A stretch of 58,165 bases of DNA, the filler included, from Basidiobolus ranarum (lineage: Eukaryota), in the NCBI GenBank assembly GCA_040143965.1. It is 3 parts of 3 records of this genome, joined end to end, with 100 filler letters (N's around TTAATTAATTAA, not from the genome) between each part and the next. Parts side by side here need not be neighbours in the genome. Positions count along the whole stretch, not along the records: positions 38,894 to 58,165 come from JASJQH010007130.1; 2 more parts are not named here. One strand, 5' to 3'. Each line of letters starts with the position of its first letter. The first letter of the stretch is position 1. Positions 1 through 58,165 of this stretch are shown here, one piece after another. The position numbers were made by a program, and so were the translations under genes. The notes under the pieces were generated by a model. It did no database searches and was not told the DNA's origin. It worked only from the letters and a program-made list of their open reading frames with translations.

Positions 1-1352
1 CCGTCTACTCCTTCGCGATGATCGAGGTCAATTTTTAAGATCCGGTCAAATAAGGTGACTTTGTTTTTGGTTGAATTCGATACACCATAAATGTATCGAT
101 ATGGTTTCATAAAATGATGAGGGCTGTAAGTAGCTAATTCAATGTCTAGAGAGTCGGGGGCCTTGAAGAGCATCGTAGCAGGGACTTTCTCTAAAGGGTT
201 TTGAGTACTTGGAGAATTTAATTGGAGTCGATACACCGCTGCGGGATACTTCTTCTCCATTGGATTATAGTTTTGCAGATTTTTCAAATACAGTTGAGAT
301 ATAAAAGCATTACTTTCATAAGCTGAAAAATCCATGATGACATTCCCTTCTGAATCTTCCCATGAGTTGAGGGAATGAAAGCAGAATAATGGCTTGAAAG
401 TATAAGTAGCTACATGCTCTCTCTTGTTACGCTCTACAACATAGATAGTAGTCTCCGAGGTAGGATCCCATGGGCTAAATGCGGATACGAGATTACGTTT
501 GAGGAGAATATTCAGGCCATCCAAACTATAGTGACATGGCCATACTGCTAGAATTACATAGTTTTTGGTGATGAAGAAGCTATGAATATAAGCAGGCTTA
601 TGATTAAGTGAAGCAAGGACTGTTACTTCCGGCTCACTATCTTGGTCAGACGAGGGCTTGATACTAAACATGTGGTACGTTGATTGCTTGCCAAACTCAA
701 GTGTGAACCCAAATGTTTCCTGAGTATCTGGATCAAACTTGGTATGAGCTGGTGCTGATACACCTTGCAGTTTTTCACTAATTTTGGTATAGTTCAGAGC
801 AGCCAATGGCTCTAGGGTAACAGGATCCAAGGACTGCAGAGAATTCGCGTCGGTTTTAGCTACCAAGTTCTGTATTGGCCCATCATTGGAATTTTTGACT
901 CCAGGAAAATTGAGAGATAATGTAACAGAAACATTGACTTCATCGGGCTTCGAAGGTTCATGGGTGAGAAACCCTGTTATTTCTTTGAACACCGTGAAAT
1001 ATTTCTCAAATATTGATTGACAAGGATCTTGTCCAAATGTTATCTCATCTCTTGCCAATCCTTGACGAATTTTGTCCTCGTACCCTTTAGCAGTATTACG
1101 GTTCCTATAAGTGACACCAGATGCACGAATCTCAAAGCGGTGAATCTGTGAAAGGCCATCAAACCAGTGCTGAATAGAAAATGGTTTTTCCTGCCCTTCC
1201 ACTGGAATCTCGTACGTTCCAGGTCCTGCACGATACAGAACACCATTCAGCCATGGTGGTAACTCTCCAGTCACCTCAAGTTCAACAGGCTCTAGAACCT
1301 CGGGACAATTCTGAAGACCCTGTTGATACATAAACTCGGAGTCAAGAGGCAT
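1..1352 (-). CDS. Carotenoid cleavage oxygenase (RPE65/CCD family), 3'-truncated by the contig edge
   Basis: Hand translation from ATG at 1352: MPLDSEF..ELEVTGELPPWLNGVLYRAGPG..QHWFDGLSQIHRFEI..TFGQDPCQSIF..KTDAN..PAHTKFD..PAYIHSFFITKNY..CFHSLNSWED. Three of the four iron-binding His are visible. No stop before position 1, which is why the ORF track misses it. Confidence 0.93.
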   Translation of the reverse strand, partial: MPLDSEFMYQQGLQNCPEVLEPVELEVTGELPPWLNGVLYRAGPGTYEIPVEGQEKPFSIQHWFDGLSQIHRFEIRASGVTYRNRNTAKGYEDKIRQGLARDEITFGQDPCQSIFEKYFTVFKEITGFLTHEPSKPDEVNVSVTLSLNFPGVKNSNDGPIQNLVAKTDANSLQSLDPVTLEPLAALNYTKISEKLQGVSAPAHTKFDPDTQETFGFTLEFGKQSTYHMFSIKPSSDQDSEPEVTVLASLNHKPAYIHSFFITKNYVILAVWPCHYSLDGLNILLKRNLVSAFSPWDPTSETTIYVVERNKREHVATYTFKPLFCFHSLNSWEDSEGNVIMDFSAYESNAFISQLYLKNLQNYNPMEKKYPAAVYRLQLNSPSTQNPLEKVPATMLFKAPDSLDIELATYSPHHFMKPYRYIYGVSNSTKNKVTLFDRILKIDLDHREGVD

Positions 1353-1953
1353 ATTGGAATGAAGGGTTGGTAATTGAGCTATTATTTGTCGGTACTAACT
1401 AGTTGGATAGATGGAATATATACAAAAAAATCGCATTCTCCCATGTGAATCTAACCCTGATAAAAATAGGATTACTTGAAATGAAACAAGTCCAAGATTA
1501 AAACTTACTAAGAGGAATCAGGCTATCGGCAACGTATGGCCTCTTCAAGCCAATGAAGTCCAGGCTTGATTGAGTATGTAACTGTCGATTTCTGCAAAAA
1601 GGTTTAATTAAGCATGTACTGGTGTGTAGCTCTATTGAGGCTTATTCGGAAGTCTCACCTAAATTATTGATGAATAGATATACCGACTGGTGGCATAAGG
1701 TATCAATCACACTAATGGGAAGTGGGTTTGGTCAGTGTAAATGCTCATTATATCCTTATCATACAATGTATAGATGGCAGCTCTTTGGCATTCATCTTTT
1801 ACGTTCTAAATTTCCGGCATTGCCCTAGTATACAATGGGAATAATGGGACCAAAATCATGGAAATAAAGCACTTGGTCCTAGCATTCAGCAAGGTGGTCT
1901 GCCTATATAAGCTCTAATGAATCGTACCATGCCTAAAAACAAACTCTTCAGCA

Positions 1954-2448
1954 ATGCCAAGCACTAAGTCATTTATTTGTGGAGGCATTATCCTGAGTAT
2001 TCTATCACGTACAGAAGGCCTTCCGCAGTATCGAGACACTAACGTAAGTGGACATCAAGGCTATGGCTCTATACGTGATTCATATAGGCATATTGTGGAT
2101 CTTGATCGCCCCGATCGTTATGAGAGTGAGCATGAATGGGTGGATCATAAGAAGTATGACCTCGACGATGAGTTATGGTTGGATGAGCTTCGATATAATG
2201 ATACACACAGTCACCCTGAAGAGTCTTATGCAGACACTCCGGATCATGACATTCATGTAAGCACCATTACTGAAGGACAACTTGATGAAGTATCTAGCCA
2301 ACTCGATGAGATTGATCGTCACACTCTGAATTCCGATGATGAGCATATTGAAATGGCTGTAGAGGCAGCGAGCTCACACGAAGACGTTTCATGTCTCAGA
2401 GCTGAGGGCTCTACTCACCTGATAGAGATGGAACTCTGCACTCCTTGA
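1954..2448 (+). CDS. Small putatively secreted Asp/Glu/His-rich hypothetical protein (164 aa)
   Basis: Hydrophobic N-terminus (FICGGIILSILS), strongly acidic and His-rich body, TATATAA about 45 nt upstream. No recognisable domain. Confidence 0.6.
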   Translation: MPSTKSFICGGIILSILSRTEGLPQYRDTNVSGHQGYGSIRDSYRHIVDLDRPDRYESEHEWVDHKKYDLDDELWLDELRYNDTHSHPEESYADTPDHDIHVSTITEGQLDEVSSQLDEIDRHTLNSDDEHIEMAVEAASSHEDVSCLRAEGSTHLIEMELCTP

Positions 2449-3173
2449 AGAGTTCTTGAAAATCTAGAAATACTGGTACTGAAATACTCATTATAATATA
2501 TAAAATATATGCTTTCTCGATACCCACTATTAAAGTAAAAACCTGGACACAATGAGTTGCAATTGCATCTTCTAATTGGCTCAGTGATTTCAAATACTCA
2601 AACCTTTGGCTTTTAGCTTAAGATAGTGGAACATGGTGATAGCATGTCTGCGGTTGATACGTTGGCCAATAACAATGCTGCCACAATACAGGCTTTGGAG
2701 GTATCAGATCTACTTGAAAACCCTCTCACTGATAATATCAACATTGCGGGGCCTCTTTTACTCCGCAGTTTTTCAGTCGAGTGAAGTATGGCTCGCCTGA
2801 TATTTCCTGTTGTTCATATCAAACATAGCATTGATGGGAATAGGAGTTACATCAAGCCCAAATCCACCGGTGGCTTGGCGATCAATTTCAGTTATCTGTA
2901 CCGCCCAATTGGCACTGCTATCATTTTCGACTCAGTTATCTCACATGTGACCAATGTTTCAAGGAAAAGAGAGAGGCTCGAGTTAATATTTGTAGTGCAC
3001 CAGGGAATAGGAACGAGCTAAACATTTATTGTCTTTTCTTGTCTTATCACTTTGTGATCATTGTTTGTCAATATAAATAAATAGGATTATAAAGAAATAT
3101 AAAGAATCATCTAATATTGAGAATACAATAATAATAAATTAAGAATAAAACCTGCAACAACAAAACCTACAAC

Positions 3174-4967
3174 CTATTCATAATCATAATCATAATCGTA
3201 CTCTTCATCGGAATATCCATCAGATTCACAATCATCCGAGTCATGCTCCTCGCTTTCACCATCTGAGTACTCAGGGTCCTCTTCTTCCTCTTCCATGTCC
3301 TCTTCGCAGTCCGAGCCAATTATGTCTCCTTTGCGACGATAAGTATAGTCTGTAGACCCTCTGTGATATTGGTGCCAATTCTGCCCAACCTTACTTTCTG
3401 CCATCCCCACTGCAGAGCCAAGAAAGTCTACTAGGTGAGGAATATACTTGCGTCTTTTTGCTTTGGGTACAGTATTTTTCCAGTAAACTTTATGAGGATT
3501 ACCTGGATATTTCCTTTGCAGTCTGTGCTGAACAGATGGACGAAGTTTCGGAAGATTTTCCAAATTACGATTAGGTGCTGGGAAATAGTTGGACTTGACT
3601 ACTAAATACGAAGGCTTTGAAGGCTTCCGTTGAGCCCCCTTTTCTACATTCCAGTTACTAGGACGGTGATATTTAATTTTACTATTGAACCTTTGTCTTC
3701 GGTTACCTCTTTTTGGCATTGGCCGGAATAATTTTGGCTGTCTCGGTTTGGGTTCGGTTCGAATCCACTTGCGCTGCCTGTTACCATTTGTAGTGATATT
3801 CATGTTAGGTGGTACTTCAACTACGTGTTTACAAGACAGCTGTTTTGGGTTTCTAGGATTTCGAATCCCTTGAATAGTCCTCTCACAATAATCAGAATCC
3901 GAAGTTACAACACATCCTGTACGAGGATCGCAATCGGCATTTACTGGACGCTCCCATATCCTATCATCAATATCCCCCAATCCCTCTTTTTCAAAACAGA
4001 AATTGCCCGCTTTCGTGCCATGACTGATTGTTTCTAGAGGATCCCCGTCATTTGGCATACATCTCGCGACGTTCGCCAAACCACTACGATTACATCTAAG
4101 ACCTGGATTTCCACCAGTAATTGACAGCAATGAGCAAGAATAGTATACTCTGGTTTCGGACGCCGATAACGCAACCCATTGCAATACGTATCTGTGAATG
4201 TGAATCTATTAGTATGATTGGAGATATTGGATTGAAGACGAAGAAAATCACGAATTCTCTAGAGGAATATCTAAAGCTAAAGTACCTTCCGTCTTTAAGA
4301 TTGGTTGGAATAGTAATGGTTGTATCATATCTTTCCGAGTCGTTTCTACTTGATTGATATTCACATCCTGGTCGTCCATTACACGGATGATGGCAATCAC
4401 CGTATCGAAATTTATCTGGACGTTCATCATGTCCGTAGCAGGTAAATTTCAAAACATGACTAGAGATGAATGAAACGGATAAGGAAAGGAAGTTCAATTT
4501 CAAGATATACTGTGATGAGTCTCAAACTTGCGATTCTTAAATACCTTTTGTATGCTTCTTCGTTATCAATTTGGGACTCAGGAACTAATGCTAGACGAAC
4601 GTATCCCCCGCCATGGTTATTACTCGGCTATCAGGAAAAATATTTTTTTAGTAATTGTTTCAAAGTATTATACTCCTTGATGAGATTATTTCTTACCCAT
4701 CCAACCTTAAGTCGTTCACCTGCTCGGAGGGGAGTTACCGGCCTTTTACCGCTTCTTACAGTCTCTATGGATCAGGGCAGTGTTGAGTTATCTTAGCCAT
4801 GGTTCAATAATAAGTCAGATGTACATACCACAAGGGCCTTCATCATAGTATCCCCTTTCTGGGTTTGGATCAAAAGATTGTGGGCAAGATAACCAGCTAT
4901 GGGCAATGGTAAATGAAAAAAGATGAAAAACTAGACATGCACCAAAAGTGAAAGCAATATATTTCAT
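3174..4967 (-). CDS. Secreted histidine-brace (LPMO-like) protein with Cys-rich module and long charged low-complexity tail; 5 exons, about 493 aa
   Basis: Exons 4967-4829, 4764-4697, 4627-4545, 4459-4286 and 4191-3174 join in frame through GT-AG introns (1482 nt): MKYIAFTFGACLVFHLFSFTIA|HSWLSCP..GPC..LRAGERLKVGWPSNNHGGGYVRLALVP..ITIPTNLKDGRYVLQW..VYYSCSLLSITGG. Confidence 0.8.
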
Positions 4968-5887
4968 TTGATGAAGGAATAAATTAAAGGATAATTTTTC
5001 TAAAATGAAATATTTGTGGTTCTACTTGACTCGATCAGAGCTTTAGGAGATGAAAGTATGGGCTTAGAAACCACGACTGAACGAACAATAGGTCCACAAT
5101 AGTGCTCAGTTTGTATATAGAAAATGGAGAAAAATCCAAGGTTAAAATGGTTACTTATATCATGGTCATCGCGTTATCCGGAGATATCCATTACAAAACT
5201 CTTACCGTCAAACGAACCAGAGAGTTTCGGAGTATTTTGATGAATCCCTACCGAATCATTCATACTTTGCATATAAGTATTCATGGAAGTAACCATCAGA
5301 ACGATTGGAAAACGGAAAGTTTCCGAATTTTAGCAACGTTTCGAAGGTGAACAATTCGAAGGATATTTTCAGTGACGAAATGTTGTCTCGAGTCCACACA
5401 TCCAATAGGAATCGCTTAAAATCATTACACGTTAATATTTCATGCTATCTTGAAAGAAATTAGAACCCTTGGAGGCATTTGATTTTCCATGCTTTACATT
5501 GTCGGATATCTGAAATGTTGGCATTCTTGTCATGCATTGAGGTTGAAATCCTGTCATGTAAATTACTTGACCAAAGCGGAAGTATTTATCACGACTTCAA
5601 TTTATCAGGAGGGTATTTGTTGGTTATTGGATGGTTCTTCGAGATTGACTGAAACTTACCTTCCATCTATCTAACAAGATACTCCTTGGAGTATGATCGC
5701 CTCTAGTAATTGTTTTTGCTAAAGCACTATCCTATCGTCAACATTCATCAAGTTGGATTTAAGATTGACCTCATTTGATGGCAAAACTGTGTAGCGCCCA
5801 AATTGGTGAGAAAAGAGTGTGACATGACAATGACGGAATTCAAAAAACTGGTTTATTCATTGAAATTTTGGGAATTAAATTTCATCG

Positions 5888-7545
5888 TTACAACGTAAAC
5901 CGGAAACTGGGATTATCAGCAATTTCTTCCACAATGATACCACGAGATTGCTCAGTGTTGAACTTTCGATTCTCTCGTTTAAATATTGTTCTTACTATTA
6001 AGGCCAATATTACCGCCATTGTTAGGAAGCCGACATTAATCATATGACTACGAAGGTATTGTGGTGCCTCTTCAACACGATAGAATTGCCCTGAAATGGC
6101 ACCTTAATTCGATGATTGGATTGTTAATTCTTGCCCCCAAGAGTATGAATGAAGTAACAGTACAAACCTCCGCAATTACCAAAAGCTATAACCATTCCTG
6201 ATGCTGTAGCGGATTTTGTAGAGCCTACAGAGTTGTTTGTGACCCACGAAAGTATCACTGGCACACATGCAAATACCCCCATTACAGTCACGCAAGCAGC
6301 AACATATCTCCCTTTAAGATCCTCAAGAGTGGCTAGGAGAATAAATCCTACAATACCCATGCAGCCTGAGGCCATTAGGTGAAAGCAACGTTCCTTAGTG
6401 CGGTCAGAATGGATCGAATAGCCTATGGAGAAAACGAATGCGAGGATGTAAGGTGGAGCAGTGAGGATCTGGGCTATCAGGTTTGTAAAACCAAGACCTC
6501 GAATAATTGTAGGTAACAAAAGAGCAAGTGAATAAACTGGTGTATTGATACCAATATATATGAACATGTATATCCATGTTTTGATATTCAGAACCGTAGC
6601 CAAAAATTGACCTTTGTCGAAAGCTTGATCTGCAGTGATTGGGGCTGCATTATCATAACGAAGTCTTGATTCCGCGAGCTCTCGTTCAGTTTCAGAAAGC
6701 CATGCAGATGACTGTGGGTCATCGGGGAGATAAAACCAAGTGATACATCCAATTATCACAGTTGGAATACCCTCAATGATAAAAATCCATTGCCATCCTT
6801 TGAGACCCCCTATCCCTGACATCTGACTAATAAAGAAGGCCAGTACACCACCAAAAGCTCCTGCCAAAGATGCTGAAGCAAAAAACAATGCCACACGGGT
6901 ACACTGTTCATCGCGAGTATACCAAAATGTAAGATAAAATATAATTCCCGGGAATAAACTATAACACATGTTAGTATCCAAGTGGTTATCGCAGCAAAGT
7001 TCACACTTACCCTGCCTCTGCTACTCCCAAAAAAAATCTAGCTGTTAGAAGGCCAGCATAGTTGTTAACTCCAGCCATGGCTATGGTAACAGCACCCCAA
7101 GTCACCATTATACGAGCTATCCATCGAGAAGCCTTCCATTTTTTGAGCATCAGATTTGATGGCACCTCAAATATAACATAGCCTACGAATCATATACGTG
7201 TAAGTTGATAGGACAATTGGCAGTTTTACAAGTATCTATGTACCAAAAAAGAATATAGAGAGAGCCCAAGAATACTGTGAACTGTCGATGTTCAAATCCT
7301 TTTCCAAATTATCCAATCGCGCGTTACCTAGAGTGTATATTTCTGCTTAATAGATGTCTTGATCAATATAGGGATTCTCTCTTACCAATGTTAGCGCGGT
7401 CGATAAAAGCACATAGATACAATAAACTCACGAAAGGGATGATTCTCATGTCAAACTTTCTGCGGAGTTTTCTTTCAAGCTCGTCCCTACTCTCAGAGAC
7501 GGACTCTATTCGTACATCAGACTTCCCATTCAGATTCAGATTCAT
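5888..7545 (-). CDS. MFS transporter, anion:cation symporter (Dal5/Tna1-like) family; multi-exon
   Basis: RKFDMRIIPFVSLLYLCAFIDRANIGNARL, FEVPSNLMLKK, FPGIIFYLTFWYTRDE, LKGWQWIFIIEGIPT, C-terminal NPSFRFTL*. Canonical introns. Confidence 0.93.
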
Positions 7546-9857
7546 TTATAGCCACCTCCTAGAGATACGATTTTTAAGTAGTCCAAAAATGTCTACAGAT
7601 TCTGAGAATACAGAGCATACTTTTATACTTTCTACGTGAGATTCCTATCATCAACCATTGGACTATCTTGATTTAAAGCAAATTCCCAACCATTCAGCCA
7701 TTCATACGACGCCTCGCATGCAATGTCTCTATTAATATAATTGACCCAAGGATGTGTAGCTTTATTGATTTCCCCTTGATTTCAGGTAAGGGCTGCATTA
7801 GTCGGTTCGAAAGTAAACAAACTGCTAGGTTGCGTCGTCAACTACTTGATTAGGGAAACCGTGTGGAACAGATGCACACAGTTCTCATATGCTTCCAAAC
7901 AATGATTTTCGGATTGTAGTAAGATATGGGACAGTACCAGCATCACACCTGCTTCAATGAGAGCGTTCGGAATGATCTATTTAATACAAGCACCAACTGA
8001 TCAAATGAAAAGCCCCTTCAGTAGTGTAAATCTTCACAGCCACATACAAGAAAGTTCAAGTTTGATTGAGAAAAATGTAGATCCTGAAATGAACCAAGAA
8101 ACACTTTTCCTGATTTGAGATTGAGGCTTAGATATGAACATTTGCCATCGCGAAGCCAAGTTATCAAATGAAGAAATGACCAACGGCGATCATGCCTATT
8201 GTTAACTACGTGCATATGAGAATATGATACGATAAGAGAAAACAATCTGGTGCGTATTGTGATTGCTGATCTAATACTCATATCATGTCACTATCGCCTC
8301 AGTACTTTTGGTTGAGGAGATTATTCACCCTCATACCGTCAGTTCTTTCTGATGCTCATTCTAAATGTAACAAAGTGCATGGACGATGATAGGGAGTTTT
8401 CATCTATTAAGGCCTTCGGTGCTCCTCTACGGGGCTTTCAGCGATGTGGAAAACAAAATAAACACCTCCAAGGTTTTGGGTCGTATTGATCTTTTATAAT
8501 CAAGACATCTTTATAGCCTCAATTTGACATGAATCTATAATTCGCTTACCAGAGTATGAGCCATGAAGGCAATGCACATATGACCTCGAACAAGTAATGA
8601 TGTTAAATATCTTTACGCAAAAGCCGGCCTGTTCTCGCACTCCCAGAGATGATCATTCGACAAGGGGAAATAGCAGCTGCCCTCTAACGAAGATCCACAT
8701 CACCCTGCAAATGGCAGCTCCACCGAATCTCGATTATCTGTAATATCTAACCCACCAATTGGTTCATCGTATTAATAGTCAATTGATCTTACACAGATTC
8801 CCAGAACTCATATAATGAATGGGCTATTTTTAATTCAACCTCCACACCTATATTGCACTCCGACATCAGAAAATTACTATTAATGTAGCATTCTTGTAGA
8901 TTTCCAGATATCATTTCGGTGAAGCCCTATTCCAAATTACATTGAAATAGGCAAGCAATCCTGCGAAGGATATCTCAAGATACTGCTAGACTAGATAGAA
9001 TAGCGATGGGTGTATATTATTGTTCTTTGACGATTCGGTTTCTAAATATGTAGTAGATGTGTATTTATTACTCCCCTGGCAGTGATGAAAGCCTGTAAAA
9101 GGGAGGACTCTCCGTACGAATTTCAAAAATATCTCCGACCAAGGAGGGATTACATTTGTTACATTCAGCATCTAGAGACCCAACTTGGTACGTCTCCAGT
9201 GTCTACGCTTGGCATTGTATCTAATTTTGTTGTCAGTACGTAAGCGAATCCAATGAGGAATGGGTCTGTTTTGCTTCTGCTTCTTGCCAAGAATGCGCTT
9301 GATCTTAAAACTCTTTTGGGAGGGCTAAGGTGATTTAAAAGTAGACGTTTTTGTTCAATTAGTTCTTCAAGTTTGGAGAATCATCTTTGGATGGATAGGT
9401 AAAATATATGGATACATCGCGGAGAATATAAATTTCATAGTCTGCTTGAAAAGATTTACTTACCATTGAAAGGAAGTGCACTAACGAATTTGCCGGAAAG
9501 AAAGACGTGTATCGGGTGAACCTTGCATATAATAAAAATTGGAGAAGCACTTTTCTTAATCAAGGGTCTTTCTCGACTGCGGTAACCAATCAATCTACTC
9601 TTCCGCCGATGTGTTACATATCAGTTTATTCTAGAATATAATATATTCGTCCACCATTCAAAGAAATTCAGTTACTTTTTCCTACAGTCATCCGTGCCAA
9701 TGAAGAGGTCAGGCATTGTTTCATCAATTAATTATGTGTACCAACTATAAATAACTCACATATTTAACCTCTTGCAATTCAATATCTGTCAGCTCCATTT
9801 GACCAATACTAACAAATTATAGCTTTTATTTATAAACAATTAGGAAACAACAGCAAC

Positions 9858-10823
9858 CTAACCAAAGATTGGGCAATCAAAGTAAGCACCCGGGTTATTG
9901 AAGCGGATACCTTTATCGAGTTTCTTGATCTCATCCATATCTTCTTTACTTAATGTAAAATCAAGATCGATATTTTGTCTAAGGCGCTCTTCATTACCGG
10001 ATTTAGGGATAACAGCAATTTGACGTTCCAAGCTCCAGCGAAGTAGAACTTGGGCTGCAGTCTTCGAGTGTTTTTTGGCAATCTTGACAATGGTTTCATC
10101 TTCTAAGAGACTAGGAATGCTCTTGGCACCATCAAACAATGAGAGGTATGAGATAGATCCAAAGCTAGAATACGCAGTTATAGCGATGTCTTTTCTCTGA
10201 CAAAACTCAACCAGCACATCTTGGGCGAGATATGGATGAATTTCTACCTGGTTTACAGCTGGCTTAATGCGGGCATATTTAAGAAGGTCCATGATCAAAG
10301 AGCAATTGAAATTAGCTACACCGATATTTTTTACCAAACCAGCATCAACAAGCTCCTCCATAGCCTCCCAAGTCTCACGAATGCTAATATCAGCGTAGGT
10401 TGGGAGTTTGTCTGATTCAGGATTATAAAGCCATTCAGGTGGATAACGAGTTTCGAAGTCGACATATTTCAGAGAAATAGGGAAGTGAATCAAATAAAGA
10501 TCAAGGTACTCCAAATCAAGATCTTTTAGGGTTCTCTCCAAAGCGGGACGTACGTGTTCTCTGGCATGGAAAGTATTCCACAATTTTGAAGTGACGAAGA
10601 TGTCTTCGCGTTTAACTACGCCAGTATCAATTGCAGCCTTGATACCTTTTCCAACCTCAACTTCATTCCCATAGTCACAGGCACAATCAAGGAGGCGATA
10701 TCCGTTTTGAATGGAATTTTCGACAACCTTAGCGGTTTCGCTCTGGGGAATCTTCCATGTTCCCAAACCAACCAAGGGCATGGCTTGGTTTGTAGTCTTG
10801 AGAGTAACAGTTGCGGTTGTCAT
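9858..10823 (-). CDS. XYL1: NAD(P)H-dependent xylose/aldose reductase (aldo-keto reductase, AKR2-like)
   Basis: GYRLLDCACDYGNE, TSKLWNTFH, DLYLIHFPISLKYV, IPKS cofactor motif, RFNNP. Intronless, 321 aa. Confidence 0.9.
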   Translation of the reverse strand: MTTATVTLKTTNQAMPLVGLGTWKIPQSETAKVVENSIQNGYRLLDCACDYGNEVEVGKGIKAAIDTGVVKREDIFVTSKLWNTFHAREHVRPALERTLKDLDLEYLDLYLIHFPISLKYVDFETRYPPEWLYNPESDKLPTYADISIRETWEAMEELVDAGLVKNIGVANFNCSLIMDLLKYARIKPAVNQVEIHPYLAQDVLVEFCQRKDIAITAYSSFGSISYLSLFDGAKSIPSLLEDETIVKIAKKHSKTAAQVLLRWSLERQIAVIPKSGNEERLRQNIDLDFTLSKEDMDEIKKLDKGIRFNNPGAYFDCPIFG

Positions 10824-12237
10824 TGCTTAGTCGAGTTGAAGGTAAATGATGGATGAGGTATTCGTGGTTAAATACCAATTGGCAATCGGGCTTTGTTCTG
10901 GTAGTGAGCGTCATTAAAACAATGATCCAATGATTGTTCACTTCTGAAGACAAATATGGATTATCGAGCAGAGCTATGACTCGGTAGAGGTTATGAATCC
11001 ATTATTTTGTGCTACGTGTTTGCTCACTTCCCACGATTGTCCAAAAAGATCTCAAAAATGCAATTTGATTGTGTCGTTACATCTTTGTAATTCGCTTACT
11101 AATTACAGAATCCAGTAGATTCTATAACTATGGATGGCTAACGTATAGTTGTGCTTCATCGAAGCCTCTGACGCTTGGAGAAATTCTTTTAATAAGCCTT
11201 ATTAGAAAGTGATGATGCATTTTTGACAAAACAAAGTGTTTATGATTTTCAAGATACCAACAGAACACTGAACAAAATTATATGTTCATAATGATTCAAG
11301 TTACAAGCTGTGCTAGAATATAAGCTAGAAAATTTGATGCTACTCACAAAGAATACTGAGCACCTATTATGTGTGTTACAATAAGAGCAAAGCTGGAGTA
11401 TGGATGGTTGTGAGAAGAGATGGTGCTTCGATAATAGCTACCATTCAACGATTTATTTCCAGAGAATTTATACAACACACATGAACCTCGGTGATCTCAG
11501 AAACCTCTTGATGCTAATAAGATGCTTTGCCATAAAGTTATTAATTCACGTGCTTGCTACAAGAGCAATGCAAATATTAACCACAACGAACTTTCCATAT
11601 ATTTGATTACGTTGGTTAAGCGTGTTTGGATTCGAGAAGCATTATATTTGAGAATTATCTAGCAACTATTTAGCTTCAATACCAGCACTACATAGTATAG
11701 AGATACTAAAATCAATATATCTCTATAACGCTACCTTCGACCAATAGCTTCTTTTTCTTGACTTCGGGGGTACTTTATGATAGTTACATTTCTGTTTTTT
11801 CTTGTTATTTTCAATGGCCTTAGAATTCGACTGGATTGAATCCCCGTCTACAACGATAATATCGTTTTCTTCTTGAAAACGTTAAAAATACATATTGAGA
11901 TTTTACTACCTTTAATTTTTTGGTGATTTTGAAGATTGTAACGATCTTCGACGAATAAGTTTTCTCGGTTTTTGAAGAGGTATCCTAGTTTTTGACTGTC
12001 AACCTAGGGATTCATCTTTTGTTTTGCAGCTACAACTGTGAGATTAAACTTCGTAAACTTGTTGGCTATTTTGCAGTTTAAATACTAAACTTGATGTATA
12101 GTGAATTATGGAAACACTCCAATTATGGATATATTTCTGTGATCATTTTGAATAAATCAACCATCAAAAAAACTTTTACTATGAAAGGAGACATAACCTT
12201 CATCTTGACTTCATAGTCGCATTAAACTCTGGTTACT

Positions 12238-12681
12238 ATGTCCGCAAAGAAACCTGCCGCTACTGCTTTTCTTAGAATTTTGGTTCCAGCTGGTAAGGCT
12301 TCTCCTTCTCCCCCAGTTGGCCCAGCTCTTGGACAGCGTGGTATTAAATCTATGGATTTTTGTAAACAATTCAATGACCGTACCAAAGACATTGAGCCTG
12401 GAACCCCCATCCCTACTGTTATCACAGTTAAGCCAGATCGTACGTTCAGCTTCGTCACCAAGAGCCCTCCAACATCATGGCTTCTCAAACGCGCTGCTGG
12501 CGTTGAGAAGGGTAGTTCTCAGCCCGGCAGTCAAATTGTTGGTAAGATTTCACTAAAGCATGTTTACGAAATTGCTACACGCAAACACAAAGATGCCAAT
12601 TTGGCTCACCAAGAATTGAAGAACATTTGTGGATCCATTGTCGGTACCGCTAGATCGGTTGGTATTGAAGTCATCCCTTAA
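12238..12681 (+). CDS. MRPL19: Mitochondrial ribosomal protein uL11m
   Basis: VPAGKASPSPPVGPALGQRGIKSMDFCKQFN, KPDRTFSF, ISLKHVYEIA, GTARSVGIEV. Confidence 0.95.
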   Translation: MSAKKPAATAFLRILVPAGKASPSPPVGPALGQRGIKSMDFCKQFNDRTKDIEPGTPIPTVITVKPDRTFSFVTKSPPTSWLLKRAAGVEKGSSQPGSQIVGKISLKHVYEIATRKHKDANLAHQELKNICGSIVGTARSVGIEVIP

Positions 12682-14746
12682 GCATGATACACATACTTTG
12701 TTAGATATCATGGAACTGAATACCATGCTCATCGTTTCAATTTTTTGACCTCTCATATCGGCATCCAACACTTATCCGTTCAAACCTAATAGTTCCAAAT
12801 AAATTCCTAATCTTCACAGCTTATCACTAATCCTCACCTACTATGGTATAATTTCAACACGTTCATACAAATAAAGGTGGAAGTTTTTGAATTACGAATT
12901 GAAGATATTGTGCAGCAATCTTGTCGATAGAACGATCACTTGTTGAATTAGGCACAAAAACAAGTGTTGGTTAGAGGAATGAAGCCTAAGAAATAGCCTG
13001 TGTGCGCTAATCAACTTGAGCAGTATTTTGGGAGAGATCCATTAAGCTCCAATCGAGATTTTTCGTACTGACATTTTAAGTTTGGTCAATTTCCATGAAT
13101 AATCTAGCATCATGACAAGACGAATAAATAATGATTAAATGGCTTTATTTTATTACATTTAGTATAAATCAGAAGTATCACATTCTCCACGAGCGTGCTT
13201 ATATTTAAAGAGGGTTTTCTTGAGATCATGGAGTAAGCTGAGACAAATAATTACTATTTCTTGCAAATAGATGAGTACTGCAATGCATCTAAACCATATG
13301 CCCCTGTTGATACATATAGGCCGGTATCATTATCTCTATTCATTATTTAGTGTGAAATTTAGCTATATATGTATTTCCTTAATTTTACTAGATCTACAAT
13401 TTACTTCCTAATTTCGCCCGCTCCTCATATCCTCCAATTTAGTCTACATCCTATATACATGTACTACTGGATCATTGATAAACAAGATTCAGGGAAGTTA
13501 CAGGAGTCGCAATTCTGGATTCTCCAGTGCTTTTAGTGGTTGTGCCACAACCAGCAACTGAAGAGAAGATACACCGTGAAAATCTTCGTTCGCCACACAC
13601 AAATTGGCTCATGAAAATATTCCTGTCCGACAATTGTTCCTCAGTTATTACCAGTTGTCTACTGAGAAGGCTTGGGAATCAAGTGTTTTGTGGTTTTCAG
13701 ACATCAACTTGGATCCCATGATATTTGAGTCATACTTTCGTAAAGTTGTTTTGATGGAAAGTTAACCGTCGGGATGAGATATTCAGCAGATCGTGAGCTC
13801 ATTTCCTACCAATTACATTGACTTTGTGTATGACTCTTAGACTTACTCTAACACATTTGGTTAATCTCCGTTATCGTGAGCCAATTGTTTTCCAATCCTT
13901 TTGGTAGCTCTTCGTTAGAGGTCACTAATGTTTCCATGCTTTTCCTGTCCTCCATAGTGAAGTGGGGTTGGGTTTATGTTTTATCCGTCAGTCTAGGTCA
14001 CGCGTATGAAGGGATGGTATTAGACTGATTCGGCAATATTAGTTAGGTATCTGTGCTCACCGTCTGGCCGCCTTGACTCAGATATCATTAGAGTGGTGAA
14101 ATTGGGCAGGTAAATTGAAACACCATGTAGCTACTCCGTCTTCATAGATAGCACGAGCACAATGAGGATTTGCATGGTTTGGCAATAACTATGTGGCACG
14201 ATTGCGCTTGTATACCTTGGGGATGAAGTATGCACACTCCAGGTTTCTCAATAGTCGATGCAAGACTTAGCCCTCCAATCTCACCTCTATGTATGCATTC
14301 AATTACTTCTGGAACAAAATATCATTGTTTATCCATGACTTCATGAAGAGCAAGGATACATTCATCTACCTCTGATGATCGAGACTTCTGCACTTTTGTT
14401 TTCTCAAATAAATAAGCTCAGAAATAGTGCATTTTGGGGGTAAATAGCTCGATGTATCGGCTTGTTACTTACCATTGGATCGTACTTCCTATTCATGCGA
14501 AATAGTTGCGTAACCAAATTAAGTAATTCGCCATTTATATTACTTGCCATGTATCAAACTCACGGTTATACCTAAACCGTAGAAATTTGAAAATCCAATA
14601 ATGTGGCAACAGTTATAAACCATCATTTCCATCGAGGAGCACTCTTGCCCTCATTTATCCATTCTGTTCATACACAAACATCTTTACGAGAACATAAATA
14701 GTACTTATATTTAAAGCAGTTTAAGGCCTCTCTGAGGACACGCGAA

Positions 14747-16207
14747 ATGAAACCCTCTTCCAATCCAAGTAGGCCGAGATACGTTTATGAAAGCTTTGCT
14801 GGAAAAAACAAGGTTTTTCTATGGGGAACGATTGTGACTGGCAGTGACTTTTGGGCCTTTGGAGTTACCTTGGTTTTAATTCATATTCCGGTCATCCTGT
14901 TCAGTATATTTGTGTACGCATTTTTCTTTGGATATATCGTTTACGTTGTTGGAAGTTTTCTTTAAATTGATGCTTTATGGAGCTAATATTCTTCTCTATA
15001 TTCTAGTTGTCCTTTTGTATATAATAATATCAGCCCTGCTGTTGTGTTTGTTTTTGCCTACATATACCTTTTATGTCTGTTCTCTCTACTCAAAACCTCT
15101 TGGACCGACCCTGGGGTAAGCAAATATCGCCACCACATTACTAAGTGAAAGTGATTAGCTATTAAAAGCAATTGTTTCCCTTACTGATGCTCTTTATTTT
15201 AAAGATACTGCCTCGAAATCTGGATCCAGTGGAGCCCATGGATACCTTTGGAGAGCCTTCTGGTTCTTCAGATATGGTAGACCAATCATATTTCCCTCTA
15301 TCAGCGTACCCTGGACTCAAGGACGTAGTTATCAATGGAGTTGCTCTCAAACTGAAGTACTGTGATACTTGCCAATTGTATCGACCTCCTCGGTGCAGTC
15401 ATTGCAGGCAGTGTGACAATTGTGTGGGTTAGTGAGTCAATGAATTCGATTTGATTAAGGCTCTTTAATTAATAGTTTCCTCCAGAAAACGAAGACCATC
15501 ACTGTATTTGGGTCAATAATTGTGTTGGTCGGCGGAATTACCGTTATTTTTTTACCTTCATATTGACCACTTCGTTATTAAGTCTATACGTATTTGGATT
15601 CAGTCTTGGTCACCTTATCCTTTATTGGAAGAAGAAAATGAGAGAAAGTACATCTGGAATGTACTCCTTCCAGAAGATTTTAGGCGAAGCTCCTATAAGA
15701 TATCCTTTTACAAAGATCTCTGTACATCTCTTCCAGCGATGTAGCTTATTGTTCTTGACTAACAAACTCTAGTTTTGGTAATTTATGCTTTCATCTTTGG
15801 CTTCGCCTTGACAGCATTGACCATCTATCACCTCTGTCTTATATCAAAGAACATGACTACCCACGAACAGGTAGGGGCACTGATACGTTTTAACCAAAAT
15901 GACTCTGACACTGATTTTCTTCTCTAGATACGCTCCTCAGTCAACATTCGCCATGTCCCACATCCTTTTAATCTAGGGAATTTTGTCAAAAATATTATTC
16001 AATTTATAGCACGACCCAGACCTGCAAGGTAGTTAGCCGATATCATATCCAATTCATCGTTGTTTATTAACAATACGTCTTAGTTATATAGAGTGGAGGA
16101 AGCTACTTGAAGAAGAAAGGCAATCTAATAAACGCCAATCTATCACCCGCGTTACTCCGGCACCATGTATCAAAACTATGTCCAGCCGAGATCACAATCC
16201 TTTATAA
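14747..16207 (+). CDS. ERF2: DHHC palmitoyltransferase, Erf2/ZDHHC9-14-18 type; multi-exon with one AT-AC intron
   Basis: [78 protein letters not shown]. Stop TAA at 16205-16207. Confidence 0.92.
15700..15767 (+). other. U12-type (minor spliceosome) AT-AC intron
   Basis: 5' end ATATCCTTTT matches the U12 donor consensus. Branch-like TTCTTGAC at 15752-15759, 3' end AC at 15766-15767. Removal restores the frame [22 protein letters not shown]. Confidence 0.85.
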
Positions 16208-16393
16208 GCAATTCTTAATTACCTCTGTCAATTTAAACCCTTGTATTAGTTCATTCATGATTTTCTCAGTCTAATAAACCTACGATAGTGATGACCACTT
16301 TATTATAAATATTGATATATCTTAACTTCCCAATATGCTTAATCTAGATAGTCAACAACTCTATATATAGTGAGGAGGGGGGCAAATAAATGC

Positions 16394-18205
16394 TTAATTG
16401 GCGCTGTCTATTTCCTCGGCCTTAGGTTTTTTGGTACAGGTATCTTCAACTTCAACTTGCTTCCTCTTGATATTAGCGAATACGATTTCTGGAGTAAGGC
16501 GGAAGGAAGCACAATACATGTCTTTGTTGGGAGCTACAGATCGGACATGATGGATGGAGGAGGTCTCAGCATCCACTTTGTACCCCATTACTTGATATAT
16601 TCTCTTTTATGCATAATATAAGTAATAAATTACGTGAATACGAAGTAATATTAACCAACCTCTAAGATATCTGCTTTGGGGTCTTCGCTTCGGGAAAAGC
16701 AATGACAATGGACCATGGGTAATTGAATATCGGGCTCAGTGATTAAAGTCTCCTTTCCATGGAAAAGACCTACAAATGCATCCAGAAACTCGATCGCGGT
16801 AGCAGGAAGATTCATGACATAATGGTGGAAAGTTTGGAATGGTGTCCCTTCTTTGCGATTTTGATTCAAATTATCAACAGAGTTACGAATGAAATCCCGA
16901 CCGTCCATATTGAAAGGAACACATGTTTTGTTTTTGTTTAACTTGATGTTTTCACAAAGCCATTTGTATGATTCTGGGTTTAAATCGTTGGCGTAAACAG
17001 TGCATCCTTTCTTGGCTGCAGGCACAGCAAAGGGTCCAACACCAGCCATAACATCGCCTAAACGAGGAGATAAATATTCGTTCAAGTGAATAATACTTTA
17101 CAAAAAAAACCCTCACATATATTCTCCTCTTTCTTAAACAGTTGTACCAAGCGTTCGTGCTCAGTATGCAAGCGAGAGTTCCAATAGACCTTTGAAAAAT
17201 CAAACTTGAACTGGCATCCGCTTTCCCGCTAGAAATGAGTTCATTAGTTTCCAGAGTATAACTTTCATATCATATACAGTAGACATCTAGGTACCATTTC
17301 AGCGATCATGTCATTTTCACCTGCAAGAATCTCCATCTTGAAGAAACGGAAGGTAGTATCGATGGAATCCAATTTGTTGACCACAGTTCGGATGTGCTTC
17401 GTTTTCTAAAGAGGATGGTCGATGAGCATGTAGTATTCGAAGGTAAAATAGATATTTAGAGTAACATACATCCAAGATAACTTCTCCGATTAAATTTTTG
17501 TATGGTAAGTATTCTTCACGAAGATTCATATGAGCTGTAAGTTTTTCTCTTAGAACAAGTATTCAAAGCAATAGGATCAATAATCATTGAATATCTAACC
17601 GATATGGCCAATAGTTTCGTAGGAAGATTGAACGGGGAGCTCTTCAGGAAGAATAGCTCTTAATATCTCCTCTAAACTCTCAGGTAAGTGGAAATTGCGA
17701 GGGTAAAAGCAATAATAAAATTAAATACCCGCATTCCAGTAGTCATACTTTACAGTAACTTGGTGTTCGATTAAATCTAATCCGTCGGTCTTGATCAAAT
17801 CTTTAACTTCTTCGGATACGTTTTCGAGTTCTGAATCAGGTATACAGGTACCGACTAATTAGTCAAACACCTATATGTTGGCCTGATTTAAAAAAAGAGG
17901 GCCTTACCTTTGGTTTGAGTATCTAACCTCAATAACATAAGCTTAGTTGCGGTTGAATCGTTATCCTCAATAATATTGCGCATTCGAGGCTGATTCAACA
18001 GTTCTCTATTATATACGTAGAAAATACTCCATCAGCAAAATTTCACCTTTGGAATTAAACTATCTTCAAGGGCTTACTTGGATAAAAGCTTCATGTATTT
18101 TCCGATATTCTGGGTGGGAACTCTGATAGCAATCAGCTTGAGCGTATTCTGAAAAACATCGCGATTTAAAACGGTCATCGACCGTTGAAGTGGTGGGGAA
18201 ATCAT
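16394..18205 (-). CDS. TRM5: tRNA (guanine37-N1)-methyltransferase Trm5; multi-exon
   Basis: MISPPLQRSMTVLNRDVF, YETIGHIAHMNLREEYLPYK, FDFSKVYWNSRLHTEHERLV, DVMAGVGPFAVPAAKKG..ANDLNP, HYVMNLP, HHVRSVAPNKDMYCASFRL. Confidence 0.95.
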
Positions 18206-18790
18206 GTCAAATTACAAGATACTGAGGAAAAGCGGACAGTAAAAGATAGTATCGCCCACACCAACTACATGAACCTTTTTTTTTTGGATAAAATCAAGAT
18301 TTTTCTGCACATCTCCTTCCTACAAATCAATCAAGTTATTCCAATTGTGTAGTGCCTATAGCAATTGTTAATGTGATTGAAAATTAATCTACTTTTAAAC
18401 ACTCGACCTGGGATTTTTAATTCACATCCACAATCGGTTCGAGGGATATTTTGATGATTTTCACTGATTTACATTCTTCACCATTTATGACTTTAACTAA
18501 ATACTCCAAGACACTAAATTCCAGTTTCTGAATCCAAGAATATTTGAGGATAAAATCCTGATTTAGTTAATAAAAACTAAACCAAATTTATTTGCAACAT
18601 GTGATAATATACGATTCCCCTTGAAAATATTTAGGGATAGATGAGGAAAATAGGTACAGTGAAGATGAAAAGGCTATCCTATCATGGAAGAATGAATATA
18701 TAACAACTGGTAACGAAATCTTATAAAATAAGGATGTTGCAAAGCTTTGTACCTCTAATCTACCAGTTTGTCGTTTGTCCCATAACTTCA

Positions 18791-19348
18791 TCAACAATTG
18801 GTACTACGAGACCAGCTGATAGACTTGTTTTTGAGCTTCTGGTTAAATGACTTGGTAAATTTGGCCATCTCGGCTTTACATTCGGATTTGAAATCCTCAT
18901 CATCCATTTCTACATAGTTTTGAGGTACACAGTGGGGTCTGCTGATGGATTGGGCAAAAAAGTTCCTATACCCTCCATCAAGGACATACAGTTCAGGATA
19001 GGTCAAATGAGGATAATTAACAGCATTCAATTCTCTATCGAGACTACGCAAGTGATGAGCCCTATTATTATTGATGGAATTATTAGAGAGTGAATCAATA
19101 TATTGACTGGTACTCAATGCTTACATTCTTGGAGCTCTATGAGACGAATATTCACAGTGGAATACGATTATAGTACGCGAGTTGAGTTCGGCTTGGGAAT
19201 TTTGAAAGAAGTTTTCCAACGACTCTTTGGTATTGAGATTCAAGGCGTTTTGAATATGACCACCTTCATACTCGTAGGGGAATCGACAGTCAACTACAAT
19301 GAGTCGGTCATACGATCCGTTGTATTTACCACCTAGAACGTCCCACAA
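18791..19348 (-). CDS. MIH1: Cdc25/Mih1 M-phase inducer phosphatase, catalytic rhodanese domain; 5' part lost at the contig end
   Basis: IVVDCRFPYEYEGGHIQNALN, FHCEYSSHRAPRM (intron) AHHLRSLDRELN..YPHLTYPELYVLDGGYRNFF. Confidence 0.92.
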
Positions 19349-19373
19349 CTGCGAAACCACGAAGAATCAATAT

Positions 19374-19473
19374 NNNNNNNNNNNNNNNNNNNNNNNNNNN
19401 NNNNNNNNNNNNNNNNNTTAATTAATTAANNNNNNNNNNNNNNNNNNNNNNNNNNNNNNNNNNNNNNNNNNNN
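19374..19473. other. Artificial contig spacer N44-TTAATTAATTAA-N44
   Basis: 100-nt block with a linker giving stops in all six frames; identical block at 38794. Confidence 0.98.
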
Positions 19474-19727
19474 CCAGTATCATAAGCACCAGCTCCGTTA
19501 CCGCCGTTGCCATCATCGTTACCATTTCCACCCTTTCCGGTATCATAGGCACCAGCTCCATTACCGCCACTGCCATTATCTCCTCCATTGCCATCACCTC
19601 CGTTAAATAGATCCTTAACGTTATATGATCCATCGCTTCTTGCTTGTAGCCTTGGGTTGAGTGCAGCTGCATTGATGGCGGCGAGTCCAGAAAGGAGGCA
19701 TAATAATTTGGGCGCGGAGAATTTCAT
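19474..19727 (-). CDS. Secreted Gly/Asn/Asp-rich tandem-repeat protein, 3'-truncated
   Basis: MKFSAPKLLCLLSGLAAINAAAL signal peptide, then GGNGAGAYDTG recurring at 63-nt (21-aa) spacing up to the contig end. Confidence 0.75.
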
Positions 19728-20921
19728 TGAAAAGTATTTATATGTTGTTGATAATTTAAGGTTATCTCTATTCAATCTGAGAAAGATATTTTAGTGAAAT
19801 TCTTTAGCGTATTATAGTTGTCTTTTATAGTCCTGTATTCTTGATTTTTATTTACCCCTTCTACTCCTCTATTTCTCCTATTTCAGTGATGCGTATACAT
19901 GGGGTAAGATCGAATTTAGAGTGGTTGTTAACTTCACACCCCACACTCTCCAGTTTCCATCAGGTTTCAATTATGTTTCTTCATGGTAGATGCTTCTATG
20001 TAGTTGAGATCCTGATGACTTTGACTGAGCATGCATGCGCTAACGCCAGCATTGAGGCTGATTGTGTACTGCAACGAATTAAGTTATTTTCTGCAAGAGT
20101 TTCGATCCATCAATTTAACGTATGAATGATGTAGCCATTGTATTCATGGTACTTTATCGGTTCTATTGACTTTTGCTAACAATACTCTACTATAACTGTA
20201 CTAGACGGTGCGATTAACAAGATAATTAAGGCATTTGCGATAGTATTTATGAGTTGCTGATGCAGTTCTGTATCTGGCTCAAGGAGGCCTGATTACTCTT
20301 CGAGATGCATGTGCTGTATTTGTGACCTAAATGACCAGTGGTGCTGGTGCTATTTCCTGAATTGCAAATTACTACACAATCTTTGAGTGTTCTACTACTC
20401 CAATGCACCTTACCTTTAAAGCACACTTAGTTCAATGGCAATATTGCCAATTCAAGCACCTATGTTTTATAGTACCTTTAACTGATAGAAATTATTAATC
20501 ACATTTCCATGTCTCATCATAATACCAATTTATTGTAACTAAGACATCTATGAACTGATATACAAGGTCAGTCTATATATATTTACATTCAATGGACATT
20601 CTTAACACATATCTACCCCAGACTTTGTTCCTATGGCTAGAGACATATCCTTTCAGATAAAAGCAAGCCCATATAGAATTGTAATGAGTTGAGGGATTTG
20701 TTCCAATTTCAATAATGAAAGAAACCTCTTTGATTTAATTTCAGTATGGCAAATAATTTCAATATGCCAAGAAATGAGGGTATAAATGCAATGAGGCAAG
20801 TGGGAAAGTAATGACTCTATTCGAGGACTAGATGTATGTACAGATATGGGTTGAATAATTTAGGCTCAGATGGGCTTCAGGATATATATAAGGAGCGTGT
20901 TTACTACAACCAACGATAAAC

Positions 20922-22250
20922 TTAATCATCAACACTGGCATTAGCGGACGCTATACTCCTTTTTGGAAAAGCTGCCAGAGGTTTCTCCTTACCTGTACCT
21001 CGTTCCGCGCATCTTTTTACTAGTGTGTGTCTCTTCAAAGCATCCAATCTTCCAAAAGTACGATCACACTTGGCGCATCGATAAGGCTTGATACCCAAAT
21101 GGATCTTCTGATGACGCTTCAAATCATGATTGCGACTGAAACTTTGTAGGCAAGAATCACACTTGAACGGTCTTTCGGTGGAGTGAATGCGATAGTGGGA
21201 TCTTAGATTGTAGATACACGAGAATGTCTTTTTACAATTGGGGTAAGTGCAGGTACATACCTGAGTCGCACTATTCGCACTGATATTAGAAGGCTGAAAC
21301 GAGTCAGTGATCGGACTTGTTAAAGCGGCAAACTTAGAATCATTTTCATACATGGGTTGAACAGGTGAGAAAGGAGTGCTTGATAGCTCTGGTCCTTCGA
21401 ATTTGACAGGTGTTGGAGAATTAGAGAAATCCATAAAGCCACATTGTGAATCCATAAGCCCAATTTCCCATGGAGCGTATGTTATGTTTGGAGAGTTTTC
21501 GGTTGTTGGGGTCATCAAGGCTGAAGAGAATGTTGGTGAAAGCTGGTCAGGAACAAGCTGTGGTGAAGGCGTCCCACTACTAACCCCTGGGCCCTGTAAA
21601 AGTTGTGAGGATGCCATATTGGTAGAAATGTCAGAGGTAAAATGCTCGGGGTGAATAGGCGCATTAGAATCAATTTTATCCAAGTCCGAGTCGAAATTAC
21701 ACGTTAGAGTAGTGGAAAAATGCATGCTGGTATATAAGGGATCCATAGTAACTCTTTGGGGAGCATTCATCATCAGGTTATTGAAGTAAATGTCATTCTG
21801 ATTCGTTGGGAAAGCTGGAGAAATAGGAGAAGTGTATGGCCACACAGAAAATGCAGGTGATTGAAGGTTGGTAAAATCTTGGTTTGTAGTCGCAGTCCTA
21901 CCCGCGTCCCCTTGGATATCTGAATGATTTAGAACTTGACTTAAGGGATGCTGATACTGTGCTTGTGCGAACTTGGCATAGGTGGGAGTTGGAGTTGGGG
22001 AAGGAAACTGATGGTTCGAAGGATTTACCACCATAGAAGGATTTACAAACGAATCAACAATTGGCGAGAAGTCATCATACTTGAAAAGTGAAATCGGCTC
22101 TCCTTCAGAGAGTGTTTCGGATACTTTAATACTGAGGTGATTAAAGCCTCTTTCTTGGCCGAAACCACTATATGTTGAATTACGTTTCTTCTGTGAGAAG
22201 GAGTTTGTCTTCAGACTATTGAAGGAACCGGAGGCTTGATGTGTTTCCAT
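20922..22250 (-). CDS. C2H2 zinc-finger transcription factor with Crz1-like finger array
   Basis: Ser/Pro/Thr/Gln-rich N-terminus, then CTYPNCKKTFSCIYNLRSHYRIH-STERPF-CDSCLQSFSRNHDLKRHQKIH-LGIKPY-CAKCDRTFGRLDALKRH. Confidence 0.9.
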   Translation of the reverse strand: METHQASGSFNSLKTNSFSQKKRNSTYSGFGQERGFNHLSIKVSETLSEGEPISLFKYDDFSPIVDSFVNPSMVVNPSNHQFPSPTPTPTYAKFAQAQYQHPLSQVLNHSDIQGDAGRTATTNQDFTNLQSPAFSVWPYTSPISPAFPTNQNDIYFNNLMMNAPQRVTMDPLYTSMHFSTTLTCNFDSDLDKIDSNAPIHPEHFTSDISTNMASSQLLQGPGVSSGTPSPQLVPDQLSPTFSSALMTPTTENSPNITYAPWEIGLMDSQCGFMDFSNSPTPVKFEGPELSSTPFSPVQPMYENDSKFAALTSPITDSFQPSNISANSATQVCTCTYPNCKKTFSCIYNLRSHYRIHSTERPFKCDSCLQSFSRNHDLKRHQKIHLGIKPYRCAKCDRTFGRLDALKRHTLVKRCAERGTGKEKPLAAFPKRSIASANASVDD

Positions 22251-23163
22251 CTTGGTAAAGATATTAGAAGCCTGATTGGTTTGTAAGAATTAAATAGGCA
22301 CAATTAATTAGTTTGTTATTTGTATGCAGTGGATCTCAATAGTAAAATTCAGAGAGTTAGGGTAAGGGCTTAGTCAAGGTTTTAATAATAGGAACCGAAA
22401 GAAATACGAGGAATGTGGAGAGAATAAAATTCTGCGCCTGGACTGGGAATGAGATCTGGCTGCTAGATATATACGAAAACCCCAGGGGGTCAATTTTGAC
22501 CCAGTCGAACGGTCTCACTGGTTCTCGGCTAAACAGTACTTACAACCCATAATGATTGGATCTAAATCGAGACAACTCTGGAAACTACCTAAACCCATGT
22601 TCGAGGTTATTCTAACCCACTCTTACCCCTACTCCAACCCCTTTGCCCTCTCCTCCACCTAATATGGAAGATTATCAAATAATTACTGAACTCTTAGCCA
22701 ATCACCCTTATTTGCTAAACTAGTAAGAACTTCGGGAAACAAGCCATTGAGCTGGGCCGGAATTCGTGCCAACATCTTTCGCGTAATTCGAGTATCCTTA
22801 ATACCAAAATGGATAGCATTCGCGCTACCTATTCACGCTGCCTCAAGTTGGATGTTCTCCCCCACTTCCCCTGATCCATGGGCTCTAGCGTTTTAGAAAT
22901 AATTTAGAGTTGGTGGTTACATTAAAACGGACAGAGTAAAGAAAGTCACGATCTACCTAACCCTCATTAAGTTTCAGTTTGATGGATCGGTTTTCTCCTT
23001 GGTTTCTCCGCTACAAAAACTTGACTGAGGGATGCCCAAGTAGCCAGGTAAAATTTGGAATCCGTTGATTGGAGTCAGTTCATGATGAACTTAAACGCTT
23101 CCTTGGAACTCTCCCAATCTCCAAACTTCAAACTTCGTTTCTCTCAATAGACCATCCTCGATG

Positions 23164-23630
23164 TTACTTAATATCCAACGTATCTGTGGATGCAAATATT
23201 AGAATTTCTGGCCCGGAAAGTTTGGATGTTAGCTTGATTGTTACTTTGAACACTTCGCCCCAATCGCAATAGAGAATGATGTGACTGCTGGTAGCCCTAC
23301 CATTACAACAACCTAGCTTTCCCCCGGAGATGAGATGACACAAGGTAACCCATATAGAGTAGGACTTCAATGGTGGTATCTCCAAGGTACAAATGCGCAA
23401 GTTTACTCTTGTCTGATCTCTGCTGGTACTTTCCGATACGTGTGAGGGATTGAAGAAGCACCAAAGCTGTGGACTGTTAGCTATAGACTGAGAAACGCAT
23501 GGCATTTGTCTCTATCTACCTTGTCATACTGGTGTACATCGTTTACCTCTGCCGCTGGATGAAGCTCAGAAGAGGGTATCTGAGTAAGAAGGTGAATAGG
23601 TAGCCAGTTTACCTGTTCTGAAGAGTTCAT
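23164..23630 (-). CDS. Possible two-exon orphan protein (137 aa)
   Basis: ATG at 23630; phase-0 intron 23519-23467 (GTAGAT..GCTAAC..CAG) joins in frame to the ORF ending at 23164. No homology recognised. Confidence 0.35.
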
Positions 23631-25408
23631 GGTTGCAGTTGAGATGGGTGAAGCAGTTAGATTTATTATGAGCTTTTAATCTAAGAGCAGCAGATGATTT
23701 AACAAAGATGTTCTATTGATGCTGAACAAGATTAACATGTGATAGTTCATCATTGAAACAAAGAATATCATCCAGATAACATCAAAAAATATCTCCTAAG
23801 AATAAAAATACAATCATTGATCACTCCAGCGGGATGGTCTTGAAGCCGTGGTGCGGTAGATACCAGGACCTGGATCTGTGGTGTTGGCAGTTAGGAAATG
23901 CACAGAGAATACGCTTAACTAGGGAGTTAGTAGTCGATTATCTCGTGGCGGTAGTCTGAAAGCAGTAGCAGAGAATGGATACGGAAAGAATAGAGATCGG
24001 TTCAAGCTACGTATGCTCAGCTTAAGTTCATTTAAGGCTCAGTTCAGGCTTTAGAAGCAGGCATCTCATCTAAAAACAAAATGGTTAGCAATCAAAGAGA
24101 GCAAGAAAACTCTTAACTAAGCATAGCCAGTGCGAAACTTGGATAGGTGAATAGTCATCCAAGACAGCTGTCTATTATATATACTTCGAATGTTCGACTC
24201 ACTCCGAGACAATCGTCACTCATACGCCTAAGATCATTTGCACAAACGATTGAACAAACTTGGCCAATTAAGATCTTTATAATGCACGAATAGAAACAGC
24301 CACAAGTGACAATTCTTTGCTAGAAAGAGAATTTATGAAACTCTTGGAATCATTTGTATGGAGCTTTTGCAATAAAAAGTATCAACTAGTTAACTTGAAT
24401 GTTTTGCCTAGTGTCTTGCCTAATGTTTGCATAAATGGCTCTTCAGTCAAGTGGGGTATATACCTAAGTACAGCCAGCTAGTGAATACTCGTCCCTAGAC
24501 ACCAAATCATACATCCGCATTTAAAACATACTGCAGTTCTTGTCCAGCTAGAATTTCAGTACCAAATGATATCTTTTTACTGACTTCTATGTATAGCTCT
24601 TTCTAAACCGAGAATGAAAAATCTCTTGAAGACGACTAACTGCTTCACGAGACAACAGAAATAAAATACAAGCTGAAAATGATCGACTATGCAGTTCCTC
24701 AACAGTGATGATTGATGGTCTGAGGATGGAGTATAGAGTGTTCACAAATATCCCTGAAGATTTATCACCTTTCTGTCCCCAGTCCAGAGAAGCAGAAGGG
24801 TTGTTTTTTACTAATCCCACCCACACATTACGTTCCATACAGCTCTCATTACCATCCAATGTATAATTCATCTTCACAAGCCGACATCCTTCATAAACAG
24901 ATTAGTCTAAGCTAACCTTTATCACTGACCTGTTGCTGTTAAACTCGAACATTTCCGATAACTTGGTGAGATAGATATAAAAGTAACAACCAAAATAGAG
25001 AATATCTTGTCGAAGAGTCAGCAGCAGCGATAGGTTTTCTCAGCCACAACATTTTGTATCTAACCGTTAGAGTGATGTAGTTCAATTAAATATGCATAGA
25101 AACTTACAAACAGCGCTAAACCAGAAATTCAACTAAATATCTGTAAATAGACTGATTATATGTATTTTCTATTTGATTTTAGCATAAATTATTGTTGTGA
25201 TTCTTGTCTGAAAACGTAAACAAACAGCAAAAAAACGGATCTCATTGTCAATACCATTATCGGTATTTATAACATTTCCAAAAGAAATAAGTCATTAGGT
25301 TTTGTGCTGCTGTAGTCAGTCTCATTTTTATCTTTAACATTGCTCACAAATACTGTCCATTGACTTTGTGATTTGTTCGTCTAGAGCAAACTATTCTACT
25401 CGTTTACT

Positions 25409-27948
25409 ATGTCATTCACTAGTCCCACAAGAACCCCCAAAAGCAGTAATAGAACGCTTTCCCCGTCGCCACCTCAAATAGACGAAGTGGCAGACCGGTT
25501 TATCTCTAGTCCTATTCGTAATGAGATTGACCGAGCTTCATATTCACCAAGATACAATAACATTCTTAAGCAAAAACTCGCTGGCGTTACCAGCCCAGAG
25601 AAAAACCCACAGGTGGGTTCACCTTTTAGATTGAAGAATTCTCCAAGATCACCAGCACCAATTAGTCCAATATGCACCAGAAAATCTCCAAGAGCAACCC
25701 TTTTTGACTCAGGTATATACATAATATGTAAACCAAGTTTCTTTCTATTTGAAACCCGACTTATTTTTGTTTACTCAGCAGAAGTACCCGAGTCGCCATC
25801 ATCCCCGCTCACACGTCTTTGCTCACCAGTTGAGGTAGCTTCTCCAACTCGTTCTACTCGTCTCCAGTTCGAAGCATTATCACCCATATCCTGCGATGAG
25901 AGTGCAGATTTTTATCTAGAAGATAGTGAGAGCAATTTCTTTGCTTCTCCACGCAAACCTAAAAAGCTTATCTTCCAAGATACTGAGGAATCTAATGATT
26001 TACTTTCCAACGCCACTGAATTAAAGAGAGATACACATCAAAGTATAGATCATAAGCAGCCTGGCATACCTCGGAAAGAACTATCCAACCTAATCCCCCG
26101 GTTTTATTTCCCCGGCGGAAACCCCGAGTTTATCTCAGCTTACCATAAGCAAATTTCAGATAATTTGGTTCGACTCATCCTTGGCCAATATGATACTGTT
26201 CTGTTACTAAATCGCCCTTGAATTTATCTAGGTCAACTTGAAATCAATCTTTGACAGACAAGGCCCATTGACCGACGAGAACTTTGTTCCAGTCACAGAA
26301 GCATTCCAACTACCCCGTTATTTTACTTTTGCATTATTCCGTAAAATAGAAATGATAGTAGATGGCGAAAATTCCATCAGTTATAGCGAGTTAATGAGGT
26401 AAGCTTCCTTTTGCAGTTTATTTTAACATTCTCAGTTATAGATTATTTACTTGTTGGTGCGTTAGGGGTTGGAAGTTACTTCAAAAAGAGATTACTGATG
26501 AAACATCACTTGGCTTCTACTTGTTGAAACAAGAAGAGAATGACCACTTGGTCCCTGAAGACTTTTATGTCATTCTGGAAGGTTCGACATGTCTTTTCAC
26601 ACTACCATGAACAGTTCTTTTAAACCATTCTATTTGGTAGATATCATTTGTGGCCATCCAGAGTTGGAGTTTTTGAACGGAAATACCACTTTTCAGGATA
26701 GATATGGTACCTTCACTCTTTAGTACTGGCATGCTCTATGTTGTACTAACTATAGTTAATTTAGCCGAAACCGTTGTGTCGCGTCTGTTTTATGAACACA
26801 ACCGTAGCTGGACCGGTAAACTCAAGTTCCAAGAATTTAAGCGCGGAAACATTGTCGAAATCATTCGAAATATTGAAAATGGAATTGATTCCGATGAGGT
26901 ACGTTTGTTTATATTGACCAACCCCTATATAGCTCACGCTAACCATGTACGTATAGTGCAAAACCTGCTTCTCTTACAAAGATTTCTATGTGATATACTG
27001 TAAATTCTGGGAGTTGGATGAGGATCACGACTTGGAGATCAACGAGGACCAACTGGCTTCCTATATGGAGGGCTCCCTGACCGACAAGATCATCAGACGT
27101 GTGATTGATGGCTATGGAAAAATTAGTGATTTGCCACTGGCTGATTATCCAGAGCCTAAAATGAGCTACAAAGATTTTGTTTGTAAGTGAATAGCTTCTG
27201 TTGGAGCAAGTCTCTTTTCGCAGTCTAATCGAGCTCTGATGTTTAGGGTTTATTTTGTCCGAGGTCAATAAGAATTCACCAACTGCTATTGAATACTGGT
27301 TCCGTTGTCTGGACATCGATGGAGATGGCCTACTCACAGTGTTTGAATTGGAATATTTCTATGAAGAACAGTTGAGCCGTATGGAGTATGCTGGTGTGGA
27401 ATATGTTGGCTTGGACGACTGTTTCTGTCAAATGTAAGCTATACGAAGTTTAATTAATCTTTACGTGATTCTAATCATTCCGTATTTTGCTTTGATGCAC
27501 AAAGGTCAGACTTGGTGAAGCCCAAAAAAGAGGGAATTATCACCCTGATGGACCTGAAGAACTGTCCGGAGGCTAGCGTGTTCTTTGACATGTTCTTTAA
27601 TTTATCTCGTTTCATTGATTACGAAAGTCGACCAAGGCACTTGCGTAGAAAACGCAAGATGGGCCGTTTCGAAGAAGTTGTCAGGTTAGCTCTTCATTTT
27701 ATTTATATTTCAATTGATTTTACGCGAGCTAACTAGTTTCTCTTAGTCCTTGGGATGAATATGTTGAGGTAGAGTATGATCGTTTAGTGTATGGCGCCGA
27801 AGAGGACGAGGAAGAAGAATGCGAAGAGCAATGTGACGAGGCAAATAACGAGGACGGAAGCTATAATTTTCTAGAAGAGGATGATGGTGATACTACCCAG
27901 TTCGCACAGACCTTGAAACGAGCACAGAATGCAGTACCAAGTTACTAG
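25409..27948 (+). CDS. PPP2R3: PP2A regulatory subunit B'' (PR72/PR130, EF-hand); multi-exon
   Basis: IPRFYFPGG, GHPELEFL..FQDRYAETVVSRLFY..NRSWTGKL, FYVIYCKFWELDEDHDL, MSYKDFV, AIEYWFRCLDIDGDGLLTVFELEYFYEEQ, ITLMDLKNC, WDEYVEVEYDRLV. SP-rich disordered N-terminus. Confidence 0.93.
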
Positions 27949-28299
27949 CACCATTTATTCACTTCCCTCTCGAACCATCACCCTCTCTTACACTCTGGTA
28001 GTTCACACCAATATCTCTTAGATCCCTTTGCTACCTACAGATGTTGATTTTTTTGACCAAAGACGGATCTGGTAGAATACTTATATATTTCTAAATCACC
28101 CATCCATTATACGTGTAACTTTGTCTCGTTTCAATCTTTTCACCTTAATTCTTATATATTTTGACCAATTATAAAGCACCTACTACTACGTATCTTATAC
28201 ACTGGTTTTTGATGCAAAATTTCTGTGGACTTATATTAATGCTAGACAGATGGTTATTTTAGAGGCAAGCTCAATGAATGACGTAAAAGCCCATGTTTT

Positions 28300-31110
28300 C
28301 TATTTCCAAATACAAATAGTTCGATCTCTGTCTGCGCTAAATAAATTATCTCCCAATGGACTCCAAACCACGCCACAGATAGCTCCACTACATGATGATA
28401 ATTAGCATCCATTGAAATGTGTGAGCCAACCGAAGCCAAAACTTACGTGTGTTCTTTGAGTTTTTTCTCCACTTGGCCGGATTCTGCGTCCCAAAAGTAG
28501 ATCGTTCCATCTATTAAGTTGATTTGATTCTATTTAGTTAAAAATAATAGCTACCTTGGTAATGAGTATAGATACTTTACCTGCCGAACCAGCAGCTACA
28601 TATTTCCCATCTCGGCTAAAAGCAGAGAAGACCGCTATCGTTAGTTGGTTGACTGATAGATCAAGGTCAAGTGTACAAACCTAATAGCTGCTTTAGCCCA
28701 GTTGATTCCACTGATGTAGCCCTCAGCCCTAAGAGAAATATGAATATCCCCATTTCAACAAAAGAGATTTGAAGTTCTGAACTTACTGATATACATGAAG
28801 CGTCTGGTAATTTCTCAGGTCTATGAGCTTTAAAGTATTATCTCTGGAGCTGGTTAACATTTTACAACCATCTAATAGCAACACAAATTAACAACTGCTA
28901 ATGTTAGAATACTAAAGGTGGGGTTTTACCAGAAGTAACGCCAACTGACGTGATCTGAGCCTGATGTATTCCACTCAATTCCTTGATACATTTCCCACTT
29001 CGAGTATCCCAAATGCGGGCATTGTTGTCTAAATGACCGCTCACTATCGTTACACTTTTGAAATCTCCATGTTAGTCACAACTCGTAGGATACAGAATGA
29101 CAAGTACAAACCCATCACTATCGGCAAGGCATATATCATTGCAGCTGGAGAAAGAAAAGATTGTCCGAACGCCTTCATATAAACAATTGGTAAGTAAATA
29201 GGCTCTGCAGAATCCTGGTGGAAACGAAGAAGCAAGATCTTACAGTATCCCCGATTCAAGTCCCAAATTTTGAGTGTGCGGTCATGACTACCAGATATCT
29301 AGTTCGTGTGTGAGTGTGTGAGATCACAAATCGAAATCGAGTCCAGACAACTTACTACGCGAGAAGAATCTCCATTAAATCTTGCCGAGAAAACCTTCCC
29401 AATATGACCAGTTAAAGTCATCTTAGAGAAAAAAAAACAGGACATCAGACATTTATGATACTCAGCTGTGCTATTCTAAAGCCTCTAACCTTTAAGCGCC
29501 CCGTGCTAGTGCTCCATAAACGAGTTGAGTTATCATTTGAGGTGCCAAGAATCATGTCGTCCGTATGACTAAAATCAACACACATAACAGACTGAAGAGA
29601 ACCACTGAAAGTCTGAATCAATGTTCCTATGACCAATTTAAGTATTTGTAGAAAATGTAGAAACAAGTTTGAAGTAAAAACCTTTTCGAGTGTCAAATAC
29701 TTTAACTTTCTTGTCCTCTCCCCCAGTCGCTATCATTGTCCCGTCAGGCGAGGTTTGGATAGTATTTATAACATCGGAGTGTGCGGGCTTGATATTGTTT
29801 CCAATTAGCTTAATGAGATTACAGAAGCAACAATCTAGATACGTGTGCATGAAAAGGCACTCACAAATTTAAACTTTATCTCAGTTGGCAGAATGCATTC
29901 GGCGTGTATTTCTTCGCTTATCTGCTTTGCGAATGGTGTAGGGCTTGTCTGAGGTGACCCTATAGTCGATCTACGAAGTCTAAAAATGCCAATTGGTGTT
30001 TTGTTAAAATCGAGGCTGACTTTATAGTTCATTTCATAATAGCTCGTACTTCCAAATAGCGTCTGCCAAGTAATTAGATCCCGAAAGAGTCTTCTCTTGT
30101 TGACTTGCTCCTGGAGATCTTTGACCAACCAAGAAAATTGAATTTTAGACACGGTGGTATTGAGCCAAGATCAATATTTGCCTGCAAAGAAATACCTTTG
30201 GCCATATAGATTTGCTTCATTCATCCGCTCAACTTCCTCGTTCTTCTTTTTAATCCAACGATCAAGGAGCTCCGCGTTCTCTTTCTTTATGTCCGCCATT
30301 TTTTCGTCTGTTTTGGTCAGTTCTAGCTGCAATGCCGTCATCTCATCATGGATGAACTATTGACTGTGATTAGTACTGGTCATTTTGCAACTTAATAAGC
30401 AAACAAGTTACTTGAATGGTTGAGTCTTTTTCACGTATGACCTCAACCTGATGCTTGGCTTTCGTCATTAGCTTCTCCACTTCCGTTGTAAGCTTCTCTA
30501 TCCTTGATAGCATTCAAAATGTATCAGATACTACAAGGCAAAAAAATGCCACATTTATGTATTATCTCAAACACACTGTCTACCTCAATTGATCCTCTTT
30601 GACTTTCTCTTCCATCTTTTTCATAATTTCATTGGCCTCTAACAATCTTTGAGCATTTTGTCCCTGAGTTTTATACAATTCTCCTCGTTCATCTTTCAAG
30701 TCCAAAATTTGCTTTTCCAACTCTCTGATGCGGCTTTGATCAGCAAGTGAGGATGTTCTAGGTCAAAATAAGCACAATACACAATCGTTAGCAACAATTC
30801 CATAAAGAGACCTTTTCATATGCATGGAAACCTTTCTTCAAGCTTTCCGCTATTCAAATTTTGAAGGTCAATGTGCTGCTGCCTCTTCAAACTTGCTATT
30901 TCCTCTTCATATTCTCTTTTCGTGACGAGTAATTTTTGTTCTAGTCGATAATCTGAGTTTGTTCACCAATATAAGTTTAAAACTTTGACGACAAAGTACA
31001 ATGTACTTACATGAATCAAATACGCTTTTGAATCCTAGAACTGTAACATCTCTGTTTTGAAATTGAGTAAGAAGATTTGCCTCCCAAGGATTCAGGTGCT
31101 TAGCGGTCAT
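28300..31110 (-). CDS. ATG16: ATG16L1/TipD-like autophagy protein: ATG16 coiled coil plus WD40 propeller; many exons
   Basis: N-terminal PWEANLLTQFQNRD, ELYKTQGQNAQRLL, IHDEMTALQLEL..KKENAELLDRWIKKKNEEVERMNEAN. WD repeats LTGHIGKVFSARF..SGSHDRTLKIWDL..SSCND..SGHLD..SSRDNTLKLIDLR..YVAAGSADG. Confidence 0.9.
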
Positions 31111-31481
31111 GAATTATATTCTTAAAAACGGTATGAAATAATGTGGATTTTAAAATACAAGATTTATATCTGAATGTTCATTGGGGAAATCGACTTTATA
31201 TTGCTGAACCAATGTATGTGAAAATTGTAATCCGCAGGCACATTTACATCACTATGTCTAGCCCAATGATTCATGAATGCCTGATGAGACTGCTTTCAAT
31301 ACCCAGATTTTGGGATTGATAAACCGAAGTATTATTCACTAAAAGAGTGAAGTAAATCGAAAAATGTAAAAATTCTGCGCCTTTCAATGCCATTGCAATG
31401 ATGTCTGCTAGTCACGTTTATTACAAATATATCTATACAGTTGGATTAAAATTATGAGAAGCGAACAACCTCCATGATGGC

Positions 31482-32610
31482 CTACAACCCAGCCAAAGGA
31501 TCAACATTAATATCTACACCAGCATCGGCATCAGTCTCTATCCCCTGCTCCTCCTAATCACGACGTTAAAGCCTGCTCTTTAAAGTTCAATGTGTTTACA
31601 AACTTACCATAAGGTCCTTTGGTTTACCAGGCATAAACTCAGTAATGGTGTTGAAAATATCGTTAAACTGTAGATATTTCCGCTGTTATCATATGTTTAT
31701 CACTACTCGACCATGACTAAAGACATACCATTCTTTTTCGTGTTTTCCATATTTTTCTATTATTCTCATATTCATTGTCGATCTTCTTCTTATCTTCCAA
31801 TGTCATTTGCTTTCCGCCTTCTCTCAAATTAGCCAATCTTTCTTCGTACTTCTTGTTCTATTAATGAAGCAGACAGAAAGTTAAAATATATCCATGAATA
31901 TGAACTAGCTACATTTGTGTTTGACATACTTCAGCTTCGAGCAAACTTAGTTTTTCTTCAATCTCCTCATTTGTGAGTGAATTATTGAGACCACTCAGAA
32001 CTAAGGGGGGGACTTAACTGCAAGATCTAAACAACTAAAAGAGAAAGATCTAAAGAATTACCAGAAGTCAACTGTTTGTTTTTTTCTTTCTCTTGAGCCA
32101 CTTTTTGCTTAATCTCTTCGATCGATTTATCCATCTCGTTCAAGTCTTCTTGAGAAGGAGTTTCAAATTTATCCTAAAAGTCAAGAGGATTAACAAGTCT
32201 CCTACATGAAACGAAGTGTTTTCGGGTTACCTGACTGATGCAGTAAACCCATTGCTTTCCGTAAGCTTTTCCTATAATTTCCTCTTTTTCTACTAGTTGA
32301 GTAAGGATCTTTTGGACTGCGGTTTTCCCCACGGCACCATGAAGGTTATTGAATACATCGGCTATGAAAAAGTAATCAAATGTTTGAGGATCCAAATGTT
32401 TAAAGAAAGTAGAAAGATTATTTCAAAACGCTTACTTACTAGCACTATATGGTCTATTGGTTTTTCTTAAATAATCGAGCACAGTTTGTTCGACTTTAGC
32501 AAAAAATTGCTTTAGTTCTTCACAAATCACTGAGTTTATAAATATTTCAATACATGGAAAATACCATCATCAACGTTCTCTAACTTAGCCTTTTTCTTGG
32601 TGGGTGCCAT
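31482..32610 (-). CDS. HOP2: Homologous-pairing protein Hop2 (TBPIP/PSMC3IP); multi-exon
   Basis: VLDYLRKTNRPYSATDVFNNLHGAVGKTAVQKIL..KAYGKQWVYCISQ, coiled coil, RKIWKTRKRMF, GIETD. Confidence 0.93.
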
Positions 32611-33003
32611 TTTCTACAACTACTACAGTGTACTAAACCCAGTTCTAGTGAATTAACATCAATCTTGGCATTACTTTGTATTAAATATTATTATGTCAAC
32701 AAATGCCATTGAAAATTAAGCTGCGGCTATGCATAATAGATATTTTTTAAACATTTAGACAAATATTAGGCCAAAATTGGGGAATGAATGAGAAATCGGT
32801 TGTATTTATTGATTTAATATGTTGAATGGATATTTAGTTGGCGATTTTTACTTAATTCCCATTAAAAATTGAAAAAAGAAAAATCATCAAAACAAATCAA
32901 ATCTAGAAATCTTTTGGTTTGATAATTATACATTTACATTCTTCAACGAGCCTTTAGACGACTACGGTCACCTCGGTTCAATCTTGAAATATATATAACT
33001 ATA

Positions 33004-36000
33004 ATGGCGGCTAATCTTAAACAGCTTTTAGAGCAATCGCGTCGATTAACTGACCAGATATCTTCTTCTGTTGACTTACCACAGATTGAAAGAGGCCTTG
33101 GTCAGATTGAAAATTCTTCCAGAAAACTCGCTGCTAAGGCTGCTAGAACTGGCGATGGAATCGATAGTAAAGCGTAAGTCCAATCGTATAAACATGTATA
33201 TAATATGGAAAGATCCTTATTTATTTTGTACTTTCTCCTAGTCACTATCTTCTCGCTGATGGTGGTTTCAACGCCGACGAACTGACACAAACTCTCAACT
33301 CTATTAATCCCCTTGCCACATTTGAACCTTTAAAGCCAATTCATGATACAGACATTGAGGTACTAGAAGATCTTAAAGAATAGGATATAGCACGTCGATC
33401 AGTCTCTAAAATATTTTATTTTACAGGGTCATTTACGTCACGAGTACGAACAGATTATCGTTAGTGCCATAGAAGAAGGACGTAAGCAGGTTCGTTCTTT
33501 TGTTTTCTCTTTATCATAAGCAGTTTAACTTGAACTATTTTTTTACCATTAGTCTCTTCAAGATTTTGACTCTACTTGTGAACGTCTTCTCTCACTCGAA
33601 TGGGAAAGATCTAAAAAGAAGATATTTGAAGAGCTTGGCCAACATAAGGGAAGAGGCATGGAGGGAATGGAAACTGATTTTGGTTCTTCTGAAATCACTT
33701 CTAATTTCTTAGGCAGCTCTCAATTGGGTGCTTCTCAACTAGGTCGCAGTGTACGCTCTAGTAACCAAGCTGCCTCCGGTTTGCAATCACATTCTAGAAT
33801 GATTCGCTATTCCACTGTTGTCAAGGCTCTTAACGATCATCGCCTTATTGGAGAAGCTTATGGTATTGTTCATGCTTTTGAAGAAACCGCCAAAAGCTTG
33901 AGTGGTGATATGAAAGCTCAACAAATTATTGATAGTTGGAAATTGTTGGCTACTGTTGTTGGAGAACAACATGTCATCAATGGGGTATTCCAAAGACAAT
34001 CTCTTGAAGAAGGACAATATTCAAGAGCTTATTTAAACGAAAACTATAGTAGCTCTCAAGCCGTTAAACTCAGACAAACACTTGTTGATAATTCACGTAA
34101 ATACTTGGAAGATCAATTTTTGGAACACATTGAAAAAACCATTATCATGCGTCCTCAAGATGCTAATTTGGGCGGTATTCCTTCCACTCATAACAAGATT
34201 CGTGCTTATATTAATTTGAAGCTTTGGAGACCTGGAAACGTCTTCCCTCCTCATCTTGAAGTTTACAGCAACACACCAATTTGGGCACACATATACTATC
34301 TTTTAAGATCTGGACACGCCGAGGAAGCTTACAAATTTGTTTTAGAACATCAAAACTATCTTCAAAACTCCGAGAGCTCTTTTGTATCTTACTTCAAGGC
34401 CTATCTCAACGATGAAAATAGACTTCTTCCCAACAACATGCGCGAGTATTTGCTTTCCGAATATACGCAGCAAACTCGCAACGTTAGAGATATTCCTGAC
34501 CCATATAAGATTGCCGTGTATAAGATTCTAGGTAGATGCGAATTGAAGCAAAAGACTGTCGCCGATGTCATTCAAACCACCGAGGATTATCTTTGGCTTC
34601 AATTGACACTTATTAGAGAGTCTATCGAACCTAGTGATTTGGTTCACGAAAGATACTCCTTGAGAGATTTGCAAACCCTTTTGCTCAAGTTTGGAGCTGC
34701 TCATTTCAACCCCAAAGGAAACAATCCCATTCATTATTTCCAGGTTCTCTTGCTCAGTTGCCAATTCGAAAGAGCTGCTCATTACCTTTACATGTCCAAT
34801 AGATATCAAGTAGAAGCTGTTCACTTTGCGATAGCCCTTGCTTATTATGGTCTCCTTAAAGTCCCCAAGGATCTTCAAAACTTAGGAATGGACTTTTTGA
34901 TTAAGGACACCGATTCAACTGGATTCGAGTCAGTTTCGTTCAACATCCCTCGAATGATTCATCAATATACCAATATGTTCTCTCGTTCTGACCCCTTGGA
35001 GGCTTTACATTATCTCTGCATCCTTTGCCTCTTTGGTAAATCCGTTGGTGAAGATTATATCTCACTTTGCCACGATTATATATGTGATTTAGTTATGGAG
35101 ACAGGAGATTATCAGACTTTACTAGGTGACTTGAGGCCTGATGGCACTCATCAGCCTGGCTCCATTGAAAAATATCTTCCTCTTATCTCCATTAAAAACG
35201 AGAAAGAATTTGTTCGAGATCTCACCAAACGTACAGCTGAGAGGAATTATACCGAAGGGAAGTTCTCGGATGCCCTCCGTCTTTATGATTTAGCTGAAGA
35301 TTACGATACTGTCATCATGGTCATAATTAAGCAGCTCTCTGATTCCCTTGCAGCACCCATGCAGAAGCAACAAACCTTTGCAAATGACGTTTCTGGAGTG
35401 GTTGGTTTGTCCACAACATCGAACATCAAGATCACCGCTGAAGAGGTGATCTCACATTACATGCAAAGCCCAGAGAAGATCTCCAAGGTTTCAGAAAAGA
35501 GCAAAGAAACATGTGGCATCTTACTCAAATTGTTAGAGTTCAAATCATTAGCAGAAAACGGACGTTGGGAGGATGCGTTAATGGTAATTTAATGATAATA
35601 GCATATTGGTTTTAACATGGAATATTAATATCACCAATGTTATTTTAGGCTATCGAGACATTAAACATCATTCCACTTGAGAATGATATGAGCCTCATCA
35701 GCCGAAAGGTAGAGGAATTCAAGGGATTAGACGAGAATGTTGGTCGCCATTTCCCAGATATTCTGTTGACCACCATGAATGTATTGTCTAAGATTTATGG
35801 TCCTCTTAAGAACTCACCATATAGTGACTCTGCTCGTCAAAATGTAAGTGAAATTCGCCACATCTTTCCGACATGATTCCATTACTAATTTGAATCTTCC
35901 ATGAATTTAGAAAATGCTTATTATCCGTCAAAAAGCTAGAGCACTTATGGTATTCGCAGGTATGATTCAATTCAGAATGCCAGCAGATACCTACGCACAA

Positions 36001-36030
36001 TTAAATCGGTTGGATGTTTTTATGAACTAA
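33004..36030 (+). CDS. NIC96: Nuclear pore protein Nic96/Nup93; multi-exon
   Basis: LKQLLEQSRRL..DLPQIERGLGQIE, DTDIEGHLRHE, SRKYLEDQF, PIWAHIYYLLRSG, DPYKIAVYKILGRC, TTEDYLWLQL, VEAVHFAIAL, KARALMVFAGMIQFRMP. Confidence 0.96.
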
Positions 36031-36341
36031 TGAAATTAATGTAATATATTTCACATTCCTCTTTCGTTTACTTTGGATTTTATACAGATGAAAGGAAGAG
36101 AAAGGGAAATTCTTGGTTATTTCTTCATTTCTTCGTCATGTCATACACATTCATGAATAAAATCCAATATTTATTTTTTATCAAATCATTTGAATCTCCC
36201 TCTTGGAAATTTCACTCTAGTATGTATGTCGCTTTATTAAGGGTGAATAGATATTCTACTCGACATGACTGAAAATATCTCGTATAGATATGCTACCAAA
36301 ATAGCCCATAAAGTTATGGATCTAGTGAGAGCAAAAAATAA

Positions 36342-36413
36342 GGGCTCAACCGGGAATTGAACCCGGGACCTCCACGACCCGAACGAGGAATCATACGACT
36401 AGACCATTGAGCC
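36342..36413 (-). tRNA. tRNA-Pro(CGG), copy 1
   Basis: GGCTCAA acceptor pairs with TTGAGCC; anticodon loop TT-CGG-GT; T arm CCGGG-TTCAATT-CCCGG; downstream T6 Pol III terminator. Confidence 0.92.
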
Positions 36414-37422
36414 CTGGTTGATTGACGATATCATTGGAAATGGTCATTATACTCTCAAAGTCTAGTTAACTCCTGTTTCTATCGAGATATATACCCGAGT
36501 ATTCAAATACGGTGATATAAAGAACAACAAATATAATTCCGTTGCCTTCAAGGGAATACGGAGATATTAAGAACACTTCCTCAATCTCCTAGTCTTTACA
36601 CATGCTTTGTACTTAATGATATCCTTGGAGCAGTATGCACAACACTCAACACTATAAAAAACTTGATCGCCATGCTATTTAAGAAGGTAGGTATAAATCA
36701 TGAAATTTCTATGTTTAAGCAAAGTAAAAAAGTAAGGAATAGTAAAACCTCCCACACTACTATTCAAATTACTAAGTGATCTTGGTCCAGTATGGAATGA
36801 AAGAACCTCTTGAGTACTGAGGCAAGTCTGAACAAACTTAGTGCATCTCTAACTTTAAGCAAAAGAAATACAGTGGTGTTAGAAAATAAAAATATGCAAT
36901 GTATTTACATCTACAACCCTTCAAAAAGAGATATTCGATCTTCTCTTTCTATTGAGTAATTAAAACTCTAAAATTACGAAAGTTATACTTTGTTAGTTAT
37001 TGCCATGTATGAAACTTTTATGTTTATGTTTACAATAATTGTAATTAATATTTTTTTACTAATAAAGAAAGAGATATGGTCAACGCATCGGCACAATTTT
37101 CCACAGACCAAATGAATGGTTACTGGTAGTTGGTTCCTAATTGTTGACTTTCCATCTAGAGCACTTAAGACAGCTATAAAAACTGTCATGGCAGTGACTT
37201 GGCCGTATGATACCTAATCACCGTGGCATGTGCACATGATCCAATTTGTTCATCCGTTACTAGCTGCTATTTTATACTACCAGATGTCAAGGATGGGAAG
37301 TTGTGCAATTTCTTAGTAACAAAAGATATTTTGGTAGGAAATACAGATGGTAAGATCAATCATTAGTGGAGAGATATATTAATATTGAGATGGAGTCGTA
37401 ATGGTAACTACGCAAAAAGTGA

Positions 37423-37494
37423 GGGCTCAACCGGGAATTGAACCCGGGACCTCCACGACCCGAACGAGGAATCATACGACTAGACCATTGAGCC
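37423..37494 (-). tRNA. tRNA-Pro(CGG), copy 2
   Basis: Identical to copy 1, 1081 nt away; downstream T5 tract. Confidence 0.92.
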
Positions 37495-37998
37495 CTGATT
37501 GATTGATTATCCCTTTGAGAAGGAAGATTTTTATCACCAAATTCAATTTTTAAGCAAATATTTATGAATTAATAACCAAAGCGTACTGATTGGACTATTT
37601 ATTCATACTTAATTGTTTAAATTAAGAGATCTCATTATTAATATTGACAAGTTTGACGAATATAGTTTCCATAAATTCACTTGGTCAAAGCATTATAATG
37701 ATAGGTTGAATTTATATTGTACTTAAACTAAATGTGGTGATTATTTGTGTGAACTCTGTGTTCATTAGATTTTAATAAAACAATTAGGAGAACCTTTCAA
37801 ATTTAATAAACAGAAGGTCCCTTTTGAGTAAAGAGTAGTAAAGGTATATATCCATTACACTTGAACTGAAGCGTCACGAACCATGGCAAAGTGACATTGA
37901 GATTTGTTGATATAGCCTCAGTCATGTCGATAAAGAAATGGATTAGCTAAGCTCTTTGACACTTCTAGAGTATCCATATTCTATTCTAGACAACCTCA

Positions 37999-38037
37999 GC
38001 AGGTATGGATGCAGGTATGGATGCAGGTATGGATGCA
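37999..38037 (+). repeat. Short tandem repeat (GCAGGTATGGAT)x3
   Basis: Three exact 12-mers plus a partial fourth. Confidence 0.9.
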
Positions 38038-38793
38038 TAAACTGATCAGGCAACAGTTTCATAATGAAATTGACACCAAATACCACGTCTTTATGACATG
38101 CATTATCATTGATCACGAGTTTCTCAAAAGGAGCGATTGATCTTATTCGTATAGATTAAGGGCCAAGTAGGATTATAATCGAGCCCTGATATAAGCACCT
38201 CATATGGAGTTCTGGCAATAAGGGTTAGTTCGAAAGATTCATTTGGGACAACCATTGCCATTCTATTATTTCATTCTATTATTTTAGACAACCATCGCCA
38301 TTCAATTTACTATCATGTTCGGATGTTTATGCACCCTAAGCATTACATAGCAGGGATATCGGCATCATACTTGCTTAACAAGTAGCAGAATCAAATAGAC
38401 ACATAATGGTGACATAAATATGCGGATTACTCCTTCTGCCTGTTCCACTTCATTAAATTTATACTACCAAATGATTGTAATATACAAGATAAAAAAGGAA
38501 TCTGTTTCATCCGAATGTTCAACACAAAGTTTACCAAACAACGAGCACGCGTTGTAATTTTAATAACTAAATCAACTATATCCATTGGATCAGTTTATTG
38601 GATCCCAAGGAAAGAGGATAAAATTAGTTAAAGTATCAATTGATGAGTGGAGCACAAATAGTGCACACTAACCGGAAATAAGGTATTTGAGGAGGCTGTG
38701 ACAGGTGCGTTCCTGTAACGCCGGGTGTGATCGCGTATTTTTGTGACTTGAATGTTACCCCTTGAAATGAATGAATCTCTTTCATCATTAATA

Positions 38794-38893
38794 NNNNNNN
38801 NNNNNNNNNNNNNNNNNNNNNNNNNNNNNNNNNNNNNTTAATTAATTAANNNNNNNNNNNNNNNNNNNNNNNNNNNNNNNNNNNNNNNNNNNN
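38794..38893. other. Artificial contig spacer N44-TTAATTAATTAA-N44
   Basis: Same 100-nt linker as at 19374. Confidence 0.98.
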
Positions 38894-38980
38894 CTCAGTC
38901 ATGATAATGCTTTGCAATATCCACAAGCTGCCATTCTTTTTGATATCACCAAAGCCTTTGACTCAGTAGACAGATCATGG
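38894..38980 (+). mobile_element. Non-LTR retrotransposon (LINE) reverse transcriptase fragment
   Basis: Translates to QAAILFDITKAFDSVDRSW, matching the non-LTR RT motif hhDhxKAFDxV, at a contig edge. Confidence 0.7.
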
Positions 38981-39841
38981 GGTTTGCAAATATATACGAT
39001 AAGGAACTATCTCCTTAGAGCCGTGCCTAATTGAACCTTTTGCGAAGAAATTGGCCATATCAATTGAGATTCTAATAGGCTAGACCCAGAACTGACGGAA
39101 TGGCTCACGGATCCATTGTTGGCTTACTGAAACGAGCTGATTGTATATTCATTGATAATCAATTTGGTACATCACACTCCCAACCGGCTCTGCAATAAAA
39201 ACATATATGGCATGATATCATGGTGAACTCTGAATAATCAACTTGATCGAAGGCAGCCTCTCGGAATTGGATCAATTCGAAGACTGAAGTCGGCTTCCTC
39301 TTATGTCAAATGAAATTCCCATCAATTCTAGCCACACTGTATGCATGTGATCTAGGGGCCGAGCTAGAAAGAACATTGAACAATGCAACTCTAACCTGAC
39401 TCTGACTACTCCATTGATCACTAACAATTGGACAACTTGATGCCATTAATGTTGATCAAGAGTGTGCCTGGAAGAGTTCATTGGCTGCCATCGAATAACA
39501 GCGAGAAGTGAGACTGAAGAGCAGTAATGGATAATAAAATAGTGCAATGAGTGGAATTCGTAGTTTCTTTTTATTAGCAAGGCGTAGAATGCGATTTATC
39601 CTCTAGTTAAATTGGATTGGAAAATTTCTCCATTGGATTTCCATTTGCCAAATCAATACATATCAATTACACATATTGGTACATATAAATTAACGCTTGC
39701 TCACTTGACAGGCATTTTGGTCCTCATTAATCCATCTCTCTTTCGAGGCTACCGTTCGTGGAGTCTTTGTCTTTTACTGTCGTCCTCTCTTCAACATATT
39801 CGAATCACCACCTTTATATAGTTTGAGCTTTCTTTTTGAGG

Positions 39842-41141
39842 ATGAACAAAATCAAGGAGGTTCAGTTGATTGAGCTCGGTAACAAAGAGAGTGGCTTCGA
39901 AGGCTCCACTGTTTCGTCAAGTGGAAGCAGTGGGTTTAGTCTCGAAGAAAAACAAATACTTCCCCATGAGAAGTATCAGCTATACAGATTTGAAGATATT
40001 CCCGACTACTTGAAAGATAACCCATATATCCAAGCAAAGTACGTTTCTATTCTATTTGCGTTGCTTCGGTCCATAAAGTGAATCTAAACTGGATTTTTCT
40101 AATGACATAGATATCGAGCATATTACACCTACAGAGAAGCATTTGCAAGTCTGTTCCGGATTCACAACGAAACAGGTACGCTATAACTACAGAATCACTC
40201 GGGCTTCCTCGACCTCTCAGTCTCTAATATAATCATTTTCTCTATTGTAGGAAACATATGGACTCACTTGGCTGGCTTCCTAGTAGTCTTGTTACTGATT
40301 CTACCTATCCAATACAGTTTCTTTCTGCCGCAGGAGGCTAGTGTATGGGATCGTGTGATATTTGCTTTGTATTTACTAAGTGCAGCCAAATGTCTTCTGT
40401 GCTCCTCACTGTTTCATCTGTTTATTGGATGCTCTAGAGATGCATTTAAAAAATGGGGTTGTTGGGACTATAGCGGAATCAGTACTTTAATTTGTGGATG
40501 TTACTGTATTGTTGTTTACTATGTAAGTGTGATCTATGATATATGTGTGATGAGGACATCCCAATTTAAGTTGAGTTTTTTGATTGTAGTGTTTTTATTG
40601 CGAGACTTTGATGCGTAATATTTTCCTCGGAGTTATTTTTGCCGTAAATTTCACTGGAATAATTGGGCCGCAAACCTCTGCTTGGTCTGAGCCATGGTTC
40701 CGTTTATTCCGTGCAGGTATCTACTTGGTGTGCGGAGTAGTAAGCACAGTGCCCATATTGTACTGGCTAGGTAAATATGGTGTACCCTCCACTATGGAGT
40801 TGGGGAATGCTACCAATGTATTAGGAATCGGGTGGGGGAGCCTTTTTGCCTTAGAGATGTGTATCTGGTTAGCTGGAGTCGCGGTGTATGCATGGAGGTT
40901 TCCAGAATGGTAATTAACATAGAAACGCACCCATTGCATGTTTTCAATACTAACATATCTACCCCGTAGCTATCTCCCTGGAAAATGCGATATCTTATTC
41001 CACTCGCATCAAATTTGGCACACCCTCATTGTGCTTGGGGTACTCGTACATTATCAACTATCACTGCAACTGCTGAAGTGGCGTTTATCTGGTGTTCCAG
41101 GCGGTGGCTGCCCTGTGCGGTCTTCATTGCTAGCCGGATAA
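39842..41141 (+). CDS. PAQR (hemolysin-III / Izh / AdipoR-like) membrane protein; multi-exon
   Basis: IPDYLKDNPYIQAKYR, SLFRIHNETGNIWTH, CSSLFHLF, WDYSGI, RFPE..PGKCDILFHSHQIWH. Confidence 0.93.
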
Positions 41142-44094
41142 CCCGTCATGTTGATGAATGAAACTGTCGTCTCCTATTTCATCATTGAAAAGGTTCATTT
41201 CCTTTATTTATCAGTTTTGAATCGTACGTTACTTGAATTCGAATCCTAAGACTAAATATTGCCGTATTTTTAAATGACTACGAAATTATGAACATTCCCA
41301 ATTAGATGTATGTACCGATGATTTTGTACATAGCATTGGAAACCGCAAAACCCCTTCAAAGAAGTAATTGTTCCTGGTGTATCCCATCTTTAGGGAACAC
41401 TTTCTAGTTCGGTTTATGCAGAAGGGTTAATTTCAGTTTTGTAATAAACTTTACTAGATTTGATTTCTCGCAATAACGTCTGAACCTCAATCAAGCGGGT
41501 CTTGTCTGTGGCTTCAAGATCCATGATTTCCCGTCCATAGACACATGATGCTTCATGAAGCTGCGATATGGACTATTTTAGGACCAAACAGGCAAGACTG
41601 GCCAATAGATATCACGGGGTACCGATACCAAACAACTACTCGTCTGTCTATTGGATACAGGCGTCGCAACAATGGCCATTCTCTATGACATCTCGAAAGC
41701 CCTCCATGAGTTTGGAATGGGGTCAGGATTCACATCAGTTACCTGATTTGCTGAACTGTCTAAATATGATGATGATGTGGCGACTCATAGTTACTGTATA
41801 TTTTCAATTTATTTGATCACTTTAAAAAGATTAAGCTTAAGCGAATCGGGTACTCTCCTTACTGTCAAATCGAGATGATCCGGTTAATTCAGGGCAATTG
41901 TTGAAATTAGGATCCAATGAATACAATGTAGGCCATGTATTACCTCGACGTTGCCAATAGGGTTACTGTCTTTGTAGAAGCATGGCTAGCGATCAGAATA
42001 TTTCTCATTGTACTATATTCAGGCTTATTGCGATTTCCAAGTAACTATAGGTGAGCACAGGTGTACCATGACAACTTCGAGAGCTTGAGAAAGAGCGTAG
42101 GTGTATCACTATCAGTAGCAATTACCAAAGGAAGCTCTGTGTAAGACAGAAACCTGATTGTTAACGACACATTTGGACTAATCAAGTGTGGGTATGTAAC
42201 TTGCGTACGTGTCTATTGGAGACATAATTCCAGCTCTTTGGGACCATGCAGCTCATTCGAATTGGTACTCACAGTGTGTTAGTTGACACAACCGCCACAT
42301 AATTCGGTAGAGTATACTCAAGCAAATCCAATTTCATTTCTACTCCATAATAGCCTTTCTCAATTCGTTATTCTTAGTTATTTCATATGTCGCGTTTCTA
42401 TCTAACCAGTAGGAAAAAGAATCATTGAGCTCTTGAATGCGATGATTGTTTATTCATCGTAGTATGCCAAAGCCAGAATCCGCCACATCTACTTTAGGCA
42501 TCTTAGCTGGACTATTCGGATTCGTGGAAAATACTGTTTTAATGACCACTACATTGTGAATATTCAAGTTCCACTAGATTCCCTCGCTTCCATTATGTCT
42601 TGATCACTTTTCAAAATCATCCCCTCTATACTCGTCTTGGAATTCTAGGTTGGTTCACTGATTACACTGGCTATTGTGGTATCTTGCTAACTTATTCCTC
42701 GGTATTCAGTACGGTTCGGTATTGATGTAGTGAGACTTACTTTCGATTTGATCAGATCTTTCTATCAAACATGTATTGATTTGTGTAGCCAATTAGTAAC
42801 TAATATACAGATTACTCATCGAGTGTCCGACAAATGAAAATAGGCTATTCTAAGCCTGTATTGGTGCGAATATTCATGATTCGTAGTTTTCTCCTTCGAA
42901 ATATCTACTAATCTATCGTTCAGAGACTAGGTAGAATATGATGTAGTTAGCATGGTATCTACCAGATATTATATAACTTATATTGGATGCTAAATTCACG
43001 AATATATATGAATGGGCAATAAGTGACAATATTATTAGGGGATATAATAATATCAGACACTCTCAGGCCATGATTATAAAAGCGATGATGATAATGAGGG
43101 GAGCAAATCATCAAGTGATAAACTGAATTCTAGAAACCTGAAAGATCATGGTACTGATAGTTGTGGTTTTTTTAATCCCCCCTGAGGAAAATCATGATAG
43201 TGCTTGATTCATCATGAAGTGAAAGCTTTGAAGTAGGTTACTTATGGTGAGTTTAAGGAAATAAAACCTTGAGTGTAATCAATCTTCAGTGATTACTGAA
43301 ATATTGGAATTAAGCACCTAACTATCCATAAAGTACATTTAGCATATTACATGCTTATTCAGCTAGGTTTTCCTAAATCTAAATCATCACATATATTTGA
43401 GATATGTTTGACAAATGTCAGAAATGATAGAAATTTAAAACTAATCTAAACCTCCCTGGACCATAACTCCCATTATCCAAACACCCTAAAAGCACATTCC
43501 TGCTGCTCTCTTTCTCTTCATTTTAACACAATACACAACTTTCATTCAGTATAATAGCAAGTGCAAAGTACATGTTTCTGATTATACTAAACTTTTGACT
43601 CATCCCAAACACTGACAATAGTTATAAGAAGTGATGCTTTTAGTTACTAAAAACTCACTATATCTTATCTTCACTCAGGTGTCAAAAATATTTTAATAAT
43701 GGAGTAAAATACCAAAGATTCAAACACTGGACTTAGCATATACTTAAATACTTGTTCCATATATCACAAAGTTGATCTAGACCAGGAGCAAGCCAGTGAA
43801 CAAAAAGGTGAAAGGCAAGAATATTGCAAGGTACTTCATATTGGCCACTAGACAGGATAACATCATGCTGGAAAAGACACTTCCACCAGAAGCACTATTG
43901 ATAGCAGTGTTGATCAGATTTCCACCTGACATTAAGCCTTTACCTTATACAAATATACTGCAAGAAGCTTGCTTAGATGGGTTTAAGGGATAGCTAATCC
44001 AAGATTGGAGTGTGTATTGAAGGTCAGGTGATGTATTGATATTTGAATAAAGATCATCTTGTTAGTATAAATTATTCCATATGGTGTGGATATA

Positions 44095-44208
44095 TGTTGA
44101 AAATGACATAGCCTAAGCATCTATAATGTTATATAGCTAGCTGAGTTTCACTATGCTATTACCTAATATATGTTGAAATTAGCATTGTGTAAACACTTAT
44201 AGAGTCAT
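44095..44208 (+). mobile_element. Two truncated/diverged LTR 5' ends (starting 44095 and 44171) related to the 320-bp LTR family
   Basis: TGTTGAAATTAGCATTGTGTAAACACTTATAGAGTCAT at 44171 resembles the LTR start at 44590; weaker match TGTTGAAAATGACATAGCCTAAGCATCTATA at 44095. Confidence 0.6.
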
Positions 44209-44522
44209 TGTTGGATAATTAATCTTTACTCAACATCTTAGTTAGCTTTAATTATGATACATATATCAAAAACAGAAAGCAATGTATCAATAGCCCCTAT
44301 ATTCTAAATAGGAATATCTCTATATCTAAATTACAAGTATGTCTTATTACCCCACTATCTATTATATCTTATTACACAGACTCCTGAATATCTCAAACAG
44401 TGGATTTACTTCTCTACTATATAAGTCACCATATTCTCTTAAGAATAAAGTAACCAAAAACATCATCATAAGTTGCCTCTAATATACAAAGTCTACCCCC
44501 ATTATGTCAAGATCCTCCAACA
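44209..44522 (+). mobile_element. Probable solo LTR of a second family (314 bp)
   Basis: Termini TGTTGGA...TCCAACA (7-bp inverted), internal TATATAA and AATAAA. No matching TSD. Confidence 0.6.
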
Positions 44523-44589
44523 AATAAATAGCTCAATGCTTCAAATACTATGTACACTGCATATGTAATACATTGAATTAGTGACTTTC

Positions 44590-44909
44590 TGTTGAAATTA
44601 GCATTGCCTAAACACCTATATAGTCATATATAGCTTAGTACTTAGTTATCTTATAATGAACTAAGATATTATCCATTATTCTCAATTGGAATTTACTTAG
44701 AAGTTCTCAGATATATAGATTTTTCAAAGAAGCCCCAAACTTTGCACACATGTTCCTGGGACCTTCCTTAACACATTCTACATGTTAGTTTGTTTATATC
44801 TTGACAAAACTATAAATGTCAACTTTCTACTCAATAAATCGATAAGTGAAAACCACCAATTCCTCTAATTCTCCAAACCACTTCCAACAGGCTCCCAAAT
44901 ACTTTAACA
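44590..44909 (+). mobile_element. Solo LTR (320 bp) with 5-bp TSD CTTTC
   Basis: TGTTGAAA...TTTAACA termini; CTTTC at 44585-44589 and 44910-44914; near-identical inverted copy at 54023-54342. Confidence 0.9.
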
Positions 44910-45880
44910 CTTTCCACCTGACTTCAATTGAAGATAGCAGCAGCTAGAGTATGTTGCTCTAGTGGAAGGGAATTCACTAGAATTGTACTACGATTTCATT
45001 TTGAAATTTTCTACTAAAGAAATACCTACCTATACTGTTTAGCATGATCATCATCGATGCTCCTGTATTCATCATTGAAGCCCTTACTAATCGATTTAGA
45101 CATGTAGTCTAGAAATAGTATGCGAAATATTCAGATGAAGGTATCCCGTTGCGTTTCATACCTGCACTTATATTAAAGTTTGGTGACTAGAATGTTGGGT
45201 AATTAAGAAAGAGAACATCAACTACAGTTGCTCTTACGGTGAGTGTAGCAGTAGCATTCTAACTTGGGGTTAGGTTTACTGAAGCTTGGATTGGCCCTGC
45301 ATATTCGAAGGACAGTTGTACCACATTCTAAATGGTGGGAATTTCATACCACTACTATATGCTATTTATAGACCACTATCAATTTTGCGAGCGAAGAATC
45401 TCAGTAAAGGCAACATACCTTAAGAGGTTGCTTCAAATCATATTAAGGATATATATATGCCCAAGGAGAATTAGTGAGTCTAAGAGTGGGCATGCTTCAA
45501 TAATTGGGGATTTTTGCCATTAATTACCATACCACCGATACTTTGACTACAACATATCAATTTTTATCCTCCTCACCTTCAGACATATCCTTACAGTTAT
45601 CTATTCATAATATTCCTTTTCGTCAAGGAAATTTGATCCAGTTTATACGAGATCAAATAGTGAGCTACTAAAATGCAATCTATTCAAGTAATTACCAAGT
45701 GTGAAAATGTGTATTTTAGGTTTGTGTTACGTATTACTTTCTTGATTCTCTGTTACATCAAACCATAGGATTGAACAAACATAAAACCTTCTGATTGGAA
45801 AAATACTTCATGGTAAAATTATTCTCTTTTATATTAATTGGCTAAATGAACGAATACAGTATGCATCGTAGCAGAGATGC

Positions 45881-46936
45881 TTACAGTAAGAATGCACTAA
45901 GTGAAAGTAAGGAAATAATTAGCAAGGCTTGTTGAATAGCATTGATATTCGACTCTGAAGTTACTGGTAATGCAGCGATGGAAATTGATGGGGTAGAGGC
46001 TGCAGTCGTAGTAGCCGAGATATTGAGAGTACCACTAGGAATGGTGCTAGCAATAGTAGCATTTCCCTGATACGGTGACAGATTAATGCACTCATGGGCC
46101 AGAACAAAGGTGAAATTATTTTGTAACAGCAGTGCTTCTATGGATGGTACCTCCTTTACTGTGTCAATATATATATCGTGTTGTAGGGACACAAATCCTG
46201 GATCATTGTGAGCGTTTAGTGAAGTACCATTAGCCAACGCTGAACGAAAAGAATCTAATATTAGACTTGGACTTTCTTTCTTGGCAATGATATCCCAATC
46301 TAGAGTATCCATATTCCACAGCAGATTACGATAGCCCATGGCCCTGAATATGGCTTTCACGCGATCATCAGCCTCTCCATATGGAGGCCGAATGAATGCT
46401 GGCTTTTCACCTGTAATATTAACGATGGCATCTTCGGTAGCTCGTACTTCAGCAACGATTTGATCGTTGGTAAGAGACATTAAATGTGGATGTGACCATG
46501 AATGCGAGGCAATTTGATGGCCTTCATTGAAAGCTCTCTTTACAGCATCTGGGAACTGAACCACTTGAGAACCAATCATTAGGAATGTGGCTTTTACTTT
46601 GGCTGACGCTAGAATATCTAACAATTGCATAGTATAGTTTGATGGTCCATCATCAAAAGATAATGCCCACTTTCCAGCGGTGCACCCATAAACATCATCG
46701 GGTAGAGCACAATTACCACAGCTTTCCCAACACTTGTCACAGTCAGTAGGGCCACAAGGAGAATTAGCGCAGGTACCCGAGCCTACTTTTTTGGGACTAA
46801 TGTTAGGCACTTTGGATAAATCATATTGCTTTGTCCATTGAGGATTAATGGTAGCCAACGTGCCAGATGCCGCCTCTTGGGACTGAGCAAGGTCAGCGAA
46901 GATTGTAAGACTGAGTGATAAGAAGGAAACTCTCAT
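45881..46936 (-). CDS. Chitin deacetylase (CE4/NodB), secreted, probably GPI-anchored
   Basis: Signal peptide; LSFDDGP, HSWSHP, RPPYG, WNMDTLDW, LQHD; Ser/Thr linker and hydrophobic C-terminus. Confidence 0.95.
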   Translation of the reverse strand: MRVSFLSLSLTIFADLAQSQEAASGTLATINPQWTKQYDLSKVPNISPKKVGSGTCANSPCGPTDCDKCWESCGNCALPDDVYGCTAGKWALSFDDGPSNYTMQLLDILASAKVKATFLMIGSQVVQFPDAVKRAFNEGHQIASHSWSHPHLMSLTNDQIVAEVRATEDAIVNITGEKPAFIRPPYGEADDRVKAIFRAMGYRNLLWNMDTLDWDIIAKKESPSLILDSFRSALANGTSLNAHNDPGFVSLQHDIYIDTVKEVPSIEALLLQNNFTFVLAHECINLSPYQGNATIASTIPSGTLNISATTTAASTPSISIAALPVTSESNINAIQQALLIISLLSLSAFLL

Positions 46937-48354
46937 ATTCTATGATGAATGGACTATGTTTTACTGTGATGCACGTAAGATGTAGAGGATTTATGTGTAA
47001 GAGAACCGATACTGTGAAGTGGAACTCAAATTGATGATTTTTGGATTCGGCTCCATCCTCTTTTATTTGAGGTTGTTAAGGAGATTCGTTTCTTCTGAAA
47101 TTGCTAGATTCATGAATTTCGCGCAAGTTATGCATTGCTTGCATTCGCGTAGCTTCTTCCTAACTCTCTTTTCTTGGAGGTTGTAGTCGGCTTTTTCATA
47201 TTCCAGGAATCCTCCAATGAGAGAACTGATATAGGTGGTTGTATTGGTTTACACGATATTACTATTAAACATGTAATTACCAAGGCATCCACTAAGGATA
47301 CTGAAACCTACTGGCTATGTCAGAGCATGTCAACTCCTCGCTTCCAAATATAGTATATTCAAGTTAAGTGGCGATCAAGCGAAATGTTTAACAATCTATC
47401 ACTCATCTTCATCAATTCCAATTTTCCATAACAGACACTGAGTGCGAAGCCCACTGGGTAATTCGTATGAATCTACAAGTGAGTTACGCCTTTCCATTCA
47501 TGTGGATGGCAGGTATTCTATGAAGGAAGGGTTTAACTCTGGCCCTGCTAGTGAGACTCTATAAGGAAGGGGTAAATAAAAATGTAAGATATGTTCAAAA
47601 GAACAATCAAAAGTCTGAGATTCTTAGTATCGTATTGGGGTTCATTCTGTTCCTTAACTTTAAGCTAATTGCAATCTCCTAGGATCAGTTAGCCACGCAT
47701 ATATCATTCTTTAGATTCGGGAAGGGTTTAAGCGGACTTGCAAAGTCCTTTTTCCGTAAGTATTGCTATGTATTCGCGAATTTAAGTGCCGTTTAAGACA
47801 TCACTAAAACCAGTTCATTAAGCGATAGTGAGAGTTTTTTCATTCTGCTTTCAGAAAACAATACAAATGTATATTTACACCGCGTAGTTTAAGGTTAATA
47901 TCGTAATAGATGATCAGTCCTCCTAGAGATTGTTTACGTGGTTTAAGTCAAGACACTCAAATTTGGGTTTGAGAAATGTAGAAATAAGGACAGATGAGTA
48001 TCTCTAAACATCAACACTGAAGTAGGATGAGCGGCATATGATCTGGGCTCTGCTTTGCAAAATTGAATCCTTTTGATAGATAAAGTGGAACGGCCGCAAT
48101 CCTACTTTGACATTTGGCTTTTGTATTGATTGAAAAGTAGTGTTGATCAAGAGCCTCAGTAAGTTTTACTGTCATTTATTTTGGTTCAAAAGGATAGATG
48201 GTAATATTTATGATACTTGATTTGATATAGCCTTGTGTATGAGATTGAGCATCAATGGAAAGCATTCATGGAGCTTTTCATTGAGGTAGAGTAACAAAGA
48301 AATAATGAAAATGATGTACGTGAGTGTTGGCATGTTAATGCATGATTCAATGAT

Positions 48355-49455
48355 TCAAATAAACGTGAGAGATGTGTATAGAGTAGCCAAGAGTAAAAAT
48401 CCCAGAGAAACCGGATTGTTTGACCCTCCGGATAATTCATTAGCTGGGGATATAGCTACTAGATTAGCATACTTTACGATGGAAGTGGCATTTACAGTTG
48501 AAATGGTAGTAGATGTACTTGTGGTAGAGGTGGCCGTAGAGTCAGCATTCACTGGTTTTGAGTTAACCGTAGTTTGACTAGAGCTTTGATACATTGGGAG
48601 GTTGTTGCACTCATTTGCGAGAACAAAATGAAAATTACTCTGCAACAAGAGTTTCTCTACATTTGGTGTCTGTTTAACAGTGTCGATGTAGATATCGTGT
48701 TGCAGGGAGATAAATCCTGGATCATCGTGTGCGTTTAGATCAGTTCCTTTAGCCAGAGCCTGCTTGAAGGATTCAAGGATCAGGCTGGGATTTTCCTTTT
48801 TATCAGCTATATCCCAGTCTAACGTGTCCATATTCCATAGTAAAGTGTGATAGCCCATTGCTTTAAAAATGGCTTTGACTCGATTGTCAGCTTCTCCGTA
48901 TGGAGGACGAATAAAAGCCGGTTTGACACCGGTAATGTTAACTATCACATCTTCAGTGGCTCGTACTTCGGCCACAATCTGATCGTTTGTGAGGGACATC
49001 AAGTGAGGATGAGACCATGAGTGAGATGCAATCAGATGGCCTTCATCGTAAGCTCTCTTGACCACATCTGGAAACTGAACAATGTTCGATCCGATCATCA
49101 AAAATGTAGCTTTAACTTTGGCTGCAGCAAGGATATCAAGTAATTGTGTAGTATATTGAGAGGGACCATCATCAAATGTCAAAGCCCACTCTCCTGCTTG
49201 GCATCCGTAAATATCTTCAGGCAAAGCACAATTTCCACAGCTTTCCCAGCATTTTTCGCAATCATCTGGACCACATTGTGAATTTTTGCAGGTACCCGAA
49301 CCAACCGGTTTAGGTGCAATATCCGGAACTGATGATAAGTCATATTGCTTTGACCAACTTGGATCAGAATGAGCCAGAGCGGTAGTCCCAGCCTCTTGAG
49401 CCAATGTTATTGAAGTAAAGGCCAAGATAGAAAACCATGCAATCTGTGACTTCAT
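48355..49455 (-). CDS. Chitin deacetylase (CE4/NodB), tandem paralog, probably GPI-anchored
   Basis: LTFDDGP, HSWSHP, RPPYG, DTLDW, LQHD; same architecture as its neighbour. Confidence 0.95.
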   Translation of the reverse strand: MKSQIAWFSILAFTSITLAQEAGTTALAHSDPSWSKQYDLSSVPDIAPKPVGSGTCKNSQCGPDDCEKCWESCGNCALPEDIYGCQAGEWALTFDDGPSQYTTQLLDILAAAKVKATFLMIGSNIVQFPDVVKRAYDEGHLIASHSWSHPHLMSLTNDQIVAEVRATEDVIVNITGVKPAFIRPPYGEADNRVKAIFKAMGYHTLLWNMDTLDWDIADKKENPSLILESFKQALAKGTDLNAHDDPGFISLQHDIYIDTVKQTPNVEKLLLQSNFHFVLANECNNLPMYQSSSQTTVNSKPVNADSTATSTTSTSTTISTVNATSIVKYANLVAISPANELSGGSNNPVSLGFLLLATLYTSLTFI

Positions 49456-51398
49456 ATTTTGTATCTGAGTTTGGAGGCTTTGATATGAATTCTAGCATAT
49501 CTGGATTCCCCTTTATATATACCTTCTGCTACGAGCATCTCTACCATAATGTGGGCTTATACTGGTGTAAACTAATAGGCTAGGCTTTGGTGGTCCCTGG
49601 TAACCCAAGTTGCGCCCGTTATCACTTGAATTAGGAGCGATGTCATAACCTATCTCCTGCTACATGTAGTTTAACTAGGATTCAGATTTATTTGGGTATG
49701 TTAATTTTTGCCATCGAGTATAGTTGTATCAGGGAGGTCTGCAATATCTCTATAGAATCAGAAAGTGTAAACATTAGGCTAATAAGACCAAGTTTTGATA
49801 CTTCTCTTGATTCTATCATCTTGCTATTTGAGCGCTCTGGATAGGCTGTATTCTAATTGGAATATTGGTTTCAGGGGTACCTTGAGTATATATATTTACT
49901 ACCATCGACTCCATTATTGTGTGATTGGCGCTAAAAGATCCCAATTTCCCAGGGTATTCCAACAGTACTAGTTAGAGCAACACAACATCCAAAATACAAC
50001 ATAAACAAAGCAATCTAGTTCAACATCCTCAGGTTCAAACAACAGATCGATTGGCTTTTACTACAAATGAGATTCAATTATGGGGGTGTACCTTTAGATT
50101 AGGCTTAGTCCGTACGAATTACCATAATTACAATACAGTAATGCGCACAACTTGGTTTGATTCAAATCTGTAGCCAGGTTAGAATATAATATTGCCAACC
50201 GTTGTAGTCAGTATTTGGTGATACTGCATAAAACGGTTCAAATCAGAAGAACAAGATACTGCATGACGTACTCTTATCTTCAAGGTAGTAAAGATCACCC
50301 ATATACAACTTTCGATATGGCTACTATAGTCAACTCCAAATTGAGCAGTATTCGGTCTATAACTTCGTTCACATCACACTCGACCAGCTATACTTGTCGT
50401 TAGGAAATGGGCCATCAGGCAATTGAAGTGCATGATATCTTGTGAGAATCTGATTTAAGAGAGATGACTGCCATGAACAATGAGAAATTTGTCATGTGTA
50501 ATCCATGTAAGTTGTGGTTAAAGAGCTTTTCCACCAATCAAGAGATTGGAATTTTTCTCAAACTGCATGAATTCATGATGTTCCCAAGTACTCGCGAAAC
50601 CAAGTATTACAAGGAGTGTAACGTGCCTGAGCTCCATAATAATTCGATTAATTTCAATCTGTGACCATTTATGTATTCCAAAACAACTACCGATTTTCCA
50701 ATGGGGTAACCATCAAGGGTAACAATCACAGGACCTGTGGCTCGAATAAAATGGCTGCATCTGAATATCAGGACTGATGTGTCAGCCAAGAGTAAAATAG
50801 GACACGTAAGAGTTCGCACGGATCTCAGACATGACTTGATCAAAAAGTAGAGACTTGTACCTGTTGATCTGTTGATGCTTTACTGAACCACCCTCAAGTT
50901 CATGCGAGTTGAAGAGAGCCACATGCGATATGAACTCTTCAACAGCAACCTTGTAGGGTGGCTTAGCAGGTGGTATGTTGGGGATTCTAGTGGTAATGAC
51001 ACCTACTTTTTTTGTTCAAAATAAAGGGACATCGAATATGTGTGGGAGCAGGCGTGCATTCCATTTACACCAAATCAATCCAATATATTCATTTCATGTG
51101 GTGAACTTTTCTGATCCAAAACCTGGCCTATTCTGATGCTATGTTCTTACATACTTGTCTGAACACCAGTATAAGGCAGGCTCTTTTAGCTTTTCGTAAT
51201 CGAATCACGGGACACACCAGGTTCCATGATCTATACATCAATTATGTGGTTATCAGTGGTGTACCCATTGCATTTAGTTTAAAAGTATGACCTCGCCCTG
51301 TAGATAAATCCAACTCTCTTTACTTTTTTTACTATCTTTGTAGTTGGACAGTAGCTGTGAATACTTACTCAGATATATTTTCCTTTTTTTGCATTCAA

Positions 51399-53194
51399 AT
51401 GTCTGGAAGTGAGAGTACAAACAACCAAATCTCTGTTGCTAGTAGTCGTCTCGAAAACCTGAATAATACTTTAGGAGCTAATGTGGGAAGAGATGCAACA
51501 CCTAATACAGTCAGCAACGGTATGTTTATATATACATTTATGGTAACCCCTATCTTCTTTTTCTGAACCTTTCCTGCCTCTTTGTAGTGATTCCTTGGAA
51601 AAATCAACAAGACATTAACAAAACACAGCTAAACCCCGTCTACTTTCTTCAGCGCAGTTCAAATGTATTTCCAAACAAGATCGCAGTAAAGCTAGATAAC
51701 CTAACTTACACGTATACCGACTTACTCCACAGAGTGCACAACCTTGCTTACGCCTTACGCAGCGAGGGGATTCAAGCAGGAGATAGAGTAGCCTACCTAT
51801 CTCCAAACGTTCCTGCCTTATTTGAAGCTCATTATGGCGTGCCTTGTTTGAGAGCGATTTTGGTAGCGATCAATTATCGTTTGAAGTCTAGTGAGATTGA
51901 ATATATTTTAGAGCATTCTGGAAGCAAGCTGTTACTTGTCGATTGCGATTCTTACTCTTTAGTATCTCATTTGAAAGATAAACTGAAGATAATCCAGGTT
52001 AATAGTAGTGGCCGTAGTGATGACCCTTACGAACAATTCTTAGAAAAAGGTCGTTCTTTAAGTCGTGGCTGGGAGGAGTTGAATTTACTCGGCGATGAAG
52101 ATGATACTATCAGTATCTGTTACACCAGTGGTACTACCGGTCGTCCTAAGGGTGTGATGTTAACTTATCGTGGGGTTTATATCAGCTCGCTAGGCAACTC
52201 GCTGGAAGCCGAGTTGAACTCCGAGTCAGTGATGATGTGGACCTTGCCACTATTCCACTGTAATGGATGGACCTTTCCTTGGGCCATGACTGCAGTTGGC
52301 GGCACCAATATTATGATTAGAAAGATGGATTACGAGTATATCTGGAAGGTGTTGGTGAATGATAAAGTAACTCATTATAATGGGGCGCCTACCGTTCAAA
52401 TCTCAATTGTAAATCACCCCTCTGCACATAAACTACCGAAACCCGTTAAAGTCACCGTAGCTGGATCTCCACCTTCGCCAACTCTTATTGAGAATATGAA
52501 ACGCTTAAATTTAATACCTGTTCACACTTACGGATTAACTGAAACATATGGACCCTCACTCGTCTCCCGTTGGAACACAGAGTGGGAAGTTCTACCTGAG
52601 CACGAACAAGCCAAAGTATTAGCTCGCCAAGGACATAGTTATTGTGTCTCTGAAGAAACGCGAGTGGTAAATTCCAAGATGGAGGATGTAGCATTTGATG
52701 GTAAAGCACTAGGAGAGGTAGTGATGCGAGGGACTATGGTCATGAAAGGATACTTCAATGATCCAGAGTCCACTGCAGAGGCGTTTAAGGGAGGCTGGTT
52801 CCATTCAGGAGATATTGCGGTACGTCACCCTGATGGTTACATTCAGCTGAGGGATCGTAAGAAAGACATCATCATTAGTGGAGGGGAGAATATTTCCACT
52901 ATCGAAGTCGAGCAAATTGTTAACGAGCATCCGGCAGTACTTGAAGTGGCCGTGGTTGCTATACCTGATGAACAATGGGGAGAAAGACCAAAAGCATTCA
53001 TTCGAGTTCGAGATGGGGTTCAAGTGACCGAGGAAGAAATCATTGCATTCTGTAAAAAGTCTATGGCCGGCTATAAATGCCCCACTAAGGTAGAGGTGGT
53101 CCAAGATTTCCCAAAAACTAGCACTGGCAAGATTCAAAAGTTTGTTCTACGTGCCCAAGAATGGGAACACCAAGGCCCAGATAGAATCAAATAA
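51399..53194 (+). CDS. Acyl-CoA synthetase / acyl-activating enzyme (AMP-binding); 2 exons
   Basis: Exon 51399-51519, intron 51520-51587; LNPVYFLQRS, YTSGTTGRPKGV, WTLPLFHCNGW, TYGLTETYGP, GWFHSGD, DRKKDIIISGGENIS, PKTSTGKIQK. Confidence 0.95.
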
Positions 53195-53855
53195 ACCATC
53201 ATACCATTTACTATTGACTGCGCCTATCGCATTGTTAAGTTATAGTAACGAATACCCAAACCGGATGAACGTAAGTCGTGATGGCGCCACCCATACATGT
53301 CAATGACGTTGGATCGCTGTTTCATATCAAACAATAGATAACATACAGAGACACTCGGTCCAATTGTATGGTGATTGTGTAACCGTTAGCCCTACATAGC
53401 CTGAACATAGGAATTCCCGGGCTGAGTGAGAGAATCCATTTCGTAATAGCTATATATTGACGTATGTTAGAAAAGTAACACCAAGTTGTATGTTGACTCC
53501 TTAATTTAGACAACAATTACCTCTCTAAGGTTAATCAAGTCTTAGATACAATGAAGCTGGGAAATATTGGTCAATTTGGAAATTTAAATGGTGGTTTTAA
53601 AAAAAGTATTGGTAAAAAACTGAAAATGGTTAGTCAGATGTATTTTAGAAGTTGTCGCTTTCCCCTAATAAATAGAGAAACTTATATTGAAAGTTATCTT
53701 ACTTTTGAAGAGGTAAAAGAATAAATGTGCCTTCGTGGACATAAGTCTTCCGTGACTGTTGCTACATGGACAGAATATTAAGGTAGTTTACTGACAACTT
53801 TATCACCTCTTCATCTTTCTGCTTACATTCTCTCTGTATTCTGTATTTTACTTAC

Positions 53856-55564
53856 ATGACTAAAGAAAAGATAAGTTCTATATTACAGTCTATCTATACT
53901 CAGAAGAATGCTAAATATGAGGGTGGGTTCTTATTTTCTCAATTGAATTACTTGTGCTATTTCTGAACTAATGTTATCAAAATAAGGTATAGATTTAGTA
54001 TTCAAAGATTGTGGTGAAAAAGTGTTAAAGTATTTGGGAGCCTGTTGGAAGTGGTTTGGAGAATTAGAGGAATTGGTGGTTTTCACTTATTGATTTATTG
54101 AGTATTCAGTTGACATTTATAGTTTTGTCAAGATGTAAACAAACTAACATGTAGAATGTGTTAAGGAAGGTCCCAGGAACATGTGTGCAAAGTTTGGGGC
54201 TTCTTTGAAAAATCTATATATCTGAGAACTTCTAAGTAAATTCCAATTGAGAATAATGGATAATATCTTAGTGAATTATAAGATAACTAAGTACTAAGCT
54301 ATATATGACTATATAGGTGTTTAGGCAATGTTAATTTCAACAAAAAGGTCATTACTACAAAACTTTTCCACCTGCACCAAGCACAGGTCTTCATCTTCAA
54401 CGCTCTATAAGCTTCTAAAACATATAAAAGTAACTACATTAAATTTCTGATCAAATCAATGAACACATATTGTTCATGCAACTCTTAGTTGGCTCGAAAA
54501 GAAAAAGTATGAATGAATTAGAAAAGTCAAACAAGAAGAAGTTAAAGAAGGCTGCAAGGACAAACAGCTCGCATACTAGTGATGACTCAAGTACATCTAC
54601 TGAAGTGGAATACAAAAGCTGCCAAGGTTTAGGCCACTCAAATGCAAGATCTTATCTTTGTCCTAATAAGAACATCTCTAAAGAAGAACAAATAACGTTG
54701 CTGATTGGTGACTTTACATCAGTAACTAGAAAGATCAAGTTACAATCAATTCTGCGGCCAGAGTTTAAAGATACCTTGATATCAACATTCACAAAAGTAT
54801 CAGGCCAAGTCAGAAATATCATGCTTAGGTCTCAATTGTTCATTAACTATTATTTTATCAAAAACCCATCTTTGCCAATAAGCAAAAAGGTTTTTACTCA
54901 AAACTTTTAGTACAGTGTGAGTCGGTTAATAGTAGGCAAAAGGATTACAAACATGAAAGCAGTACTAGAGGACTTGCTGGGAAGGCTTCAGCAGAGAGCA
55001 CGATGTAAAGTACACATCTCCCATCCATACAGGGCACAGTCAATGCCTATCCCCAGCATGCATTGAGATATCTATGCAAACCATATTGTAGAACTCTATG
55101 AAAAGAGTGTGTTGAATTTTTTTCAACGAAAGATGAAAGAAATACTTCCTGATGGTATAAGTATAGCATACCACTTTAATAGCAGCATCATTTTTTTTGT
55201 AAAACTGCCTAAACCTCATATACAACCATGTCATGTAGATGGAAGCCAGAGCCTTTCAAGTATAATAATCGTCTCTAAAAGACTTTTGGTAGTATATGTT
55301 GATGAGTTTCGAACGTCAAAGGTAAAACCAAGCATAGTGGGCTTTTATTGTCGTAAGACAACTAACATTTGTGAATAGGTATGTCATTGTTGCAAACAAG
55401 CAGACATGACCTCTGCCTTCATCGGTCTTCATAGTGTCCTGGCTTGCCAAAGCTGTGGGATGTTATGGAATCGAGATGTTAATGCTGCTGAAAACATCCA
55501 TAATATCTCTCATGAGATACTCTCTGGAAAAGTTCGCCCCTCTCCTTTCTGTCGTTCGCGATAG
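53856..55564 (+). pseudogene. Fanzor (Fanzor1-like, TnpB-related RuvC nuclease) pseudogene with introns
   Basis: C-terminus LLVVYVDEFRTSK|intron 55322-55378|VCHCCK..LHSVLACQSCGMLWNRDVNAAENI..RPSPF = RuvC-II Glu, Zn ribbon, RuvC-III Asp. N-terminal zinc-knuckle-like motifs. In-frame stop at 54908-54910, frameshifts, LTR insertion, no RuvC-I. Confidence 0.88.
54023..54342 (-). mobile_element. Solo LTR (320 bp) with 5-bp TSD AAAAG, inserted in the Fanzor coding sequence
   Basis: Reverse complement of 44590-44909 with about 8 differences by eye; AAAAG at 54018-54022 and 54343-54347. Confidence 0.9.
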
Positions 55565-55778
55565 ACTTAATCGCTGTCTCATACACAGTTTCCTTTTGGC
55601 TTCGGCCTAAGGATTTAGATTTTTACATGTTAATGTCCCTGCATTATTTTAAACGCTCAATATACGAAATCAATCATTTATTATTTTTTAACCAATATTT
55701 TTTTAGGTAAGCCTCAAATAATTTTTTCAAAATCACTATTTAAATTTCCAAATTAACCAATATTTCCCAGCTTCACTG
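55565..55778 (+). ncRNA. Candidate Fanzor omegaRNA scaffold region (boundaries uncertain)
   Basis: Lies between the Fanzor stop and the right end; contains hairpin TCCTT-TT-GGC-TTCG-GCC-T-AAGGA (55591-55613) with a C(UUCG)G tetraloop. Confidence 0.5.
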
Positions 55779-56789
55779 TATTAAGCCTTGAATATAGAAC
55801 TCATCTTTTCCGATTGCCATTTATCCAACCAATCCTAAAATAGGTTCAATGCCAATGTCAAACATTTGATTGGCTTGAAATATCAAGTGTCTGGAATATG
55901 AAATCAGTCTTAATCATTCCTTAATTATTAGAAATAGTCAGTGTAATAGTGGCATTTACCTCCAGAAGATACTCAAGCAACAGCCTCAATGACTGCTCAT
56001 ATTATTTCTGGGTCATTATGTTGAAATGATGACTAATATGCCGATAGACCGTCACACTGCATTATGAATGAATGGACCAAAACGTGGATAATATAAGCAA
56101 ACTACCCTTTCATGAATCGCTATGGTAGATTGAATTCAAATATGTTTAATTAAATGTATACTGGTAGAGTACTTGCAGTGTAAAGTGTACCAAAGCTAGA
56201 GCTAATTTAACTCGAAACATCTTGCATGGCAAAAATGTAAATGTAATGAGGGCACCACTAAGTGAGTTACCTTTGTTCAAATATTACATGAACTTGGAGG
56301 TATCCTATGGTGAGTGATTTCTGCTAGTTTGGAATATCAGGTGGCGGTTACATGGACAATATATGAGGGCGGATAAAGAGACTGAGGTATGTACAGGTGT
56401 CAAGAACCATTGAAACGCTTTCGGTATGTTTATATTTTGTCGAGAACTCTTTTACGAAATCGAAGTAACCGTAACAGATATACAGAAAAGATATATTCAG
56501 TAAACACCGCGAGAAATATTGCGAGAGGGAAAACCAAGACGGCGTAGAAGAGTCAGAATCCATAGAATCGGATGGTCGAGAGAACGCCATAAACTATATC
56601 AAATTACTTCTTACTCAGGAGTGGGCCGGCACCACCATAGCATGTTACGGAAATCAAAGTAAAATTAAGTATAGAACAAATTGAGATGTAAAGGAAGGCT
56701 CTAGAGAGGGAAAAGGCAAAATAGATATTACAAAGATACTAAAACACGAAAATACAGCTACATTTTGCATCTCTTGAGGTAAAAAACGT

Positions 56790-57696
56790 CTACAATGGCC
56801 ATACACCACGTCTTGACTCGGCTCTCCTCACTGTCACCATAAAATCTTGATCGCCGATCTCGACTTTTTGCTCGTATACCGAATCATATTTACTGGATTT
56901 CCAAGAATCCATTTTCAGTCCGTGAATTTGAATGCGAACAGATCGAATCTTGCCACTGTAATGAGGACTTTTGCCGGTCATCTTGTTTTTACCGGAAATC
57001 GAGACGTAGTCATGATGTTCATGATGGCTCCTCCTGTGATGATCTTCAGATAGAACTTGATGGACTTCATTCAGGAGCTCGACGTTCCAGAATTCATACT
57101 CCTCAGTGGACACATGAAGGTGGTATTTAATACAGCCAAGAAACTCCAACTCTAGATCATTCACTTGCGATAGCTCTAAATTAGTGTAGCGAGCCCAATC
57201 CATATTCAGAGGACTTTTTTCTTGATGGTATTTCGAGGCAGCTATCAAAGCACCAATAAATGTATTTCTCGCAAAATACAAATGATCATCATGGTTGCTA
57301 CTCATCGACGCAGAATAAGAATCGAATCCGTAATTGTCACCATCATCAAATAGGGGTGAGGTCAAAGCTAGCTCTTCTAAGCAGTAACCACCGTGGGGAT
57401 CGTATTGTTGACCTAGCATACTACCTCGGATAGTTCCACGTAGTTTGTACAAATAGTACAGAGATAGTATTACAGTAGAATGATACACGCGTGAGGTCTT
57501 CAGTGTCTCTCTGATAAACCCACGGAAGACTAGACGTTTCGCACGAGATATTGAGCTCAGAGGATGCCAAATTCTTTCAATTACATACTCAACAGCTTCT
57601 ATAAAAAGTTGAGTTAACAATCGATAAAGTGCATGCATTCATAACAACTAGAAACTAACCAACAAGAGATTCCAGCCCTCCGCCAGTATAATGCAT
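56790..57696 (-). CDS. Pho85-type (Pcl/Pho80 family) cyclin; 2 exons
   Basis: Exon 57696-57660 plus intron 57659-57599 gives MHYTGGGLESLVEAVEYVIERIW..FIRETLKTSR..ILSLYYLYKL..FIGALIAASKYHQE..WARYTNLELSQVNDLELEFLGCIKYHLHV. Confidence 0.88.
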
Positions 57697-58165
57697 ACTG
57701 TATTAGCTATTTTTACGTGAGAGGTTTATATTTCAGGTAAAGAAAACACTGACAGCGATAATAACTAATCTCTACAAACGAAAGGTCTGCGAACTTTGGC
57801 TATTCTTCCTTATTTCGCTCTGTGTGATTCCTTTGGGGTTGGAAATGCTCCGAAAATCGAGAATACTCAGACAGAGCAGAAAATAAAAAAGCTCTTAAGC
57901 AGTTGAGACAGCTCTTGGATTCAAAGGTGGAAAGGTGTGGATTGTTAGCTAACAAGGAACCTAGGTCGCTTGAACTTAAATATGAAGCAGTGATCAAGTG
58001 TGTACATGTGACTTGGAAAAGATTGTGAGCACTGGATTCCTAATCAAGTACAGATTCATATTTTTTCAGAGGAATTCTCAAACCAATGACTGTTAGATAG
58101 TCATGATTTAATTCCAGGTATCACCCACTCGACATCCGATTCGTCATCTGCAGGATATTGAGTAT

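Follow-up and report, generated by a model that had tools for sequence, protein, structure and literature searches.

The element described here occupies positions 53549-55778 of a 58,165-bp stretch of Basidiobolus ranarum DNA (hereafter the window). It is 2,230 bp long, with a TA read directly from the sequence at either end (53547-53548 on the left, 55779-55780 on the right), the left one presumed to be half of a TA target-site duplication. The element opens with CAATG at 53549 and closes with CACTG at 55778, giving terminal inverted repeats (TIRs) that start CAATG and CAGTG. An inverted-repeat search returned arms at 53546-53610 and 55717-55781, corresponding to a TIR length of 65 nt with 91% complementarity; the left TIR (53549-53610, + strand) begins CAATGAAGCTGGGAAAT, while the right TIR (55717-55778, - strand) begins CAGTGAAGCTGGGAAAT in reverse complement. 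A 37-nt TIR core occurs exactly twice in the 58,165-bp window, once per strand, and in none of 100 shuffles. These results bear out the TA-flanked TIR frame proposed in a preliminary description of the locus, and the frame is like that of published Fanzor1 elements. An acyl-CoA-synthetase-like gene lies on one side of the element and a cyclin-like ORF on the other. A 27-nt TIR pattern had no match in any of the viral, genome and metagenome contig collections searched.

The 5′ part of the element is non-coding and contains a 342-bp repeat, nested or shared (54019-54360), with 96% identity to 44913-44573 on the opposite strand. By eye, this repeat has imperfect inverted ends of ~24 nt (GGTGRAAAAGT...) at about 54009-54378. 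No Pfam family was detected in any of the six frames of the 5′ 972 bp (53549-54520) at E<=1, and PF07282 is the only Pfam family in the gene that follows, leaving no DDE/D transposase within the element. Because no transposase remnant was found, the superfamily assignment depends on the TA, the TIRs and the CAGTG tip, and because the element has no transposase inside, it is at best a non-autonomous member of Tc1/mariner.

The element holds a single degenerate gene at 54509-55564 on the + strand. Exon 1 (54509-55321) starts with an ATG that aligns with the start of a relative, P0002, and ends in the RuvC-II motif ...VDEFRTSK at 55321. It is followed by a 57-nt GT..AG intron (55322-55378, + strand; GTAAAA...AATAG), read directly, and by exon 2 (55379-55564, + strand), which encodes a CxxC-x17-CxxC zinc ribbon and the RuvC-III motif NRDVNAAEN before a TAG stop at 55562-55564. 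The exon 2 peptide (55379-55561) reads VCHCCKQ...CQSCGMLWNRDVNAAENI...RP, and the spliced C-terminus described at the outset is thereby present. A 3′ untranslated stretch runs from the stop codon to the right TIR (55565-55716, + strand), which is the expected place of an omegaRNA scaffold.

Membership of the C-terminus in the TnpB/Fanzor group was supported by several lines of evidence. The profile check called for by the preliminary description came out positive, as PF07282 (OrfB_Zn_ribbon, TnpB/Cas12f TNB) matched the exon 2 peptide with 28.8 bits against a Pfam cut-off of 26.3; the match to the read-through form P0001 was marginal, at 26.4 bits against the same cut-off. The spliced peptide EFRTSKVCHCC...CQSCGMLWNRD fits the strict Fanzor regular expression E-x6-CxxC-x(12,18)-CxxC-x(4,8)-D, as it stands in the available part of Yoon et al. 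2023, in the form E-x6-CxxC-x17-CxxC-x6-D, whereas the unspliced form fails; the spliced form alone has the E-x6-CxxC spacing. Searched against the PDB, the single window sequence gave weak matches only, to Cas12m (E 0.031) and LaTranC (E 0.09-0.17), Fanzor chains not being among them. The remaining support for the Fanzor identification comes from homologues in Mucorales, from a profile of their family that reaches Fanzor1 structures, and from a predicted structure of one member, P0003, that resembles SpuFz1.

In a phmmer search of 1.84 billion representatives, 225 matches were obtained at E<=1e-3, with the first ~210 residues of the window protein matching the family at E 1e-43 to 1e-25. The best relative, P0002 (E 1e-43), is the nearest protein in the libraries at 42% identity, with no close intact sibling recorded. 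The full-length P0003 (690 aa) matches at E 2.5e-25 in two stretches. Among ten clusters looked up, all eight that bear a name belong to Mucorales (Mucor flavus, M. lusitanicus, Mycotypha, Cunninghamella, Hesseltinella, Absidia and Helicostylum), with named members of about 520-1,180 aa. Of the 13 longer relatives, 12 carry both the DPG motif and the C-terminal signature, and P0011 carries neither. Mucor flavus and M. lusitanicus have intact members of 690-760 aa, whose annotation goes no further than ‘Cas12f1-like TNB domain-containing’ or hypothetical protein. In Mucor flavus there are six family proteins with a mutual identity of 78-100%. Other searches with the window protein returned little: a word-indexed protein search gave one match among 1,269 candidates, and none of 194 pattern matches from a search for related loci was confirmed by tblastn.

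Against the PDB, the family profile matched SpuFz1 (8gkh, E 1.6e-18), GtFz1 (9cer, 1.9e-10), PpFz1 (9cf0, 1e-9) and TnpB (9nzp, 2.2e-7). Since these profile alignments begin after it, the N-terminal CCHC knuckle has no aligned counterpart in solved Fanzor1 chains. An AlphaFold model of P0003, the relative and not the window copy, was obtained with pLDDT 77.9 and pTM 0.71, and its seven top Foldseek matches are all Fanzor1 chains, showing a whole-protein WED/REC/RuvC/TNB fold like that of solved Fanzor1; SpuFz1 (9cez) was matched at E 2.3e-17 with TM 0.60/0.69 over 648 columns.

Comparison with these relatives exposes the lesions of the window copy. A TAG at 54908-54910 replaces the conserved Trp of the relatives’ QNFWYS, and the first Cys of the CCHC knuckle is gone, its codon now being TAC (Tyr). 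The reading frame shifts twice, near 54975-54978 and near 55073-55076: the stretch 54978-55073 matches P0002 residues 156-187 (WEGF...GHSQCLSPACIEIS) solely one base out of frame, with a score of 97, and the main frame of the gene is back after about 55076. An in-frame TGA at 55064 was considered as a second nonsense codon and rejected, as it falls between the two frameshifts, out of the true reading frame. The window copy aligns with residues 66-249 and 609-688 of P0003, and the centre, about 360 codons corresponding to residues 250-608 and including the RuvC-I DPG Asp, is missing. DPG is absent from the copy, and the central parts of all five full-length relatives had no match in the element better than E 0.56. 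Between the two aligned pieces lies the junction region of this internal deletion (55148-55279, + strand), 132 nt that align to no relative. A tblastn search of six relatives against the window placed all matches within 54614-55567, with no further Fanzor pieces. The stop, the frameshifts and the loss of RuvC-I noted in the preliminary description are thus all confirmed here. Since DPG and the centre are absent, the window copy is a remnant of a Fanzor1 member and not an active one; with the TAG, two frameshifts and a ~360-aa deletion, no ORF is able to yield the full protein. Judged by its sequence, the window copy is a dead gene that cannot encode an active nuclease.

A 2013 catalogue (Bao & Jurka; PMC3627910, Additional file 1) already lists Fanzor1 elements of Mucorales and chytrids that have TIRs and are flanked by TA. 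One of the closest known systems is SPu-1 of Spizellomyces punctatus, which carries SpuFz1: a transposase-less element of ~2 kb (2,149 bp, with a 33-bp TIR and TA) with one Fanzor1 gene near its right end (PMC3627910). SpuFz1 is both the best profile match and the best fold match of the family, though its identity to the modelled P0003 is only about 16-17%. Unlike the window copy, which is broken and has lost its centre, SPu-1 is intact, with a single-exon gene for 633 aa and 25 copies (PMC3627910). The Rhizopus oryzae elements ROr-1, ROr-2 and ROr-3 and MCi-1 of Mucor circinelloides come from the same order as the relatives of the window protein. Classed as Mariner, they duplicate TA, have TIRs 20-133 bp long and encode Fanzor1 proteins of 686-928 aa in two or three exons (PMC3627910); ROr-3 is 2,862 bp long with a 133-bp TIR and TA (PMC3627910). 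The CAGTG start is common to ROr-1, ROr-3 and the window element, whereas ROr-1, ROr-2 and MCi-1, again with TA, encode a Mariner transposase and the window element does not (PMC3627910). Their Fanzor proteins represent another lineage, as none of ten motifs tried from the subfamily of the window protein occurs in the three supplementary files of PMC3627910; the exact TIR words of the window element are absent from those files too.

PpFz1 of Parasitella parasitica (Mucorales; PDB 9cf0/9cf1) is a biochemically active Fanzor1 with a 5′-ATN TAM, according to the accessible portion of PMC11423790. The family profile covers it almost end to end (profile 88-704 on chain 528-1257, E 1e-9), but PpFz1 is larger, with a cyclophilin-binding RuvC insertion (FRI) domain (same portion of PMC11423790), and its fold match to the P0003 model (TM 0.55/0.53) is weaker than that of SpuFz1. 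Bacterial TnpB (IS200/IS605, IS607) shares with the window gene a zinc ribbon at the C-terminus and the RD motif of RuvC-III (PF07282; 9nzp, E 2.2e-7). The window gene differs in being eukaryotic and intron-bearing with a relocated RuvC-II Glu, and its transposon frame is TIR plus TA where IS200/IS605 has TnpA-type ends.

The element is very probably a non-autonomous copy, with an internal deletion and further mutations, of a Fanzor1-bearing cut-and-paste transposon of Tc1/mariner type. Because a single copy was examined, we infer the TA duplication, the co-occurrence of TIRs and ORF, and the full-length parent. That parent would have been about 3.3-3.6 kb long, coding for a ~690-760-aa Fanzor1 RNA-guided nuclease of a Mucorales lineage. 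Its protein would have begun with a CxxC-x4-H-x7-C knuckle, followed by a WED/REC part, a split RuvC (with the DPG Asp, a Glu relocated to six residues ahead of the zinc ribbon, and the RD Asp) and the TNB zinc ribbon itself. It would have had no transposase of its own, depending instead on a mariner-type DDE transposase acting in trans, which would recognise CAGTG... TIRs and insert at TA. Deletion derivatives usually originate by abortive gap repair after excision, and the window copy may have lost its ~1.1 kb of coding sequence in this way. The nonsense codon, the two frameshifts and the loss of the zinc ligand would have been acquired after the deletion, and the present copy would at most still be movable by a matching transposase.

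A very unlikely alternative is that a short non-autonomous TA/TIR element took up, or inserted around, two unrelated Fanzor pseudogene fragments, such that a full-length Fanzor element with these TIRs never existed. No other copy in the 58,165-bp window or the contig collections joins the TIRs to the ORF, the 5′ 960 bp are non-coding and contain an unrelated 342-bp repeat, and Fanzor elements are often chimeric according to the available part of Bao & Jurka. However, both pieces lie on one strand and keep the collinear arrangement of the full-length protein (P0003 residues 66-249 followed by 609-688), the start ATG aligns with the start of a relative, and 214 bp separate the end of the gene from the right end of the element, as in the layout of published Fanzor1 elements (PMC3627910). 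Slighter still is the chance that the ends come from some TA-targeting superfamily outside Tc1/mariner, or that the TA on the flanks belongs to the repeat itself instead of being a duplication. No transposase is seen in the element, and, as the computed inverted repeat extends 3 nt past the CA..TG tips, the TA could be counted within the repeat. On the other hand, a TA duplication and CAGTG-tipped TIRs are seen in the published Mariner-class Rhizopus Fanzor1 elements (PMC3627910), and ROr-1 begins CAGTGCGGCTGGTAAAT, agreeing by eye with the right TIR at 17 of the initial 23 bases.

The locus might also be a ‘ghost’ guide-RNA hitchhiker, a deletion derivative kept because it would supply an omegaRNA in trans to intact Fanzor1 copies at other sites, its RNA locus functional and its protein dead; we regard this as quite improbable. 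The Fanzor omegaRNA scaffold is expected at the 3′ end of the gene, at the right end of the transposon (Saito et al. 2023, PMC10432273, from the part available), and the element retains its right TIR, the 3′ untranslated part before it and the last 240 bp of the gene. The Fig. 3 legend of that article, within the same part, names canonical and ‘ghost’ omegaRNAs for SpuFz1. Yet the 239-nt 3′ end (55540-55778) carries no structural signal (z = -0.54, 59 of 200 shuffles folding as well, no excess folding), Rfam gave no match in 53300-56000 at E<=1, the 3′ end included, and no intact sibling nuclease above 42% identity is known for the family in protein libraries. In a broader version, which we hold to be unlikely, the relic would mark a Fanzor1 lineage that is uncharacterised and restricted to Mucorales, with a CCHC knuckle at the N-terminus and short spacing in the zinc ribbon, and nearer to chytrid SpuFz1 than to the Fanzors catalogued from Rhizopus and Mucor in 2013. 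This lineage would ride on transposase-less TA/TIR elements and, to judge from the six similar Mucor flavus proteins, would have been active recently in some species, and the window derivative would be kept as a guide-RNA-only hitchhiker served in trans.

Taken as the decayed Fanzor1 transposon copy favoured above, the element is a genuine but ordinary relic of a Fanzor1 element kind known in such fungi since 2013 (PMC3627910). The class to which it adds one more decayed member was described in 2013, with biochemical characterisation following in 2023-2024, and the element alone is of low value. What modest value it has lies in pointing to a protein lineage with intact Mucor flavus and M. lusitanicus members; these intact relatives, and not the window locus, would be candidates for a compact fungal RNA-guided nuclease.

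Direct reading of the sequence places the 5′ boundary of the 2,230-bp element at the C of position 53549, beginning CAATGAAGCTGGG, and its 3′ boundary at the G of position 55778, terminating CCCAGCTTCACTG, with flanking TA dinucleotides at 53547–53548 on the left and 55779–55780 on the right. A repeat search recovered inverted arms of 65 nt that are 91% complementary (53546–53610 and 55717–55781). Within the 58,165-bp window, a 37-nt core of the terminal inverted repeat (TIR) has exactly two occurrences, one per element end and in opposite orientation; in 100 dinucleotide-preserving shuffles it has 0. The preliminary description of a TIR-bounded, TA-flanked element is therefore exact in its end coordinates and in its account of the ends, as judged by direct reading, the 65-nt arms and the confinement of the core to the two ends. 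A further inverted repeat (53865–53891 and 55784–55810; 27 nt, 85%), one arm of which falls within the element and the second immediately beyond its right end, is probably due to chance. To the left of the element, an AMP-binding (acyl-CoA-synthetase-like) ORF stops at 53194; to its right is a weakly cyclin-like ORF (56790–57638). The window, of 38% GC, is eukaryotic and by its gene content looks fungal: it codes for Nic96/Nup93 and an RPE65-type oxygenase, as well as two adjoining polysaccharide (chitin) deacetylase-like ORFs on the minus strand (45881–46939, PF01522, E 2e-37; 48355–49491, PF01522, E 2e-38), apparently a tandem duplication. Two pairs of 44-N blocks, the blocks of each pair separated by 12 bases, occupy 19374–19473 and 38794–38893, where filler joins the parts of the window.

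The Fanzor1 gene lies on the plus strand, with exon 1 in a single reading frame from the ATG at 54509 to 55321, a 57-nt GT..AG intron (55322–55378), and exon 2 (55379–55561) followed by a TAG stop. The exon-2 peptide matches PF07282 (Cas12f1-like TNB/OrfB zinc ribbon) at 28.8 bits, above the Pfam gathering score of 26.3, while the read-through protein P0001 passes the same cut-off barely, at 26.4 bits. For the Fanzor-type active site, Yoon et al. 2023 (PMC10711439) use a signature in which a Glu lies six residues ahead of the first CxxC, which is followed by x(12,18), CxxC, x(4,8) and Asp. In its strict form, this signature is satisfied by the spliced peptide (EFRTSKVCHCC-x17-CQSC-GMLWNR-D) and not by the unspliced reading, a difference that favours the intron as well as membership of the family.

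A phmmer search with P0001 against 1.84 billion cluster representatives returned 225 proteins at E ≤ 1e-3, of which 53 reached E ≤ 1e-10 and one E ≤ 1e-30. The best relative, P0002 (246 aa, 42% identity, E 1e-43), covers the N-terminal part and nothing more. No close intact sibling is on record, though the organism's own proteome is perhaps absent from these libraries. Many of the short matches probably represent ORF calls ending at an intron or contig end, since they originate from contigs of 1–4 kb. Longer relatives, such as P0003 (690 aa, E 2.5e-25) and P0007 (744 aa), align to P0001 in N-terminal and C-terminal stretches. When 10 clusters were looked up, 8/8 named ones were from Mucorales (Mucor flavus, Mucor lusitanicus, Mycotypha africana, Cunninghamella blakesleeana, Hesseltinella vesiculosa, Absidia cylindrospora and Helicostylum pulchrum); the M. 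lusitanicus cluster has 13 members, three of which are 759-aa proteins from strain CBS 277.49. Searching with P0003, itself from M. flavus, gave 11 proteins, again all from Mucorales. Six of these are M. flavus proteins 78–100% identical to the query, which is the signature of a multi-copy mobile family. P0173 of Pilobolus umbonatus is 79% identical to P0003 over 41% of its length, against 31–38% for relatives in four other genera and 24% for Mucor mucedo, all far more distant; either horizontal transfer of the element or contamination may account for this closeness. The TIR pattern had 0 matches in viral, prokaryotic-genome and metagenome collections, and a related-locus search for the Fanzor1 gene yielded none confirmed.

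Searched as a single sequence against the PDB, the window protein matched no Fanzor chain and gave weak C-terminal matches alone (Cas12m, E 0.031; LaTranC, E 0.09–0.17), a result that counts against the Fanzor assignment. A family profile built from seven relatives and the window copy matched the solved Fanzor1 proteins SpuFz1 (8gkh, E 1.6e-18), GtFz1 (9cer, E 1.9e-10) and PpFz1 of Parasitella, Mucorales (9cf0, E 1e-9; profile 88–704 on chain 528–1257), and TnpB, Fanzor2 and Cas12f chains through the C-terminus only. An AlphaFold model of P0003 (36-row alignment, pLDDT 77.9, pTM 0.71) had SpuFz1 chains as its best Foldseek match (9cez, E 2.3e-17, TM 0.60/0.69, 648 columns), and the top seven matches were all Fanzor1 structures. 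The RuvC-I Asp motif (DPG) and the C-terminal signature occur together in 12 of 13 longer relatives; P0011 has neither. The family of these relatives is Fanzor1. P0002, P0003, P0158, P0011, P0079, P0004 and P0152 have in common an N-terminal CxxC-x4-H-x7-C knuckle with a conserved TRK motif after it. The knuckle sits within the N-terminal 10–125 residues of the relatives (window counterpart 54611–54661), is unrecognised by Pfam at E ≤ 0.01, and precedes the point from which the profile aligns with the solved Fanzor1 chains.

The window copy is a pseudogene. By tblastn it aligns to P0003 residues 66–249 and 609–688; the middle portions of five full-length relatives found no match in the element better than E 0.56, and DPG is absent, so approximately 360 residues are gone, RuvC-I included. 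Going by the secondary structure of the P0003 model, the loss would also take in the latter half of the helical REC part, together with most of the RuvC core. In the conserved QNFWYS, Trp is replaced by TAG at 54908–54910, and a Tyr codon (TAC) stands in place of the knuckle's first Cys. Positions 54978–55073 match P0002 residues 156–187 (...GHSQCLSPACIEIS) in the neighbouring frame only (score 97), indicating two frameshifts, near 54975 and 55075. An in-frame TGA at 55064 was rejected as a true nonsense codon, as it sits in the frame-shifted stretch. The stop, the frameshifts and the loss of RuvC-I had all been listed correctly in the preliminary description; its proposed TnpB/Fanzor profile match was obtained with PF07282 (exon-2 peptide). 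Overall, the observation stands confirmed and its interpretation finds support.

Six-frame translation of the 960 bp that precede the ATG yielded no Pfam match at E ≤ 1, and this stretch therefore holds no transposase remnant. Within this non-coding 5′ part, 54019–54360 is 96% identical to window positions 44913–44573 on the other strand. This 342-bp repeat has imperfect inverted ends of ∼24 nt (GGTGRAAAAGT..., by eye) and looks like a small nested repeat outside the Fanzor family; it could be a MITE. Its counterpart at 44.6 kb appears to be cut short on one side, and a further match lies at 44171–44208 (38 bp, 87%). Taken as a whole, the evidence supports a Tc1/mariner-type Fanzor1 element that has decayed, carries an internal deletion and lacks a transposase.

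Elements of this kind are already known, as TA-flanked, TIR-bounded Fanzor1 elements were catalogued by Bao & Jurka 2013 (PMC3627910, Additional file 1), and Mariner/Tc1 is also placed among Fanzor1 carriers by Jiang et al. 2023 (PMC10530073) and by Yoon et al. 2023 (PMC10711439). The 2013 catalogue (PMC3627910) includes elements with no transposase, namely SPu-1 of Spizellomyces (2,149 bp, TIR 33 bp, Fanzor 633 aa) and ROr-3 of Rhizopus (2,862 bp, TIR 133 bp, 720 aa in 2 exons), and others with a Mariner transposase, namely ROr-1 (5,190 bp, TIR 90 bp, 928 aa in 3 exons) and ROr-2 (4,073 bp, TIR 46 bp, 690 aa in 2 exons) of Rhizopus and MCi-1 of Mucor (4,036 bp, TIR 20 bp, 686 aa in 2 exons). 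ROr-1 and ROr-3 start with CAGTG (PMC3627910), and the right TIR of our element agrees by eye with ROr-1 at 17 of that element's first 23 bases, a lead and not a test. Ten motifs of the window-copy subfamily had 0 occurrences across the three supplementary files of PMC3627910, and the element's TIR words are absent as well. The protein lineage thus seems to lie outside the 2013 catalogue, while the thousands of Fanzors in the 2023 surveys may include the Mucor proteins. Biochemical activity, with a 5′-ATN TAM, is documented for the Mucorales protein PpFz1 (PMC11423790). The Basidiobolus ranarum element adds one more decayed Fanzor1 carrier to an already known kind, and is of little significance in itself.
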